Of a stretch of DNA of 64,000 bases, positions 1 to 64,000 are shown piece by piece (the stretch's first letter is position 1; each line of letters opens with the position of its first letter). Source of the DNA: Candidatus Woesearchaeota archaeon (GTDB lineage: Archaea; Nanobdellota; Nanobdellia; Pacearchaeales; GW2011-AR1); NCBI GenBank assembly GCA_964514585.1, contig CAZETU010000002.1:129486-193485 (forward strand), given 5' to 3'. Made by a program: the position numbers and the translations under genes. The notes under the pieces were generated by a model. The model was not told the DNA's origin. It did not search any database and saw only the letters and a program-made list of their open reading frames with translations.

Positions 1-235
1 TGCCGCGTCCGTATCCTAGTAATTCTTTTTTTAAGTTTGGGCCGTCGATTTCTGCCATTCCGCAAAATCCTGCTTTGTCTGAAGTTCCTGTTATTTCTAT
101 TTCGTAACCTGTTAAATCTTCAGAAATTTCTTTTCCGTCTATTTTGTCGCCAATTGAGTATCCAACTAGCTTTTCGTCTTCAGTCTCGACTTTGAATGTT
201 TTTCCCTTATGTGATACATTTATTTTGAATGCCAT
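1..235 (-). CDS. rps6e: 30S ribosomal protein S6e, N-terminal part (gene runs off the left edge)
   Basis: Not in the ORF track (partial). Own translation of the reverse strand from ATG at 235: MAFKINVSHKGKTFKVETEDEKLVGYSIGDKIDGKEISEDLTGYEIEITGTSDKAGFCGMAEIDGPNLKKELLGYGRG. The ITG-SDK-GF block is typical of S6e. Confidence 0.75.
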   Translation of the reverse strand, partial: MAFKINVSHKGKTFKVETEDEKLVGYSIGDKIDGKEISEDLTGYEIEITGTSDKAGFCGMAEIDGPNLKKELLGYGRG

Positions 236-316
236 TTTGTTTTAAGTTTTCCGAGGGTCTTTGGAACAGTGTCCTATCCTCAGCATATAACTGTATAATT
301 TGATGGAAATTTGGGT

Positions 317-577
317 TTAAAAGCGTTGGGGTTGGTAGAAATATGGAGCGTATGTTGGATCTGGGCACGAGCTTAATGTTTCCATTATTGATCTATATAC
401 AGGTTCTTCCCTTGCCCCCTTTTCTTTGAAGTGGTCTATTAGACAGTCTACTGCCATTGCTCTGAATGTATTAAATATACCAGCAGTATTGACGGTTATT
501 TCTGTTCTTTGTTCTCTTGTTAGGCCTAAGGATCTTAGGTCTCTTACTCTTTGTGAAAAGGTGGGGTTTATTTTCAT
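317..577 (-). CDS. hypothetical protein (86 aa)
   Basis: ORF track only. No motif recognised. Confidence 0.4.
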   Translation of the reverse strand: MKINPTFSQRVRDLRSLGLTREQRTEITVNTAGIFNTFRAMAVDCLIDHFKEKGAREEPVYRSIMETLSSCPDPTYAPYFYQPQRF

Positions 578-621
578 AAATATTTTTGTTTGAGGTCTTT
601 TATATTAATTGTTGTAGTGAA

Positions 622-1173
622 TTAGGCTACCTTTAGGAGGTTGTGGTATACTTGGGCTGTTATGTGGCAGTCGGCTAGGGCGTCGTGGGCTTTTGTGTAA
701 TCGATTTCGAAGAATTCTGCGACTGTTTGGAGGTTGCTTCGGAGGCCGCATGGGATGTTGCCTTGTCTCTGGAGGTTTCGCCAGATATACATTGTGTCTT
801 CGTGTTGGTGGTGGAATTTTGAGAATGATTCGCCTTGGTCGAAGAGGGCTGAGAGGAATCCTTTGTCGAAGTGTAGATTGTGGCCGATGAGTGGAGTTTC
901 GTGGAGGGAATTATTTTCGATAAAGTTGTTGATTTGGTTGCAGGCTTTGCAGGGTAGAATTGCGATTTTGTCGTGTTCTTCTAAATTTATTCCGTTTACT
1001 TTTAGGGCTGATCTTGAGGCGTTGTAATTGTCGTGTTTTATGAAAATGTGGTTTTCGCCTAGGATTTTTAGGTGTTTTCTTTCGACGTCTATTAGAAGCA
1101 TTCCGACTGTTAGAGTTTTGTTAAAGCGTGGAGAGAGTCCTGTTGTTTCTGTGTCTATCACCAATCTTTTCAT
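622..1173 (-). CDS. DEDDh-type 3'-5' exonuclease (DnaQ/epsilon-like)
   Basis: Exo motifs in order: VIDTETTGL (ExoI), IGHNLHFDKGFL (ExoII), HDALADCH (ExoIII, H-x4-D). Confidence 0.8.
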   Translation of the reverse strand: MKRLVIDTETTGLSPRFNKTLTVGMLLIDVERKHLKILGENHIFIKHDNYNASRSALKVNGINLEEHDKIAILPCKACNQINNFIENNSLHETPLIGHNLHFDKGFLSALFDQGESFSKFHHQHEDTMYIWRNLQRQGNIPCGLRSNLQTVAEFFEIDYTKAHDALADCHITAQVYHNLLKVA

Positions 1174-1262
1174 TGTAAGAAATATTGGGTTGGGTTTATA
1201 TGGATTGTTGTTCGAAACTGCATTATAATTATTTTTATAAAGGGATTTTGTTTTAGGGTAAT

Positions 1263-1706
1263 ATGGATGAAGGGCATAAAGAAACTGCGATGAGTAGGAA
1301 AGCTAGAGAGATAATTGGGGAGTTGGCTCATCCGGATTCGCCGATGGGGAAGAGAGTGTCTACCTTAAGATATGATGAAAGGTTGAGAGATAGGGTTTTT
1401 CCTAGCGGAGAGGCTTCTTCTGTTGCTTTAGCGGAAATGTTTGACAGGTTTAGTTATCCTGTGGATTTTTTGCCTTGTTGTATTAACTTAAATTTAACAG
1501 AGGCGGATGTAGAGGGGATGTTTCAGGTTCATTATAGAAACATGTTTGTTCAGAGGGAAAGTATTACTACAGCAAGGAGATTGTATACAAGAGATTGTAA
1601 ATTGTTTGGCATTCTGCCAAGTGACGATTTCCCCGATTGGGGTGATTGGAGAGAATCCATGAGAGAAGATAATACGTTTTTTGATGAGCTTATTGATCTA
1701 CTTTAG
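1263..1706 (+). CDS. hypothetical protein (147 aa)
   Basis: ORF track. 3' end overlaps the convergent infB stop by 4 nt. No motif recognised. Confidence 0.45.
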   Translation: MDEGHKETAMSRKAREIIGELAHPDSPMGKRVSTLRYDERLRDRVFPSGEASSVALAEMFDRFSYPVDFLPCCINLNLTEADVEGMFQVHYRNMFVQRESITTARRLYTRDCKLFGILPSDDFPDWGDWRESMREDNTFFDELIDLL

Positions 1707-3415
1707 ATTCCCCAGGTTGGATTTTCTCTTCTTTTGATTTGGGCTATTTCTTGGATGACTGATTTTTCTTCGGCCGAGAGTAGGTCTTTGTGTTGTTTGA
1801 ATTTTCGGAATTCTGTTTCTGAGAGGTTTGTGTAGAGGGGTTCTCCTACTGTTAGTTGTCTTTCGAAGTTTACTCCTGGGATTGAGACTGCGACTTCTTG
1901 TCCTTTTGTTGCTTCTTGGACGTTGTTTTTTTCGTGTTGGATTTCTTTTATTTGTCCGATTTTTGTGTCGTCTTTATTTATGAAACGTTCTCGTGTTTTT
2001 AATTTTCCGCCTGAAATTTCTACTCCGAATACAGCTGGGGATGAATTTCTGAATACGAAATCTAGAATTGTTATTTTGCAAATTCTTGGGAGTTCTTCTA
2101 ATTTTTTTCTTTCGATTTCTTTTAGTTTTTCAGTTTTGAATTTTTCGAGGTTTTCGATTAGTTTGTAGACGACTGGGTCTGTTAGGATTTTTACGTCTTT
2201 TAATTCATCGACTTGGGAATCTTCTGCTAGGTCGACGTTGAATCCTAGAATTATTTTGTCTTCTTCGGGGAGGGCGTTTGCTGTGTAGATGTCTTTTTTT
2301 GTGATTGGGCCGATTCCAGCTTTTATGACTCGGATTTGTTTTTGTTGAAGGAGAACAAGTAAAGCTTCTAGTGAACCTAGTGAATCTGCTTTTGCTACTA
2401 TTCCTGTTTGGTCGGTCTGAATTTCTTCAGATATTTCTTCTTCGAATTCTTCAGATATTTCTTCTAGGTTGTTGTTGATTATTTGGAAAGGCATTCCTGG
2501 AAGGATTTCATCTTTTGAGACGATTTGGATTCTTAGTCCTGAGGCTGCTTCGACTTCTGATTTTGTTTCAAAGCCCTTGTTTAGAGGACGAGCTTCTTGC
2601 ATATTCCTAATTTTTGTTACGACTGGGTCGCCTTCCATTGATGCGATTGCAATTTCGTCTGTGTTTTTTAGTTTGCCGTCGTAGAGGATGCATTCTAGGA
2701 AGTTTACTGCTTTGTCTTTTTTGACTTCGAGGATTACGCCCTTTCCTTGGTCTTTGATTTGAATTCTGTCTGTCAAGAATTTTTGAGAGAGAGCCGTTAT
2801 CATTGCTAGGATTTCGTTTATTCCTTCGCCGGTCTGGGCTGAGCATGGGACGATTGCGATTGATTTTGTGAAGTCTTCTATTTTTGAATACATGTCTGCT
2901 GTGAATCCGTGTGAGTGGAGAGCTCCGATGATTGTGTAGAATTTTTCTTCGAAGTTTTGTTTGACGTTTGTTGCTTGGTTGTCGACTCCGGTGTTTTGTT
3001 GCCAGCCTGAAACGTTGTCGATTTTGTTTAAGGCGATAATGAATGGGGTCTTGTTTGTTTTTAGAATTTGGAGGACTTCGGCTGTTTGGGGCTTGATCCC
3101 GTCGTTGATGTCGATTACTAGGACTGCGATGTCGGCTAGGGAGCCTCCTCGTTTTCGAAGGTTTGTGAATGCTGCGTGGCCTGGAGTGTCGATGAAAAGT
3201 AGGCCTGGGATTTCTAAAGGGATTTTGAATTGTTCAAGGATTGTTCCGGCTCGGGTTTGGATATTTTCTTTTGGTAGGGTTGTGAATGAAATTTTTTGGG
3301 TGATTCCACCAGCCTCGCCTTCTTGGATAGAGGTTCCTCTAATTTTGTCGAGTATGCTTGTTTTTCCATGGTCGACGTGTCCTGCCACTGTCACAATTGG
3401 TTGTCTTATTTTCAT
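1703..3415 (-). CDS. infB: translation initiation factor aIF5B (archaeal IF-2)
   Basis: N-terminal GTPase (AGHVDHGKTSILD, DTPGH, NKID) followed by the typical aIF5B beta-barrel and helical domains. Length is 570 aa. Confidence 0.9.
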   Translation of the reverse strand: MKIRQPIVTVAGHVDHGKTSILDKIRGTSIQEGEAGGITQKISFTTLPKENIQTRAGTILEQFKIPLEIPGLLFIDTPGHAAFTNLRKRGGSLADIAVLVIDINDGIKPQTAEVLQILKTNKTPFIIALNKIDNVSGWQQNTGVDNQATNVKQNFEEKFYTIIGALHSHGFTADMYSKIEDFTKSIAIVPCSAQTGEGINEILAMITALSQKFLTDRIQIKDQGKGVILEVKKDKAVNFLECILYDGKLKNTDEIAIASMEGDPVVTKIRNMQEARPLNKGFETKSEVEAASGLRIQIVSKDEILPGMPFQIINNNLEEISEEFEEEISEEIQTDQTGIVAKADSLGSLEALLVLLQQKQIRVIKAGIGPITKKDIYTANALPEEDKIILGFNVDLAEDSQVDELKDVKILTDPVVYKLIENLEKFKTEKLKEIERKKLEELPRICKITILDFVFRNSSPAVFGVEISGGKLKTRERFINKDDTKIGQIKEIQHEKNNVQEATKGQEVAVSIPGVNFERQLTVGEPLYTNLSETEFRKFKQHKDLLSAEEKSVIQEIAQIKRRENPTWGI

Positions 3416-3465
3416 GTATATTCGAGTTATGAAGGATTTTTAAATATATATTTCTTGTTTGTTTT

Positions 3466-3729
3466 ATGAATTATACTATTGCGAATTTGGAGAAGGATTA
3501 CGAGCTGGAGCTGGAGCGTGTTGTGGGCGAGGTTCGGAAATCTGGGGCTGAGACGGTTTTGTTGCAGTTGCCTGATGGGCTGAAGCCGTGGGGTCCTGCG
3601 ATTAGTGATTATTTGTCTGAGAAATGCGAGGTTGAGATATCGATTTGGCTTGGTGAATGTTTTGGGGCTTGTGATTTGCCGAATAGTGATGCTGATTTGG
3701 TTGTGCAATTTGGGCATGCGGCTTGGTGA
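3466..3729 (+). pseudogene. dph2: truncated diphthamide synthase Dph2 (N-terminal 87 aa only)
   Basis: LLQLPDGLK ... GECFGACDL ... ADLVVQFGHAAW matches the first quarter of archaeal Dph2 (about 330 aa) and then stops. The rest of the gene is not present downstream. Confidence 0.6.
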
Positions 3730-3922
3730 TTAGGAATCTTTTTTGAATTCATCCCCCCTGTTTTTATATCTATAAAATGCTTTTGATACACTTCTTTTAT
3801 CTCTTGTAGAATTTCCGTTATGAAATCTTTGGTTTATTTCTTCTGCTATGTTTTGTGCATGTATTCTACTTTTTCTTTGATAAAGGGGATCTTGGGCCAA
3901 TTCGCAAAGAGTTCTTATCTCG

Positions 3923-4408
3923 TCATTTGACCAGGGTGTGTCCTTGTTCTAATATTCCTTTTTGTCCTGCTTTATGTTTTTCTATATAACTCATTGCATG
4001 TACGCCAGTTTTTCTTTCTAGGGTTAATTGCCCTGATTTGTAACCTACTTCTTTTCCAAGTTTCCTTCCCTGTTCTACGTGGTGTTCTTCGGATATTCTG
4101 GTGTAGTCTTCTGGTTCCATTAGACCCTCATAAAATATTTCTTTGAACATTTCCCAGTCTCCTCTGTAGCCTCTTAATGCATAAGTTACTGCCATTTGAG
4201 CTGTACTATGACTTATCCCAAATTTTTCTTCGAAGTTATGTTCTTCTACAATTTCTCTTAAAGATTTTCCGTCTCTGAAATCTTCTTCAATTCCTGGATG
4301 TTGTGTTTGTAATATTATTCCTAGATATATGCCATGTCTTATTGCTGCTTTTTGAGAAGGTTCTAAATTTGTTTCGAAGATTCCTGGTAGGATAAATTTG
4401 TTTGCCAT
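3923..4408 (-). CDS. hypothetical protein (161 aa)
   Basis: ORF track. It occupies the position where the rest of dph2 would be expected. No motif recognised. Confidence 0.5.
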   Translation of the reverse strand: MANKFILPGIFETNLEPSQKAAIRHGIYLGIILQTQHPGIEEDFRDGKSLREIVEEHNFEEKFGISHSTAQMAVTYALRGYRGDWEMFKEIFYEGLMEPEDYTRISEEHHVEQGRKLGKEVGYKSGQLTLERKTGVHAMSYIEKHKAGQKGILEQGHTLVK

Positions 4409-4537
4409 CTTTGGGCATGTCTTTGGTGGAAGGGGGTATAACGGTAGAAAGTTCTCAGGGGTTTATAAGAATTCTGTTTTGCGATGTTCATGTTTTTGTA
4501 TATAAATATTTATAACGGGATTTTTCTGTTTGGGGGG

Positions 4538-6151
4538 ATGGTGAAATATATTTTTGTTACGGGGGGTGTAATTTCTGGTGTTGGGAAGGGTGTGGCGACG
4601 GCTTCTGTTGGTCGTATTTTGAAAGAGTATGGCTATTCTGTGACGGCGGTTAAGATTGATCAGTATATTAATTGTGATGCTGGAACTTTGAGGCCGACGG
4701 AACATGGTGAAGTTTGGGTGACTGAGGATGGCGGTGAAATTGATCAGGATCTTGGTAATTATGAAAGATTTTTAGAGGTTCCTCTTTTTAAAAAAAATGC
4801 GATAACTACGGGGAAGATTTATCAAAGTTTGATTGAAAAAGAAAGACGTGGAGATTTTCTTGGTAAGACTGTTGAGATTATTCCTCATTTTCCTAATGAA
4901 GTTAATTCTAAGATTAAAGAAGCTGCTGAGGGTTATGATATCTGTATGGTTGAGATCGGTGGCACAATTGGAGAGTATCAGCATTTGCCATATATGTTTG
5001 CTGCGAAAAGTTTAGAGTTAGAGTTGGGTAGGGATAATGTTTGTCATATTATGGTTAGTTATTTACCTATTCCGAGCCATATTAATGAAATGAAAACTAA
5101 GCCAACTCAGATGGCTATTGGGATGCTTCGTGAATCTGGAATTCAGCCTGATTTTATTTTTTGTCGTGGGAGGACTCCTTTAGATGAGCCTAGAAAGAAG
5201 AAGCTTGAAATCTATGCTAATGTTCCATTTTCGCATATTATTTCTACCCCTGATGTTGTTGGCGAGGGGACTGCTGACACGATTTATGTTGTTCCTTTAA
5301 ATCTTGAGAAAGAAGGATTTGGTGACAAAATTCTAACTAGATTGAAACTTGCAAAGTTGAAGAATCCTGAGTGGGATGCTTGGGCGAACATGGTTGCTAA
5401 GAGTACAACCGCAGAAAGGAGTGTTGAAATTGCTTTAGTAGGAAAATATTTGGATATTGGGGATTTTCAATTGACGGATACATATTTGTCAGTTGCGGCG
5501 GCCTTGAATCATGCTGGAGCTAAGAATAATTTGAAAGTGAATATTAATTGGGTTGATTCGAAAAAGATTGAAGATGGTCGTATTGACTTGTCTCAATTTG
5601 ATGGGATACTTGTTCCTGGCGGTTTTGGTGGTAGTGGAGTTGAGGGTAAGATTTTGGCGATTAAGTTTGCTCGGGAAAATAATATTCCTTATTTGGGTCT
5701 TTGTTATGGAATGCAATTGGCGGTTGTTGAGTTTGCTCGAAATATTTGTGGATTGGATGCTCATTCGACTGAGATTGATAGTAAGGTTGAGCATAAGGTG
5801 ATTGATATTTTGCCGGAGCAGGTTGGTATTAGTGATAAGGGTGGGACGATGAGGCTTGGGGCGTATCCTGCGGTTTTGAAGGTGGGGTCTAAGATTGCTG
5901 ATATTTATGGTGTTGAGGAAGTGAGTGAGCGGCATCGGCATCGATATGAGGTTAATCCTGAGTATCATGATGTTTTGGAAGATAATGGCTTGGTGATTTC
6001 TGGGAAGAGTCCGAATGGGAAGTTGGCTGAGTTTATTGAGTTGCCTGATCATAAATTTTTTGTGGCGACGCAGGCGCATCCTGAGTTTAAGAGTTATCCT
6101 ATGAAGCCGAGTCCTTTGTTTGATGCTTTTGTTAGGGCGTGTTTGAACTGA
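4538..6151 (+). CDS. pyrG: CTP synthase
   Basis: MVKYIFVTGGVISGVGKG N-terminus and the C-terminal glutamine amidotransferase (GLCYGMQ, HRHRYEVN). Start moved from 4484 to the ATG at 4538, which restores the canonical N-terminus. Confidence 0.92.
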   Translation: MVKYIFVTGGVISGVGKGVATASVGRILKEYGYSVTAVKIDQYINCDAGTLRPTEHGEVWVTEDGGEIDQDLGNYERFLEVPLFKKNAITTGKIYQSLIEKERRGDFLGKTVEIIPHFPNEVNSKIKEAAEGYDICMVEIGGTIGEYQHLPYMFAAKSLELELGRDNVCHIMVSYLPIPSHINEMKTKPTQMAIGMLRESGIQPDFIFCRGRTPLDEPRKKKLEIYANVPFSHIISTPDVVGEGTADTIYVVPLNLEKEGFGDKILTRLKLAKLKNPEWDAWANMVAKSTTAERSVEIALVGKYLDIGDFQLTDTYLSVAAALNHAGAKNNLKVNINWVDSKKIEDGRIDLSQFDGILVPGGFGGSGVEGKILAIKFARENNIPYLGLCYGMQLAVVEFARNICGLDAHSTEIDSKVEHKVIDILPEQVGISDKGGTMRLGAYPAVLKVGSKIADIYGVEEVSERHRHRYEVNPEYHDVLEDNGLVISGKSPNGKLAEFIELPDHKFFVATQAHPEFKSYPMKPSPLFDAFVRACLN

Positions 6152-6182
6152 GTATAATAATTCTTAAATATCTTGGAGTGTT

Positions 6183-6839
6183 TTGTATTTGATGGAAGGG
6201 AGAAGGTCTCTTGAGGAAATTAGGGAATCTGCTGCTGCTAAGATTGAGAAAATTGATCGACTTAGAGATTTACTTGATGATGATCGTGCTGAATCAGCAA
6301 GGTTAGTGAAGGCAGGAGTAAGAAGTTTAGATTCTGCTGGCGACCTATTGAATCGTTATCGAGTTATCAATGAGAAATATATTGATCCATATAGAAGTTT
6401 GGTTTTTCAAATTGAGGAGAGGGAGGGAGAAGAGATTTTGGTTTTTGAAACTTTGATTGATGGGGGCGTAGTTAATTTTGATCTTAGGTATGGCACTCTG
6501 AGGGGGGATGTTATTTTTGATGCTGGAGATGGCACAATTGAAATTCCTGTGAGAGGAAAATATCATTGGGTTATGAGTGGGAAGAGTGATTCAAAAGTGA
6601 ATCTTTTTCATGAGAAATGGTTTGAGAGAAGAGGTTCTATAATCCGACCGATTCAGAGTTTAGTTCATTTAATGTTTGAGTGTCCTGAAGAGGTGGTCCG
6701 TCGTTTTTGTGGAGATATTTCAAGAAATACTAGTGCGATTTATTTGGGTGGTAAGGTAGACGGGCATATGATTACAGTTCATGGTGGAGTAGAGGCTTAT
6801 CGGGCGGTTGGGGAATTGCTTTCTGATGAGAATCCGTAA
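6183..6839 (+). CDS. hypothetical protein (218 aa)
   Basis: ORF track. No motif recognised. Confidence 0.5.
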   Translation: MYLMEGRRSLEEIRESAAAKIEKIDRLRDLLDDDRAESARLVKAGVRSLDSAGDLLNRYRVINEKYIDPYRSLVFQIEEREGEEILVFETLIDGGVVNFDLRYGTLRGDVIFDAGDGTIEIPVRGKYHWVMSGKSDSKVNLFHEKWFERRGSIIRPIQSLVHLMFECPEEVVRRFCGDISRNTSAIYLGGKVDGHMITVHGGVEAYRAVGELLSDENP

Positions 6840-6885
6840 CTAGTTTCACCTTAATGTTTTTAAATCTTAATTATTTGGGATTGTT

Positions 6886-7938
6886 ATGAAGAAAGTATTT
6901 TTGATGCTTGTGTTTTTGCTTAGCTTGACTTTTGTTGCAGCTGTGCCCGAGACGAATGTTTCGTATTTTTATTCGATTGGGTGTACTCATTGTGCGACAG
7001 TTTTGGATAGTGGGATTTTGGATGAGGTGGCGGTTATGGAGGGTGTTAATTTTGAGAAATATGAGACGACTACGACTCAAGTTGCTCGCGATAAGTTTTT
7101 GAGTTTTGTTGATGATTTTGGAATTGAGAGAGCGGGGGTTCCCTTTTTGGTTGTGGAGCGTGATGGTATGTATTCTTATTTGATGGGGGATGAGCCGATT
7201 ATTAATCATGCTGTTGATTCGATTGAAAATTTTAGGGGGGTTTCTTTTGATAAGAATACTGATGAGCCTTTTATTGGGAGCTTGAGTTTGGGGGTTGTTA
7301 TTGTTGCGGCTTTGATTGATTCTATTAATCCTTGTGCGTTTGGGGTTTTGCTTTTCTTGATGGCCGTTATGCTTTCTTTGGGTTCTAATAAACGTGCTCT
7401 TAGGTCTGGGCTTATTTATACTGTGGTTATTTTCTTTGTTTACTTGTTGGCTGGGCTTGGGATTATGAAGTTGATTAATTCTTTTTCGATTTTGAATTAT
7501 GTGAGTATGGTTGTTGGTGTTGTGGTTTTGATTGGGGGGATTATTGAGTTGAAGGATTTCTTCTGGGAAGGTAAGGGGATTAGTTTGAAGATTCCTGTTG
7601 GTGCGAAGCCTTTGTTGGAGAAGTATATTAGGAAGGGGACGTTGCCTGCAATGTTTGTTTTGGGGGCTTTGGTTGCTTTGGTTGAGTTGCCTTGTACTGG
7701 TGGGATTTATTTGGCGATTTTGAGTTTGATTTCAAATAGTGGGGGCGAGGGAATTGTTTATCTTTTGATTTATAATTTTATTTTTGTTTTGCCTTTGTTT
7801 TTATTGACTTTTATGATTTATAGAGGTATGAAGGTCGAGGGGATTAATGATTGGGTTCAGAACAACAAGAAGTTTATGAGACTTGCTGCTGGTTTGATTA
7901 TGCTCTTTTTGGCGTTTACTTTGTTGGGTGTTCTGTAA
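6886..7938 (+). CDS. thioredoxin-like domain fused to a CcdA/DsbD-type thiol-disulfide transporter membrane domain
   Basis: Signal/TM segment, CxxC (GCTHCA) in the N-terminal domain, then DSINPCAFGVL and ELPCTGGIYL, the two conserved P-C helices of CcdA/DsbD. Confidence 0.75.
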   Translation: MKKVFLMLVFLLSLTFVAAVPETNVSYFYSIGCTHCATVLDSGILDEVAVMEGVNFEKYETTTTQVARDKFLSFVDDFGIERAGVPFLVVERDGMYSYLMGDEPIINHAVDSIENFRGVSFDKNTDEPFIGSLSLGVVIVAALIDSINPCAFGVLLFLMAVMLSLGSNKRALRSGLIYTVVIFFVYLLAGLGIMKLINSFSILNYVSMVVGVVVLIGGIIELKDFFWEGKGISLKIPVGAKPLLEKYIRKGTLPAMFVLGALVALVELPCTGGIYLAILSLISNSGGEGIVYLLIYNFIFVLPLFLLTFMIYRGMKVEGINDWVQNNKKFMRLAAGLIMLFLAFTLLGVL

Positions 7939-7977
7939 TATCTAAAAATTTATAATGGGCTTATATGTTGTTTTATT

Positions 7978-8721
7978 ATGGGAATAGTAGATTGGGTTAA
8001 GGGACTGGGAAGTAATACGCTTTATTATCCTGGATGCTTGACGAAGGGAGTTTTATCTAAGGAATTTGATAATTATAAGGAAATTTTTAATCGACTGAAG
8101 ATGGACTTTATTCTTTTGGGAGATAAAGAAGTTTGTTGTGGTTTGCCGGTTTTGAATGCGGGGTATCGAAAGGATGTTCGAAAGTTGGCGCAGAAGAATT
8201 ACGATTTATTTAAGAAGCATTCTGTTGGGAAGATAATTACGAATTGTCCGTCTTGTTATCATACATTTAGTGAGGTTTATCCGAAGTTGGTTCGTGAATG
8301 GGATATTGAGGTTGAGCACGCGACGGTTAGTATACTTAATGCCTTGAAGAAACGGAGAATTAAGTGGAAGGGGATGGAGGCTGATCGGGAGTTGGTTAGT
8401 TATCATGATCCTTGTCATCTTGGGCGTTATTCTGGGATTTATGAGGAGCCGCGAGAAGTGATTGAATTATTGGGTGGAAAGATTTTGGAGTATGGAGTAA
8501 ATAGGGAAAATGCTTTTTGTTGTGGTGGCGGTGGCGGAATGCGGGCTAATTTTCCTGAAGTTGCGAAGAAGATTGCATCGATGAAAGTGAAGCATACTCC
8601 TGAAGAATCTAAGAAGATAATTTCTCCTTGTGGGCTTTGTTATTCTAATATTAAATCTGCTAGTGATAAGAGTACTGAGTTTTCGACTTTTGTTTTGGGG
8701 CGACTTAGGGGGATGCAATGA
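7978..8721 (+). CDS. CCG-type cysteine-rich (Fe-S) oxidoreductase subunit, GlcF/LutA C-terminal-half-like
   Basis: Two CCG-like cysteine motifs: CCGLPV...CPSCYHTF and CCGGGGG...CGLCY, plus HDPCHLGR. Overlaps the next gene by 4 nt. Confidence 0.75.
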   Translation: MGIVDWVKGLGSNTLYYPGCLTKGVLSKEFDNYKEIFNRLKMDFILLGDKEVCCGLPVLNAGYRKDVRKLAQKNYDLFKKHSVGKIITNCPSCYHTFSEVYPKLVREWDIEVEHATVSILNALKKRRIKWKGMEADRELVSYHDPCHLGRYSGIYEEPREVIELLGGKILEYGVNRENAFCCGGGGGMRANFPEVAKKIASMKVKHTPEESKKIISPCGLCYSNIKSASDKSTEFSTFVLGRLRGMQ

Positions 8722-9836
8722 ATAAGAATTTGATGAAGGTTTATGAGACTGATGCTTCGCAGTTGAAGGGTAGGGCTTTGGATGTGGTTTTCCCGACGAC
8801 GATTATGGAGGTTCGGAATTTTGTTGCTAAGTCTAAGAGGGTTGTTCCGAGGGGCGCTGGGACTGGTTTGAGTGGAGGTTGTGTTCCTCAGCATGGTTTG
8901 GATGTTGTTTTGGATTTATCTAAGTTGACTTCTATTAGTGAATTTGATAAGGAGCGTATGATTGTTGAGGTTGAGGCTGGTGTTATTTTGGATGAGTTGC
9001 AGGCTTATTTGGCTAGGCATGGTTTGGAGTTTCCTGTTAATCCTTCGAGTCATGCGGTTGCTACGATTGGGGGCATGATTGCGACTAATGCTGTTGGGAG
9101 TCGGGCTGTCAAGTACGGGAAGACTTCTGATTGGGTTAAGTGGGTTGAGGTTGTTGACGGGCATGGTAATTTGTATCGTAAGGGTGTGACGGAGCTTTCT
9201 GATTATGCTGGGATGGAAGGGATTACTGGCGTGATTGTTAAGGCTTGTTTGAAATTGTCGCCTTTGAAGAAGAGGACAGCGTCGCTGGTTCCTTTGACTA
9301 GTATTTCTAAAGTTATTGAAGTTGTTAGGGGATTGAAAAGGGATTCTTCGGTTTCGATGATTGAGTTTTTGGATAAGAAAATTTCTAAGGGGCTGGAGAT
9401 GGATGAGAAATATCATTTGCTTATTGAGTATGAGAATGATTCTGGGTTTTTGAAGGGTGAGGAATATGAGGCGGTTTTGGCATTGAGGGATAAGGTTTAT
9501 CCTTTTGCTGCTGGAGAAGGGTATGTTAGGATTGAGGATCCTAAGATTTTGTTGGATAGGTTTGAGAAGTTGATGACTTGGTTGGAGGTGCATGAGATTC
9601 CGGTTTTTGGTCATTTGGGTGTTGGTATACTTCATCCTTGTTTTAATCATAATCAGGAGAAGTTGGTTCCGGAGATGATGAAAGTTGTGAAGCGGCTTAG
9701 TGGGCAAATTACTGGTGAGCATGGGATCGGGATATTGAAGAGGCCTTTTGTCGAGGCTAATGATAAGAAGATTTTGATTAATGTGAAGAAGAGGACGGAT
9801 GTTTTGGATAAATTTAATGTGGGGAAGGTGATATGA
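8718..9836 (+). CDS. FAD-linked oxidase (GlcD / D-lactate dehydrogenase family)
   Basis: PRGAGTGLSGG FAD-binding motif. C-terminal GEHGIG typical of the family. Confidence 0.8.
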   Translation: MNKNLMKVYETDASQLKGRALDVVFPTTIMEVRNFVAKSKRVVPRGAGTGLSGGCVPQHGLDVVLDLSKLTSISEFDKERMIVEVEAGVILDELQAYLARHGLEFPVNPSSHAVATIGGMIATNAVGSRAVKYGKTSDWVKWVEVVDGHGNLYRKGVTELSDYAGMEGITGVIVKACLKLSPLKKRTASLVPLTSISKVIEVVRGLKRDSSVSMIEFLDKKISKGLEMDEKYHLLIEYENDSGFLKGEEYEAVLALRDKVYPFAAGEGYVRIEDPKILLDRFEKLMTWLEVHEIPVFGHLGVGILHPCFNHNQEKLVPEMMKVVKRLSGQITGEHGIGILKRPFVEANDKKILINVKKRTDVLDKFNVGKVI

Positions 9837-10312
9837 GCGAAATAAATTGGAAAGATAAATGTTGGGTAACTACTATTTATTTGGTTAGAGAGGATGGAAA
9901 GCTTTTACTTACATGGAATAAGAATATGAAGACATGGATTCCTGTTGGTGGACATCTTGAATTGGGAGAGACGCCTGAAGAAGCGATTTCTAGAGAAGTA
10001 GAGGAAGAAACGGGGTTTGATTTTGATTTTTTTGATAATGCTTCTTATGAAGATGGTGAAGATGTTAAAATAATTAAACCGTATAGGATTCAGATTGAGA
10101 AAGTTCCTCATCATGGGTCGCATATGAATTTTGTTTTTATGGGTAAGTGTTTGAGTTATTCTGAGCGTGATGAGAATGATGATAATGAAAAATTGAGGTG
10201 GTTTTCTGAGAAAGAATTATTTGAAGAACGAGGAGATTTTTTGGAGAGTGTTTGGAATTTGTCTATTATTGCTGTGAATAAATTTAAGGGGAATCATAAT
10301 GGAAAGATTTAA
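9833..10312 (+). CDS. NUDIX hydrolase
   Basis: Nudix box GGHLELGETPEEAISREVEEETGF. Confidence 0.8.
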   Translation: MSEINWKDKCWVTTIYLVREDGKLLLTWNKNMKTWIPVGGHLELGETPEEAISREVEEETGFDFDFFDNASYEDGEDVKIIKPYRIQIEKVPHHGSHMNFVFMGKCLSYSERDENDDNEKLRWFSEKELFEERGDFLESVWNLSIIAVNKFKGNHNGKI

Positions 10313-10387
10313 ATATATTTGGGGGTTTGTATAGGTATTACATCCCCGGTATGACGTAAGGAATGCCGGGAGTCTTTATTTTCTAAA

Positions 10388-10945
10388 ATGGTTAAGAAAC
10401 GTGCTATTGTTTTTGTTGACGGCAATAATTGGTATCATAATGTGAAGTCTGTTGTCGAAAAACCGCGGGCTATTGATTTTCAGAAGTTGGCGACTATGAT
10501 TGGCGAGCATTTTGATTTGGATATTGCTGGTATTCGTTATTATAATTCTACTCCGGACATAGGCTTGGGGGATGATAATTATTATAAGCATATGGTTTTT
10601 TTGGCGGGATTGAAGAAGAAGGGTTTTGAGGTTAATACGAATAAGTTGAAGAAGATTAAGGTGAACGGGAAAGTTGTTCGGGTTGAGAAGGGGATTGATG
10701 TTATGATTGCGACGGATATGATTAGTAAGACTTTGGTTGAGAGTGAGTGTGATTGTTGTGTTTTGATTTCTGGGGATAGTGACTTTGTTCCGGTTATGAG
10801 GTTGATTAAGAAATTTGGGAAGGAAGTTTTGACGGCTTCGGTTTTGAGGGGTTATGCTAGAGAGTTGTTGCAGGGTGAGTTTAGGTTTTGGATTTTGAAA
10901 AAGCAGGATGTGGTTAAAAGTTTTGGAGGGTATGATGGAAAGTGA
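10388..10945 (+). CDS. NYN/LabA-like (DUF88) domain protein
   Basis: IVFVDGNNWYH, GIDVMIATDM and ISGDSDFVPV are the acidic motifs of NYN/LabA nucleases. Confidence 0.75.
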   Translation: MVKKRAIVFVDGNNWYHNVKSVVEKPRAIDFQKLATMIGEHFDLDIAGIRYYNSTPDIGLGDDNYYKHMVFLAGLKKKGFEVNTNKLKKIKVNGKVVRVEKGIDVMIATDMISKTLVESECDCCVLISGDSDFVPVMRLIKKFGKEVLTASVLRGYARELLQGEFRFWILKKQDVVKSFGGYDGK

Positions 10946-11579
10946 AGAAATTAAAAAAGAAGAAACAGGGAATGAAGAAATTGAGAAAGAAATGGAGCAG
11001 GAAGTTGAGAAAGTTATAGAGAACGAGGAAGTGAAGGAGCAAGTTGAAGAAGTTGAGATGGATGAGAAGGCTATGGAAGCTGTTAAGGAAAAGGTTGTGG
11101 AGACTGTTGAGAAGATTGAGAAGAAGGTTGAGGAAGTTAAGAAAAAAGTTGCGAAGATTGAGAAGGTTAGAGCTAACTCTAAGAGGCCGAGTGAGCAGGA
11201 AAGAATAGAGGCTGATAATTTATTGGAGGAAGCGAGTGAGATTTTTGAGGGGTGTATAAAGTGCGGGATGTGTAAGTCGCTTTGTCCGGTTTTCAAGGCG
11301 TTGAGGGAGGAGTCGGTTAGTCCGAGGGGCCATGCGATTTTATTGTCGGATAAGATTTTGGATAAGGTTATTTTTGAGTGTAATTTGTGTCGGGCTTGTG
11401 AGAGGAAATGTCCTTTGAATATTAAAGTTTGTGAGGCTGTTTTGAAAGCTCGTGAGGCTGCTGTTTTGAAGGGGAAGGGTCTGAAGGAGAATGAGGAGAT
11501 GATTGAGAATATTCGTAAATCTGGAAATCCGTTTGGGGAAGGTGAAGTTAAGGATTTGGATAAGCTTTATTGTTGTTGA
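10932..11579 (+). CDS. 2x[4Fe-4S] ferredoxin-domain protein with a Glu/Lys-rich N-terminal extension (GlcF N-terminal-half-like)
   Basis: CIKCGMCKSLCP and CNLCRACERKCP cluster motifs, preceded by about 95 aa of E/K/V repeats. Start placed at the ATG at 10932 rather than 10908 to reduce overlap with the NYN gene. Confidence 0.65.
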   Translation: MMESEEIKKEETGNEEIEKEMEQEVEKVIENEEVKEQVEEVEMDEKAMEAVKEKVVETVEKIEKKVEEVKKKVAKIEKVRANSKRPSEQERIEADNLLEEASEIFEGCIKCGMCKSLCPVFKALREESVSPRGHAILLSDKILDKVIFECNLCRACERKCPLNIKVCEAVLKAREAAVLKGKGLKENEEMIENIRKSGNPFGEGEVKDLDKLYCC

Positions 11580-11950
11580 AGTGTTCTTATTTCTTGTTCA
11601 TGTTCTTCGAGTGCGGTATACCAAGGTTTGGATAATCTTTTGCCTATTGCTGGTAGGCATTGCCTGATGATTTCATATGCATGTTTTTCTGGTCCTTCAT
11701 CTCCTGTGTCTATTGCTCCATATGACATACCATCTAGAAATATCGAACATCTTTTTTCTGGGAGCATCTCAAGAATAGTTTCACAATTATGTCTATCATG
11801 TGGAGGTAATCCGTTCATTTCAATATCTATTAAATTTTCTTTGCTTTCTGCTAGTAGGTACACGGCTTCGAGGACTTCGCTTCTTGTGAATTCCCCTCCT
11901 TTTATGCCCTTGTCTAAATGTCTACTTATTTGTACAATTTTGCTTGTCAT
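11567..11950 (-). CDS. hypothetical protein (127 aa)
   Basis: ORF track only. Confidence 0.45.
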   Translation of the reverse strand: MTSKIVQISRHLDKGIKGGEFTRSEVLEAVYLLAESKENLIDIEMNGLPPHDRHNCETILEMLPEKRCSIFLDGMSYGAIDTGDEGPEKHAYEIIRQCLPAIGKRLSKPWYTALEEHEQEIRTLQQQ

Positions 11951-12102
11951 TTGAATTTAGAAGATTTATTGTACTTAAGTCTTTCTGTTTGTAGTTTTCT
12001 AGAGTAGTAACAATTTTATGTTAATTAATTGTGTGGTTTTGTGTTTGATAATGTATACTGCAGGATAATAATATTTATAACATTTCATTAGTGGTTGTTT
12101 TA

Positions 12103-12543
12103 ATGGCAAAGTATAAAGTTGTTTATGCTGATGGGGATTCTCAGAATGGATTGAAAGAGGCTGTTATGAGTGGATTGTCTGGTCCTTTTGATGTTGAATT
12201 TGCTGAAGAATTAACCTCGAGATTGGTTGATGATCTTCTGAGTCGCGATGAACTATTTGGGTTGGTTACTCATTTCCCAATTGGTGTACAAGGTGTTCTT
12301 ATGCCTTTTGGAGAGGGGGAAGCTAGTTCTTATGCAGGAGCTGCGCATTTGATAAGGACTTTACGGTGTGGTATATTGGGACCTATTGTTGTTTATACTG
12401 GTGCTGGAGGAGGTACTGGTGATGACTTTATGAAAGGTTTGATTACTGGTTCTGGAGCTAATGATATTGTGTTTAAGAATAATCTTGAGACAGATGTTTG
12501 GGAAATTAGGAGTAAAATGCTCGAATTAACAAGACGGTCTTAA
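12103..12543 (+). CDS. hypothetical protein (about 146 aa)
   Basis: ORF track. ATG at 12103 (MAKYKV) preferred over GTG at 12091. Confidence 0.45.
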   Translation: MAKYKVVYADGDSQNGLKEAVMSGLSGPFDVEFAEELTSRLVDDLLSRDELFGLVTHFPIGVQGVLMPFGEGEASSYAGAAHLIRTLRCGILGPIVVYTGAGGGTGDDFMKGLITGSGANDIVFKNNLETDVWEIRSKMLELTRRS

Positions 12544-14228
12544 TTATGTGCGAACCAGAATTCTAATTTGTTTTTGTATTTTTTGTGTAGTCTTACGAAA
12601 CCGAATCTTTCGAATTGGATTGTTGTTCCGATTTTGAGCTTTTCTAGTTCGTGTTCTCCGGTTCCTTTTATGATTTCTCCGTTGGTCATCATGATTTCTA
12701 CTAGGATATTTTTGTCTGAGACTGGGAGCCAGTGGATGAATTTTGTTTCTAACTTATTATCTGGTTCTTCGGATGTGAATGAATAGATTCGTGGTTTTAG
12801 TCTGTCGATTTTTTCAGATTTGAAATTTAATAGATGCATTAATCTGTAGTTTCCGTCTATCATATTTTCCGCGTCTTGTCCTGCGATTAGGAAATCTTGC
12901 ATTGTTTTGTATGTCCTGTGTCCTAGTTTGCCATTTGGGTGGAGTGGGAGTTTTGCGGTTAGGGCTGGGCATCCACTGATGTGTATTTTTAGAGGGTTTT
13001 CTACGAAGAAATATCTGGGGGATTCTTCGAGGATTTTTTTGTTTAAAGTATAGAGGACGTCAATTGGTACTTTGATGCTCGTTTTTTTAATTCCCATGTT
13101 TAGGATGAATTGCCTGATTGCTTCTGGTGAGATTCCTCGGTCTCTTAGAGATTGTATTGACCAAGTTCTGGGGTCATTCCATCCGGTGTAGGTTCCAGAG
13201 TTTACTTCTTGGGCGCCTTTTGATTTTGAGATTTTTACGCCTTCTAATGCAAAGTGGCCGTTGTAGATGACTTCTGGATGATCCCAACCGAAAATGTCCC
13301 AGATGAATTTTTCGACTCTTGTCTCGATTGCTAATTCCATTCCTCTGAGGATGTGGGTAATCCCAAGTAGGTGGTCGTCGATTGCCCATGAGAAATCTAG
13401 AAGTGGGTATACTCTGTATTTTGTTCCGAGTTTTGCGTGAGGTCTGTCTGAAATTCTGAACATGATTCTGTCTCTGAATGCTGGGTCTGAATCTTGTATA
13501 TTTGTTTTGAGCCTGACACACATTGAGCCTTCTGGAGCTTTGAACATTTCCTTCCATCTATTAAATTGTTTTTCTTCATCGAATTGTCGACAAGAGCATT
13601 CAATACCTAGTGCCTTATTTTCTCTCATTTTCTCTTGTTCGCAATCGCAAACGTACATATAGCCTTTTTTTATCATTTCTTCTGCGTAGGAATAATATTT
13701 TTCGATTCGGTCTGATTTATAAATTATTTTTTTATCGTGCTTCACTTCGAGCCAGTTTATTGCTTCTTCGATTAATTTGTAGGCTTTTGGTTCGATTGGT
13801 TTTGCGATGGAGCCGATTGTGTCGTCCATTACTATTATTAGTTTCCCGTCGTATGTTTTGCAGTATTCGTCGTTTAGAAGTAGAGTTCTGGCGTTTCCGA
13901 TGTGTAAGGGGCCCGAGGGGAATGGGGCAAATCGCATTACGACTTTTCCTTCTTTTGCGTTGGGTAAATCTGGAAGACCGTCTCTGATTTCTCTTTTGCT
14001 TGGTTTTCTTTCGACTTTAATGAATTCTTTTTTTTGTTTTTCTAAATCCATTGAGTTTACTTCTCTGATAACTTGCTGGATTTTTTGGATGTAGTCTTTG
14101 ATTTCGGATTTTTGTAAACCTTCTGCGAAGAGGCCTGCTAGGACTGCGTTTTGGTTTGCGGTGCCGTTGTACTTGATTGCGTTTTCTAGTGCGTAGGCTT
14201 TGATGGTTTCGTAAGGTATTTCTAGCAT
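12540..14228 (-). CDS. gltX: glutamyl-tRNA synthetase, archaeal/eukaryal type
   Basis: HIGH-type motif (PSGPLHIGNAR) and KMSKS-type motif (VKISKSKG). The 562-aa length and C-terminal beta-barrel region are typical of archaeal GluRS. Confidence 0.9.
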   Translation of the reverse strand: MLEIPYETIKAYALENAIKYNGTANQNAVLAGLFAEGLQKSEIKDYIQKIQQVIREVNSMDLEKQKKEFIKVERKPSKREIRDGLPDLPNAKEGKVVMRFAPFPSGPLHIGNARTLLLNDEYCKTYDGKLIIVMDDTIGSIAKPIEPKAYKLIEEAINWLEVKHDKKIIYKSDRIEKYYSYAEEMIKKGYMYVCDCEQEKMRENKALGIECSCRQFDEEKQFNRWKEMFKAPEGSMCVRLKTNIQDSDPAFRDRIMFRISDRPHAKLGTKYRVYPLLDFSWAIDDHLLGITHILRGMELAIETRVEKFIWDIFGWDHPEVIYNGHFALEGVKISKSKGAQEVNSGTYTGWNDPRTWSIQSLRDRGISPEAIRQFILNMGIKKTSIKVPIDVLYTLNKKILEESPRYFFVENPLKIHISGCPALTAKLPLHPNGKLGHRTYKTMQDFLIAGQDAENMIDGNYRLMHLLNFKSEKIDRLKPRIYSFTSEEPDNKLETKFIHWLPVSDKNILVEIMMTNGEIIKGTGEHELEKLKIGTTIQFERFGFVRLHKKYKNKLEFWFAHN

Positions 14229-14259
14229 AGTATAGAGAAGATGTCGGGGGTTTTAAATT

Positions 14260-14619
14260 TTACCAACCGATTAGTCCTGGGCTTGATTCTGAGGGTTTAT
14301 TTACATCCAGTTTTCTTTCGAGAAGTTCGATTCTTTGTTCGAGTTTGTAGATTTTGTTATCGAGTGTAGTCATCTTGGCGTCGACTTCTCTTTTGTTGTA
14401 GCCGTCTGATTGTGTAGAGAATGAGTTTTCGGTTGGGGTCATGTTGAATAGTTCTGCGTTTGACGATGTTTCTGGTTGTGGGTTTTGAGATGTTGCGCCT
14501 AATTCTACGAATCCGTTGTCGTCTGTTGAAACTACAATGTCTTTTTTTGGGATTCTTACGACGCCTCTTCTTTGGAGTTCTCTAACGTCGATCATTCTTT
14601 TTTTCTTGCCGAAGATCAT
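14260..14619 (-). CDS. hypothetical protein with a C-terminal coiled coil (119 aa)
   Basis: ORF track. Heptad-like LDNKIYKLEQRIELLERKL at the C-terminus. Confidence 0.5.
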   Translation of the reverse strand: MIFGKKKRMIDVRELQRRGVVRIPKKDIVVSTDDNGFVELGATSQNPQPETSSNAELFNMTPTENSFSTQSDGYNKREVDAKMTTLDNKIYKLEQRIELLERKLDVNKPSESSPGLIGW

Positions 14620-14690
14620 GGTTGGGTTAGAGTATCTATTTATTTAAAGTTTGGCGTTAATATTAAATACTGGTTTTGGATTGATATTTT

Positions 14691-16307
14691 ATGGGGTTAG
14701 AAGTTGAGGCTGATGATAGCGTGAAGGATATTAGGAATGCGATTAAGGAGGTTATGATGAAGGCTCATAAGTCTGGGGAGTTGGCTAAATCTGAGCAGTA
14801 TGATTTTGATTCTAATGGTTTTAAGCCGGTGAATTCTTTGAAGATGACTTTTGATTCGCAGCAGGCGCAGTTGGAGCCGATTTATTATTGGTTGTTGGAT
14901 TTTGTTCAGGATGCTGGTTGGAGCATGGAGAAGACAATTGATAATTTTATGTCGAGTCCGGGTGGTGGACATTTTTCTGAGATGGGAGGGAAGGCGACGC
15001 GGATGCAAGAAGAGGGAATGAAGATCCTTGGTGGTTTGAATCAGGTTGTGAAGTCGGCTTTGAATTTGGTTTATGATTTGAAGGAGTTTGAGATGAGACT
15101 TGAGCATTATGACGATGCTAAGAGTGAGAATAAGCAGAAGAAGGAGAATGGGATGTTGGCGTTGAAACAGATTTGGTTGGATAATGTTGACTTGAAGAGG
15201 GGACGTGGGTCGATTCATCAGATGGCGGCTGAACTTGGTTTTACGACGATAAGGGAGGCTTTTATGATGTCGGATTCTATCGAAGAATTGAAGAAGTTGA
15301 ATGACGACGATGAAGGTGGCATTATTAATGATCAGGTTATGAGAATTTTGCAGCCGCGGATTGATGAGTTTTTGAAGTGGGTTAGATATTCTGAGTCTGA
15401 GTTGCGTAAGAGGATGAAGATTGAGAAGAGTTATTTGAAGTCGCAGGTTGAGACGATAAAGATGTATTCGCAGTGGATGAAACCTTATTTGGAGGCGGCC
15501 GAGAAATTGAGGCAAAAGGGGTTTGATAAGAGTGCGGCTTTAGTGAATGCGTTTAGTACTTCGATGTTTCAGTTGCAACTTTTTGGGACAAAGAAATTTA
15601 AGATAGATGATTTGAGTTTGCCGGATAGGGATAGATTTGAGAAGTATGAGTCGCGGAGAAACTATAATCAGGTGATTGTGATTGGGTTTGTTTATCGAGG
15701 GCATGTTTCGCAGAGGGTGACTCAGAAAGGGGACTACGGGTTTGCGATGGGAGGAAGGATTGATATGACTTTTGATGCTTATGCTTTGAATGATGATGAG
15801 TTGGCTTTGGCTAAGAATAATATGGAGGAAGAAGATGTTTTGAAGAGCATGGAGTTTTCTGGGGATGTTGCAGCTGAGTCTTTGGCTGTGTTGAAAGAGG
15901 ATTTGGATTATTTTTTGAAGAGTGATGAGGAAAAGGAGAAAGACGAGGAGGAAAGGAAAAAGAAAGAAGGAGAAAAGAAAGAGGCGCAGAATATTGATCC
16001 GTTTAGTGCTTTGTTTGGTGTGTTTTTTAGGAAGAAAGATAAAAAGAAAAAGGGGAAGGATAAGGTGATTGAGAAACCGGAGGATATTGATAAGGATAAT
16101 TTTGTTGAGAAGATGATGAGGGCTAATGCGGCTAGTAGTGCTTCTGGTTGGTTGTATACTGTTTATGATATTTATAAGAAGGCTCACGGAATGGCTTCTG
16201 CTCCTGGGGAGGGTTTTGATGGTGCTGATATGGGAGTTTTGGAAGGAGAGAAAGAAGGTGGCGGTGTTGGATTTAAGGATATTTTTAAGGGTACACCTAA
16301 GGGTTAG
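14691..16307 (+). CDS. hypothetical protein (538 aa), K/E-rich C-terminal third
   Basis: Long clean ORF with backbone composition. No family recognised by eye. Confidence 0.6.
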   Translation: MGLEVEADDSVKDIRNAIKEVMMKAHKSGELAKSEQYDFDSNGFKPVNSLKMTFDSQQAQLEPIYYWLLDFVQDAGWSMEKTIDNFMSSPGGGHFSEMGGKATRMQEEGMKILGGLNQVVKSALNLVYDLKEFEMRLEHYDDAKSENKQKKENGMLALKQIWLDNVDLKRGRGSIHQMAAELGFTTIREAFMMSDSIEELKKLNDDDEGGIINDQVMRILQPRIDEFLKWVRYSESELRKRMKIEKSYLKSQVETIKMYSQWMKPYLEAAEKLRQKGFDKSAALVNAFSTSMFQLQLFGTKKFKIDDLSLPDRDRFEKYESRRNYNQVIVIGFVYRGHVSQRVTQKGDYGFAMGGRIDMTFDAYALNDDELALAKNNMEEEDVLKSMEFSGDVAAESLAVLKEDLDYFLKSDEEKEKDEEERKKKEGEKKEAQNIDPFSALFGVFFRKKDKKKKGKDKVIEKPEDIDKDNFVEKMMRANAASSASGWLYTVYDIYKKAHGMASAPGEGFDGADMGVLEGEKEGGGVGFKDIFKGTPKG

Positions 16308-16341
16308 AAAAGTAAATAAAGTTGGTTTCTATTAAATTATT

Positions 16342-17007
16342 ATGGATGAAGAAGAAAAGAAGGCTCTTGCTGATGAGTTGGCTAAGAAGTTAGTTGAGTC
16401 CCGAGGGGATGACTCTGGTGAGCCCGAAGAGAAGGGAGAGGAATTAGATGAGTCTGAGGAAGAGGAGTATAAGGATGAGTTTTTGGAAGAGCCCACGGAT
16501 GATGCTGATGAGTTTTTGGAAGAGCCCACGGATGATGTTAGTGATTTTTCTGTGACTGATACGATTTTGTCGTCGGGGGAGTCTAGTGAGGATTGGGGTC
16601 CTAGGGAATTGGAGGATGTTGTTGGTCGGGAGAAACTTGATAAGCATGATGATGATTCTAGGGGTGGGGATTTTTATAAGGAGGCTGCTGGCGGGGATTT
16701 TTATGATGCAACAGCGAATGGTACCAATGTATATTTAGAGGGAAGTCATGGAGGGGATTTTTATCAGGATTCTAGTAAGGGTAATGATTTGTATGGTCCT
16801 TCTGGTGGGCAGGAACTTTATAATGAAGGTAAAGGTGATGGTAAGTTTTATGATCCGAGAATTGAAGCTAGCGGGAGAGCTCATGACGAGGTTCGAAGTG
16901 CCGATAGGTCTAAACTTGAGATTACCGGTTTACAGAAGGGATTCGGGCGTATTGCGAAAGAGGGTGGGCGAGATAAAAGAGACAATGAATATCGTGCTGC
17001 AGCTTAG
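16342..17007 (+). CDS. acidic repeat protein (221 aa)
   Basis: DEFLEEPTDD duplicated. At least four GGDFY-like short repeats (GGDFY, GNDLY, GQELY, DGKFY). Confidence 0.55.
   Translation: MDEEEKKALADELAKKLVESRGDDSGEPEEKGEELDESEEEEYKDEFLEEPTDDADEFLEEPTDDVSDFSVTDTILSSGESSEDWGPRELEDVVGREKLDKHDDDSRGGDFYKEAAGGDFYDATANGTNVYLEGSHGGDFYQDSSKGNDLYGPSGGQELYNEGKGDGKFYDPRIEASGRAHDEVRSADRSKLEITGLQKGFGRIAKEGGRDKRDNEYRAAA
16474..16539 (+). repeat. 2 x 33 bp tandem duplication inside the acidic-protein gene
   Basis: gatgagtttttggaagagcccacggatgatgct followed directly by gatgagtttttggaagagcccacggatgatgtt. One mismatch. Confidence 0.9.
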
Positions 17008-17048
17008 TTAGTTTTAAATAATAATTATTGTTAATAGTTTTAGGTGAT

Positions 17049-18959
17049 ATGGCATACGGTACGAGTTATGAGAATTTTTATGATGGGGGTGTGACCTCTC
17101 TTAGTCCTGAGTATGGGAATTTTACTGGTTATAGAATGACGGCGAATCAGTTGGGATTTCCGGGGTCTGCTCAGACGGCGAATCAGTTGGGTGAGACTGT
17201 TAATGCTTTGAAACAGGGGGTTAAGGCTTTTGAGGTTACACTGGTTATGCCGGATACTGCGGAAGTTATTCCTAAACAGCATTTTAAAGAGATGCGGGCT
17301 TTAATGAAGCTTTCGGGGGTTAAACCTTCTGTCCACGGTCCAGTTGTCGATGCTTCTGGTTTTACTGAGAAAGGGTGGGGCGGAGATATTACTAGAGCTG
17401 ATAATGAGAGGCGTATGTTTGATGCAATTGAAAAGGCGAAAATCATAGATCCTAAGGGAAATATTCCGATTGTTTTTCATTCGACGAATGGGATTCCCGG
17501 GATGGAATATGTGCCTGGGGATGAGAAGAAAGGCGAGAAGAGATTTGAACCAGAGAAGACCTTTGCGATTAATCAAGAGACTAAACAGATGGCGCCCTTG
17601 GAGAAGGAGTATAAGTATCGGCCTGGTAAGGTTAGTACTTTGGATGCTAATGAGGGGAAGGGTAAGTTGTTTTCTTTGCCGGCTCAGTTGAATTCGATTA
17701 ATACTACGGAGTGGGAGAATAAGATGACAGAGCTGGCTACTTTTAATAAGCATGCAGATGAAGTAATTGGTCCTTCTGCGATTTCTTTGAGGGAGAAGTA
17801 TCAAAATGCGATTGCTTTGAAAGATGGGTTTTATGAGTATGATGAGAGAGGGATGCCTACTAAAAAGTTGGATGATCCTAATGATAGACAAAAGAGTGAT
17901 TATAATCGAATGAAAAAGGCAGATATTTTTCTAGATAATGTTGAGTTGAATTTTAATTCTGCTTTTCATAAGGCTTATAAATATGGTACTGGTAAGCAAA
18001 AAGATATGTTGAGAGAGTTGGCTAATAATTATGAAAAGGCGCAGGGGTCTTTGCATCCTGATGCTGTTTTGAATCCTTTTTTTAAGCGTGAGATTTTGAG
18101 TGGCGCTATTGAGAATTTACAGGAAATAACGAAGGAGAGGCGGATTATTAGAAATGGAAGGGCTATTGAAGATGAGGATTATGGGGCTCCTAAGATTTTT
18201 ATGGAGGTTGAGGATTTTGCTAAGGACAAGGCTGCGACTACTTTTGGGAATTTGGCGATGAGATCTTATAAGGAATATGGCGATAAGGCTCCGGTTATTG
18301 CTATTGAGAATATGTATCAGGGAATGGCTTTTTCTAAGGCTGATGATTTGAGGGAATTGGTTGAGAAGTCAAGGGATAAGTTTGCTAGTCAGTTGATTAA
18401 GGAAAAGGGTTTGACTGAAAGTGAGGCCAAGGAGGCTGCCGAGAAGCATTTGGGTGTTACTTGGGATGTTGGGCATTTGAATATTATGAAGAAGAAGGGT
18501 TTTACTGATAAGGATGTTGTCGAGGAGACTAAGAAGATTAGGCCGCTAGTTAAGCATATTCATTTGACTGATAATTTTGGTTTTGGGGATTCACATTTGG
18601 CGCCTGGGATGGGGAATGTTCCGTTTAAGGAAATTATGACAGAGCTTGAGAAGAATGGTGATTTTAAGAGTATGAGGAAGATTGTTGAGGCTCCGGGTTT
18701 TGTTCAGCATTTTAAGAAATCTCCGCATCCTTCGACGATGTCTGCTTTTGGTTCTGGGATTTATAGTATGAAGCAGGGGCCTACTTGGAATCAGGCGATG
18801 GATATTGTTGGACCGTATTTTGCTGGGTATGGGACTGTGGATCCTCAGCAACATCATTCGATGTACGGGTCGGGGTTTACTACTATGCCGGTTGAGTTTG
18901 GCGGGATGATGCCTGGTGCTGGTGGGCAGTCTAGATTTGGCGGGACGCCGATGGCTTAG
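17049..18959 (+). CDS. xylose-isomerase-like TIM-barrel (sugar phosphate isomerase/epimerase fold) protein with a large insertion
   Basis: VIAIENMYQG, WDVGHLN and HIHLTDNFGFGDSHLAPGMGNVPF resemble the metal-binding strands of the AP-endonuclease-2/xylose-isomerase-like fold. The N-terminal half of the barrel lies about 230 aa upstream. Start placed at the ATG at 17049. Confidence 0.6.
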   Translation: MAYGTSYENFYDGGVTSLSPEYGNFTGYRMTANQLGFPGSAQTANQLGETVNALKQGVKAFEVTLVMPDTAEVIPKQHFKEMRALMKLSGVKPSVHGPVVDASGFTEKGWGGDITRADNERRMFDAIEKAKIIDPKGNIPIVFHSTNGIPGMEYVPGDEKKGEKRFEPEKTFAINQETKQMAPLEKEYKYRPGKVSTLDANEGKGKLFSLPAQLNSINTTEWENKMTELATFNKHADEVIGPSAISLREKYQNAIALKDGFYEYDERGMPTKKLDDPNDRQKSDYNRMKKADIFLDNVELNFNSAFHKAYKYGTGKQKDMLRELANNYEKAQGSLHPDAVLNPFFKREILSGAIENLQEITKERRIIRNGRAIEDEDYGAPKIFMEVEDFAKDKAATTFGNLAMRSYKEYGDKAPVIAIENMYQGMAFSKADDLRELVEKSRDKFASQLIKEKGLTESEAKEAAEKHLGVTWDVGHLNIMKKKGFTDKDVVEETKKIRPLVKHIHLTDNFGFGDSHLAPGMGNVPFKEIMTELEKNGDFKSMRKIVEAPGFVQHFKKSPHPSTMSAFGSGIYSMKQGPTWNQAMDIVGPYFAGYGTVDPQQHHSMYGSGFTTMPVEFGGMMPGAGGQSRFGGTPMA

Positions 18960-19091
18960 AGTCAACATTTTTGCTGGTGAAAAAATCGTTGGGTGAGCTC
19001 TGTAGAGTTCGTAGGAATAATTTCCAAGGGTAAATCTTGTACGTTATCTTCATTGGGCGGGGAAGGTTTTATAAAATATAATTACTATTGA

Positions 19092-19958
19092 TTGGTGAAA
19101 GAGATGGTAGAAAAAAAGGAAAAGAAAGGTGTTTCTAAGAAGAAGTCTAAAGAGAAGAGTGCTTTTCCGACTTTGGGGCTTGTTGGGGAGCGTGAGATTG
19201 CTAGTGATTTTGCTTTGAAGGTTTATGAGAAATTTGATCAAATGATTAAATCTGTCGTTTTGTTTGGGTCTTCAGCTAAGAAGGTTTCGACACCTGATTC
19301 GGATATTGATATTGTGATTATTATTGATGATGTTTCTGTTGTGTGGGATCAGGAGTTGATTGCTTGGTATCGTGAAGAGTTAGGGAAATTGATTCAGGTA
19401 AATCCTTATCGGAAGTCGTTGCATATTAATTCCGTGAAGTTGTCGACGTGGTGGGATGATATGATGAGGGGAGATCCTGTCGTTATTAATATTTTGAGAT
19501 ATGGTGATGCGTTGATTGATTTTGGTGGTTTTTTTAATCCGTTGAGGGTTTTATTGAAACAGGGAAAAATTCGTTCTACTCCAGAATCGATTTATACTCT
19601 TTTGGAGAGGGCGCCGACTCATATGACTCGGGCTAGGCAGTCTATGTTGGCTGTTGTTGATGGGCTTTATTGGACGATGGTTGATAGTGCTCATGCGGCT
19701 TTGATTGCTGCTCAGATTATGCCTTCGTCGCCTGAGGAAATTCCCAAGGTTTTGAGTAGAGAGTTTGTTAAGATCAAGGTTTTGGATAAGAAGTATGTTA
19801 CTTATTATGAGGAGATTCATTCTGTTGCTAAGCAAATTATTCATGGGAAGTTGACGTCTATTCGAGGGAAGGATCTTGATGAAATGTTTGTTAAGGCTGA
19901 CGAATTTCTTAGAGAGATGTCAAAGTTAGTTGATGATTTGATTGATACTCAATCTTAG
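19092..19958 (+). CDS. Pol-beta-superfamily nucleotidyltransferase-domain protein
   Basis: LFGSSAKKVSTPDSDIDIVIIIDD (G-S ... D-x-D). The track start is TTG at 19092, and an ATG at 19104 is an alternative. Paralogous to the core of 37164..39023. Confidence 0.7.
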   Translation: MVKEMVEKKEKKGVSKKKSKEKSAFPTLGLVGEREIASDFALKVYEKFDQMIKSVVLFGSSAKKVSTPDSDIDIVIIIDDVSVVWDQELIAWYREELGKLIQVNPYRKSLHINSVKLSTWWDDMMRGDPVVINILRYGDALIDFGGFFNPLRVLLKQGKIRSTPESIYTLLERAPTHMTRARQSMLAVVDGLYWTMVDSAHAALIAAQIMPSSPEEIPKVLSREFVKIKVLDKKYVTYYEEIHSVAKQIIHGKLTSIRGKDLDEMFVKADEFLREMSKLVDDLIDTQS

Positions 19959-19984
19959 AATTCTTGGAAATAAAAAATAAAAAA

Positions 19985-20848
19985 TTAGGCAGCTGCTCTT
20001 TCTGCTATGGTCCTTATTGCATATGTTGCTACGTCTTGAGTTAATGGAGTTAAGTTTGCTGCGGCTGCGTGCTTTTCGTGTAGATCTTTCATTTCTTGTG
20101 TTAGTCCTGAAAGAATATCTGCTGTTTTAATCGCTGATAGTATTTTTCCCTTATTGTTCTTTTTTGCCATATCAATTCTTAGTTTTATTTTTTCTTCAAG
20201 AGATTCTTTTGCTGTGGAAAGCGCGTCTGCATGTTCTTTGAAATAGTTTCGTGTTGTTGTTATAAATTCTCCCGCTCCGTAGTGGAAAAGTGCGAGTGAT
20301 GCTCTTTCTTGGGCTTCTTCGTCTTCTATTCTTAAAAAGTGATCTGCGAAACGTACTATGTATGATCCCATAACTTTAGATTCATTTTTTATGGTTTCAG
20401 CTATGAATGTTTCTGGGGTGTTGGCTATTGTCTCCCTGGTTTTCTTTGACGTTTCTACAACTTCTATTACTTCATTGTATTTTCTGTTGCCTCCTTCGAT
20501 TTTTTCTGTTGGACAAGATTTGTATCCAATGTTAATTTGATCTGGTTCTTTTACTTCTTTTGTTACACTATAGAAATGTTTGTCCACATAAAGAGAAAGA
20601 TCTTCCTGTCCTCCATTTAATCTAGCGTCTCTTCTGTTGTCTAGCATTCTTGTTGAGTGTTCTGAGGGGTTGTCCCCTGTAAACGAAGCATAATCTCTTA
20701 TGCCAGCTGTAGTTGTAAGATCAAATTTTTCTAATTTATCTAGACCTGTTGCTGTGTCTGTCAAGTTTTCAGGTCTATATTTAGGACTAGCAACTTTCTT
20801 TCCTTGTTCTATTGTTGTTAGACTTCCTAAAATTGTATCTAATGCCAT
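19985..20848 (-). CDS. hypothetical protein (287 aa)
   Basis: ORF track only. Confidence 0.5.
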   Translation of the reverse strand: MALDTILGSLTTIEQGKKVASPKYRPENLTDTATGLDKLEKFDLTTTAGIRDYASFTGDNPSEHSTRMLDNRRDARLNGGQEDLSLYVDKHFYSVTKEVKEPDQINIGYKSCPTEKIEGGNRKYNEVIEVVETSKKTRETIANTPETFIAETIKNESKVMGSYIVRFADHFLRIEDEEAQERASLALFHYGAGEFITTTRNYFKEHADALSTAKESLEEKIKLRIDMAKKNNKGKILSAIKTADILSGLTQEMKDLHEKHAAAANLTPLTQDVATYAIRTIAERAAA

Positions 20849-20932
20849 ACTAAATATAGTGATAAAGGGTATATAAACTTTTCTATTTGTTGTATCTGAT
20901 GAGGGGTAACAGATTTAGACAAATAAAAATTA

Positions 20933-23524
20933 TTAACTAAAAATATCTTCTGCTCTTAGTTCTTTGTTTTGATTTTCTTTGGGCTTTTCTTCGACAATCT
21001 CAATGTCACTTTTAGGTTCTTTGAATGGCTTGACTTCTGCATTTTCAATTTCTTCCATTTTATTTTTTATTTCTTCCATTTCGCCTATTGGTTCTATTTT
21101 TGATTCGTGTTGTTCTTGAGGTTCTTCTTGTGTTGGTTCTTTGGCTTGAGCTTCTTCTTCTAACCCCTCCATTAAGTTTATTTCTGGTTTTTGAATTTTT
21201 GCAATATTTTCAGAGGTTATTTCTGGTTTTTCTTGAGCTTCTTCTTGGATTGGCTCGGGTTCTGGCTCATTAATGTTTTCACCATTTTCTAATTTTTGGA
21301 CTATCCGTGAAATTTCGTGTGCGGCGTCTGCGTTTACTGAGATTGAGTCTATTCCTTGTTTGATTAGAAATTCGACCATTTCTTTTTTGGAACCAGCTTG
21401 TCCGCAGATTGAGGTTTCGACGTTTTGTTTTTTACATTCTCTGATTACTCTTGAGATTTGTTTTAGGACTGCCCAGTTCATTTCGTCGTATACGTATTGG
21501 ACGTCTTCGTTTCCTCGATCTGTTGCTAGGGTATACTGTGTTAGGTCGTTTGTTCCAAATGAGATGAAGTCGATTCCTTCTTCGCAGATGTCTTTGATTA
21601 GGATTGATGCGGCTGGAGTTTCTATCATGACTCCGAATTTGACGTTGTCGATTTGCATTTCTTGGAAAATTGTTTTTGCTTGTTTTACTTCGTCTGTTGA
21701 AATTACTTGTGGGAACATGACTCCTAACTTGTGTCCTTTGTCGGCTAATTCTTTGACGGCTTGTAGTTCTGCTTTTAGAATTTTTGGATGTTTTAGTGAA
21801 AATCTTATTCCGTGGTTTCCAAGCATTGGGTTTTTTTCTGTTTCTTTTGGGGCGCCTTCAAGGTTTGCATATTCGTCGCTTCTGATATCTGAAGTTCTGA
21901 CCCAGATTGGTTTTCCGATAAAGGCGTCTGCAATTTCTCCTAATCCTTTTTTTAACATTTCTTTATAGTCCTCTAATTTCCCTTCTTGTTCATAGGCGAT
22001 AGGGTGTTTGCCTGAATTGGCTATTATTCCTTCTAATCTTACGAGTCCGATTCCGTCAGCTTTGGTCCCGGCTGTTCTTTTGGAGAATTGTGGGAGGTCT
22101 AGCATGACTTTGATTTTTGTTTTTGTTTCGACTACTGGTAAGATTTCGACTTTTTTGTTTTGGGTTCGTCCTGTGAATACTTTTCCGTTGTATCCGTCTA
22201 CTGTTATTTCATCTCCGTCTTTTAGGACTTCGAGTGCGTTTTGTGCTCCGACGATTGCTGGTATACCCATTTCTCTTGAGACTATTGCTGCGTGTGCTGT
22301 GACGCCGCCTTCGGAAGTTACTATTGCTGAGGCTTTTTGCATTGATACGACCATGTCTGGGTTTGTCATTGTTGTTACTAAAATATCTCCTTGCTTGATT
22401 TTTCCTAGGTCTTTCATTGAGTGGATAATTTTTACTATACCTGAAGCGATTCCTGGCGAGGCGGCCATGCCTTGTGTTATGATTTGTCCGTCTAGTTCTT
22501 CTCTTTCTTTGGTTTCTTCTTTTAGGGTTGTTATTGGTCTTGTTTGTAAAATGTAGATATCGTCGTTTTCAATTGCGAATTCTATGTCTTGAGGGGCTTC
22601 GTAATGTTCTTCGATTTTTATTGCTAATTCTGCTAGTTGTTTTATCTCATAAGTTTTTAGGGTTCTTTTAGTTGATATTTCTGGAGTTAGTTGTATTGTT
22701 TTTGTAAGCCCGCCGGCTGTTCTCACGACTGCTAATTTTTTGTCTGAGATTTTTTCTTCTGTTATTTCTAGGTTTTTTGTGACTACATATTGATCGGGTT
22801 TGATTTTTCCTGAGACGATTCCCTCACCTTGTCCGAAGACTGCTTCGATTAATATTTCCTCGGTGTTTTTTATTGGGTGTTTTGAAAATATTACTCCTGA
22901 TTTGTCTGAGTTGACCATTTTTTGAACGATTACTGCGATGCTTACGAGGTCGTCGAATCCTTTTTTCTTTCGATAGTAGAGGGATCTTGCTGTGAAGATT
23001 GAGGCGAAGCATTGTTTGACTTTTTGGATTAGTTCTGGGTTTCCTTTGATGTTTATGTAGGAGTCTTGTTGTCCGGCGAAACTTGCTTCTTTTGTGTCCT
23101 CTGCTGTTGCTGAACTTCTGACTGAGACAAAGACTGGTTCTCGGGAAGATTTTAGAATTGCTAGAGCGCCTGGTGAGTCTTGGAGTCCCGTGAGGTCTAT
23201 ATTGAAGTGGTCGTATGCTTCTATTATTTCTGATTGGAGTTTTGTGGGCATTTCTGCATTTATTATTATTTCTCTTATTTCTTCGGATCTCTCTGTTAAT
23301 TTTTCTGTTTCGTCAACATTGATTCTGTTTAAGAGTTCTCTGATTTGACCCTGAATTTTTGTTTCTTTTAGGAAATATAAGAATGCGTCGGTTGTGATTA
23401 CGAAGGCTTGGGGAACTGGGAATTTTGCTCTGAACATTTCGCCGAGGTTTGCGCCTTTGCCGCCTGCGATTCCAGTGTCTTCTTTAGATAAGTTTGAGAG
23501 CCATTTGATGTAGTTGTCACCCAT
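20933..23524 (-). CDS. ppsA: phosphoenolpyruvate synthase (pyruvate, water dikinase) with an ~100-aa acidic C-terminal tail
   Basis: GGKGANLGEM ATP-grasp start, phospho-His domain GGVTAHAAIVSREMGIPAIVG and the C-terminal PEP-utilizer TIM barrel (FISFGTNDLTQ). A TTTATATA box lies about 27 nt upstream of the ATG. Confidence 0.9.
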   Translation of the reverse strand: MGDNYIKWLSNLSKEDTGIAGGKGANLGEMFRAKFPVPQAFVITTDAFLYFLKETKIQGQIRELLNRINVDETEKLTERSEEIREIIINAEMPTKLQSEIIEAYDHFNIDLTGLQDSPGALAILKSSREPVFVSVRSSATAEDTKEASFAGQQDSYINIKGNPELIQKVKQCFASIFTARSLYYRKKKGFDDLVSIAVIVQKMVNSDKSGVIFSKHPIKNTEEILIEAVFGQGEGIVSGKIKPDQYVVTKNLEITEEKISDKKLAVVRTAGGLTKTIQLTPEISTKRTLKTYEIKQLAELAIKIEEHYEAPQDIEFAIENDDIYILQTRPITTLKEETKEREELDGQIITQGMAASPGIASGIVKIIHSMKDLGKIKQGDILVTTMTNPDMVVSMQKASAIVTSEGGVTAHAAIVSREMGIPAIVGAQNALEVLKDGDEITVDGYNGKVFTGRTQNKKVEILPVVETKTKIKVMLDLPQFSKRTAGTKADGIGLVRLEGIIANSGKHPIAYEQEGKLEDYKEMLKKGLGEIADAFIGKPIWVRTSDIRSDEYANLEGAPKETEKNPMLGNHGIRFSLKHPKILKAELQAVKELADKGHKLGVMFPQVISTDEVKQAKTIFQEMQIDNVKFGVMIETPAASILIKDICEEGIDFISFGTNDLTQYTLATDRGNEDVQYVYDEMNWAVLKQISRVIRECKKQNVETSICGQAGSKKEMVEFLIKQGIDSISVNADAAHEISRIVQKLENGENINEPEPEPIQEEAQEKPEITSENIAKIQKPEINLMEGLEEEAQAKEPTQEEPQEQHESKIEPIGEMEEIKNKMEEIENAEVKPFKEPKSDIEIVEEKPKENQNKELRAEDIFS

Positions 23525-23570
23525 GTGTATTCTTAGGTCAAGGATTATATAAATGTTTTTGGGGAGATTC

Positions 23571-23685
23571 GTATGTTATGCAATATATATGTTGTGATAT
23601 AGTATATGCGAGTATATAGGTTCTTTGAAATAAAAAATGTATGTTAAGTATATAGTGTAATATAGTATATTGGAGTATATAGGTT
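23571..23685 (+). repeat. two imperfect ~50 bp direct repeats ending in ATATAGTATAT-NNN-GAGTATATAGGTT (orphan promoter-like modules)
   Basis: 23597-23622 atatagtatatgcgagtatataggtt versus 23660-23685 atatagtatattggagtatataggtt. The 13-mer GAGTATATAGGTT recurs at 56890-56902 within the TATA region of the gene starting at 56908. Confidence 0.8.
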
Positions 23686-23830
23686 TGGGCAGAAAAAAAG
23701 GACGGCTGCCTGACGGGGCGACATAGCTACTTTTGATGTCGCTTCCGGTAATGAACTTGATGTCTGTTGCGGTTGCGGTTGATGTTAGTGATGCGATGAC
23801 GATGGCTAGAATGATTGTAAGGTGTTTCAT
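23576..23830 (-). CDS. small secreted protein, probably truncated or fused at the block's left junction (84 aa as read)
   Basis: GAGGAG, then 6 nt, then ATG. N-terminal signal peptide MKHLTIILAIVIASLTSTATA. After about residue 45 the frame runs through a T7 tract into the AT-rich backbone repeats and simply translates them (PIYSNILYYTIY / PIYSHILYHNIY). Confidence 0.35.
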   Translation of the reverse strand: MKHLTIILAIVIASLTSTATATDIKFITGSDIKSSYVAPSGSRPFFLPKPIYSNILYYTIYLTYIFYFKEPIYSHILYHNIYIA

Positions 23831-23863
23831 GGTTTTCTCCTCTTCGAGTTTCGGACTTTTCGT

Positions 23864-23947
23864 TTACCAGGCAAACATACATATGATTGCCCAGATGGTT
23901 ATTACGGTAATAATTGCTATCCTGCAAGTTTCCTTCTTGTGATTCAT
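23864..23947 (-). CDS. micro-ORF, 27-aa single-TM peptide (MNHKKETCRIAIITVITIWAIICMFAW)
   Basis: Not in the track (<60 aa). AGAGGG, then 4 nt, then ATG. Hydrophobic core. Stop TAA at 23864-23866. Confidence 0.35.
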   Translation of the reverse strand: MNHKKETCRIAIITVITIWAIICMFAW

Positions 23948-24002
23948 TTTGCCCTCTTGCAAATTTTTTTGTGGGGTTGATAACGGCACATTACGACTTA
24001 CC

Positions 24003-24054
24003 ATTATATGGTATTAATGATAAATTGAAACATGTCGTTATGTGGGCTTGTCAA
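24003..24054 (-). promoter_or_regulatory. bacterial sigma70-like elements (exact TATAAT at 24008-24003, exact TTGACA at 24054-24049, spacing non-canonical)
   Basis: Both hexamers read on the minus strand between the 24063-24101 hairpin and the micro-ORF at 23947. They are 40 nt apart, so they cannot be one promoter pair. Confidence 0.3.
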
Positions 24055-24062
24055 TAAGGTAA

Positions 24063-24101
24063 GGCCCGCGAGCGGTGTTAGTGATGATTCGCTCGCGGGC
24101 C
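24063..24101 (-). terminator. GC-rich stem-loop just downstream of the 117-aa gene
   Basis: GGCCCGCGAGCG (24063-24074) pairs perfectly with CGCTCGCGGGCC (24090-24101). 12 bp stem, 15 nt loop. On the minus strand it is followed by TTACCTTATT. Confidence 0.5.
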
Positions 24102-24119
24102 TGATGTTGTGGGGGTGGT

Positions 24120-24473
24120 TTAGACTGTGACTGGTTTGCGACGGCGAGACTGGGTCGGTTCTCTGAGGACCGTTATCTTAACGCCACGTTCCTTCTGGAC
24201 GCTTCTGATTTGCCCGAGGGTTTTGCCGGCTCGGAAGTATGGGCCGTATATCTGGAGCAACTCTGTTGTAGCCGATACGGGTGGTTCATGTTTGGCTTCT
24301 GAGTTGTGATCTGTGGCCTGGACGACGACTGAGCAGTCTTCCCATGCTCTGAAAATGGGCATGTGCTCGACCTCCGGGTGGGTGGCTACTCGTTTTTTCA
24401 GGCATTCCAAATCTGTACTCACAATGTGTATGTTCCCGCTTCTTGCTACGAATATTTCTTTGATCGTTTCCAA
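24120..24473 (-). CDS. hypothetical protein (117 aa), TTG start
   Basis: AGGAG, then 8 nt, then TTG. Protein-like composition, unlike the overlapping 71-aa frame starting at 24501. Confidence 0.55.
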   Translation of the reverse strand: METIKEIFVARSGNIHIVSTDLECLKKRVATHPEVEHMPIFRAWEDCSVVVQATDHNSEAKHEPPVSATTELLQIYGPYFRAGKTLGQIRSVQKERGVKITVLREPTQSRRRKPVTV

Positions 24474-24479
24474 TTTTAT

Positions 24480-25436
24480 GCTCCTGACAATCCGTTAACA
24501 TTTCTCCTCCTCAACGTTTCATCTCAACGCAACACTTTTCTCAGAAACCTCCTTTCTGGCTATATTGCCGTTAGCGCTTGTGGGCCTTTCCACCTTTTAT
24601 TTCTTAAGTCTCTTACCCACCAGCTTGCCTTCCTATTTTTCTTTTTGGGTCGCCACCTTCTTCTTGTTCCTATTCTTTCCAGTGGCAACAACAACCCATG
24701 CTCCGACTCCTTACCTTTCATCACTCCATTCCTCCGATGTACTTCCTTTTCTTCTTTGAATCTTTTGAAAGCCCATGAGCGTGATATGAGTAGCCTCATG
24801 GGCTCATAGTGTTCTGGAGCTACTCTTGTCCTTCCTTTGCTATGCTACGCTGCCCGTGTTGCTCGTAAGGAAGCTGCCCTTCTTCGACAAGGTTCTTTCC
24901 TTTCCACCTCCCCTTTTCTGGTAATTTTTGGGGCAGTGTTATTTCTTCTCCTTGCCTTCAGAACTTCAATGAGTGGCGAGTTGCATGTTTTGCATCTGGT
25001 TGTTCTCGCCCTGTGTTCTCTTGTCCCGATGGGGCAATTTCCCTTTTCGTTCGAGCATTCTTTCAGCATAACTAGCGTCCTTTCGCATTCCGTTTCCATT
25101 GCGAGTTTTTTACGCTTTCTCTAGTGCAATCTAGCACTCTGTAGTGATACTCTCCTTTCTGTGCTCATTAATATGGCCGTTCACCGATTGGCCTTTTTTG
25201 GTTTTTTCTTCTTCGGATTCTTTCCGCTCCTAGCTCTTATTTCCGCTTTTGTCAGTGGTCTCTTCTTACACTTTCCTGACACTAGAGCTCCCCTTCAAAT
25301 CCGTTTTCCGTTCTAGTTCTCACTCTTAGTACAATCTAACACCCTTACAATTGACCTCCTTTCGTTATCTATGTTCTTTCTTGTTTTCACGTCCCCTTTT
25401 TGTTTACCTCCTTTCCGGGGTTGATGTTGATATGAA
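24480..25436 (-). other. ~0.95 kb purine-rich (gene strand) segment without a convincing ORF; carries four GAAAGGAG(G/A)-type motifs and a repeated TGTTA..GATTGT motif
   Basis: The plus strand is C+T-rich. ACCTCCTTTC occurs at 24547-24556, 25354-25363 and 25406-25415, and CTCTCCTTTC at about 25150-25159. See findings. Confidence 0.6.
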
Positions 25437-25512
25437 TCGGGGCGGAAGGATTCGAACCTTCGACCTCCAGCTTCTGCTAAGCTGACGCGCTACCAAACTG
25501 CGCTACGCCCCG
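25437..25512 (-). tRNA. tRNA-like gene with a 9-nt anticodon loop (isotype undetermined)
   Basis: Hand fold: CGGGGCG TA GCGC AGTTTGGTA GCGC G TCAGC [TTAGCAGAA] GCTGG AGGTC GAAGG TTCGAAT CCTTC CGCCCCG A. Every arm is canonical except the loop. Confidence 0.7.
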
Positions 25513-25568
25513 GGCTGCTGCGTTATGGTATGTTATTTTATTTGCAGCAGGTGATGCAGATGTTAGTG

Positions 25569-26027
25569 TTATTTTCTTGCTTCCCTTATCGTTAACTCGG
25601 TCATCTTGTATGTTTTGATCGCAATCAGTTTAGCTAAAGAAAGCGATCCGATGAGACCGAGAATGAAGATGTGTAAGGTGATATCTTTTGTGCTCTTGCT
25701 CTTGATTATACTTGGAATCTGGAGCAGCTCTTCTCCCATTCTTTGGTATATTGATGGGATGGACTCGGTACATCCTTGTATGGTAGCCATTAGTCCGTTT
25801 CCTAATCCGTTTATCCCGTTGATGGGGAATAGGATTAGGCTTAATAGTCCGACGAAGCAGAGCGTTCCGATGATTCCTTTTGGAAGCACTGATGCGATTT
25901 TCCACGAGATTATTATGTGAACAATCGCTGTTGCGACGAAGAATGCTTCCTGATTGATTTGTGAGAGTACAATCAGGCTCATGAGTGTTACCGCTGCCAA
26001 AACTCTCTTTATGTTCTCATTAGACAT
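25569..26027 (-). CDS. integral membrane protein (152 aa, about 4 TM)
   Basis: GAAAGGAAGAGG immediately before the ATG. Four long hydrophobic segments. Confidence 0.65.
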   Translation of the reverse strand: MSNENIKRVLAAVTLMSLIVLSQINQEAFFVATAIVHIIISWKIASVLPKGIIGTLCFVGLLSLILFPINGINGLGNGLMATIQGCTESIPSIYQRMGEELLQIPSIIKSKSTKDITLHIFILGLIGSLSLAKLIAIKTYKMTELTIREARK

Positions 26028-26110
26028 CCTCTTCCTTTCAAAATGGGGAAAAGGCGTCCGTGCCTGATTCTCAATCCGTTCCTATAACAACAACGAGAGG
26101 CAAAGAGAAA

Positions 26111-26512
26111 CTATTTCTTGCGCGCAAGGAAGTCCTGGGTGAGGGTCTGGATTTCCTCAGTAGACTTTCCTTGCTCGACGAGAGTCTTGATTAGGGAGGA
26201 TTTTGTTTTGACAATTTTCTCCCTGTGAGCCTGCTCGTTTCTTTCTTTCAAGGCCATTGTTTCTTGTGTGGCCTCGATGTGAGCCTGCTCGTTTCTTTCT
26301 GAGACGGTTCTGTTGAACCGCTCATTGGCTCTGTCGACCATTTCTTGTCCGCCGACAGCTACTTGTGCACCGGCGGTTTCGAGAGCAAGAACCTTGATGC
26401 CGTTTTTGTTGACTGTCAATCCAGAGAATTTGGTGCCTCCGGTTTGACCTGCGCAGCCAGTGAGGGCGGTGATTGCTACGAGTGCTACTGCGATGAGGAT
26501 TTGTCTTTTCAT
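26111..26512 (-). CDS. lipoprotein (133 aa) with a duplicated ERNEQAH segment
   Basis: Start moved to MKRQILIAVALVAITALTGCAG, a signal peptide with lipobox L-T-G-C. The longer track ORF (to 26572) adds an implausible leader. Confidence 0.65.
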   Translation of the reverse strand: MKRQILIAVALVAITALTGCAGQTGGTKFSGLTVNKNGIKVLALETAGAQVAVGGQEMVDRANERFNRTVSERNEQAHIEATQETMALKERNEQAHREKIVKTKSSLIKTLVEQGKSTEEIQTLTQDFLARKK

Positions 26513-26523
26513 CTTGTGAACCC

Positions 26524-26592
26524 TTAAGAATTGTTTCTTAGGTAGATGGTGATTAGCGTGAGGCCAATCCACAACAAAATGTCGTTTCCCAT
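26524..26592 (-). CDS. micro-ORF, 22-aa TM peptide (MGNDILLWIGLTLITIYLRNNS)
   Basis: Not in the track. GAAGGAGAA directly before the ATG, so the spacing is very short. Hydrophobic. Confidence 0.3.
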   Translation of the reverse strand: MGNDILLWIGLTLITIYLRNNS

Positions 26593-26665
26593 TTCTCCTT
26601 CTTTCCTTTGGGTTTCGTTTGTTCCCTTGGGTGCGCCGTAGTAAAAAGCATCACCTTTGAGATAA

Positions 26666-26749
26666 TGATAATAGAAGGAATCGAACCTCCATCTCCCCAC
26701 AGATCTGAATATGAAACGTGGGTGGCCCTACCAATTGGGCGATACTATC
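26666..26749 (-). tRNA. tRNA-like gene (84 nt) with a 19-nt anticodon loop / extended anticodon arm (isotype undetermined)
   Basis: Hand fold: GATAGTA TC GCCC AATTGGTA GGGC C ACCCA [CGTTTCATATTCAGATCTG] TGGGG AGAT GGAGG TTCGATT CCTTC TATTATC A. Confidence 0.6.
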
Positions 26750-26802
26750 TGCATACTTCTTCGTCATTTGGGTTATCTGAACGATGTTGGTTCAGAACGA
26801 TT

Positions 26803-27000
26803 CTAGCTGTTTCTCAACGAGAATGTTGCAGCAGCTAGGGTAATTCCTGCGATGAAACCAGGAACAAGAGCTTTTCTGATTAGTTCAAATCCCTGGAATA
26901 TATCTTGACCTACCGCTTTGCCTAGGTTGCAAAATGCAATCGCGCCAAAGAGTATTGCGATTGCGAACAAACTATATGTTACTTTTTGTTGCGTTCTCAT
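26803..27000 (-). CDS. small membrane protein (65 aa, 2 TM)
   Basis: GAGGAGGG, then 5 nt, then ATG at 27000 (MRTQQKVTYSLFAIAILFGAIAF...). The 131-aa track ORF's N-terminal extension looks non-coding. Confidence 0.55.
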   Translation of the reverse strand: MRTQQKVTYSLFAIAILFGAIAFCNLGKAVGQDIFQGFELIRKALVPGFIAGITLAAATFSLRNS

Positions 27001-27029
27001 TATGTCCCTCCTCGCGTTAAGGTTACTGG

Positions 27030-27224
27030 TTAATTTGTTGTTTTGCGAATCAGGATTCTTCTGATGACTAGGAGCGTTATTACTACTCCTACTCCAAGTA
27101 AGCTCCATCCTTCTTGTTGCATGAAGAGCTTTCTTGTGGCTTCTATTAGGAATATGGAAGCCGCTACTGTGGTTACTTTTGCCAAAACCTCCATCCACTC
27201 TTTTCTGTTTTGTCGTGCGGTCAT
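27030..27224 (-). CDS. small membrane protein (64 aa)
   Basis: GGGGAGAA, then 6 nt, then ATG at 27224 (MTARQNRKEW...). Two hydrophobic segments. Confidence 0.5.
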   Translation of the reverse strand: MTARQNRKEWMEVLAKVTTVAASIFLIEATRKLFMQQEGWSLLGVGVVITLLVIRRILIRKTTN

Positions 27225-27263
27225 CGGCGTTCTCCCCATTTAGTGATGGTTGGTGTTAACAAT

Positions 27264-27316
27264 AAACGTGGAGCCAGCCAGAGCAATGCTCTGTTCCAGA
27301 TGCTGGCTCCACGTTT
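27264..27316 (-). terminator. 15-bp perfect stem-loop followed by TTTATTGTT on the gene strand
   Basis: AAACGTGGAGCCAGC (27264-27278) pairs with GCTGGCTCCACGTTT (27302-27316). The loop contains its own 6-bp hairpin CAGAGC/GCTCTG. A second hairpin lies at 27325-27360. Confidence 0.5.
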
Positions 27317-27428
27317 GGAAGTATCAGATGCTTACCTTTGGTGGTATGAGGTAGCATCTGCGTTGATTGACTGGAGTTAATTCGCTAGTTGTAAATAGTG
27401 TTCAGCCCCGAGCCGTCGCTGTGATGGG

Positions 27429-27650
27429 TTATTCGTTGTTCGGGTCGGTGATTGTGATGGTAGGGGTGTCGTTGATCGTGGTGATTGGCAAGCTCTTTAT
27501 CCCTTCGCAGAGAAGAATAATGGCAATCCCGATGAGAACGAAATTTATCCCACAGGCGATTGCGAAGTTTTTTTCCTTGCCAATGATCATAACTATGCCC
27601 ATGGTTATTATTGTGAATGCGATGATGATTATGATTAGTGTCCAGGTCAT
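27429..27650 (-). CDS. small membrane protein (73 aa, 2 TM)
   Basis: GAGGAAGG, then 4 nt, then ATG at 27650 (MTWTLIIIIIAFTIITMGIVMII...). The 198-aa track ORF upstream part is rejected. Confidence 0.6.
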   Translation of the reverse strand: MTWTLIIIIIAFTIITMGIVMIIGKEKNFAIACGINFVLIGIAIILLCEGIKSLPITTINDTPTITITDPNNE

Positions 27651-27921
27651 AATACCTTCCTCTAATAGAGTGGTGGATTTGGTGAAAACGATAAAACACA
27701 GAACCGGTTTACTAAGTGGCGTGACTGCTTTCGTCAAAGTTGCCGGTGGCTTTGCGCTTGTTGTTGGAGGTGCGAACTGGGCCGTGATGCGGTCGTGTAA
27801 GTGTCGACCTGACCCAGTTCGCGAATGGCCTATCCCTTTGGAAGCGAACTTAGGGAGGATCCTTCTTTGCCCTAACTGTAAGCTAAGGGCCCAGGATTTT
27901 TTCGGCCACCATCGTAATGAA

Positions 27922-28203
27922 TCAGTTGTGGAGCTGAGTGACTGCGGCTTCAATCTTTTCCGGATCGAATTCACACCCCAGCATCTCCTGTCGGATTTTC
28001 TGGGGGTCAAGGCCGCACACTCCATTTATGGCCACCGCTATTTCTGCAAGTGTTGCGTTGCAGCCATTCTCTGAATGGAGTGTTTTGATGGCTACTTTTG
28101 TGGGAAAGGTTGTCATTAGGGTTTGCGCGATTTCCCTTGTTCCTTTCCCTTTCATCTCTTGCGCCATTCGTTGTGCTGCGTTATGCTTTGTTACTATATT
28201 CAT
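27922..28203 (-). CDS. hypothetical protein (93 aa)
   Basis: AAGGGAG, then 5 nt, then ATG at 28203 (MNIVTKHNAAQRM...). The track start at 28269 would overlap the tRNA-like gene. Confidence 0.55.
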   Translation of the reverse strand: MNIVTKHNAAQRMAQEMKGKGTREIAQTLMTTFPTKVAIKTLHSENGCNATLAEIAVAINGVCGLDPQKIRQEMLGCEFDPEKIEAAVTQLHN

Positions 28204-28263
28204 AACGACTCCCTTCTTGTAGGTTTTTTTCTGTGCTAAGATTTTTGTTCCATTTGTGAATAA

Positions 28264-28338
28264 GGCCAACGGAGGGAATCGAACCCTCGACTTCTGCTAT
28301 TGACTAAGCAGCACTCTACCAAACTGAGTTACGTTGAC
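28264..28338 (-). tRNA. tRNA-like gene with an 8-nt anticodon loop (isotype undetermined; GTC/TCA triplets in the loop)
   Basis: Hand fold: GTCAACG TA ACTC AGTTTGGTA GAGT G CTGCT [TAGTCAAT] AGCAG AAGTC GAGGG TTCGATT CCCTC CGTTGGC C. Confidence 0.7.
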
Positions 28339-28388
28339 CCTGCTGCTTACACCCCGTTATTGTCTTCTCTCCCGTGTTTTGGAGAGAT

Positions 28389-28634
28389 TTAAGCTACATG
28401 GAGTTCTGCCCTTGGTTCCATGATTTCTTGGGTGTATTCTATCACAAGGACTTCTTCGGTTTCGATTCTCTCGATTTCCTTGATGACTCTCGAAATTGTT
28501 CGTTCGAGCCCTTCTTTCAACTTTCCTCCTGACTCCCTTCTTATCTCTTGGATCATGATCTCCCGATTTCCTTTTGCTTCGGGTCCGTGTCCAAGTACCT
28601 CTATGGCGATTTTCTCGATTTGTTGATTTCTCAT
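28389..28634 (-). CDS. hypothetical protein (81 aa), E/K/I-rich
   Basis: AGGAGAAG, then 6 nt, then ATG. Confidence 0.55.
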   Translation of the reverse strand: MRNQQIEKIAIEVLGHGPEAKGNREIMIQEIRRESGGKLKEGLERTISRVIKEIERIETEEVLVIEYTQEIMEPRAELHVA

Positions 28635-28681
28635 TTGTTGCTTCTCCTATTGCTTGGTTCTGGTGCGAGCCGATTGTTGAA

Positions 28682-28755
28682 AACCAGCGGAAGGATTTGA
28701 ACCTTCAACCTTAGCTTTACGAAAGCCACGCTCTAACCAGTTGAGCTACGCTGAT
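28682..28755 (-). tRNA. tRNA-Thr (anticodon CGT), canonical
   Basis: ATCAGCG TA GCTC AACTGGTTA GAGC G TGGCT [TTCGTAA] AGCTA AGGTT GAAGG TTCAAAT CCTTC CGCTGGT T. 7-nt loop with T33 and A37. Confidence 0.85.
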
Positions 28756-28768
28756 TACTTGGCTGATT

Positions 28769-29419
28769 CTAGTGATGCAGTGAGGCCACCAACGCAGAGT
28801 TTTCCTGATTTGCTTTTGGCCTCTTCTCTTTCCCTTCCCTTGATTTTTCTATGAGATCGACCAAGGGTTGTATGTCTATGCTCATTTTTTCGGCCCAGCT
28901 TTTTGCGAGCATGATATCTATTCCATCAAAAAGGGGGTCTTGGGTTTTCATAGCCTCTTTGAGAAAATGGAGGACCATCAGCGGAGTTCCCATTGTCTTA
29001 ATCTCTTCTACCTCTTTTGAGATATCGAGACCAAGGCTATCCGCGTGTATTTCCGCTATTATCAGATCGGTTACCCATCCTCTTTCGCTCTTTAGTGCGA
29101 ATTTTCGAGCTTGTTTGAGAGAGGACGTCATTATATTTTGATGCCCAGTTTTTTCGATACCTCTTGTTTCTTCCGAGATATCGAGCCCAGTTTTTTTCGC
29201 AATGTTTTTGGCCAGTTCCAAATAGGTGACATAGATAATATCCCCCTTCGCTGCGAACTTTCGAGCTCCTTGGAGGTACTTGGTTATGGAAATTTGATTT
29301 TCTGTTGGGGCGGAGGTTTCGATGGGTTCTGTGCTTTTTTCCATCTGAGTGGGGGTGCAAATTCCTCCCAGAATCATGCCTATCAAAGCCAGTGTTACGA
29401 TAACTCTTTCGGTATTCAT
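28769..29419 (-). CDS. membrane-anchored or lipoprotein-like protein with three ~45-aa internal repeats (216 aa)
   Basis: N-terminal hydrophobic segment ending GGIC. Repeats: LQGARKFAAKG..GLDISEETRGIEKTG, LKQARKFALKS..GLDISKEVEEIKTMG and a third degenerate copy. Confidence 0.65.
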   Translation of the reverse strand: MNTERVIVTLALIGMILGGICTPTQMEKSTEPIETSAPTENQISITKYLQGARKFAAKGDIIYVTYLELAKNIAKKTGLDISEETRGIEKTGHQNIMTSSLKQARKFALKSERGWVTDLIIAEIHADSLGLDISKEVEEIKTMGTPLMVLHFLKEAMKTQDPLFDGIDIMLAKSWAEKMSIDIQPLVDLIEKSREGKEKRPKANQENSALVASLHH

Positions 29420-29451
29420 TCTCTTTTCCTTAACTAGGGGTTGGCTGTGAA

Positions 29452-29523
29452 AACCAGCGGAAGGATTCGAATCTTCAACCTTAGCTTTACGAAAGCTATG
29501 CTTTATTGTTGAGCCATGTTAGT
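29452..29523 (-). pseudogene. decayed copy of the tRNA-Thr(CGT) gene
   Basis: The 3' 55 nt are nearly identical to 28682-28736, including the TTCGTAA loop. The 5' acceptor and D arm are mutated (2-nt deletion; the acceptor no longer pairs). Confidence 0.6.
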
Positions 29524-29528
29524 ATAAT

Positions 29529-29627
29529 GTAGGACCCGGTTGCAGAGGAAGGAGAAATGCGCTTGGGGCAGCTGTCTCCATTGCGCCCTTGCAATGCTGC
29601 TCTCATGTGAGGAGAGCCGGGTCCTAC
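29529..29627 (-). ncRNA. candidate structured RNA (~99 nt) closed by an 11-bp helix
   Basis: GTAGGACCCGG (29529-29539) pairs with CCGGGTCCTAC (29617-29627). Internal hairpins are CTCTC/GAGAG, ATTGC/GCAAT and GCAGC/GCTGC. The strand is uncertain. Confidence 0.35.
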
Positions 29628-29640
29628 GTCTTGCGGAGAG

Positions 29641-29760
29641 CTAGATTGCGAAGGCTAGGATTGTGGCGAAACTCGCAAGGACTATTGTGACTACGAGTTT
29701 TAGGTTTTGTTCGCCTTCTTCTTCTGGTGGATTGAGACGTTCTACTTGATATCTTTCCAT
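29641..29760 (-). CDS. micro-ORF, 39-aa C-terminal-TM peptide (MERYQVERLNPPEEEGEQNLKLVVTIVLASFATILAFAI)
   Basis: Not in the track. ATG at 29760, TAG at 29641-29643. Weak RBS. The overlapping 62-aa track ORF is in another frame and is Arg/Ser/Thr-rich. Confidence 0.4.
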   Translation of the reverse strand: MERYQVERLNPPEEEGEQNLKLVVTIVLASFATILAFAI

Positions 29761-29869
29761 CTTGTTGTTCTTCTGTTTGGGTTGTTGACGGTGCATTGTG
29801 ACCTACCATCATATAGAATCAATGGTAGGCGGACGGCGAACCGTCTAGTTTGTGGGGTGTGTCGTTAGG

Positions 29870-31777
29870 TTAGTTGTTTTGCTCTTGGAGGAGTTGTTTG
29901 AGTTTTTCTGGATCAATTCTTGAAGGATCCACTCCTCTGAGCATCGTTTCGACGTCTTGGACTTTTTGCACGCGATCGACTTCTTCGTCGGTGATGGGTT
30001 TTGCTGCCTCGTAGCGTGCCTGCTCTGGGTGTTCTGCCCTTAGTTCCAGGGATATGATGTCGAAGGTTGAAACTGTGATTACCTTCTCTCTGGTTTCAGG
30101 GTATGACACCTTGACCATTTCGTCCGGTGCGATTGCAGCCACTTCTGGATTTCTGAGGGAATAGCTTGTTCTGAATATTTTGCTTATCCCTTCGAGACGG
30201 AATCCGTAGACGGCTTGGCCGTTCGTGAGACTTAGAAGATTGACGCTCACGATCCTTCTTGTTAGGTGGAGAATCTTGGCCGGCATAGCTCCAGGGATGT
30301 GTTGATCTTGGCCGGCGGTTGCGATTTTCTGGGCGTAGTTATCTAGGGCTTCTTCTACTGTCGTCCCTTTCGCCTTTAGGGTGTTTGTAATGTCTGCTAC
30401 CGAGTAGCCTATCATTTGGCTTTCTTGGCACATCGGCATGATGTAAGTCAGTCGTCCGTGTATATTGTACGGAACGAATAAAGCTGGGAGTACTCCCGGA
30501 GACTCTGGCCACAAGGCGTTGCCGGCTTGGTAGATTTCGTTTTCGGTTACACCTTGAGTACTGTAGAAGGTTGTTTCTCCTGTGCATGTGTCGCTGACGA
30601 TGAATCCGGTGAGCGCTAGATCGGACTCCATGCTTGTGAAGCCGCTGTACCATTTGGTTCGTTGGCTTTTGTGGTCGTAGACCATATACCAACCTTTGGT
30701 TGGCTGCTGGGATTTGTCGCTTTGCCATATGGTATACATCCAATCGGCGTTTCGGTACCAGCCCCATTTCTTGATGTTGGATTCGAGTACATCTATTGGC
30801 ATTGCCCGATCGACCCATTTCGGAAGCTCATCGATTGAGTGATGTTCATGTTCGCCGGTTACCAAGTTGAAGGCTACGATACCTGTGACTTGGCGGGCAC
30901 TCCAGCCGTGCTTTCTCTCTATCGTTGAGACGGTGTAGTAAGGGTTCCAGTTGTCGTCTACTTCGAAGGTCCAGTCTTCTAGTATAGTGAAGCGGTAACC
31001 TTCAGCGCGTAATTTGCGCTTTGCTTTATATCCCCAGCAGGCGCTATTGACGTACTTGATATGGATTTCCTCGCCCTGGGCATTATGCTGTACGGCCTGT
31101 CCTTCTTTGTAGGGATCTTCGGCCGAGACTCTGAGGAAGCCTGGAACTTGTGGGTCTCTACGCCATGTTTTCCATCCTTGGAATTCTACGGGGTAGATAT
31201 ACCAAAGATGTTGATTAACGAACTGGATGGTGGGTTCTTCCCCGATTTCGTATCTTGAGCCTGGCACGACATTGTTCGGCATCTTGAACTTGCTAAGGGC
31301 CGTTTGTGCCGCTTTGAATGCTCTTTCCGGGGGCACTTGCAGGATGTGAGCGTTGTCGGAGGGGGTAATGACTTCTGCGAGGTTGCCTTCTATGACTTTG
31401 ACTTCGCCGATTAGCCCCGCTTTTTGCTTGGCATTTGTGGCATCCCATGTTCCGGTGATTACAATCCATAATCCCCAGACGAGCAAGAGGATGATGCCGA
31501 GTGCACCACCTGCGCATCCCGCCGTATCTTCATGGTTTGTCAATGTCCCTATAAACCCGCCGATTATGCATCCGATGACAACTGACCAGAAGACGGGGGT
31601 AGGGCCATAGAAGCCGATTGCTCCGAAGTAATAGACGCAGGACAGTATCAACCCATAAATGGCTCCGCCCAAAACTCCTGCGATAATGGTTTTGCCGAAT
31701 TCCTTTTTCGAGCATACTGCTCCGAAGACGGCGGTTGTTGTGACTGTCGCGATACCGACGATCAATGCGATCCACAT
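29870..31777 (-). CDS. large orphan membrane protein (635 aa): N-terminal Gly-zipper-like TM bundle plus a ~520-aa extracytoplasmic domain
   Basis: GAGG, then 7 nt, then ATG. About 4 N-terminal TM helices rich in GxxxG (GGAIYG, GGFIGT, GCAGGALG). The remainder is W/Y-rich and soluble-looking. No family recognised. Confidence 0.8.
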   Translation of the reverse strand: MWIALIVGIATVTTTAVFGAVCSKKEFGKTIIAGVLGGAIYGLILSCVYYFGAIGFYGPTPVFWSVVIGCIIGGFIGTLTNHEDTAGCAGGALGIILLLVWGLWIVITGTWDATNAKQKAGLIGEVKVIEGNLAEVITPSDNAHILQVPPERAFKAAQTALSKFKMPNNVVPGSRYEIGEEPTIQFVNQHLWYIYPVEFQGWKTWRRDPQVPGFLRVSAEDPYKEGQAVQHNAQGEEIHIKYVNSACWGYKAKRKLRAEGYRFTILEDWTFEVDDNWNPYYTVSTIERKHGWSARQVTGIVAFNLVTGEHEHHSIDELPKWVDRAMPIDVLESNIKKWGWYRNADWMYTIWQSDKSQQPTKGWYMVYDHKSQRTKWYSGFTSMESDLALTGFIVSDTCTGETTFYSTQGVTENEIYQAGNALWPESPGVLPALFVPYNIHGRLTYIMPMCQESQMIGYSVADITNTLKAKGTTVEEALDNYAQKIATAGQDQHIPGAMPAKILHLTRRIVSVNLLSLTNGQAVYGFRLEGISKIFRTSYSLRNPEVAAIAPDEMVKVSYPETREKVITVSTFDIISLELRAEHPEQARYEAAKPITDEEVDRVQKVQDVETMLRGVDPSRIDPEKLKQLLQEQNN

Positions 31778-31856
31778 AATTCTACCTCTCTTTCTTGGAA
31801 GTGTGTGTTTTAGTTAGGACGATTGGTGTTATGTCGTTAGTTTGTGGGGGGTGGTG

Positions 31857-32039
31857 CTAAGGCGTCTTCTTTTCGGTGAGAACATGTCTTTTCATAATCC
31901 TCTTTGTTATTGTGTTTTGCCGTTTTGCCGATCCTTTATGCTTGGCTGTGATCAATGCACCAAAAATGCCTGCTGCCATTGCACTTTTTGGTATCAGCCC
32001 TTTTGCTTCTGAGCACCATACGGGGATTTTGTTGCTCAT
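31857..32039 (-). CDS. small basic protein (60 aa) with one hydrophobic segment
   Basis: AAAGGAGAA, then 5 nt, then ATG. Confidence 0.5.
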   Translation of the reverse strand: MSNKIPVWCSEAKGLIPKSAMAAGIFGALITAKHKGSAKRQNTITKRIMKRHVLTEKKTP

Positions 32040-32051
32040 GCCTGTTCTCCT

Positions 32052-32162
32052 TTACCAAAGAAGTATTGTGATGATGACTGGGAACGTGTGATAAGCTCTC
32101 CAGTTTTCTGCGACCTGTAGACAGAAAATCTGGATTACCCACTTATTGGGTTCTTTCTTCAT
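32052..32162 (-). CDS. micro-ORF, 36-aa peptide (MKKEPNKWVIQIFCLQVAENWRAYHTFPVIITILLW)
   Basis: Not in the track. GAGGAGAA, then 6 nt, then ATG at 32162. Its stop lies 12 nt before the next start. First gene of the array. Confidence 0.4.
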   Translation of the reverse strand: MKKEPNKWVIQIFCLQVAENWRAYHTFPVIITILLW

Positions 32163-32203
32163 GCTTGTTTCTCCTCATAGGCTATTCCGTGTTTTATCGT
32201 CGA

Positions 32204-32317
32204 CGAAATACCGTAAATCTGGGGTATTTCGATTGATTTCGCGTTTGCGAAGCTAAGAATTCTTCTTTGAAAAATACCTTATTTCACGAAATTTTTGGTT
32301 TTTCCGTGAGGTATTTT
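32204..32317. promoter_or_regulatory. two inverted-repeat pairs of a GAAATACC-like motif upstream of the block's first gene (operator or leader hairpins)
   Basis: CGAAATACC (32204-32212) with GGTATTTCG (32223-32231). AAAATACCT (32271-32279) with AGGTATTTT (32309-32317), plus inner CACG/CGTG. Confidence 0.4.
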
Positions 32318-32429
32318 CATGTTTTTCTTCCACGTTTTTGTTTGTATCTTGTATATCTAGAATTCAGGCATGAGGCTTGAATTGTTATGTAGTTATTTGT
32401 GGAAGAGGTAATGTATTTGTAAATATAAT

Positions 32430-34310
32430 TTATGATAGGCGGATTAGTTTTTTCCAGCCTTTTTCGTATTTAATCTCTTCAATTTTAATCAATCCTTTTT
32501 CTTCTAATTGTTTTTTTACGTTTGTTCCTTTTCTTGCAGAGAGTCCGATTTGTCGGTATACTTCCACTGTGCTCAAGGAGTGATTAGGTTTTTTTTGCAA
32601 GAATTCCATGAAGACTTGCTCGTCTGCATTCAGACTAATATTATTATGCGAATTTGACTTTTTAAGTGTTACTACTGGGGGGTTTCTAAAACTATCGATT
32701 GCGAGTTTTACATCTTCACTTTTGTAGTTTCCTTGTTCTTTACTTTCTTCTAAAATTCTTTCGATTTCTTGCAATTCTACTCCTGCTTCAATGTATCCTT
32801 TTACAAAATCGTGGAGAGTTTGTTGGACGTGATCTAAGGGAGTTTCTTTTGGTTTTTCTTGGATAGTTTCAACAGGTTTTGGTTTTTCAATTTGTTTATT
32901 GAATTCTGGGTCTACTTTGTTTGCGTATTCTCGGCTTGTCATCATTGCTTGCATTCGGAGTTTAATATCTTCGTCAGAAATATATATGTTTCTTGTTTCT
33001 GAATATGGGACTTCGATTAGGAATGGAGAGTTGTAACGTTCTGAGAGTTTTACGATTGCGCTTCCTACTTGGAGTTGTGAGAAGTAGTGTCGCTTTTCTC
33101 TTAGTTGCATGATGTCGCTTATGTCATTGATATCATCTGGTAATTGTTGTTGAAATGCGATGTGACATGCAGAGTTTCCTTTTACGGTGTCGGAAATTTT
33201 TGAGATATGTTGATCAAGACAGATTAGGCTTGTTCCGTATTCTCGCATTTCTCGGTAAATCATGTCGGTTACTGATTCGTTTGAAAAATTTGTTGGTTTT
33301 TTCAAGAAAATATTATGAGCTTCGTCAACTAAGATTGCGTGATCGAAACCGTGGCTTGCTTGATTTTGTCTTGCTTTTTTTAATTTGTATATGTATGTTA
33401 AAATAAATTCGCAGAAGAATTTTTTTTCTGTGTTTCCTAGGGCATTAAGTTCCATAACTACTTTTTTGTCTAGTAGTTCTTCGACGGTAAATGAGTTTTC
33501 TCCTTTGTAATTTACTGTTTTTCCGAATTCTCCGAATGTCATAACTGTTGCAATTCTTAGAGCTGATTCTAGCCAGCCAGCTTCTCGTCCTTGTCTGGCT
33601 TTATCCATTTTTTCTTCAAGCCGCCATTTGATGTGGTTCCATGTTGGGTAGTTTTCTGAGCCGTTATAGATGCCCCATTCTTTGAAGGATTCGTCTAGGG
33701 TTTCTAGGACGACTTTGTGGACACCGAATGATGCGGAGAAACTTTCTACTAATAGATCTGAAAGTACGTTGATCCATTCTTTTGGCGCGACGCCTTTTGG
33801 GGGTTGATTGATGTTTGTCTTGAATAAATTACTTACTTTTTCTTCGCCGATAGTGAATGCTAAAATATTGTTGTTCTTCGCTATTAGAGGTCTAAATGAT
33901 TTTTTCCAATCAAAGATTAGGAATGATTTGTTTTGGCTACTTAGAGCTTCGATTATTTTGAATGCGAATGTTGTTTTTCCTGATCCTGACATACCTGTGA
34001 CACAGACGTGCCGAGGCCAGTCTTGTTCTCTTAATTTGAATGGGAAAAGTTTTTTACCTGCGTAACTTATATCTGCTAAAGAATATTTTCCGTCGATTAG
34101 CTCTTCTCTTGGTGGTTCTAGTAAAACTTCGTTTCCTAATAGTTTGTTTAGATGTTTTTGGTAGAGTGCGTTAAGAATGTGAACTATTTCGTCTCTTTCT
34201 TCTCTTGAATCTGCTACGGTATACTGAAAATAAATCTCGTCTATTTTTTTCCCAAAGACAGGCCTAAGTTTGTTACATATTTCTTCTATTGTTAGTGGTC
34301 TTTGTATCAT
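32430..34310 (-). CDS. HerA/FtsK-like P-loop ATPase (DUF87-type) with a C-terminal winged-helix domain
   Basis: Walker A VTGMSGSGKTT and Walker B AILVDEAHN. C-terminal STVEVYRQIGLSARKGTNVKKQLEEKGLI resembles a wHTH. Confidence 0.7.
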   Translation of the reverse strand: MIQRPLTIEEICNKLRPVFGKKIDEIYFQYTVADSREERDEIVHILNALYQKHLNKLLGNEVLLEPPREELIDGKYSLADISYAGKKLFPFKLREQDWPRHVCVTGMSGSGKTTFAFKIIEALSSQNKSFLIFDWKKSFRPLIAKNNNILAFTIGEEKVSNLFKTNINQPPKGVAPKEWINVLSDLLVESFSASFGVHKVVLETLDESFKEWGIYNGSENYPTWNHIKWRLEEKMDKARQGREAGWLESALRIATVMTFGEFGKTVNYKGENSFTVEELLDKKVVMELNALGNTEKKFFCEFILTYIYKLKKARQNQASHGFDHAILVDEAHNIFLKKPTNFSNESVTDMIYREMREYGTSLICLDQHISKISDTVKGNSACHIAFQQQLPDDINDISDIMQLREKRHYFSQLQVGSAIVKLSERYNSPFLIEVPYSETRNIYISDEDIKLRMQAMMTSREYANKVDPEFNKQIEKPKPVETIQEKPKETPLDHVQQTLHDFVKGYIEAGVELQEIERILEESKEQGNYKSEDVKLAIDSFRNPPVVTLKKSNSHNNISLNADEQVFMEFLQKKPNHSLSTVEVYRQIGLSARKGTNVKKQLEEKGLIKIEEIKYEKGWKKLIRLS

Positions 34311-34326
34311 TTTGTTTAGATGTAAT

Positions 34327-34740
34327 TTAATCTGTTAGAATTTTTCCAAGCATATCTGCTCTGGACGTCTTTTCGCTTAGTTCTCTGGTTTGATCTCTTA
34401 GTTCTTTTTTCAAAAGTGCGATATCTCTCCAGCATCCTACTCTTTCGTTTAGTTGGAGTTCAGAAATATCTATTTGTTTTTTTCTTAATTCAGCTCTCTC
34501 TCTTGTAAATTCAGAATCATCTTCTCCTTTTGGTGCGTTTTCTAAAAGAAAATTGTGGATTTTTGTTTTCATTTTTTCACCTTCTTTTATGAAGTTTCCA
34601 CTGAGGTTGTTTCTTTCTTTTATTAGCATCCCAATTTCTTCTACGGTCTCTTTTATAGAGTCTACCTTTGCTTTTCCGACAGAATCGAAATTATTTGACG
34701 TATTCCAGGTATTCCCTTCAGGTATTTCGTTATCTTCCAT
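34327..34740 (-). CDS. coiled-coil protein (137 aa)
   Basis: ORF track. Heptad-rich and E/K/L-rich. Lies 16 nt upstream of the ATPase gene on the same strand. Confidence 0.5.
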   Translation of the reverse strand: MEDNEIPEGNTWNTSNNFDSVGKAKVDSIKETVEEIGMLIKERNNLSGNFIKEGEKMKTKIHNFLLENAPKGEDDSEFTRERAELRKKQIDISELQLNERVGCWRDIALLKKELRDQTRELSEKTSRADMLGKILTD

Positions 34741-34804
34741 GTTTATTTTAGTGGAATATCCTTTATAAACTTTTCTATTGTTGTTACTAAGTAGTTAGGA
34801 CACT

Positions 34805-35884
34805 TTATTGGAATACAATTATGTCTCGAGAAATGAATTGGTCTGGACGGGACTCTAGAATAGAATTTTGGGTGATTTTAAGATTTGTTTTGCTTGCTAT
34901 TTTTGCTGCGTCAACGTGAAGGTTTTGGATTACTGGGAATGTGATTGCTATTTTTGCTGTTGGTTTTTTTACTTTTTTGAGTCTTATTAAAATTGGGATA
35001 ATGAATGCTTCGAAATTTAAGATTATTTGTTTTGCTTCATTTTCGCTTGGTTTTTTTCTGAGGACTTTTCCTAGCGGGGTTTCCGTTGCTATTGCGGCGA
35101 ATTGTAGGTCTGGAGCTTTTCTTGAGTCATAATTTTCTATTTTGTATTTATTTTTAATACCATAGTTGTCTTTGAGCCATTTTAGGTTTTTTTCTGCGTC
35201 GATTGTTGCTTCTTTGTCTTTATCTATCCCGTGAGCGTTGATTTGTTTTAGGAGGGTTTCTTGAATGATTCCGCCTACGCCGCAGAAAGGGTCTAGTAGT
35301 AGATCGCGTGGTTTTGCTCCTGAGAGGTTGATTAGTATTTTTGAGAGTCTTGGGGATATTGCGAGATGTTCTCTTCTGGAGGGTTTTTGCATGTCTCGTT
35401 TTTTTACTTCTTCGTTGTTGTAATTTTGGGTTGCTGTGCCGAAGTATATTTTTTGTTTGAATTGGTGGAAGAATAGATTGAATTCTGCTTTTGGGAGTTC
35501 TTGTTTTGCGCCGTCTTGGAATTTGATTTGTTTTCGGCCGTGTTTGAGCATTCCTTTCTTTTTTTCGGATTTGAATTTATCTTTGAGGACTTGCGGGTCG
35601 AGGTTGCCGAATGTTGCGTATGAGAATTTGTCTGCTGGGATAATTTCGTTGGTGTTGAGGTATACTTCGAGTTCTTTTTGGTTTCCTTCGAATGTTATTG
35701 GACCCAATCTCATTGTTCCGCCAAGTTCTTGAATGTCGATTTTTTCTCCTTTGTTGGTTTCTAGGATTAGAAGGTTTTCGTCGAATGCGATTTCTTTGTG
35801 GGGTCGGTTTCGGGCTACTAAGTAGGATAAGATTTCTGCTCGGGAAAGTTCTGGGTTTCTGCCTAGTACGAAAAATATTTTCAT
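34805..35884 (-). CDS. THUMP-domain N2-guanine tRNA methyltransferase (Trm11/Trm14-like)
   Basis: N-terminal THUMP-like region and SAM motif I LLDPFCGVGGI. Confidence 0.75.
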   Translation of the reverse strand: MKIFFVLGRNPELSRAEILSYLVARNRPHKEIAFDENLLILETNKGEKIDIQELGGTMRLGPITFEGNQKELEVYLNTNEIIPADKFSYATFGNLDPQVLKDKFKSEKKKGMLKHGRKQIKFQDGAKQELPKAEFNLFFHQFKQKIYFGTATQNYNNEEVKKRDMQKPSRREHLAISPRLSKILINLSGAKPRDLLLDPFCGVGGIIQETLLKQINAHGIDKDKEATIDAEKNLKWLKDNYGIKNKYKIENYDSRKAPDLQFAAIATETPLGKVLRKKPSENEAKQIILNFEAFIIPILIRLKKVKKPTAKIAITFPVIQNLHVDAAKIASKTNLKITQNSILESRPDQFISRDIIVFQ

Positions 35885-35922
35885 AATGTTTAGAATTGGG
35901 AGAGGTTGTTAAATGTTTTGGG

Positions 35923-36213
35923 TTAGGATATTCTTTCGAGGCTTACTCCTCTTTGTTCTATTTTTTTTCTTGCTCTTTCTATACTGTATCTTTTTGAAGC
36001 GATAAAATAAAGAGTTCTTTTTGTTGTATGGCTGAAAGCTTCACCAGGTTGGTGTGTATGATCATGCCCTCTTTTTTCATGCATTAAAACTACAACGCCT
36101 TTATATGGGGTGTATAAAACAGAACCGTTAACTCTTCCTTGTCTTCCTGGTATGTGTATTTCTGGCAATTTACCATCGCCGCTCCCCCTTTGTTTATATT
36201 TTAATGCAAGCAT
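35923..36213 (-). CDS. hypothetical protein (96 aa)
   Basis: ORF track only. Confidence 0.4.
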   Translation of the reverse strand: MLALKYKQRGSGDGKLPEIHIPGRQGRVNGSVLYTPYKGVVVLMHEKRGHDHTHQPGEAFSHTTKRTLYFIASKRYSIERARKKIEQRGVSLERIS

Positions 36214-36256
36214 GGCTTGCTAAAATTTTTTGCCCTTTATAAGAATTTACGTTCCC

Positions 36257-36787
36257 CTACTTGAATGTTTGAGTTGAAACTTTGCAAGGGAGTCGTGCTT
36301 TTGCCGATCGGATTAATTTTCTTGCTTCAATTTCGTGTTTTGGAGTTTTGACTCCCAAGATAAAAAGAGTTTGATTTGGTTTTACTAAGGCTGCTCGTCC
36401 GACTGTTTTTCCGAAAGATCGGCTCATACCTGTTTGCATACGGTCGGCTCCTGCGCCAGTAAGCATTTTGTTTTCTCTCAAGATGTGATGTGGGTAAATT
36501 TTTACTTCAAGGTAGAATTCTTTTCCGACTTTTGTTTGAAGGAATCTATTGAAAAACTGTCTGACAGCTTCGATTGAGTTGTCTCGGACTTGACATTTTT
36601 CTTTTGAGATTACGTGGATTGAAATTGGGTATTCTTTTTTGTCGTAGCCCTTGATATCACCCATTTTGAATTTTACGATTCGTGAATTTGGGACTGTTTT
36701 GATGTAGGATTTTGTTCGTTTTTTGGACTTACGAGTGTATGGTCTTGCGTATCTTTTTGAGTAAGCTGATCCTTTTCTTAGTGCCAT
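36257..36787 (-). CDS. rpl10e: 50S ribosomal protein L10e (uL16)
   Basis: MALRKGSAYSKRYARPYTRKSK... and the MLTGAGADRMQTGM loop are characteristic. Confidence 0.9.
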   Translation of the reverse strand: MALRKGSAYSKRYARPYTRKSKKRTKSYIKTVPNSRIVKFKMGDIKGYDKKEYPISIHVISKEKCQVRDNSIEAVRQFFNRFLQTKVGKEFYLEVKIYPHHILRENKMLTGAGADRMQTGMSRSFGKTVGRAALVKPNQTLFILGVKTPKHEIEARKLIRSAKARLPCKVSTQTFK

Positions 36788-36788
36788 T

Positions 36789-37052
36789 TTAGTTTATTTC
36801 TACGTCGGTGCCGATTGCTTGTCCTGGCAATCCTTTTTCGAAGATTGCTCGAACGACGCCCTTGTTCCCGTGAGCCGAAGACACCTTGCCATTTATTTTT
36901 TTAGCATCTTTTCCGTTTGAAGTCCAGACTACATTTTTTCCTACGAATTTGGAAGCATCTTCTCGAGAGTTACTTTCTTCGATTTCTATTAGGAAGTGTC
37001 TAGGGGTGTAGTTTTTTCTTCCTCGTCTGAATTGTATAACTTTTGCTTTCAT
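36789..37052 (-). CDS. rpl35ae: 50S ribosomal protein L35Ae (eL33)
   Basis: 87 aa. RRGRKNYTPRHFLIEIE ... GKVSSAHGNKGVVRAIFEKGLPG pattern. Confidence 0.8.
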   Translation of the reverse strand: MKAKVIQFRRGRKNYTPRHFLIEIEESNSREDASKFVGKNVVWTSNGKDAKKINGKVSSAHGNKGVVRAIFEKGLPGQAIGTDVEIN

Positions 37053-37163
37053 TGTATTGTAAACTCAAAAAATCGACTCTCTTCAGGGTATGGTCTTCCA
37101 TAAAGATGGTTTTTAAGAGTAGTAATATTGTGGGAAATGGGTTTTTAAAGATTTGCGTTGGTT

Positions 37164-39023
37164 TTATTTGATTAATTCAAAATCACCGAAGATTTTTTTG
37201 AGAGTTTCTAGGGCCTTGAAGTCCATTTTTGTTTCTTTGTTTTTGTGAGCGACTAGCTGTTCTTGGAGTTCTTTTGGGTTTGAGGTGATTAATTTTTCTC
37301 CTGAGATTTTCTGAATTTTTGTTTCTTGAATTACAAAAGTGTTTGCTAGGAAGAATATTTCGGCGTTTGAATCTCGGCCTTTGATCGTGAACCGTGCTTT
37401 GTCGATTGAAACTAATTCGCATCTCTGGCCGTATTCTGTTATGGCTGTTGTGATTTCTGCTGCGAGTTTTCTTGCGTTGTCGACGTCTCTAGTTTGTTTT
37501 TGGCTTAGTTTGTCCTTTTTCTTTCCCTTAGCTTGCTTGACTTTTGTAATTTCTTTTTTTGTTTTTGTAATTTCTTTTAGACTAGCTAGGAATCTTGGTG
37601 GGAATATTCCTTCTTTGATGAATTCTTTGTCGAATGCTTTTATAATTGAAGTCTCTGATTTTTTCTTGAGTAAATTTCCTAGCATTTCGAACACATCTTT
37701 ATGTGTTGCTTCGATTGACTTTTCTTGGACTCGTGCTTCGATTTGAACTCTTAATTCATTGATTCTTTTCATGAAGTCAATTGCGTTATTTGAAAGCCTA
37801 TCTAGTTCTTTTCCGTCTATGTCGCCTGGTTTTAGTTTTCCATGTTCGTATTTTTTCCAGACTCCAATTATAATTTCTTCTAGAATGTCTGCGTATTTTT
37901 CTTCAACTATTTTTTCTTTTTCAACGAATATTTCTCTGAATAGTTTTACTGTTTCGTAAACGTTTGGAGGGGATTGTCCGTAAAGCATTAGAAGTCCTTG
38001 AGTTGGTGTTGAAATTCCCCAGAAAAGATCTAGTGTTGCGATGTCGAATATCCTTTTTTGAATGGTTTCTTTTAATTTGTTTCCTGAGGACATAAACATG
38101 TCAATTGCTTCTGGTGAGGGTTTGATTTTTCCCATTCGTAGGAGGGATTTCCATGGCAGAAAGGTTCCTCTGTCGTATAACGGGATTCCGTCTCGGATGA
38201 ATGTGAAGAAAACGGGGTGGGCGTCTTTTACTCCGTCCCAGAATTCTGTCATTAGCCAGATTTGAACGTTAAGTGTGTTTTTGTTTACACCGGCGATTGC
38301 TTCGGCTTCTTGAATATATGAATAGATTATTCCTCTTAGTTTTTCTCTAAGTTCGGCTCTTGGCATTCTTTTTACGTCGGTGTCGTCGATTATTATTGCT
38401 ACGTCTACATCAGAATCTTTTTTTGTTGTGCCCGTTGTCAGAGAGCCGCCCATTACATATGATGTTACGTATTTTTCGAATTTTTTTAAAACAAGGGATT
38501 TGTGAATTTGGGCAACTCGGACGTGACTTAAGATTCCTTTGTCTAGAATTGGGAAAGACATTGATAATGCTTCCATTATTTCAAATTTTGAGTCTAGACC
38601 GAGGTTCCAGATGTCGACTGGTGTCATGACGTGAACCCAAAATTTGTCGTTGATTTTTTTAGCTTCTGTTATCGCGCTTAACCTGATTTGTCCGATATTT
38701 TTGAATTGAGCTTCTGGGATAATTGCTAAGATGTGGATTAATCCTTTTTTCGCATCCTCCTCGGTGATTTCATATTCTTCTTCTATTTTTTTAGAAGCTT
38801 GTGCGGGGATTATTCCGATTGCTTCGATGAATTTATGTTTTTTTATGATTTCGTCTTTGAATTTTTCAATTTCTTTTTGGGTTTTGTCTGCTTTTTTCTT
38901 TAATGCTTCGTCTATTTGATTTGACATTGGTAGGTTGCCTAGTTTTGATTTTGGGACGTATGTTGGGGCCAAGTTTTGTTCGACCGATTTTTCTTGAGAA
39001 GCTGTTTTGTGGTTGCTTTCCAT
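37164..39023 (-). CDS. large nucleotidyltransferase-domain protein (619 aa)
   Basis: GGSLTTGTTKKDSDVDVAIIIDD. The region after it is colinear with 19092..19958 (W..D..PV...IRDG.PLYD.G.F.P...LL..GKI.PSPE.I). Confidence 0.65.
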   Translation of the reverse strand: MESNHKTASQEKSVEQNLAPTYVPKSKLGNLPMSNQIDEALKKKADKTQKEIEKFKDEIIKKHKFIEAIGIIPAQASKKIEEEYEITEEDAKKGLIHILAIIPEAQFKNIGQIRLSAITEAKKINDKFWVHVMTPVDIWNLGLDSKFEIMEALSMSFPILDKGILSHVRVAQIHKSLVLKKFEKYVTSYVMGGSLTTGTTKKDSDVDVAIIIDDTDVKRMPRAELREKLRGIIYSYIQEAEAIAGVNKNTLNVQIWLMTEFWDGVKDAHPVFFTFIRDGIPLYDRGTFLPWKSLLRMGKIKPSPEAIDMFMSSGNKLKETIQKRIFDIATLDLFWGISTPTQGLLMLYGQSPPNVYETVKLFREIFVEKEKIVEEKYADILEEIIIGVWKKYEHGKLKPGDIDGKELDRLSNNAIDFMKRINELRVQIEARVQEKSIEATHKDVFEMLGNLLKKKSETSIIKAFDKEFIKEGIFPPRFLASLKEITKTKKEITKVKQAKGKKKDKLSQKQTRDVDNARKLAAEITTAITEYGQRCELVSIDKARFTIKGRDSNAEIFFLANTFVIQETKIQKISGEKLITSNPKELQEQLVAHKNKETKMDFKALETLKKIFGDFELIK

Positions 39024-39192
39024 AATTGGGTTTCGTGATTTTGATATATAAATGTTGTTACTTTTGTCAGATTATAATTTGGGTTGGATTAGTAAGTTTT
39101 AAAAGTCGAGAGTTTCTTTGTTTTTTGTTCGGCTTCGTAGGCTAGAGTAACATTAGAAATGTTTCACGAATCCCACGTTGTCTTATAAATTC

Positions 39193-39263
39193 GGCCCCGT
39201 AGGCTAATGGTAGACCTTCTCGTTTACACCGAGATGGCCCAAGTTCGATTCTTGGCGGGGCCA
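39193..39263 (+). tRNA. tRNA-Val (anticodon TAC)
   Basis: GGCCCCG TA GGCT AATGGTA GACC T TCTCG [TTTACAC] CGAGA TGGC CCAAG TTCGATT CTTGG CGGGGCC A. The D stem has one mismatch. Confidence 0.8.
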
Positions 39264-39446
39264 TTAAGAATCTTCTTGTTCCAAGTTGCCAGGGCATAAC
39301 CCTTGTTTCATTCGGCCACGATTCTTGGCGGGCTATTTTTTAAATATTGTTTTTGCTTTTTGTTTTGAAATTTGGATAAAGTTTGTGTAAAATTATCCCG
39401 TTTTTGTCTTAATTTGTTAAATTTTCCCTAAATTTAAATAGTGTAA

Positions 39447-39758
39447 ATGTTGTTAATATTAATGGGTGTTATATTGGGGACTAGGACATCGGGAGAAGGG
39501 AAAATTGTTTTTGAGGTTGAATTGGATTATGAGGAGTCTTTGAAATTGAAGGGGTGTGTTAGAAATGTTCATATTTTTTCTGAGGATGCACTTGATATTG
39601 AGACTCATTTGTCTCAAAGGGGGACTAATGAGGCGACAAAGTATTTTCTTATTCCTAGGAGTTTGAGGGATAGTTTGGATTTTAGTAAGAACGTGAAGTG
39701 TCAGGAAATTGATACGGATAAAAAGAAGATATTTGTTTTTGCTGTTGATAAGGTTTAG
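39447..39758 (+). CDS. hypothetical protein (103 aa)
   Basis: ORF track only. Confidence 0.4.
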   Translation: MLLILMGVILGTRTSGEGKIVFEVELDYEESLKLKGCVRNVHIFSEDALDIETHLSQRGTNEATKYFLIPRSLRDSLDFSKNVKCQEIDTDKKKIFVFAVDKV

Positions 39759-39800
39759 TGGATAGGAAATTTTTATAAAGTGTAATTTATTTATGGTGTA

Positions 39801-40643
39801 ATGAAAAAGGTGTTTGTGTGTTTGATTTTCTTGATGTTGGTTGGTGGTGTCTTGGCTATGGAAGATTCTATTCGGGTTAAGACCGAGGCTGGGAATTCTG
39901 TGAAGCTTTATGCATGGACTGCTGGGAGTGGTCCGCTTTTGACTTCTGATAATGGTGTTGCTGATGAAAATGGAATTGTTGAAAAAACGTTTTTTACTTT
40001 GACCGTTCCGACTGCTAAGTTTCAGGTGATTGTTCTTAGCTCTTCGGGCAATAAAATTGCTGAGGGTAAGTTTGATAATTGGGCTACTTCTGATCCTATA
40101 GAGATTGATTGTACTTCTGGATATGATTGTACTATTTCTGTTTATACCGAGGAGGCTGCTGTGGCTAATGATTCTGTGATTGCAGATGAGAATGATAGTG
40201 CTGAAGAGAATTTGGAGGTTTTGGATTCTGTAAATTCAACATCTTCGAGTTTTGTTGAATTGTCTAAGGTTGGTGAATTTTTTAGTAAGAGAGTTTATTT
40301 TTATTGGGGCGTTGGTGTTTTGATTTTTTTGGTGATTGTGTTTTTGTTTTGGAAGAAAGGGTTTAGGGTTTCTGTGAATTCTGAGGAAAAAGAGTTGGAG
40401 GCGCTTGAACGGAAAATAAAGGAGCGGAAGGCTGAGATTGAGAGGGTTAGGAGTGCTAAGGATCGTAAGAAAAAGATTAGCGAGGCTAAGAGTAAATTGG
40501 CATCTGAAGAAAAGGAATTGGCTGGGTTGAAGAAAGATAGAGTTAGTGAGGCTAAGAGTAAGTTAGCTTCTGAGGAGAAGGAGTTGAAAGAGTTAGAGGG
40601 GAAGAAAGAGAATGAGGAAGAGGACGAGCATAAGGAAGAGTAG
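39801..40643 (+). CDS. secreted/membrane protein with a C-terminal coiled coil (280 aa)
   Basis: Signal peptide, a central TM (VYFYWGVGVLIFLVIVFLFW) and a duplicated SEAKSKLASEEKEL segment. Confidence 0.55.
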   Translation: MKKVFVCLIFLMLVGGVLAMEDSIRVKTEAGNSVKLYAWTAGSGPLLTSDNGVADENGIVEKTFFTLTVPTAKFQVIVLSSSGNKIAEGKFDNWATSDPIEIDCTSGYDCTISVYTEEAAVANDSVIADENDSAEENLEVLDSVNSTSSSFVELSKVGEFFSKRVYFYWGVGVLIFLVIVFLFWKKGFRVSVNSEEKELEALERKIKERKAEIERVRSAKDRKKKISEAKSKLASEEKELAGLKKDRVSEAKSKLASEEKELKELEGKKENEEEDEHKEE

Positions 40644-40779
40644 GGAAAGGCTTATATAGTGACTTTTTGATTTGATTGTGTAATAGTTTAGAGTTAAGCT
40701 CTGGTAGAGTCCTTGGACGGTTGTCGTGGGGACTTAATCGTTCAAGATATTTCTTGACAAATTATAGAGAATAGATAAA

Positions 40780-42180
40780 ATGGAAAAGTTCGAAAAGTTA
40801 GGACTTTGCGAGCATGTGTTGAAAGTGATTTCGGCCAAGAAGTTCGAGAAGCCTAGTGAAATACAGGAGAAGACGATCCCTTTGATTATGGAAGGGAAAG
40901 ATGTTATTGCTGGCTCTGCTACGGGGTCTGGGAAGACGTTGGCGTTTGGGTCTGGGATGATTAAGAATATTGAGAAGACTGGGAAAATTAGGGGTCTTGT
41001 TTTGACACCGACTCGAGAATTAGCTGAGCAAGTGAGTGGAGCCCTGCATGAGTTTTCTTATCATAAGGATTTGGAAATTGTTTCGGTATACGGTGGGGTT
41101 TCGATGAGTAATCAGGTTAAGAAATTGGCTTATGCTGATATTGTTGTTGCGACGCCTGGTCGACTTTTGGATCATTTGAATCATAATTCTATTGATTTGT
41201 CTGGTGTGAATTTTTTGGTTTTGGATGAGGCTGACAGAATGTGGGATATGGGTTTTAAGGATGATGTCGCTAAGATTGTTCGGAAATGTCCTACGAATAG
41301 ACAGACGCTTTTGTTTTCGGCGACGATTTCTGGGGATTTGGCGGATTTTGCTGAGAAATATATGAAGGCTCCGGTTGAGATTTCGGTTGAGAATTATGTT
41401 GATGCTAGTTTGTTGAAGCAGATTTATTATGATGTTCGGGATGATGAGAAGTTTTCGTTGTTGGTTCATTTGTTGAAGCATGAGGATTCTCATTTGGTTA
41501 TGATTTTTTGTAATACACGGAGGAATGTTGATTTTGTTGCTAAGAATTTGAATGAGAATGGCGTTGCTGCTCAGGCGATTCATGGTGGGATGGAGCAGAA
41601 TAAGCGGCAGAGAGTTTTGAAGGGTTTTGATAATTCGAAGGTGAATGTTTTGGTTTGTACTGATGTTGCGGCTCGGGGTCTTGATATTCAGGGGGTTAGC
41701 CATGTTTATAATTATGATATTGCGGCGGATGCGAAGGATTATATTCATCGGATTGGTCGGACTGCTCGGGCTGGTGCTGAGGGTATTGCGATTAATATTT
41801 TGGCTAGTCGGGATTATGATAATTTTGCTAATATGCAAAGGCGTAATCAGGGGCTTGTTGTTGATAGGGTTATGACGCCGAAGTTTGAGAAGGTATACGT
41901 GAAGTTTGATGAGCGGAAAGGTCGAGGTTTGCATGGGCGAGCTGCTCGTGATTCTGGTAGAGGCAGGAGTGGTTCTGGGCCGCGTAGAGATTCTAAGGGA
42001 CCAAGTCGTGGACCTTCGAGTGGACCGAGGAGAAGTAGTTCTGGACCTGCGAGAAGTAGACCTGATGGGCGAGGTAGACAGGATAGAGGTGAGAGGAATA
42101 AGCGAAGTAGTTCAAGTTCTAAGGATGGGTTTAGAGGTGGTGGAAGAGACACTCGAAGGAGAGTTGAACGCCATGGATAG
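40780..42180 (+). CDS. DEAD-box RNA helicase with an Arg/Ser/Gly-rich tail
   Basis: Motifs AGSATGSGKT, PTRELA, VLDEADRM (DEAD), SAT and HRIGRTARAG. The last ~90 aa are RG/RS-rich. Confidence 0.9.
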   Translation: MEKFEKLGLCEHVLKVISAKKFEKPSEIQEKTIPLIMEGKDVIAGSATGSGKTLAFGSGMIKNIEKTGKIRGLVLTPTRELAEQVSGALHEFSYHKDLEIVSVYGGVSMSNQVKKLAYADIVVATPGRLLDHLNHNSIDLSGVNFLVLDEADRMWDMGFKDDVAKIVRKCPTNRQTLLFSATISGDLADFAEKYMKAPVEISVENYVDASLLKQIYYDVRDDEKFSLLVHLLKHEDSHLVMIFCNTRRNVDFVAKNLNENGVAAQAIHGGMEQNKRQRVLKGFDNSKVNVLVCTDVAARGLDIQGVSHVYNYDIAADAKDYIHRIGRTARAGAEGIAINILASRDYDNFANMQRRNQGLVVDRVMTPKFEKVYVKFDERKGRGLHGRAARDSGRGRSGSGPRRDSKGPSRGPSSGPRRSSSGPARSRPDGRGRQDRGERNKRSSSSSKDGFRGGGRDTRRRVERHG

Positions 42181-42739
42181 GGAAGTAAATAATTATAGGG
42201 TTAGAGAAGGACTTTTGGAAAGGTCTGTTTCTAAAGTTAAAGGTTTTGGTAGGGCTGTTAAAGATGAGGTAACTTCGAAAGAATATTGGGTTGATACTTT
42301 GACTGGTACTTCTTTTTGGGCGCCGATGATGACGGTTAATGAAAAAATTTTTCAGGGTTGGCTTTATGATGATCCTTCCAGTTGGGATGAAATTGGTGCT
42401 GCTCGTTTGACTGGTTTTGGGATTGCTCTTCTTGTTAGCAGACGTCTTACTAGGTTTAGGGACTATTGGAAGGAGAAGGTTTTCAAAGTGAACAAGGATA
42501 GTTCTAAGATAAGAGATGTCGCTGCGGATTTGAGTCTGGCGTTGACGTTGATTCCTGGGATTTATACTACTAGTCTTTTGTTGGCTGGCGAAAGTTGGAG
42601 TGAAGTTGGTCAAATGGTTCCTACTGGAAGCGCTATTCAGGTGGGGGTGGCAATGGTTTATGTACGGTATTTGAATGCGTCTAGGCGATTTTTTGGGACG
42701 ACTCCGGATTATCTTTTGAATGAAAATGGGAAAGTTTAA
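42173..42739 (+). CDS. hypothetical membrane protein (188 aa)
   Basis: ATG at 42173 overlaps the helicase stop by 8 nt. The upstream part of the 277-aa track ORF is an out-of-frame shadow of the helicase tail. Confidence 0.5.
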   Translation: MDREVNNYRVREGLLERSVSKVKGFGRAVKDEVTSKEYWVDTLTGTSFWAPMMTVNEKIFQGWLYDDPSSWDEIGAARLTGFGIALLVSRRLTRFRDYWKEKVFKVNKDSSKIRDVAADLSLALTLIPGIYTTSLLLAGESWSEVGQMVPTGSAIQVGVAMVYVRYLNASRRFFGTTPDYLLNENGKV

Positions 42740-42763
42740 ATTTTAGTTTGTTGTTGGATTTTT

Positions 42764-43261
42764 ATGGTTAAGATAATTATTGTTGATGAGGATGATAATG
42801 AAATTGGTTTGAAGGAGAGAGGGACTTTGGATGATTCTGATATTTATCGGGTTTCGTCTTTGTGGATTGAGAATTCTAATGACGATATTCTTTTAGCACA
42901 AAGAAGTTTCTCAAAAAAGAAACATCCTGGAAAGTGGGGGCCGGCTGTTGCTGGGACTGTTGATGAGGGTGAGAGTTATGAGGATAATATAATCAAGGAA
43001 GCTGAGGAGGAAATAGGTTTGAAGGATGTTGAGTTTGTGAAGGGTCGAAAGGTAAGGGTTAGAGGAAAATATAATTATTTTAGGCAAATGTTTTTGTTTA
43101 CTACGGATATGAGTATCGATGAATTTGTTATTCAGGAGAATGAGGTTGAGAAAATTAGGTGGTTTAGTCGGGAGAAATTAAAGAAAGAGTTTGAGAAAAA
43201 TCCAGATAGTTTTATTGATGTGGTTGGGGAGCTTTTGAAAGATTCTACTGAATCACAATAA
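42764..43261 (+). CDS. NUDIX hydrolase
   Basis: Nudix box GTVDEGESYEDNIIKEAEEEIGL. Confidence 0.8.
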   Translation: MVKIIIVDEDDNEIGLKERGTLDDSDIYRVSSLWIENSNDDILLAQRSFSKKKHPGKWGPAVAGTVDEGESYEDNIIKEAEEEIGLKDVEFVKGRKVRVRGKYNYFRQMFLFTTDMSIDEFVIQENEVEKIRWFSREKLKKEFEKNPDSFIDVVGELLKDSTESQ

Positions 43262-43292
43262 TTCTTATAAAGATTTTTGGGCGTTTTTTGGG

Positions 43293-45011
43293 ATGAAGAA
43301 AGAGTTGATGAGGTTTGTGTTGGATAATGACTTAAGTCCGTTTAGTTCTGGAAAGAGTTTATTGAAGACAAAGGGTAATTCGATTTTTAAGACGCGGGAT
43401 GCTAAGGCGATTCATACAAAAGTTTTGGGGAAGATTTCTTCGAAGGTTGTTTTTAGTGAGACTAGTAATCTTTGGAATTATTTCAATTTTACTTCTGATT
43501 TTGGCGAAATTAAAAAGAGGCAGGAATTTTTTGGGAGTTTGATTAAGGGAGAAAATAGTTTTTTGAAAGAGTTGGAAAAGCCTAGGCGGACTTGGAAACC
43601 GCGTTATGATATCGTTGCTGTGACTGAGGATGAGTCGACTTTTGTACAGTTGAATGAGTTGGGGTGTAGTGTTCAGTTGTTGGTTTCGCAGAATGATGTT
43701 TTGGACTTGGAGCGGTATGATATTATTCAGGTTGTGGATTGTAGCGATTTTCGGATTTTGTTGGAGCGGTTGCCGCAGACGGTTTTTATTGATTCAGTTG
43801 AGAATGTTTATCTTGAGAGGTTTTTGGAGGAGTTATCTGGGTGGCGGGATAATTATCATGTGTTGAGGCAGGGTGGAGTTTCCGAGGCTGTTAAGAGATT
43901 TTTAGATGAGTTGGGGCCGATGTTTGATTTGTTGGATAATAAGGAGGGTAAGGTAATTAGTGAGAGTGAGGTTGAGCGGGTTTTGGAGGAGATTAACGAA
44001 AAGGTTTCGGAGAAGGTTAAGGAAATGACTATTTCTGGTGAGGGGTTGATGAAAATGTTGGCTGAGGGGAAGATGCCGTTGGCGATTTTGGAAGTTGTTC
44101 AGGGGGCGATTGAGGCGAGTGGCCTCAATGAGCATATTTTTAATTTGCAAGTTCCGGTGACGATTGATTATAAGGAGTTGGAGGATCAGATTAAGAGGCA
44201 GAGCGCTTCGGAGTTTACGGATTTGGCTGAGAGAGTGAAGCGGAGTAGCGAAAAATTGAAAGGTATACCTATTATTTTGAGTCGGCTTTCGGCTTTACTT
44301 TTGGTTGAAGATTTTTGTTTGGGGGTTAGTCAATATATCTCGGATGGGATGAAATTCCCTAGTGGGAGTGAGAATTTACATATGAGTGGGGCGCGGAATA
44401 TGTTTCTTTCTAAGGCGCAGCCGATAAGTTTTCAGTTAGATAATTTTAGTCGGTGTTCGATTTTGACGGGGGCGAATAGTGGGGGGAAGACGACGCTTTT
44501 GGAGCATGTGTTGCAGAATATTACTTTGTTTCAGATGGGGTTGCCCGTGAGTGGGGAGGTTCATATGCCGATTTTTTCTGATGTTTATTATTTTGCTAAG
44601 ACTAAAGGGAGTGCTTCGAAGGGGGCGTTTGAAACTTTGTTGTCGCAGATGTCGAATATTAAACCTGGTGTTAGAAGTTTAGTTTTGGCGGATGAGATTG
44701 AGGCTGTGACTGAGCCTGGTGTTGCTGGAAAGATAATTTCAGCGACGGCGGATTATTTTATTAAGAAGAATTGTTTTATGATTTTGGCGACGCATTTGGG
44801 TTATGAGATTCAGAAAACTTTGCCTGAGGGTGCGCGGATTGATGGGATTGAGGCGAAGGGGCTGGATGAAGGGTTTAATTTGATAGTTGACCATAATCCA
44901 GTTTTGGGGAGGCTTGCTCATTCGACTCCGGAATTGATTGTTGAGAGGATGGCGAGTGTTGAGAGCGGGAGTGATTATTTTAAGCATTTGAATGAGAGTT
45001 TGAAGAAGTGA
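43293..45011 (+). CDS. MutS-family ATPase (MutS2-like, no Smr domain seen)
   Basis: Walker A TGANSGGKTTLLE and Walker B LVLADEIEAVTEP. TH motif ATHL. Confidence 0.75.
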   Translation: MKKELMRFVLDNDLSPFSSGKSLLKTKGNSIFKTRDAKAIHTKVLGKISSKVVFSETSNLWNYFNFTSDFGEIKKRQEFFGSLIKGENSFLKELEKPRRTWKPRYDIVAVTEDESTFVQLNELGCSVQLLVSQNDVLDLERYDIIQVVDCSDFRILLERLPQTVFIDSVENVYLERFLEELSGWRDNYHVLRQGGVSEAVKRFLDELGPMFDLLDNKEGKVISESEVERVLEEINEKVSEKVKEMTISGEGLMKMLAEGKMPLAILEVVQGAIEASGLNEHIFNLQVPVTIDYKELEDQIKRQSASEFTDLAERVKRSSEKLKGIPIILSRLSALLLVEDFCLGVSQYISDGMKFPSGSENLHMSGARNMFLSKAQPISFQLDNFSRCSILTGANSGGKTTLLEHVLQNITLFQMGLPVSGEVHMPIFSDVYYFAKTKGSASKGAFETLLSQMSNIKPGVRSLVLADEIEAVTEPGVAGKIISATADYFIKKNCFMILATHLGYEIQKTLPEGARIDGIEAKGLDEGFNLIVDHNPVLGRLAHSTPELIVERMASVESGSDYFKHLNESLKK

Positions 45012-45057
45012 TATGTATCGCTATAAAGCTATTATTGCTATTTTGAATTAGTATTTT

Positions 45058-45693
45058 ATGAATTTGCAGGAATATTTTTATGATCATTATGATAGCTTGA
45101 TGCCTAAGATGTGTGACGGTTATGAGAGTTTTTTGGATGTTGCTGCTGGGGTGGTTCCGAGTGGAGTTCGAAGTGTTGCGGAGTTTGGGATTGGTACGGG
45201 GAATCTTAGTCAAAGGATCCAGGGCAGAATTCCTGGGATTGAAATTTATGGGGTTGATAAAAACGAAAAGACTTTGGCGATTTCTGCCTCAAAGCTTTCA
45301 AATTTTCATCCTTATTGTAGAGATTTTTTTGATGGTGATTTTCCGCCTGCTGATTGTTTTGTTACTTCTCTTGCAATGCATCATTTGTCGACGGGCAATA
45401 GGAGAAGTCAGTTATTATCTCTTGCTGAATCTTCTAATGTGTTTGTTAATTTTGATTTTGCTTTGTTTGACGGGAGGACATATGATGATGTTATAGTTTC
45501 TTCCATGAGACATTGTGCTAAAAGTTTTGGGACTGAACAGCTTGCTTTGATTGAGAGAGAGATGAGGGCTAATGATAATTATATGTCTTTAGCTGAGCAG
45601 GTTGAATTATTTGAGTCTGGTGGTTTTGAATTTAGAATTCATGAAGTTAGAGATCCTTTTATTGTTTATAGTGTTGTTTCTAAAAATTCTTGA
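45058..45693 (+). CDS. class I SAM-dependent methyltransferase
   Basis: Motif I VAEFGIGTGNLS. Confidence 0.7.
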   Translation: MNLQEYFYDHYDSLMPKMCDGYESFLDVAAGVVPSGVRSVAEFGIGTGNLSQRIQGRIPGIEIYGVDKNEKTLAISASKLSNFHPYCRDFFDGDFPPADCFVTSLAMHHLSTGNRRSQLLSLAESSNVFVNFDFALFDGRTYDDVIVSSMRHCAKSFGTEQLALIEREMRANDNYMSLAEQVELFESGGFEFRIHEVRDPFIVYSVVSKNS

Positions 45694-46388
45694 TTGTTTC
45701 TTATTATTTGAATAATTTCTTCTGGGTTTTTTATTAAAACGTTATGGTCGCCTTTGACGAATATTAATTTAAATTTTTTTATATAGTTTATTTCTTTTGA
45801 AATGTATTCTTTGTTAATTAATTTTTCTTCTTCTGATAAGATATAAAGTATCGGGATTTCTATGTTGTGGATTTTTTCTGGTTTTAAATTACGATATTCT
45901 TCGAAATGGTTTTTTATTGCTTCAATATTTGTTGTTTTTAATCCTATTCCGCTGATTTGATTGGAATCTAAATCTTTGAAGTTGTTGTAGTCTATTTCTT
46001 TTTGTTCTTCAAATATTTTTTTTGACATGTCTTCCATTGTTTTTCCCATAGCTTCCCAATCTATATCTGGGTTCGTTTCTTTTGGGTTTGACAAAGGGGA
46101 ATTTAGCATTATTATTGATTTTACGTTTTTACTTTCGATTGCATATTCAGTTGCGAGTGTTCCTCCGAATGAATTTCCGAATATGATTGGGTCGATGAGG
46201 TTTCTTTTTTTTATTTCTCTTCTTAGAAATTCTAATGGGTTTTCTATTTTCGTGTTTATTCCATGTCCTGGCAAGTCTAAAGAGAGAGTTTGAAAGTTAC
46301 TTTCTTCCAATTTTCTTCCAATTTTCTTAAAGATACTTTTGTTTTGAAAATCTCCATGTAAGAAAATTATTGTTTTTGGATTTTCCAT
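45666..46388 (-). CDS. alpha/beta hydrolase
   Basis: IIFLHGD, nucleophile elbow GNSFGG and a C-terminal GDHN. Confidence 0.7.
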   Translation of the reverse strand: MENPKTIIFLHGDFQNKSIFKKIGRKLEESNFQTLSLDLPGHGINTKIENPLEFLRREIKKRNLIDPIIFGNSFGGTLATEYAIESKNVKSIIMLNSPLSNPKETNPDIDWEAMGKTMEDMSKKIFEEQKEIDYNNFKDLDSNQISGIGLKTTNIEAIKNHFEEYRNLKPEKIHNIEIPILYILSEEEKLINKEYISKEINYIKKFKLIFVKGDHNVLIKNPEEIIQIIRNNQEFLETTL

Positions 46389-46455
46389 ATTAACTAATCA
46401 CTTTTACCAATATAAGCTTTTTGTTTAATGCCGGTATTTCTCTCTTGTTATTTTT

Positions 46456-47145
46456 ATGGGAAACTCTTTAAAACGCAATAAGCTTTTATTCGTCATGTGG
46501 GTTGCTAAGGTTCGTTTCGATGGTAGTACTTCTTTGTTTGGGAAGAATGCTAAAAAATATTCTGTTTCGTTGTCAGGATATCCAGTTTCTTATTATAAAT
46601 TTAGGGATCATATTCGAGTTTGTTTTGCTGGTTGTCTTTATGGGGGGGAAAGAAATAAGAAAGCTATGGAAAAGGCGCTGCGTAAGAGTTCTAGGATTTT
46701 TAATTTGGAGATAACTAATGATTTTATTTTAGGTGAGATTAGAGAGTCTTTGGAGTTTGATGCTGTTTATGAGTATAAATTAATTCATGTTGATCCAATT
46801 GTTGTTACTGAGGACGGTATTGAGTATTGGACATTGGGTAGTTGGAATAAAGATAATCTTCTTAATTTTCTTAATCTTGTTGAGAGAAAGTGTGATATTG
46901 AGTTGTTGGGAATTTTTCAGCGTAATATAGATAATTTTTCCATTTTATCTATTCAGCCAAGTTTGACTGATAAGCAAAAGCTTGCTATGGATCTTGCGAT
47001 AAAGCATGGATATTATGAATATCCTAGGAAATGCTCTGTCGAAATACTTGCGAGAATCTCGAAAATTTCTTTTTCTACTTTTCATGCTCATCTTAGAAAG
47101 GCTGAACAGAAGCTTTTGCCGTCGCTGTTTAGGAGGACGAAGTAG
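46456..47145 (+). CDS. Bat-type (HTH_10) transcriptional regulator
   Basis: C-terminal LTDKQKLAMDLAIKHGYYEYPRKCSVEILARISKISFSTFHAHLRKAEQKLL. The start may be the internal ATG at 46495. Confidence 0.7.
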   Translation: MGNSLKRNKLLFVMWVAKVRFDGSTSLFGKNAKKYSVSLSGYPVSYYKFRDHIRVCFAGCLYGGERNKKAMEKALRKSSRIFNLEITNDFILGEIRESLEFDAVYEYKLIHVDPIVVTEDGIEYWTLGSWNKDNLLNFLNLVERKCDIELLGIFQRNIDNFSILSIQPSLTDKQKLAMDLAIKHGYYEYPRKCSVEILARISKISFSTFHAHLRKAEQKLLPSLFRRTK

Positions 47146-47178
47146 TTTTTGGTGGGATACATATCGTTTATTGTCCTA

Positions 47179-47196
47179 GATATATATCGCCTGAAG
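47179..47196 (+). promoter_or_regulatory. 18-bp motif GATATATATCGCCTGAAG, copy 1
   Basis: Exact repeat of 47719-47736. Lies 45 nt upstream of the ATG at 47241. Confidence 0.6.
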
Positions 47197-47240
47197 TCTT
47201 ATATAATTTTGTATTTGTTATCTAATTTAGGTGATAACAA

Positions 47241-47696
47241 ATGGACGAAGCTTTAGATTTTTTGCAAAGAATGTATCTTCCGGGATATATGGTAGTTGAG
47301 GATTGTACTTGTTCTTCGGGGTCTGCTCGTTTTACTGCTAGGCCTGTTGAGCCTCAGGTTACGGCTCTTTCTGATGAATATCTTACTCCTCGAGGAGGTC
47401 ATATTATTTTGTCTCAAATGTTATACTTGGCTTTTCAGGATATGATGGTTGGAGAAGGTCGTCGTGATAATGGAGTTCTTGAAAATTTGGGATTTGCCGG
47501 ACAGTTAGTTTTGACTGGTTTAAATTATAGGTTTAAGAAAAAAATACCTCTTGATGAAAATATTCCTGGAGAAATAAGATTGACTCGATTTCGTCCGGGT
47601 AGCCATCCTGTATTTTATTATGATTTTGATCTTGCGAATGGTTCAGTAGTGGGGAGTACTAGGGGGATGGTGGCACCTCTAAGATCTGAGGGCTAA
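47241..47696 (+). CDS. hypothetical protein (151 aa)
   Basis: ORF track only. Confidence 0.5.
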   Translation: MDEALDFLQRMYLPGYMVVEDCTCSSGSARFTARPVEPQVTALSDEYLTPRGGHIILSQMLYLAFQDMMVGEGRRDNGVLENLGFAGQLVLTGLNYRFKKKIPLDENIPGEIRLTRFRPGSHPVFYYDFDLANGSVVGSTRGMVAPLRSEG

Positions 47697-47718
47697 CTAT
47701 ACAATTTGCCGAATAGGG

Positions 47719-47736
47719 GATATATATCGCCTGAAG
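47719..47736 (+). promoter_or_regulatory. 18-bp motif GATATATATCGCCTGAAG, copy 2
   Basis: Exact repeat of 47179-47196. Lies 31 nt upstream of the ATG at 47767. Confidence 0.6.
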
Positions 47737-47766
47737 CTATATCTATCTTAGTTTCTACTGTATTGC

Positions 47767-47949
47767 ATGGGAGATAAGGGTGTTATTGAGGAGCTTGGGA
47801 ATTCTATTGACGGCTTGATGCATCTTGTTGATTTTGGGGTTAAGTTTTCAGCAAAGGAATTTTCTTTGTTGGTTAGTTGTTTTGAATGTCTTGATCGTCG
47901 TGTTCTTGGGAGCATTGAGTTTAATGGGTTGTTGGATGTAAGGGGTTGA
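47767..47949 (+). CDS. small hypothetical protein (60 aa)
   Basis: ORF track. Sits behind the second copy of the 18-bp motif. Confidence 0.35.
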   Translation: MGDKGVIEELGNSIDGLMHLVDFGVKFSAKEFSLLVSCFECLDRRVLGSIEFNGLLDVRG

Positions 47950-47990
47950 TTTTTGACAACCTTTATAAAATTCTTTGTTATGTTATTTTA

Positions 47991-50405
47991 ATGAGAGGTA
48001 TTGCGTTAATTTTTTCTTTAATTTTTTCTTTAATTGTAATTGTTTTTGGTGTTTGGTTTATAGGTGGGGATTCTGATAATCGTTTTTTGGAGGATCCTGA
48101 TATAGTGAGTTTTGATTTGAATGAAAACGAAGATGTGGCTTATGTCAAATTTAATTTGGATGAGAATAAAGGAGTGCCTAATAAAATTAAGTTTATTTTT
48201 AGAGATGGTGTTAATGATTTTGTTTATGAGACTGATTTTGATGGAAATGGATTTTTTTATGAAGGTAAGGAGTATGATTATTTGATTTCTTTGAGTGATT
48301 TGAGTGTTACCTCTTTTGATTCTTTTGATTCTCTGGAAGTTCTTTTTGGTTATGTGGACGAAAGTGACGAAAGTGAGAGTGATAAAAATGAAGTTGTGGT
48401 TTTTGATAAATCAGATAGTTCGGGTGGCACTACTAGTTCTGGAGGTTCGGGTAATTCTGGAGGTTCTAATGATATTAAAGAGAGCGATGACTGTGTTGTG
48501 GACTGCGAAAATAAAAGTTGTGGCGACGATGGTTGTGATGGGAGTTGTGATGAGTGTAATTCTAGTTTTGTTTGTGACTTTTCTGGTAGTTGTGTTTTGG
48601 AGGATTTGTGTAATGATACTTGTTCTAGTATTGGAAGAGAGTGTGGTTTTTATGAGATTTGTGGTGTACGGGAAGATTGTGGACCTTGTAATGATGGGTA
48701 TAGTTGTGACGAGGGTGTTTGTGTTAAGGAGGTTACTCCGCCCGTTTGTGTTCCTAATGTTTGTAGTACAACTGACTGTGGTGTTATTAGTGACGGTTGC
48801 GACTCTGTGATTGATTGTGGGGATTGTGAAGTTATTTTGGGTGATGTTTTTTATGTTTCTGTTGGTGGAAGCGGGAATCGTGATGGTTCTAGTATTGGCA
48901 ATTCTATGAGTATTGGGTCTTCGCAGAGTTATGCTTCGAATAATCCGTCGACGGCTTTAATATTTATTTTGGCTGGTGGTAATTATGGAGATTTGATTTT
49001 TTCTGGAGTTCAGAGGAGTGCGTGGGCAACGTGGATGACAAATGGTGGTGCTAGTCTTAGGTTTACTAGGTTGAAGGTTGAAAATTCTGAGGGTGCTTAC
49101 TTGAGATTTGTTGGTTTGAATATTGAGCATCCTGTGCCTAGTCCGATGCCGGCTGATGATGGGCATAGGCATTATAGTGCTTTGGGTGATTTAGTTGAGT
49201 TTAGGGATTCGAGTTATGTTGAGTTGAAGGATAGTTTGATTAAGGGTTACAATAAGTATCTTTCTCAGATGGGTGTGGAAATTTATAATTCTGATTATAT
49301 TACTGTTGAGGATTGTGAAGTGACTAATACTGTTCGAGGGTTTATGATTCAGGGAGGGAGTAATAATGCGCGGATTATTGGTAATTATTTGCATCATGTT
49401 TCTGAGGGTTCTGGTATAAGATTCCAAAGTGGGAGTGATGGTGGGATTGCGGTTGGTAATATTCTTTATTATCAACAGGGTAGTGGGAATGAGCCATACT
49501 TTCCTGATAATGATAATGTTGTTTGGCATCCTGGTAGTGCGATTTCTATTCGATCTGATGGGTTGACGATTGTTAATAATGTGATTCATGGTGGATATTC
49601 TCAAGGGTTAATGTTTTATACGGATGGTCAGGCGACTTATGATAATATGTTGGTTGAAGGAAATGTTTTTTATGATACTGGGAGGATTGCTTTGTATCAG
49701 TGTGGTAGGAATGTAACGGTTCGTGATAATACGATTATTGGGGATGTTCGACTTGATAGGTTGACTAATTGGCCTAGCGTTAGACAAAGGTATGATGCTG
49801 CTGGGGCGTATTTGTCTGTTATGACGAGGGGTGGAAGTGATCTTTCTACAATTAGTGTTTATAATAATCTTGGAATGGCCGTTAGACATCCTGATGGTTC
49901 TACTTTTGGGAGGAACATTAAATGGGGCTGTGCGAGCGGAAGTGACTTTTTTGTTTTTTGTTATGATGGCTCGAAATATCATGGTTATCCTAATTTCTAT
50001 GAAGATACGGGATTTTATTGGGGCACTCCTGAGTGGAATTATGCCGATGATGGTTTGCAACAATTGTTTGTCGACGATGATGTTGGGTATTGTTATGGGA
50101 CTTCTTGTGGTGGTGATGAGTTTAAGACTTTTGATTTTAGGCCGTTGATTACTTCGGTTGTTTGTAATGGGGGATATTTGCATGGGGATAGGGTTTTGAG
50201 TTGGGCTGTTCCTGGGGAGGTTGCTAGTGGGGCATTGAGTTGTGCTTGTAGGGCGACTAGTGAGTGTGTTGAGGTTTTGGGAAGTGGGTATACTTGTGAT
50301 TCTAGTGGAAGTTGTGTTGGTGGTGTGCCCGTGACTGGGAATGTTGTTTGGGAAATTGAAGATGGATTTTCTTTGATTGAATGGGTTAAGGGGTTGATTC
50401 GGTAG
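47991..50405 (+). CDS. large secreted protein: Cys-rich module plus a right-handed parallel beta-helix domain
   Basis: MRGIALIFSLIFSLIVIVFGVWFIG signal/anchor. A ~130-aa Cys/Asp/Gly-rich stretch. Repeats such as IIGNYLHHVSEGSGIRF and VNNVIHGGYSQGLMF are typical of beta-helix proteins. A TTTATAAAA box lies 25 nt before the ATG at 47991. Confidence 0.7.
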   Translation: MRGIALIFSLIFSLIVIVFGVWFIGGDSDNRFLEDPDIVSFDLNENEDVAYVKFNLDENKGVPNKIKFIFRDGVNDFVYETDFDGNGFFYEGKEYDYLISLSDLSVTSFDSFDSLEVLFGYVDESDESESDKNEVVVFDKSDSSGGTTSSGGSGNSGGSNDIKESDDCVVDCENKSCGDDGCDGSCDECNSSFVCDFSGSCVLEDLCNDTCSSIGRECGFYEICGVREDCGPCNDGYSCDEGVCVKEVTPPVCVPNVCSTTDCGVISDGCDSVIDCGDCEVILGDVFYVSVGGSGNRDGSSIGNSMSIGSSQSYASNNPSTALIFILAGGNYGDLIFSGVQRSAWATWMTNGGASLRFTRLKVENSEGAYLRFVGLNIEHPVPSPMPADDGHRHYSALGDLVEFRDSSYVELKDSLIKGYNKYLSQMGVEIYNSDYITVEDCEVTNTVRGFMIQGGSNNARIIGNYLHHVSEGSGIRFQSGSDGGIAVGNILYYQQGSGNEPYFPDNDNVVWHPGSAISIRSDGLTIVNNVIHGGYSQGLMFYTDGQATYDNMLVEGNVFYDTGRIALYQCGRNVTVRDNTIIGDVRLDRLTNWPSVRQRYDAAGAYLSVMTRGGSDLSTISVYNNLGMAVRHPDGSTFGRNIKWGCASGSDFFVFCYDGSKYHGYPNFYEDTGFYWGTPEWNYADDGLQQLFVDDDVGYCYGTSCGGDEFKTFDFRPLITSVVCNGGYLHGDRVLSWAVPGEVASGALSCACRATSECVEVLGSGYTCDSSGSCVGGVPVTGNVVWEIEDGFSLIEWVKGLIR

Positions 50406-50435
50406 ATATTTAATGTGAGTTTTGTTTTTGTTTCT

Positions 50436-51440
50436 ATGAGAGTTCGTTATAGTTTTGGGTCGCGGCATACTGGTCGGATTGCGAATATTAAGAAGCAGCG
50501 GGGGAAGTATCCGGATGTTATGAAGGATGTAGTTAGAATTTCGGATATTGTTTTGGAGATTTTGGATGCGCGGTATATTGAGGAGACGCGGAATTTGGAG
50601 GTTGAGGCGGATGTTTTGGCGAAGGGGAAGAAGTTGATTTATATTTTGAATAAAGTTGATTTGGTTGATTCTAGGAAGCTGGAGATTGAATTGCCGAGGG
50701 AGATGAAGCCTTATGTTTTTGTTTCGGCGACTAAGGGGATTGGGCTTGGCGAGATTAAGTCGCGGATTAAGATGGAGGCGAAGAGGATTTTGAGTGTTAG
50801 GAAGAATGATGAGGTTGAGGTTGAGAAAGTAGTCAAGAAGAAGAAAGAGGAGAAGGGAGCTAAGAAGAAAAAAGACGAGAGCGTTGTTAAGGATATGAGG
50901 GGAGCTAAGCGGGTTCACGTTGGGGTTATTGGGTATCCGAATGCGGGGAAGTCTTCTGTGATTAATTTTATAACTCGGCGTGGTGTGGCTAAGACGGCGA
51001 AACAGGCGGGTTTTACGAGGGGGATGCAGAAGATTCGGATGAGTGAGGATATTTTGATTTTGGATACGCCGGGGGTTATTCCTGATGCTAAGTATTCGAC
51101 TGAGGTGAAAACTTTTGCGAGGGATGTGAAAGTTGGGGCGCGGACTTATAGTGATGTGAAGGATCCTGATGATATGATTGCTTATTTGATGACGGCGCCT
51201 GAGCCCGAAGATGCGGAGAATGTGACGGATGAGGAGAAGAAGGCGGTAAAGGAAGCTGAGAAGAATGCGAAGGCGATTGAGGAATTTTATGGGATTGATG
51301 CTAAGGGAGATAGTGAGGTTTTGATTGAGAAGTTGGGACGGCGGAAGAATTTTTTGAAGAAAGGTGGGGTTATTGATACTGATAGAGCGGCTCGGTTGGT
51401 TTTGAGGGATTGGCAAGAAGGGGCGATTAAGGTTAGGTGA
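50436..51440 (+). CDS. circularly permuted GTPase (YlqF/RbgA-Nug-like) with a K/E-rich insert
   Basis: G4 LNKVDLV precedes G1 GYPNAGKSSVIN and G3 DTPGV. Confidence 0.75.
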   Translation: MRVRYSFGSRHTGRIANIKKQRGKYPDVMKDVVRISDIVLEILDARYIEETRNLEVEADVLAKGKKLIYILNKVDLVDSRKLEIELPREMKPYVFVSATKGIGLGEIKSRIKMEAKRILSVRKNDEVEVEKVVKKKKEEKGAKKKKDESVVKDMRGAKRVHVGVIGYPNAGKSSVINFITRRGVAKTAKQAGFTRGMQKIRMSEDILILDTPGVIPDAKYSTEVKTFARDVKVGARTYSDVKDPDDMIAYLMTAPEPEDAENVTDEEKKAVKEAEKNAKAIEEFYGIDAKGDSEVLIEKLGRRKNFLKKGGVIDTDRAARLVLRDWQEGAIKVR

Positions 51441-51640
51441 TGGTCGAGGAAGAGATTGGGCAGAGAGTTTTTGAACAAGTTATGAATATCTGGGCTATTC
51501 CAGAAATGGAAAAGAGAAGGAAAGATGGAATATTAAAGGATGGATTTGAAATTAGGAGGGTTCAAGTTATTTTTACATTAGGTAAATCTCCAGAGATTAA
51601 ATTTAATGGAGATGTGGTGTTACAGCAATGGCTAAGGTAA
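51437..51640 (+). CDS. small hypothetical protein (67 aa)
   Basis: GTGATG start overlaps the GTPase stop. Overlaps the next ORF by 13 nt in another frame. Confidence 0.4.
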   Translation: MMVEEEIGQRVFEQVMNIWAIPEMEKRRKDGILKDGFEIRRVQVIFTLGKSPEIKFNGDVVLQQWLR

Positions 51641-52155
51641 CTAGAGATATTATTAAAGGCGAAGAAGTAAAGTATTCAGATATTGAAAATATTGAGAAAT
51701 TTATTGTTGATTATCCTTCTGATTCAGGACATATAACTTTGTTTAGATTTTTGGATAGGTGGATTATTATCTTTGATGCTAGATATAATAAAGAAAGAAT
51801 AAAGGAATTAATTAAACGTTCTAAGGAATATTATGAAAGTGCAAAATCTGATTTAAATAAAAATAGATTAAGGCCTTTTTATGAAAATTGTTGGAATTCG
51901 GCAGAGCTGTCTGCTGTCTGTCATTCATTGGGTATTGGTGGAAAGATTGAGGGTCATGGAAAAAATATAAAGAATTTTGTCAAGTGGAGTGAATTAAAAA
52001 ATGTAGATAAAAAACATGCAGATATTTTATCTCGATTAAATAATCTAAGGAGATTAAAATATGATTGTTCGACGGGAACCGAAGAAGACCCAGAGATATT
52101 TTTGAAATCTACAGAGAAGATGATTGAAGAAGTGGAGAAGACGATAAGAGACTGA
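51628..52155 (+). CDS. hypothetical protein (175 aa), possibly a HEPN-like helical C-terminal half
   Basis: Low-GC ORF. The helical region SKEYYESAKSDL...NSAELSAVCHSLG...LNNLRRLKYD is only weakly HEPN-like. Confidence 0.45.
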   Translation: MAKVTRDIIKGEEVKYSDIENIEKFIVDYPSDSGHITLFRFLDRWIIIFDARYNKERIKELIKRSKEYYESAKSDLNKNRLRPFYENCWNSAELSAVCHSLGIGGKIEGHGKNIKNFVKWSELKNVDKKHADILSRLNNLRRLKYDCSTGTEEDPEIFLKSTEKMIEEVEKTIRD

Positions 52156-52202
52156 GATTGGGAGATGGAATAATTTAAATAGTTGTTTTTATATTTTATT
52201 TT

Positions 52203-52469
52203 ATGGAATTATCTTGGAATGATGTCAATCTTAAAAAAGTTAATATTATAGTTTCTAAGTCTCAAATGAACTCTTTTGTTGAAGTTGTAGGAAATAGTGT
52301 AGGAAAAGATGAGTTTATTTTAACGGAGAATGGAAAAAAATTAAAGACTACTCAGAATAAAGAGGGGATTAAACTTAATCAATTGGGAAGTCTCTCTTCT
52401 GGGTCTAAGAATTTTATTACGCGAAATATAGCTGATTATTCTGAATTTATTGCAAAGAAGAGGTCTTAG
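52203..52469 (+). CDS. hypothetical protein (88 aa)
   Basis: ORF track. Low GC. Confidence 0.4.
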   Translation: MELSWNDVNLKKVNIIVSKSQMNSFVEVVGNSVGKDEFILTENGKKLKTTQNKEGIKLNQLGSLSSGSKNFITRNIADYSEFIAKKRS

Positions 52470-52475
52470 TTTGAG

Positions 52476-53408
52476 ATGGAACCAGGCTCTTTTTTTGCGG
52501 GACTTTCTGCTTTAAGGGGCATTTGGAATAAATTAAAGGGAACGCCGAAGATACAAAAGATTGATGCTAAATTATTTTCTAATAATAAATTAAGAAAGAA
52601 TTTTTTGAAGAAGAATAAGAATGCAATTTTTCTACAGTTTAATGGGGATATTAAGGGTGATGTTTATCTTGGTGATTTGACAAAAATGCCAGATGAGAAA
52701 AAAGAAGAATTAAAAGAGTCGTTTGATGGGAATGAAGAAAAAAATGAGATAGACATTGTAGATACTGACTTTTATTTTAGGGTAAAAAAATGGAAAAATG
52801 ATTATGGGGATTTTTCTAAAATCGAAAAATATCTTCCTTGTTTAGATGAGGATGTGGGTAGTATATTAAAACTTTCAACATATGCTGAAAAACTTTTTCA
52901 GAAGAAGGATATTGGAGAAGCGGAGTCTGTTAGGAATGATATTGGATATAAGTATAAGAAATGGGGAAGAAAACTTTCTAATCTTTATTTGTCGGGATAT
53001 GTAAATGGAGTTTTGGAATATTTGCTTCTTACATGTGATGGTGATGCAAAAGAAATGCGTTCTAGAATAAATAAAGAAATAATATATTTTGTCAATCATT
53101 CTGAAAATATTTATTTTGTTTATGAGGGGGTGAGTGTAGATGAAACCACTTCTTCAATTAAAGCAAAAATCGATTTATCAAAACCATATATTGCAGTTCA
53201 TGCTGCTGGAAGAAATATAGAGATATCTAAAGATATAATGAATGGAGTTAGGGAGTATGCTCTTGATGCTGATTATAAAGTTGAAGAAGAAAAGAAGAAA
53301 GGTGTTTCGGGTGTCAATCTTTTTTATTCTTATTTCATAAAAAAGAAAAAGGATGATAAAGCTCCGCCAAAAATAGAACTTCCAGATTTACACGAGCGTA
53401 GCGATTAA
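52476..53408 (+). CDS. hypothetical protein (310 aa)
   Basis: ORF track. Low GC and K/E/N-rich. Confidence 0.5.
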   Translation: MEPGSFFAGLSALRGIWNKLKGTPKIQKIDAKLFSNNKLRKNFLKKNKNAIFLQFNGDIKGDVYLGDLTKMPDEKKEELKESFDGNEEKNEIDIVDTDFYFRVKKWKNDYGDFSKIEKYLPCLDEDVGSILKLSTYAEKLFQKKDIGEAESVRNDIGYKYKKWGRKLSNLYLSGYVNGVLEYLLLTCDGDAKEMRSRINKEIIYFVNHSENIYFVYEGVSVDETTSSIKAKIDLSKPYIAVHAAGRNIEISKDIMNGVREYALDADYKVEEEKKKGVSGVNLFYSYFIKKKKDDKAPPKIELPDLHERSD

Positions 53409-53575
53409 ATTTTCTAGGTTGCACGAGCGGAGCGATTTGTGTTGCTAATTGAGACTATAATAATTCTTATAAAGTGTGTTTTTGTGGGGCTGGGATGCGA
53501 GATGAGGGTTTGGATGCGCAGATAGAAAGGGTTTTTGGTGAGTTGGGAATATGTGATGAGTAGAAGGGTTCGATT

Positions 53576-54145
53576 TTGGCGTTTACGAATGTTCTTAGGG
53601 TAAAGGATGTTGCGTCTTGGGAGCATTCGGCTAGGGTTGGGTTGAAGAATGTTGATGTTGGGAGGTATACGCATATTGATGATCCGAGAGCTTGGTTTTA
53701 TATTGGATTTATGCATGATGTTGGGAAGACTTTGACTGATTCGGGGTCTTTGAAGAAGGCTAGTGGTTTTGGGCCGGCGGATAAGAGGGAGTTGGATAAG
53801 CATGTTGTGGATGGGGCTAGGATGGTTAGGGGGAAGTTTAATTTTACTGCGGCTGGGCTGATTTGGCATCATTATTTTTCTGGGGGGTATCCTTCTAAGA
53901 GGATGATGCCTGATTTGGGTGTTGAATTTTCTGAGGCTACTGAATTGAAGGCGATGTATCTTGGGAGGTTAACTGGGGTTGTTGATTTTTATGATGCGAT
54001 AACTAGTAGGAAGAATGATAAGTTTAGTACTGATGGGTCGCCATGTCTTCCTTCGAGGGAGCAGGCACGAGAGATTATGGTGAAGTGTAATCCTGATCAG
54101 AGATATTTTATTGGACAGTTATATGATTCTGGGATTTTTGAGTAG
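53576..54145 (+). CDS. HD-domain phosphohydrolase
   Basis: HSARVG ... GFMHDVGK (H...HD). TTG start per the track, so the true start is uncertain. Confidence 0.7.
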   Translation: MAFTNVLRVKDVASWEHSARVGLKNVDVGRYTHIDDPRAWFYIGFMHDVGKTLTDSGSLKKASGFGPADKRELDKHVVDGARMVRGKFNFTAAGLIWHHYFSGGYPSKRMMPDLGVEFSEATELKAMYLGRLTGVVDFYDAITSRKNDKFSTDGSPCLPSREQAREIMVKCNPDQRYFIGQLYDSGIFE

Positions 54146-54808
54146 TTAGAATTTGAAGTTGATGGAGTAGATATGGTTTTTATTGACTCCTTGTGTTATC
54201 CATTCTTCAAGGAAGAGGTTTCCAAGTTTGCCTAATTCAATGAGGTTTTTTTGAACTGTTTCTATGTTTTCAATTTCTCTTTGCATTTGTCCTTCTTCTC
54301 CACAGCAAATTCTTAGTAATGAAGAGCCGGTACTGGTCTCATTTAATCTTGCTTGATAAGCCCATCCTGCGTCGCTTTCTCTCTCTATTCCTAGAAGTTC
54401 TGGGTTCTGAATTTTAAATGTGAAAGGGTCGCTTTCTATTGTGTATTCTACTTCTGTTCTTTCTTTGTATCCTCTTTGGATTTCTTTTTGTTTTTTAAGA
54501 TGCTTTGTATATTCTGTTTCGAAATATTCTGGGAAATTCTTGAAATCTTCTGTGGCTCCTACAATTCCCATTGATACTGCATAGTGTTTTCCCTTAACTT
54601 TAATTCTCGTTATTAATTCTCGTTTGTTAAATAAATCAATTTTGGAGTCTAGGACTTGTGTTGAGGGGCCTATGGGTTCATCCCCATCATCCTCATCACT
54701 GTCATCATCTGTGCAAACCATGCTTTCCCCGTAATCTTGTTGCCTGTGAGATATCATTAGCATTTCATTATAGACATCATCTAAATTAGAAATAACTGCG
54801 CCACCCAT
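54146..54808 (-). CDS. hypothetical protein (220 aa)
   Basis: ORF track only. Confidence 0.5.
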   Translation of the reverse strand: MGGAVISNLDDVYNEMLMISHRQQDYGESMVCTDDDSDEDDGDEPIGPSTQVLDSKIDLFNKRELITRIKVKGKHYAVSMGIVGATEDFKNFPEYFETEYTKHLKKQKEIQRGYKERTEVEYTIESDPFTFKIQNPELLGIERESDAGWAYQARLNETSTGSSLLRICCGEEGQMQREIENIETVQKNLIELGKLGNLFLEEWITQGVNKNHIYSINFKF

Positions 54809-54863
54809 ATGCTTTCTTATGCGGATTTAACTTTATAACGGATTATATTCTGGGATGTATATG

Positions 54864-55430
54864 TTAGAGAATATGTTTTGTTTTTTTGTCGACTTTTTCG
54901 ATTTGTTCGAGGATGTTTTCGATGAGGTCGTATTGTTTGGCCTCGGCCAAAGTGACCCATGCGTGCTGTGTTAGTTCGTCTTCTTTTAGTGTGACTTTGC
55001 CGCTGTCGTGGTCGGCGTGGAGTGAGATGATTATTGTTGAGAGGCCGTTTGGTCTGATGAATGCGAGGTTTGAAACGTAGCCGATATTTTTTATTGTGAG
55101 GTTTGTTTCTTCTTTGACTTCTCTTCTTAGGACTTTTTCGAAGATGTCGAGCCAGTGGTCTTTAGTATCTTTTGGGGTGTTGATGAAATCTGTTGTTTCA
55201 ACTTTTCCGCCTGGGACGCACCATTTGTTTGAGAATGCCTTTTCATTTGGGGAACGTTTGCAGATTAGATATTTATCTTCGGAGTTTTTTATTATTCCTG
55301 TGACGGCGATGTAATGGATTTTTTGTTCGTCGATTTTTTTTGGTTGTTCTAGAGAGGGAAATGCTTGAATTTCTTTTATCATTTGGTGGGTTTCTTTTAT
55401 GGATTCTATTTTTTGGGTTATGTCGTTCAT
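54864..55430 (-). CDS. NUDIX hydrolase
   Basis: GGKVE ... VLRREVKEETNL (Nudix box with an insertion). Confidence 0.75.
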   Translation of the reverse strand: MNDITQKIESIKETHQMIKEIQAFPSLEQPKKIDEQKIHYIAVTGIIKNSEDKYLICKRSPNEKAFSNKWCVPGGKVETTDFINTPKDTKDHWLDIFEKVLRREVKEETNLTIKNIGYVSNLAFIRPNGLSTIIISLHADHDSGKVTLKEDELTQHAWVTLAEAKQYDLIENILEQIEKVDKKTKHIL

Positions 55431-55858
55431 ATTTCTAGGCCTGTATATTTAATTAGGATTCTGATGTCTCTTTCTACTTGGTCAGGGTCTGAAGCGTGGA
55501 CTATTGTGTGTGGTGTTTCGTATGGTCCCCATTTTCCTCTTATCGTCCATGATGGATTGTCTTCATATTTCGTGGGGCCGGCGAGTCGTTTTACTATTGT
55601 TGCGATGTTTTTCCCTGTGGGGACTGTGAATGCGATTGGTTTTCCCGCGAAGTCTGATATCATAGTTTCGTATATTTCAGGATAGCCTTCTTCAACGTGT
55701 TCGTAGAATTTTCCCCATCCTTCTCGTGGCATTGTGGTTATTCTTTGTGTTGGGATTGTGGCGTTGGTTTGTTCTCTTAGGTATTGGAATATTTCGTCGG
55801 CGAAGGGTAGGTGTTCGTGTTTTACAAAAAGGAGTGTTCTATCTGTTGTGGTATCCAT
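55427..55858 (-). CDS. ndk: nucleoside diphosphate kinase-like protein
   Basis: DRTLLFVKHEHL, TIRGKWG and TIVHASD align with the ERT..IKPD, TIRGDFG and N.IHGSD motifs of NDK. Confidence 0.65.
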   Translation of the reverse strand: MDTTTDRTLLFVKHEHLPFADEIFQYLREQTNATIPTQRITTMPREGWGKFYEHVEEGYPEIYETMISDFAGKPIAFTVPTGKNIATIVKRLAGPTKYEDNPSWTIRGKWGPYETPHTIVHASDPDQVERDIRILIKYTGLEI

Positions 55859-55909
55859 TTTAGAGTATATGAGTTTTTATATATAAATAGTTCCTCAAAA
55901 AATTTGACT

Positions 55910-56503
55910 ATGGAGCGGGAAATTTTGGAACAGTTTTTGTATGCGAGTAAGTTGCGGTTTAATGAGATTGAGAAGGCTTTGGGAGTGCGGTCTAATAAGT
56001 TGAATTATCATTTGCAGAAGTTGGTATCTAAAGGTATACTTGTTAGAATCGGGGATTTTTATGAGCTTAGTGAGTCGTCGGAGTATATGATTCCTTATTT
56101 GTCTAGTAAGAAACATGTGCTTAGTGTTTTGTTGGTTCACGTCGGTAATTCTAGGGAAGCGTTTTTGATTGAGAGAAAGAAGCGGCCGTATCGGGGGAAA
56201 TTGAGTTTGCCTGGGGGTCGGTTGGTGATGGGTGAGTCGATTGAAGAAGGAGCTGTTCGGATTATGAAGAAGTTTGGGGTTGATGCGAAGTTTAAGGGCG
56301 TGAAGTCTGTTTCGTTGGAGCATTTGGAAAAGAAAGGAAAGGTGGTTGCTACTTATTTGTTGGTTTATGTGACTGTGAGTGCTGATGTCGATTTGGTTGA
56401 TTTGAAGAAGAATAGGCCTGAGATAATCGAGAGTGATTATTTGTTGATGACTGGGGACTTTGGGAAGAGATCAAAAATTAATATAATAAATTCTGTTGTT
56501 TAG
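55910..56503 (+). CDS. winged-helix (ArsR-like) domain fused to a degenerate NUDIX domain
   Basis: ASKLRFNEIEKALGVRSNKLNYHLQKLVSKGIL, then LSLPGGRLVMGESIEEGAVRIMKKFGV. Start placed at the ATG at 55910. Confidence 0.65.
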   Translation: MEREILEQFLYASKLRFNEIEKALGVRSNKLNYHLQKLVSKGILVRIGDFYELSESSEYMIPYLSSKKHVLSVLLVHVGNSREAFLIERKKRPYRGKLSLPGGRLVMGESIEEGAVRIMKKFGVDAKFKGVKSVSLEHLEKKGKVVATYLLVYVTVSADVDLVDLKKNRPEIIESDYLLMTGDFGKRSKINIINSVV

Positions 56504-56559
56504 ATTCGTGTCTAAAGGCCTTGTAGGCAGTCATAGATCGAAAGAGTTTTTTCATTGGA

Positions 56560-56706
56560 TTATCTTCTAGCTATCCAACCGTTGTCGCTGGATTCCCAAG
56601 CTGCACCGTTCATTGCTCTATCAATCGCACGAATCACGGAGTCGCCGAGTTGTCCTCGTTCTATTGGCTTTCCGTTTTCTGATTCGAATTGTAGTTTAAC
56701 TATCAT
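56560..56706 (-). CDS. SD-led micro-ORF (48 aa: MIVKLQFESENGKPIERGQLGDSVIRAIDRAMNGAAWESSDNGWIARR)
   Basis: Not in the track. AAGGAGGT, then 5 nt, then ATG at 56706. C-containing, balanced composition unlike its neighbours. Confidence 0.45.
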   Translation of the reverse strand: MIVKLQFESENGKPIERGQLGDSVIRAIDRAMNGAAWESSDNGWIARR

Positions 56707-56907
56707 TTTTTACCTCCTTATAATGTTTAGAATGTTTTTTTCTTTATATAGAAATATGAATTGGGAAGTATATTTGGTATCATAATTTGCTTTATATAGC
56801 GTTTGACTTGCGAGTGATGCTACTTAATTTTGGAGTAGTAGTGGCTTAACTTCAAGTTGATTTGGAGTCATCGTTTTATTTATATAGTAGAGTATATAGG
56901 TTGTTTT

Positions 56908-57501
56908 ATGGACGATAAACACATACTTGTGTCGCTTGGGGATGAGAAAGTTAAGCATATTGGTGAGGTAATTGGGAATAAATCTTGTAATCGAATTTTG
57001 GATTTTTTGGCTGAGGAGGATGGGACGGTTAGTGATATTTCTAGGAAGTTGAAAATGCCGTTGAATACTGTTGATTATAATGTTAAGAAATTAGTTGAGT
57101 CTGGATTGATTGAAAAGGCGTCGCATTGGTGGAGTGTTAAAGGGAAGAAGATGCCGATATATCGTGTTTCGAATAGGAAGATAATTATTTCGCCGAAGAA
57201 GTCTATCTCTAGAGTTTTTGCTTGGGCTATTGGTTTGACTGGATTGGCGGCTTTGACGATTCGGAGTTTTATGGATAAGAGTGGTCCTCGCTTGGTGAAT
57301 ACGGCTATTGTTATGGAAGAAGCTGTTTTTGATGCCGCTCCTAAGGCTATGGCTATGAATGATGTTGCGGTTGGCGTGGTTTCTTCTCAGAGTTTTTGGG
57401 CTGGGGTTAGTTCTTGGGAATGGTTTTTGTTTGGGGCTTGGTTTGCGATTTTGATATTTTTTGTAACAACATTAATAAATGATAAGAGGCATAAGTTATA
57501 A
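56908..57501 (+). CDS. ArsR-family winged-helix regulator with C-terminal TM segments
   Basis: NRILDFLAEEDGTVSDISRKLKMPLNTVDYNVKKLVESGLI, plus two hydrophobic segments. A TATA region lies 20-35 nt upstream of the ATG at 56908. Confidence 0.7.
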   Translation: MDDKHILVSLGDEKVKHIGEVIGNKSCNRILDFLAEEDGTVSDISRKLKMPLNTVDYNVKKLVESGLIEKASHWWSVKGKKMPIYRVSNRKIIISPKKSISRVFAWAIGLTGLAALTIRSFMDKSGPRLVNTAIVMEEAVFDAAPKAMAMNDVAVGVVSSQSFWAGVSSWEWFLFGAWFAILIFFVTTLINDKRHKL

Positions 57502-59636
57502 TGGCGAGGTGGGTTTCGATTGTGTTTTTGTTTGTGTTGATTGTAGCTGCTATTGTTGGATTGATTGTGTTTTCGGGGCAGGGGGATTTGTCTGATGACA
57601 TTGATTCTGATTTGAAGAAATTTAATTCGGAGGAAGAGTTTAGGGAATTTGTTGAGGATAGTGGAAGTTATGGAGGGTATAATAGAATGTTTTCTGGTAG
57701 TGGCGCTAATGCGATGAGGATGGAAACGGCGACTATGGATGTGGGTTCTGATTCGCTTTCGGCTCCGACTTCTAAGGAGGCTTCGGATTATTCTACTACT
57801 AATATTCAGGTTGAGGGAGTTGACGAGGCTGATATTGTGAAGAATGATGGGGAGTATATTTATGTGGTTAGTGGGCGGAAGGTTGTGATTTTGGATGCGT
57901 TCCCTGCTGATGAGATGAAGATTTTGTCGGAGATTAATTTTAGTGGAAGTGTTAATGAGATTTTTATTAATGAAGATAAGTTGGTTGTTTTTGGTAATGG
58001 GATAGTTGAGAGTCTTCGAGAGGAGAGTGAAGAGGAGAAAGATTTGAAGATGGTGGAGAGCGCGATTTCTTCGTATTATTACCCTCGGAACTATGATCCT
58101 GCGATTTTGACTTATGACATTAGCGACAAGGGTAATCCGGTTCTTGAGAATAGTGTTGTTCTTGAGGGGAACTATGTTGATTCGAGGATGATTGGGGACT
58201 ATGTTTATGTTGTGAGTAATAAGTATGTTTATGCTGATGTCCAGCTTCCGATTTATTTTGTTAATGGGATTGAGCGGACTGTTGGTTTTGGAGATATTTA
58301 TTATCCGACGTTTAGAGACAATAATTATCAGTTTACTTCTGTTTCGGTTGTGAATTTGAAGACGGGGGAATTTGATACTGAGACTTATTTGCTTGGGACT
58401 TCGTATACGATGTATGTTTCTGAGAATAATATTTATTTGACTCAGTTTAAGAGTGCGAGTTATGAGGAATCGATGGAGATTATGATTGAGGATGTTTATA
58501 TGGAGATTCTTCCTGGGGAGTATAAGGATAGGCTTGAAAAGATTCAGGAGATGGATGAGTATTATGATAAGGATAGGGCGATTAGTGATTTGATGAATGA
58601 GTGGATGAAGAGCATGGAGGGTCAGGAAGTTGGTGACCTTGAGGAGCAGATGAGTGAGTTTATGGAGAAGGCTTCTGTTAAGATTGCGAAGTTGCAGGGG
58701 ACTGCTATTTACAAGGTTGAGTTGGATGATATGGATATTGAGTATGTGGAGAATGGTTTTGTTCCGGGTCGACTTTTGGATCAGTTTTCGATGGATGAGT
58801 ATGAGGGGAATTTGAGAGTTGCTGTGACTACTGGGCAAAGTTGGTGGGGGTCTCGTGTTGATACTTTGAATCATATGTATGTTTTGGATGAGGAGTTGGA
58901 GATTATTGGAAGTGTTGAAGATTTGGCTGAGGGTGAGCGAATTTTTTCTTCGAGATTTATGGGGGACAAGGCTTACATGGTGACGTTTAGGCAGGTTGAT
59001 CCTTTGTTTGTTGTTGACTTGAGTGACCCTGAGAATCCGGAAGTTATGGGTGAGTTGAAGATTACTGGTTTTAGTGAGTATCTACATCCTTATGATGAAG
59101 ATCATCTTATTGGGATTGGGAAGGAGGCTACTGAGGAAGGTCGTGCTCAGGGTTTGAAGGTTTCGTTGTTTGATGTTAGCGATGTTACTAATCCGATTGA
59201 GGTTGCTAAGATTGAGATTGGAGACAGGGGGACTAATAGTGATGCGCTTAATGATCATAAGGCTGTCTTATTTGATAAGGAGAAGAACTTGTTGGTTTTG
59301 CCTGTTGATTTGTATGAGATTAATAAGAGTTCTGATAGGACGTGGGGTGAGTTTGTTTGGCAGGGAGCTATGGTTTTGGATATTAGTCCTGAGGGGATTA
59401 AAGAAAGAGGGCGGATTAGTCATAGGGATGATGAGGCTGATGAAGATGGTTATTGGAAGCAGTATAAGAGTTCGATAAGTAGGAGTTTATATATGGATGA
59501 TGTGCTTTATACGGTGTCGCAGGCTAAGGTGAAGGCTAATGATTTGGATAGTTTGAATGAGATTAGGGAAGTTGTGATTTCTGAGGCTGAAAATGATAAT
59601 ATTCGTGTTCTTCCTGGGATTGATTTGGATTTTTGA
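57501..59636 (+). CDS. secreted beta-propeller-domain protein (711 aa)
   Basis: N-terminal TM/signal. FSSRFMGDKAYMVTFRQVDPLFVVDLSDPENPEVMGELKITGFSEYLHP resembles the conserved core of the secreted Beta_propel-type family, recognised from memory. Confidence 0.65.
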   Translation: MARWVSIVFLFVLIVAAIVGLIVFSGQGDLSDDIDSDLKKFNSEEEFREFVEDSGSYGGYNRMFSGSGANAMRMETATMDVGSDSLSAPTSKEASDYSTTNIQVEGVDEADIVKNDGEYIYVVSGRKVVILDAFPADEMKILSEINFSGSVNEIFINEDKLVVFGNGIVESLREESEEEKDLKMVESAISSYYYPRNYDPAILTYDISDKGNPVLENSVVLEGNYVDSRMIGDYVYVVSNKYVYADVQLPIYFVNGIERTVGFGDIYYPTFRDNNYQFTSVSVVNLKTGEFDTETYLLGTSYTMYVSENNIYLTQFKSASYEESMEIMIEDVYMEILPGEYKDRLEKIQEMDEYYDKDRAISDLMNEWMKSMEGQEVGDLEEQMSEFMEKASVKIAKLQGTAIYKVELDDMDIEYVENGFVPGRLLDQFSMDEYEGNLRVAVTTGQSWWGSRVDTLNHMYVLDEELEIIGSVEDLAEGERIFSSRFMGDKAYMVTFRQVDPLFVVDLSDPENPEVMGELKITGFSEYLHPYDEDHLIGIGKEATEEGRAQGLKVSLFDVSDVTNPIEVAKIEIGDRGTNSDALNDHKAVLFDKEKNLLVLPVDLYEINKSSDRTWGEFVWQGAMVLDISPEGIKERGRISHRDDEADEDGYWKQYKSSISRSLYMDDVLYTVSQAKVKANDLDSLNEIREVVISEAENDNIRVLPGIDLDF

Positions 59637-59674
59637 TTGATTACTTTTATAAGGTTTGAACTTGTATTGTTAAT

Positions 59675-60424
59675 ATGGGATTTTGGCCGGTTGTTATGAA
59701 TGTTCTTCGGAATAGTGATATTGTGTTGTTGTTAGTGGATGCTCGGATGCCTGAGATTTCGCGGAATAGTGAGATTGTCGAGAAGGTTGAGGGGATGAAG
59801 GGGAAGCGGATTGTGATTGTTTTTAATAAGAGTGATTTGGTTGGGTTGAAGGATATTAATAAATTGAAAAAGGAATATCCTGGGGCGTTTTTTGTTTCGG
59901 CGACTAAGAGGACGGGGGTTAAGGATTTGAAGGGAGTTTTGGAAAATATGGCGGAGAATTGGAATCGGCCGAGTTTGAGAGTTGGGTTGGTTGGGTATCC
60001 GAATATTGGGAAGTCGACTTTGATTAATTTGCTTGTGCCGGGGGCTAAGGCTAAGGTGAGTTCTATGTCGGGGACGACTAAGAAAACGCAGTGGGTTCGC
60101 TCTGGTAAGCTTAGAATTATGGATTCACCCGGGGTTATACCTTTTGGGGACAGGAAGGTTCAGATTGGGATGACGGCGGCGAAGGATCCGCATAAGATTA
60201 AGAATCCGGAGAAGGTTGCGTTGAGGATAATTGATTTTATGATGAAGCGTGAGGGGAACTTGTTGAAGAGGTATTATGGGGCGTCGGGGAAGGATGAGTA
60301 TGAGGCGTTTGAGGATATTGCGATGAAGAAGGGGTTTTTGGTTAAGGGTGGTGAGGTTGATGAACATCGGACGGCGATTAAGGTTATTGACGATTGGCAG
60401 CGCGGTAGGATTAAATTGAATTAG
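59675..60424 (+). CDS. circularly permuted GTPase (YlqF/RbgA-like)
   Basis: G4 FNKSDLV precedes G1 GYPNIGKSTLIN and G3 DSPGV. Confidence 0.8.
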   Translation: MGFWPVVMNVLRNSDIVLLLVDARMPEISRNSEIVEKVEGMKGKRIVIVFNKSDLVGLKDINKLKKEYPGAFFVSATKRTGVKDLKGVLENMAENWNRPSLRVGLVGYPNIGKSTLINLLVPGAKAKVSSMSGTTKKTQWVRSGKLRIMDSPGVIPFGDRKVQIGMTAAKDPHKIKNPEKVALRIIDFMMKREGNLLKRYYGASGKDEYEAFEDIAMKKGFLVKGGEVDEHRTAIKVIDDWQRGRIKLN

Positions 60425-60470
60425 CTCTACTTTGAAATGGTAACAATTGGAAAAGTTTAAAAGAACGTTT
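60421..60470 (+). promoter_or_regulatory. conserved intergenic module, copy 1 (stop-TAG + CTCTACTTTGAAATGGTAACA ... GTTTAAAAGA box)
   Basis: About 38/50 identity by hand alignment with 61048-61097. The TTTAAAAG box centre lies about 26 nt before the ATG at 60485. Confidence 0.6.
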
Positions 60471-60484
60471 TTATTTGTGAGCGA

Positions 60485-61051
60485 ATGGTTATTAAGGAAG
60501 AAGGAACGATTTATACTTGCGGTATTTGCAAAGAAAGGTTTCTAGAAATGTCAGGTGCTCAGGGATGTGAGTTGAAGGGAGGTGGGACTTCGGATATTCG
60601 AGCTGGAGAGGTTTTTAGGAAAATTGATTATGGTGGGCCTGGTGGTTTAGAGAATGAGCGAGCAGTTTTGTTTTTAAAAGATGTTAGTGGTGATAAGGAT
60701 TATAGGGGTCTTGTGACGCATTTTCCGTATTGGAGGGTTTCTTCATTTAATATTAATGTTCCTAAATATAAGGTGAATTTACTTAGGGTTGATGAAATTG
60801 ATCCTAGGGCTTATCGTGAGATGAGTGAAGCTGAATTTGCTCGAGCTAAAGAAATTTTTTTTAAGGCGGGGTCTGTTGGCAAATTTTTAGAGTGTAGTGT
60901 TGACGAAATTGTTAAGGGGGAACGAGAACATCTTCGTTCAGGCAATAGTCATTTGCAAAGATTGTTGTATAGGGCGGTGGCGGATGAGAATTATGAGGCT
61001 GCTGCAGTATTGAAGGGCAAGTTGATAGAGGGTCAGACTAGGTTGAAATAG
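60485..61051 (+). CDS. hypothetical protein with an N-terminal CxxC and a C-terminal UVR-like motif
   Basis: YTCGICKERF. YRAVADENYEAAAVLKGKL resembles the UvrB/UvrC (UVR) motif. Confidence 0.5.
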   Translation: MVIKEEGTIYTCGICKERFLEMSGAQGCELKGGGTSDIRAGEVFRKIDYGGPGGLENERAVLFLKDVSGDKDYRGLVTHFPYWRVSSFNINVPKYKVNLLRVDEIDPRAYREMSEAEFARAKEIFFKAGSVGKFLECSVDEIVKGEREHLRSGNSHLQRLLYRAVADENYEAAAVLKGKLIEGQTRLK

Positions 61052-61097
61052 TTCTACTGTGGAATAGTAACACATAGAAAGGTTTAAAAGAGTATTT
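61048..61097 (+). promoter_or_regulatory. conserved intergenic module, copy 2
   Basis: TAG + TTCTACTGTGGAATAGTAACA ... GTTTAAAAGA. The box centre lies about 30 nt before the ATG at 61115. Confidence 0.6.
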
Positions 61098-61114
61098 TTT
61101 CTTGAGATGGTTCT

Positions 61115-61825
61115 ATGAAGATTGGAAAATATTTGGTAAATGCAGTAATGGTCGGAGCTTTAGCCGTGGCTGGGTGTGACAGAGAGGATGATGCAACGAT
61201 TCCTGGTTCCCTAGAGAGTGCTGTTAGTATTTCTACTAATATTGCTGGAGCTTTGTCTGGTAAAGATGCGAGGGTAATTGACCCGATTTTGGATAGTAGG
61301 ATTGTTTTAGATCCTGGTCATGGGGGCAGAGATCCTGGGGCCTGTGCTTATGGAATTGAAGAAGAAGATATTACTTTATTGCAAGCTCGGAAGGCTAAGC
61401 AAATATTGAGAGAGCATGGGTATAGGAATGTTGTAATGACTCGGAATGGAGACAAGTATGTTTCACTTGATGATAGGGTTGTTGCTGGTAAGGGTGCTGA
61501 TGTTTTTTTGAGTTTTCATTGTGATTCTTTTGATGGAGTAGCTTATGGTCAGACGACCTATATTTGTAATGGAGAGGGCTCAGAAGAATTTGGAAAGATT
61601 GTGCAGGCTAAGTTAATTGAAAAAATTGGTTCTAAGTTTAGGGTTTTGGACAGAGGAGTTAGGAAGGCTGATTATAGAGTTTTGACAAGTGATACTTGTA
61701 GTGCTTTGATGGAGATAGGATATATTGATAATAGTTCTGATAATAATGATTTGAGAAAGAATACTTGGTTTGTTGGGAAAGCTGCTTATGAAGGGATTGA
61801 TCAATTTTTGAGAAGTCGTAATTAG
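61115..61825 (+). CDS. N-acetylmuramoyl-L-alanine amidase (Amidase_3 family) with a lipoprotein-type signal peptide
   Basis: MKIGKYLVNAVMVGALAVAGCD (lipobox A-V-A-G-C). IVLDPGHGGRDPGA and DVFLSFHCDSF match the Zn-ligand regions of Amidase_3. Confidence 0.8.
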   Translation: MKIGKYLVNAVMVGALAVAGCDREDDATIPGSLESAVSISTNIAGALSGKDARVIDPILDSRIVLDPGHGGRDPGACAYGIEEEDITLLQARKAKQILREHGYRNVVMTRNGDKYVSLDDRVVAGKGADVFLSFHCDSFDGVAYGQTTYICNGEGSEEFGKIVQAKLIEKIGSKFRVLDRGVRKADYRVLTSDTCSALMEIGYIDNSSDNNDLRKNTWFVGKAAYEGIDQFLRSRN

Positions 61826-61831
61826 TTTATG

Positions 61832-63055
61832 TTAATTGTTTTTCTTGATTAAATAAATTATTGCTATGAAGAATATTATTGCGAGGTATACCCATTTGTT
61901 TGAGATTGTTTGGCCGAAAAGTAGGGTTGATTTTGCGGCGTTGATTTGGTAGTGGAGTGGGAGTGCTTGGCCGATCCATTGGACGAATTTTGGTAGGACT
62001 TGGGTTGGAAAGAAAATTCCTGAGACGAGCATTAGAGGGAATGATATCATTAAGGAAAAAAGGACTGCGATGCCTTCATTGTTTGCAATGAGTCCGATTA
62101 AGAAACCTAAGAGTGTGTCGATTATTCCGATGAATAAAATTAGTTGGATTAGTCCTGTTATTGGGAGTGCGTATTTTGCTCCGCTTAACATAAAGAGACC
62201 GAGGATGATTAAGAATTGGATTAAGACTAGTCCTGTGAAGAATACCGTTTTTGCTGTGATGTATGAGATTGGCGAGGCTGATGCCTTTACTCTTGTGATG
62301 AATCCTACGTTTTTGTCGTATATGATTGAAGTCGATGCGAGCATCAGGGTGATGAAAATTGCGAGAATTGGAAAGATGTAAACTATGCCTGCGTCTTTTT
62401 TGAGGTCTTCGTTGTAAATTGGGGTTTTGTCTGTCCAAATTGGGTTTACTAGGAATTCGGTTTCCATATCTTCGATTGTTTTTAGTTCTTTGTCGGCCGC
62501 TAAGACTTTTTTATCAACGTAACTTACTAGATCTAGTTGGTATACTACATCAATTCCATCTCGGATTGTCGAGACTTTTCCTGATAATTCTTCGTTTAGA
62601 GAATCTACTATTTGTCTTTTAAAGGGGATTAGTGCTTGGTCGACTTTCCATGAGATTAAATTTGTGAATGCGATGTCGGTGTTGTCGTAGTACACCTTTA
62701 GTTTTGATTGTTCTAGTTTTTCTATATTTTCTTTGAAGCCTTGGCCAATTTCAATTCCGAGATCGAGTTTTCCTGATTTGATTTGGGACTGTAAATTTTC
62801 TAGGCAGTTTTCTTGTTCGAGAATTATCGGGTTGAATCCATCTAGGTTATTGAATGAATTTTGTGAGATGTCGGTTTGATCGAAGTCGCAAATACCGACG
62901 CTGATGTTGTAATCTTTAGGATTTAGGGCAAATAAAAAAAGGCTTGCAATTACTAAGGGGAGTAGGATAAATAAGTAGAGATACTTTTTTCTTTTGTAGA
63001 GGAGCATGGCGTCTTTTTTTAGATAGCCGTAGAATCTTCTAGTTTGGGTTCTCAT
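61832..63055 (-). CDS. ABC-2-type transporter permease
   Basis: N-terminal TM, a large external loop and a C-terminal bundle of about 5 TM helices. Sits in an operon with an ABC ATPase. Confidence 0.7.
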   Translation of the reverse strand: MRTQTRRFYGYLKKDAMLLYKRKKYLYLFILLPLVIASLFLFALNPKDYNISVGICDFDQTDISQNSFNNLDGFNPIILEQENCLENLQSQIKSGKLDLGIEIGQGFKENIEKLEQSKLKVYYDNTDIAFTNLISWKVDQALIPFKRQIVDSLNEELSGKVSTIRDGIDVVYQLDLVSYVDKKVLAADKELKTIEDMETEFLVNPIWTDKTPIYNEDLKKDAGIVYIFPILAIFITLMLASTSIIYDKNVGFITRVKASASPISYITAKTVFFTGLVLIQFLIILGLFMLSGAKYALPITGLIQLILFIGIIDTLLGFLIGLIANNEGIAVLFSLMISFPLMLVSGIFFPTQVLPKFVQWIGQALPLHYQINAAKSTLLFGQTISNKWVYLAIIFFIAIIYLIKKNN

Positions 63056-63435
63056 TTTAATTTTTCTTTTAGTTTATTTATATTTTTTACATATGTAGTT
63101 TGTTTCTCATAATCTTTTGGGTTTATTCTTGTTATATTGAAATTTTTTATTTGTTTATTATACGAATACTGATCTCTCTCACCTTTTTTTGCGTCTACAT
63201 TAACTTCGTATACGTATCCTGACTTCGGTTTTTCCTCTCCTAATATTATTAATTTTTTTGGAGTTACTGCAAAAGAGGTTTTTCCTTTCAGGGTTTTTCC
63301 TATTGCGTAAAGGGCAGCATGATTTAATGTTTTACATAAAAAAATTGTTTTTTGGTTTTCAAATTCAGTTAATCCTTTTGCTTTTGATGGTTTAATTATT
63401 GTCAATTTTTTTGGTGATCCGTGATAAAGTTTCAT
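63052..63435 (-). CDS. hypothetical Lys-rich protein (127 aa)
   Basis: Overlaps both ABC genes by 4 nt. Begins MKLYHGSP. Confidence 0.45.
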   Translation of the reverse strand: MKLYHGSPKKLTIIKPSKAKGLTEFENQKTIFLCKTLNHAALYAIGKTLKGKTSFAVTPKKLIILGEEKPKSGYVYEVNVDAKKGERDQYSYNKQIKNFNITRINPKDYEKQTTYVKNINKLKEKLK

Positions 63436-64000
63436 GCTTTAAGAAATATTTCGTCGAGGTTTGGTTCTCTGAAGCTGACCTCTTTGAATTTTAGATTTAA
63501 TTTTTCTAGTAATTTTATAAGGGTGTTTTTTTCTCGTCCAGAGTTAAGTCCAAACATTAGATATTTTTCGTAAGAGTCTAGGATTTTGAGATCTTTGTAG
63601 GCGCAGTATTTTTTTATTTTTTCGAAGCTTTCTTTTGAGAGATATGTGAATCGAATTTCGAATATGTAGTTCATTTTTAATTTTTCTTTTAATTTTTCTA
63701 GGTTACCGGAGAAGAAAACTTGGGCGTCTTTTAGGATGATTAGTCTGCTGACGTGTTCTTGGGTTTCGGTTAGGAGATGGGATGTCAAGATTATTGACTT
63801 GCCCTTTTTTCTCATTGATTCGAGAAAGTGCCAGAGGAGTCTTCGGTTTAGGAAGTCGAGGCCGACGAAAGGTTCGTCGAGAATTAGGATTTTTGGGTCG
63901 TGGAGCAGGGAAAGAATAATGTTTAGTCTGACTTTTTGTCCGCCCGAAAGTTCGGTTGGTTTTTTGTTTATATCTTCGGATAGTTTCAACATTAACATTA
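63432..64000 (-). CDS. ABC transporter ATP-binding protein (C-terminal part; gene continues beyond the window)
   Basis: ABC signature LSGGQKVRL, Walker B ILILDEPFVGLD and H-loop TSHLL. The Walker A region lies outside the window. Confidence 0.8.
   Translation of the reverse strand, partial: MLMLKLSEDINKKPTELSGGQKVRLNIILSLLHDPKILILDEPFVGLDFLNRRLLWHFLESMRKKGKSIILTSHLLTETQEHVSRLIILKDAQVFFSGNLEKLKEKLKMNYIFEIRFTYLSKESFEKIKKYCAYKDLKILDSYEKYLMFGLNSGREKNTLIKLLEKLNLKFKEVSFREPNLDEIFLKA

What the first reader, a model, noticed from the sequence alone, without database searches (positions are those of the whole stretch)
28264..28338. tRNA-like gene 3: canonical arms with an 8-nt anticodon loop UAGUCAAU
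The fold is GTCAACG/CGTTGGC (one G-U), ACTC-AGTTTGGTA-GAGT, CTGCT[TAGTCAAT]AGCAG, AAGTC and GAGGG-TTCGATT-CCCTC. The 5-bp anticodon stem is perfect, so the loop is unambiguously 8 nt. Eight-membered loops are the classical signature of +1 frameshift-suppressor tRNAs. Read that way the four central bases GUCA would pair with UGAC, but position 33 is A rather than U. As a triplet reader it could be GUC (Asp) or UCA (UGA).

Three of the four intact tRNA-like genes in this block deviate in exactly the same structural element, while their other arms are intact. That argues against random decay.
Basis: partly seen in the sequence, partly recalled or inferred. Interest (0 to 1): 0.75.

Follow-up and report, generated by a model that had tools for sequence, protein, structure and literature searches.

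The report
Foreign tRNA copy with eight-base anticodon loop
A well-formed bacterial-type tRNA gene with an eight-base anticodon loop lies in a block of foreign DNA inside a small archaeal genome, beside two other tRNAs with over-long loops; it is more likely a tRNA-shaped RNA that no longer decodes than a frameshift suppressor.

Summary
On the minus strand, 28338->28264 is a high-scoring tRNA (Rfam 50 bits). Every stem and tertiary-contact base is canonical, the anticodon stem is a perfect 5 bp, and the loop is 8 nt (UAGUCAAU) with A at position 33. The sequence is identical in about ten independent assemblies.

It is one of five co-oriented tRNA-like genes interleaved with small ORFs in an ~8.4-kb higher-GC cassette (about 23.7-32.1 kb). 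The cassette sits in an archaeal (DPANN-like) chromosome and is of bacterial or phage ancestry. The loops are 9 nt, 17 nt, 8 nt and a normal 7 nt (Thr-CGU). The fifth gene is a visibly decayed copy.

tRNA 3 differs from the neighbouring Thr-CGU at 6 of 21 stem pairs. All six changes are compensated. The decayed copy has 8 broken pairs. This is not random decay.

The frameshift-suppressor reading has no support. There is no in-frame UGAC, no credible +1-dependent gene and no sign of recoding, and position 33 is A. A 17-nt loop in the same set cannot decode.

My best reading (confidence about 0.35) is a tRNA fold that no longer decodes, kept as a processing or stability element of a co-transcribed cassette. 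A non-standard decoder (G-1:C73, His-like end) is not excluded. No homologues were found, so function is inferred.

The parts
28264..28338 (-). tRNA-like gene 3: complete class-I cloverleaf with an 8-nt anticodon loop. The discriminator is C73, and G at 28339 (-1) can pair with it.
   Evidence: Rfam RF00005 50 bits; ARAGORN; RNAfold cloverleaf; sequence read
28299..28306 (-). The 8-nt anticodon loop UAGUCAAU (U32 A33 then GUCA or GUC or UCA), closed by the perfect 5-bp stem CUGCU/AGCAG
   Evidence: Direct reading; Infernal places its only insertion here
28682..28755 (-). Canonical tRNA-Thr(CGU) with a 7-nt loop. It is the nearest paralogue of gene 3: the acceptor stems share 5 of 7 pairs, and the other two differ by compensated changes.
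   Evidence: Rfam 63 bits; ARAGORN; alignments; identity
29452..29523 (-). Decayed duplicate of tRNA-Thr(CGU): the 3' 49-58 nt are 91-96% identical, G18G19 are lost, and 8 pairs are non-canonical. It serves as an internal control for what decay looks like here.
   Evidence: Rfam 40.8 bits with 8 'v' marks; repeat family D3; self-BLAST; no stable fold
26666..26749 (-). tRNA-like gene 2: intact acceptor, D and T arms, with a 17-nt anticodon loop GUUUCAUAUUCAGAUCU
   Evidence: Rfam 44.4 bits; sequence; fold. ARAGORN misses it.
25437..25512 (-). tRNA-like gene 1: bacterial tRNA-Pro body (C1:G72, A73) with a 9-nt loop UUAGCAGAA in place of UUUGGGA
   Evidence: Rfam 60.4 bits; 79-84% identity over the full length to cyanophage tRNA-Pro
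23700..32100 (-). Foreign cassette: GC 0.43-0.51 against 0.33-0.40 in the flanks. All ORFs and tRNA-like genes are on the minus strand. The flanking host genes are archaeal.
   Evidence: Composition; ORFs; host Pfam hits aIF5B, L35Ae, L10e and archaeal-type GluRS
29870..31777 (-). 635-aa membrane protein, the only cassette ORF with relatives. These are Patescibacteria (CPR) chromosomes at 35-55% identity, and Firmicute genomes and their phages at 22-27%.
   Evidence: AF2 model pLDDT 83; full-length structural match to a viral protein
28389..28634 (-). 81-aa ORF with a Shine-Dalgarno-like site. It ends 50 nt upstream of gene 3.
   Evidence: no family hit
27922..28203 (-). 93-aa ORF with a Shine-Dalgarno-like site. 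It starts 60 nt downstream of gene 3 and has no relatives among 5.8 billion proteins.

Best explanation
Gene 3 is a real, fully foldable bacterial-type tRNA gene and a sister copy of the adjacent tRNA-Thr(CGU). It was carried into a DPANN-like archaeal chromosome on an ~8.4-kb cassette derived from a mobile element. Its anticodon loop has been remodelled to 8 nt with A33. Two neighbours were remodelled to 9 and 17 nt, while every stem and tertiary contact was kept. What the three share is loss of normal triplet decoding with retention of the L-shaped body. I therefore read them as tRNA-shaped RNAs that no longer decode. They sit between small co-oriented ORFs, 13-56 nt after a stop codon and 32-150 nt before the next ribosome-binding site. 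In that position they would most plausibly be the RNase P / RNase Z cutting and end-stabilising sites that break a long cassette transcript into separate mRNAs. The anticodon loop is the one place where a foreign tRNA's potentially harmful decoding can be switched off without losing that fold. Shown: the structure, the loop sizes, the foreign origin, and that the pattern is not random decay. Inferred: co-transcription, processing, and loss of decoding.
For: The cloverleaf is intact and scores highly. Reading the sequence shows all canonical tertiary positions: U8, A14, G15:C48, G18G19, A21, G26:A44, G46, G53-U54-U55-C56, A58 and C61. Six of 21 stem pairs differ from tRNA-Thr(CGU) by double compensated changes and none is broken (sequences). 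The decayed copy in the same block has 8 broken pairs. Three of the four intact genes deviate only in the loop, at 8, 9 and 17 nt, and a 17-nt loop cannot decode. All tRNA-like genes and ORFs share one strand with short spacers. Promoter-like sites are not enriched in the block (12 found against 10.5 expected). The only minus-strand terminator-like hits near the tRNAs are their own T arms. A strong hairpin follows the last ORF at 24066-24103. None of the genes encodes CCA, and all are followed by UU. The foreign, bacterial or phage ancestry rests on the GC step, the tRNA-Pro body with C1:G72, and the 635-aa gene shared with CPR bacteria and Firmicute phages.
Against: There are no expression data and no homologous cassette, so selection on the fold cannot be shown. 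The block is monomorphic. RNase P and RNase Z need only the acceptor and T arms. A processing role alone does not explain why the D arm, the tertiary network and the perfect anticodon stems are kept; that pattern fits a molecule still handled as a tRNA, or a very recent change. One gene in the set keeps a normal loop. Each loop needs at least two mutational steps, which suggests directed change rather than simple knock-out. The DNA-level search for relatives covered only phage, plasmid and viral collections.
Confidence: 0.35

Rival explanations
1. A functional non-standard decoder. The 8-nt loop would read a quadruplet (GUCA with UGAC, a +1 shift or UGA-C suppression) or a triplet (GUC for Asp codons, or UCA for UGA). 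Charging would probably be with histidine, because G-1:C73 is the main HisRS identity signal. That would cause programmed frameshifting, read-through or deliberate mistranslation.
For: The L-shape with its full tertiary network is intact, as expected for a molecule handled by synthetases, elongation factor and ribosome. G-1:C73 forms an 8-bp acceptor helix. In the U32-A33-[GUCA]-A37-U38 reading, positions 32, 37 and 38 flanking the four-base anticodon fit a normal loop. There are natural precedents: yeast mitochondrial tRNAThr1 decodes triplets with an 8-nt loop (PMC3113583), and A33 is tolerated in the translating tRNAProX family (PMC10404621). The closest relative of the 635-aa gene (L027) sits beside a CUA suppressor tRNA. 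Gene 1 has U32-U33 and A-A flanking five bases, the layout used for engineered five-base decoding (my own knowledge).
Against: No in-frame UGAC occurs in the cassette, and the only UGA stop is UGAU. No credible +1-dependent ORF was found. There is no sign of stop-codon recoding, and the 635-aa gene is colinear with its homologues. A33 removes the U-turn nucleotide. The overall body is nearest to tRNA-Ala and tRNA-Thr rather than tRNA-His. It lacks G3:U70, G73 and G10, so the charging identity is ambiguous. The 17-nt loop of gene 2 cannot be explained this way. No conserved homologues were found.
Confidence: 0.2
2. A young, functionless pseudogene. The cassette is a decaying fragment of a bacterial or phage tRNA cluster, and the loop changes are simply the first lesions, with no role for the RNA.
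For: The cassette contains a clearly decayed tRNA copy and a 770-bp duplication. Apart from the 635-aa gene, the cassette ORFs tested are orphans. Bacterial-type tRNAs may be useless in an archaeon. The GC content has not drifted toward that of the host, which implies recent arrival. No relatives carry similar tRNAs.
Against: Lesions confined to the ~9% of positions in the anticodon loop, in three independent genes, each needing two or more events and with no lesion elsewhere, are very unlikely under neutral decay (roughly 0.09 cubed, or less than 1e-3, even with one event each). The block's own pseudogene shows scattered, uncompensated changes instead.
Confidence: 0.2
3. A tRNA mimic used in conflict. 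The loop-expanded tRNAs would act as decoys or inhibitors for anticodon-loop nucleases or other enzymes that bind tRNA, as a counter-defence cargo of the mobile element.
For: tRNA clusters on mobile elements have been proposed as counter-defence systems (abstract of PMC12803027). Only the loop, which is the nuclease target, is altered, while the recognisable body is kept. The cassette has phage-related ancestry.
Against: No nuclease, toxin or defence gene was recognised in the cassette (Pfam, PHROGs and NCBIfam found nothing; PADLOC was not run). I know of no described case of expanded-loop decoys. The idea is purely inferential.
Confidence: 0.1

Closest known systems
+1 frameshift-suppressor tRNAs (sufD, sufJ, SufA6/SufB2; PMC4238358, PMC7803779)
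   Same: An 8-nt anticodon loop on an otherwise normal tRNA body.
   Different: Known suppressors arise from a single-base insertion next to the parental anticodon. They keep U33 and read the parental codon plus one base. Gene 3 has A33, its loop cannot be derived from a canonical loop by one insertion, and no target site exists in its cassette.
Yeast mitochondrial tRNAThr1 (UAG anticodon, 8-nt loop UUUUAGGU, derived from tRNAHis; PMC3113583, PMC4756836)
   Same: A natural 8-nt loop on a remodelled tRNA. It has a link to His identity features (G-1/C73) and shows that 8-nt loops can read triplets.
   Different: tRNAThr1 lost G-1, keeps U33, is conserved across ten yeast species and has a co-evolved synthetase. 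Gene 3 keeps G-1:C73, has A33, and has no known relatives or partner enzyme.
tRNAProX family of Streptomyces/Kitasatospora (tRNAProA/T/N; PMC10404621)
   Same: Non-canonical A33. In gene 1, a Pro-type body (C1:G72) carries a non-Pro anticodon region that contains AGC.
   Different: tRNAProX members have 7-nt loops, A34, A15:A48, usually G21, and a linked ProRSx gene. Genes 1 and 3 have 9- and 8-nt loops, G15:C48 and A21, and no synthetase was recognised among the cassette ORFs tested.
tRNA gene clusters or arrays on phages, plasmids and other mobile elements (PMC6409571, PMC4758250, PMC6333295)
   Same: Several co-oriented tRNA genes interleaved with small ORFs on foreign DNA, with duplicates and pseudogenes among them.
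   Different: Three neighbouring genes whose only defect is an over-long anticodon loop is not a feature I found described. This cluster also sits in an archaeal chromosome but is of bacterial type.
tRNA punctuation and tRNA-like processing signals (mitochondrial polycistronic transcripts; mixed bacterial tRNA-mRNA operons such as the tufB operon; my own knowledge)
   Same: tRNA folds placed between coding regions on one transcript, where RNase P and RNase Z cuts release the mRNAs.
   Different: Not demonstrated here. In the known cases the punctuating tRNAs are also functional decoders.

Membership tests
tRNA (Rfam RF00005) fold | Cloverleaf with 7/4/5/5-bp stems and the conserved D-loop and T-loop nucleotides | tested here: met
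   50 bits against a gathering score of 29, model positions 1-71. U8, A14, G18G19, A21, G53-U54-U55-C56, A58 and C61 were read.
Canonical elongator tRNA | A 7-nt anticodon loop with U33 and a purine at 37 | tested here: not met
   The loop is UAGUCAAU, 8 nt. No single deletion restores a 7-nt loop with U33.
+1 frameshift-suppressor tRNA | An 8-nt anticodon loop | tested here: met
+1 frameshift-suppressor tRNA | Loop derived from a cognate tRNA by one inserted base, with U33 retained | tested here: not met
   It has A33. Compared with the nearest relatives (Thr-CGU UUCGUAA, Ala-AGC UUAGCAA, Asp-GUC CUGUCAC), at least two changes are needed.
+1 frameshift-suppressor tRNA | Target genes that need a +1 shift at the cognate quadruplet | tested here: not met
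   0 of 9 UGAC occurrences in the cassette ORFs are in frame. The single 0/+1 overlap (27924) is not credible. Only the cassette was examined.
+1 frameshift-suppressor tRNA | Measured suppression or aminoacylation | not testable with these tools
   Needs reporter assays and charging assays.
tRNAProX (mistranslating Pro-identity tRNAs) | C1:G72, A33, A34, A15:A48, a 7-nt loop and a linked ProRSx gene | tested here: not met
   Gene 3 has G1:C72, G15:C48 and an 8-nt loop, and meets only A33. Gene 1 has C1:G72 but U33 or a 9-nt loop, G15:C48 and A21. No synthetase domain was found in the cassette ORFs tested. Criteria are from PMC10404621.
tRNA-His identity | G-1 paired with discriminator C73; anticodon GUG | tested here: inconclusive
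   G at 28339 and C73 are present and pair in the fold. The anticodon is not GUG, and the body is not closest to tRNA-His by BLAST.
Archaeal intron-containing pre-tRNA (bulge-helix-bulge) | A 4-bp helix flanked by two 3-nt bulges around the insert | tested here: not met
   One or two extra bases cannot form the motif. For the 17-nt loop of gene 2, checking all registers by hand gave at most 2-3 of 4 pairs with no proper bulges (sequence, fold).
tRNA pseudogene by decay | Uncompensated stem mismatches and loss of invariant bases | tested here: not met
   Gene 3 has none. The neighbouring copy at 29452-29523 has them and serves as a contrast.

The most novel reading that the evidence does not exclude
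A mobile cassette transferred from bacteria or their phages into a DPANN archaeon carries a deliberately built set of tRNAs with expanded anticodon loops (8, 9 and 17 nt) on intact bodies with His-like and Pro-like acceptor ends. These RNAs would be active. They would act either as non-triplet or mistranslating decoders that reprogram translation of particular messages, or as tRNA mimics that neutralise anticodon-directed nucleases. That would be a natural multi-member system of loop-expanded tRNAs not described before.
Probability: 0.15. Interest if true: 0.8.

Novelty: new variant of a known kind. Interest (0 to 1): 0.45.

Why it matters
Natural tRNAs with expanded anticodon loops are rare. 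The known ones (frameshift suppressors, yeast mitochondrial tRNAThr1) have been informative about how reading frame and codon identity are set. Three such genes side by side, each with a flawless body and carried on cross-domain foreign DNA in an ultra-small archaeon, would be new in either case. If they are active, this is a natural case of non-triplet or deliberately erroneous decoding. If they are kept only for their shape, it shows tRNA folds being reused as RNA-processing or decoy elements. If they are merely recent wreckage, the finding is a caution for tRNA annotation in metagenomes. The cassette also documents bacterial/phage-to-archaeon transfer in a DPANN genome.

Tried and rejected
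1. Assembly artefact: rejected. The block is identical in about ten independent assemblies.

2. Archaeal bulge-helix-bulge intron in the long loops: rejected by hand-checking all registers.

3. Stop-codon recoding in the cassette: the stop-codon maps show nothing consistent. Two adjacent TAG-terminated ORFs in one frame (25099-24562) are noted, but no CUA tRNA is present.

4. +1 frameshift targets: only the 93-aa ORF continues into an open +1 frame. That frame is rich in R, S and K, looks non-coding, and already holds a separate 73-aa membrane ORF with its own ribosome-binding site.

5. Loops acting as antisense or kissing partners: no complement of 7 nt or more above chance in the cassette.

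6. Membership of tRNAProX: rejected.

7. Codon-supply logic: the cassette prefers C-ending codons (ACC, GCC, UGC, CUC) far more than the host does. Because the anticodon cannot be assigned, this proves nothing.

8. Search for related cassettes:
- The 216-aa and 93-aa ORFs are orphans.
- No small cassette ORF matches any fetched locus.
- About 80 loci that encode relatives of the 635-aa protein carry only ordinary tRNAs, or none nearby.
- DNA patterns for genes 1 and 3 found nothing in viral contigs.
- BLAST against phages and plasmids gave only generic tRNA similarity of 83% or less.

9. Orthology to the tRNA-Asp(GUC) that lies 1.5 kb from the 635-aa gene in four CPR loci: the anticodon arms are similar (CUGCC/GGCAG-AAGUU against CUGCU/AGCAG-AAGUC). 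The strand, the acceptor stem and the discriminator differ, so this stays only a lead.

10. A shared upstream motif for genes 1 and 3 (AATAAC-N9/10-GCAGCAG): present but weak.

11. Pfam, PHROGs and NCBIfam on the cassette ORFs: nothing useful.

Full report
**Observation**

The feature lies on the minus strand. Read 5'->3' from 28338 to 28264 it is GUCAACG-UA-ACUC-AGUUUGGUA-GAGU-G-CUGCU-[UAGUCAAU]-AGCAG-AAGUC-GAGGG-UUCGAUU-CCCUC-CGUUGGC-C. Infernal scores it 50 bits against Rfam tRNA (gathering score 29, E = 1e-7) over the whole model. The only insertion is in the anticodon loop. ARAGORN also calls it. RNAfold's minimum-energy structure is the cloverleaf with an 8-nt loop.

Every base that builds the L-shape is canonical: U8, A14, G15:C48, G18G19, A21, G26:A44, the 9-23-12 and 46-22-13 triples, G53-U54-U55-C56, A58 and C61. 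The 5-bp anticodon stem is perfect, so the loop (window 28299-28306) is unambiguously 8 nt, with A at position 33. The 8.9-kb surrounding block is identical, with 0-1 mismatch, in contigs from about ten independent samples or assemblies. The extra base is therefore not an assembly error.

**Surroundings**

Rfam finds five tRNA-like genes on the minus strand between 25.4 and 29.5 kb:

| Gene | Coordinates (minus strand) | Anticodon loop | Comment |
|---|---|---|---|
| 1 | 25512->25437 | 9 nt, UUAGCAGAA | bacterial tRNA-Pro body |
| 2 | 26749->26666 | 17 nt, GUUUCAUAUUCAGAUCU | other arms intact |
| 3 | 28338->28264 | 8 nt, UAGUCAAU | the finding |
| 4 | 28755->28682 | 7 nt | normal tRNA-Thr(CGU) |
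| 5 | 29523->29452 | normal 7-nt loop (UUCGUAA) | decayed duplicate of gene 4 |

- Gene 5 shares 91-96% identity with gene 4 over its 3' 49-58 nt. It has lost G18G19, has eight non-canonical pairs and does not fold stably.
- The genes alternate with small ORFs on the same strand, most with Shine-Dalgarno-like sites. Spacers are short: 13-56 nt after a stop codon and 32-150 nt before the next start.
- The block from about 23.7 to 32.1 kb has GC 0.43-0.51, against 0.33-0.40 outside it.
- The flanking genes are archaeal: aIF5B, ribosomal proteins L35Ae and L10e, an archaeal-type GluRS and PEP synthase. The host is an archaeon with a small-genome, low-GC, strongly strand-skewed chromosome, which looks DPANN-like.

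**Origin of the block**

- The only ORF with relatives is the 635-aa membrane protein (29870-31777). It is 35-55% identical to proteins of Patescibacteria (CPR) genomes, and 22-27% identical to proteins of Firmicutes and their phages.
- Its AlphaFold model (pLDDT 83) has a full-length structural match to one viral protein.
- The model also has local OB-fold matches, among them the anticodon-binding domain of LysRS. Sequence searches do not support that match.
- Gene 1 is a bacterial tRNA-Pro body (C1:G72, A73), 79-84% identical to cyanophage tRNA-Pro.
- The other ORFs tested have no relatives.
- The cassette is therefore foreign DNA of bacterial or mobile-element ancestry, fixed in this archaeal population.
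- None of about 80 loci that encode relatives of the 635-aa protein has a comparable tRNA block. No comparative data exist for gene 3.

**What gene 3 is related to**

- By overall similarity its body is closest to bacterial tRNA-Ala. The best hit is 83% identity to a Vibrio megaplasmid tRNA-Ala(AGC) whose loop is UUAGCAA.
- Its acceptor stem is closest to the neighbouring tRNA-Thr(CGU).
- Against that neighbour, 15 of 21 stem pairs are identical. The other six (1:72, 5:68, 10:25, 27:43, 28:42, 51:63) differ on both sides and still pair. None is broken (sequences).
- Its anticodon arm also resembles that of a CPR tRNA-Asp(GUC).
- It lacks G3:U70 (Ala), and G73 and G10 (Asp).
- It does have discriminator C73 with a templated G at -1 that pairs with it. 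From established knowledge, that is the main histidine identity signal.
- Its charging identity therefore cannot be assigned.

**Is this decay?**

No. The block's own pseudogene (gene 5) shows scattered, uncompensated damage. Genes 1, 2 and 3 are damaged nowhere except the anticodon loop, and each loop needs at least two mutational steps to derive from any canonical loop. The loop holds about 9% of the positions. Three loop-only outcomes are very unlikely under neutral decay, at less than 1e-3 even with one event per gene.

**Is it a frameshift suppressor?**

I found nothing to support that.

- No UGAC is in frame in any cassette ORF (0 of 9 occurrences).
- The one UGA stop is UGAU.
- The only ORF followed by an open +1 frame (the 93-aa ORF, stop at 27924) runs into sequence that looks non-coding. 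That sequence already contains a separate 73-aa membrane ORF with its own ribosome-binding site.
- The 635-aa gene is colinear with its homologues.
- There is no pattern of stop-codon recoding.
- Known suppressors keep U33 and differ from their parent tRNA by one inserted base. This gene does neither.
- The 17-nt loop of gene 2 cannot decode at all, so quadruplet reading cannot be the feature the set shares.
- Bulge-helix-bulge introns were excluded by hand.
- The loops have no complementary targets in the cassette.
- The Streptomyces tRNAProX family shares A33, and gene 1 shares its Pro body carrying AGC. That family is defined by 7-nt loops, A34, A15:A48 and a linked ProRSx gene (PMC10404621). 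These genes are not members.

**Most likely explanation**

What the three genes share is loss of ordinary decoding with the tRNA body fully preserved, inside a co-oriented, tightly spaced ORF-tRNA-ORF arrangement. Promoters and terminators are not enriched between the genes. None of the genes encodes CCA, and all have U-rich trailers.

I therefore favour tRNA-shaped elements that no longer decode and that act as RNase P / RNase Z processing and end-stabilising sites of a cassette transcript. The loop is the place where a foreign tRNA's decoding can be disabled without losing the fold (confidence about 0.35).

The main weakness is that processing needs only the acceptor and T arms. Retention of the D arm, the tertiary network and the perfect anticodon stems points either to a very recent change or to a molecule still used as a tRNA.

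The rivals are:
- an active non-standard decoder (about 0.2), with precedents in the yeast mitochondrial tRNAThr1 8-nt loop reading triplets (PMC3113583) and in A33 tRNAs that translate (PMC10404621);
- a young functionless pseudogene (about 0.2);
- a tRNA decoy against anticodon nucleases (about 0.1).

**Limits**

There are no expression or charging data. The population is monomorphic.

**Verdict**

The structure is real and well formed, and the loop-only deviation is non-random. The frameshift-suppressor label is unsupported. Function remains inferred. Interest is moderate.

Noticed in passing
window 23700-32100: An ~8.4-kb higher-GC cassette (0.43-0.51 against 0.33-0.40) of bacterial or phage ancestry is inserted between archaeal genes (PEP synthase and a HerA-like ATPase). 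It is fixed and monomorphic in every sample that carries this genome. No integrase and no flanking direct repeats were recognised.
   Followed up: partly
window 28678-28735 and 29448-29505: A 770-bp direct duplication: an intact tRNA-Thr(CGU) and a decayed copy of it bracket the orphan 216-aa ORF (28769-29419).
   Followed up: yes
window 29870-31777 (-): This 635-aa protein has four N-terminal transmembrane helices and beta-rich domains. The family is undescribed (no Pfam or NCBIfam hit) but widespread in Patescibacteria and present in Lactobacillus and Enterococcus phages. Foldseek gives one full-length viral match (A0A6G5YLZ4, TM 0.61-0.65) and local OB-fold matches to the LysRS anticodon-binding domain.
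   Followed up: partly
L027 9296-9367 (+): The contig that encodes the closest relative (55%) of the 635-aa protein carries a well-formed tRNA with a CUA anticodon (an amber-suppressor or Pyl-like call, 60.6 bits). This hints at stop-codon reassignment in that element.
   Followed up: no
L014 13358-13432, L035 13501-13575, L044 3250-3324, L051 2915-2989: In four CPR loci an identical tRNA-Asp(GUC) lies about 1.5 kb downstream of the 635-aa homologue, on the opposite strand. Its anticodon arm and variable loop resemble those of gene 3.
   Followed up: partly
window 25515-25542 and 28173-28200 (also 28340-28365): The leader just upstream of gene 1 (AATAAAATAACATACCATAACGCAGCA) recurs, with 23 of 27 bases matching, at the 5' end of the 93-aa ORF downstream of gene 3. 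Genes 1 and 3 both have AATAAC-N9/10-GCAGCAG immediately upstream. The significance is weak.
   Followed up: partly
window 24562-25123 (-): Two adjacent small basic ORFs (84 and 79 aa) lie in the same frame. Each ends in TAG and no other stop lies between them. The first has a weak zinc-ribbon-like Cys pattern (NCBIfam E = 0.002, far below the cut-off). Two copies of TAGATTG(T/C)ACTA lie upstream, at about 25140-25340.
   Followed up: no
window 24066-24103: A 12-bp GC-rich hairpin (GGCCCGCGAGCG...CGCTCGCGGGCC) lies just after the last cassette ORF (117 aa, 24120-24473). It probably marks the end of the transcription unit.
   Followed up: no
window 23577-23685: Two AT-rich direct repeats of 46 nt, 63 nt apart and 80% identical, lie at the left edge of the cassette between it and the PEP synthase gene.
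   Followed up: no
window 1-64000: Strand asymmetry is extreme across the host sequence. GC skew reaches +0.58 and AT skew is negative on the plus strand, even where genes are on the minus strand.
   Followed up: no
window 26666-26749 and 29452-29523: ARAGORN misses both the 17-nt-loop gene and the decayed copy, while Infernal finds them. Surveys that rely on ARAGORN would undercount such genes.
   Followed up: yes
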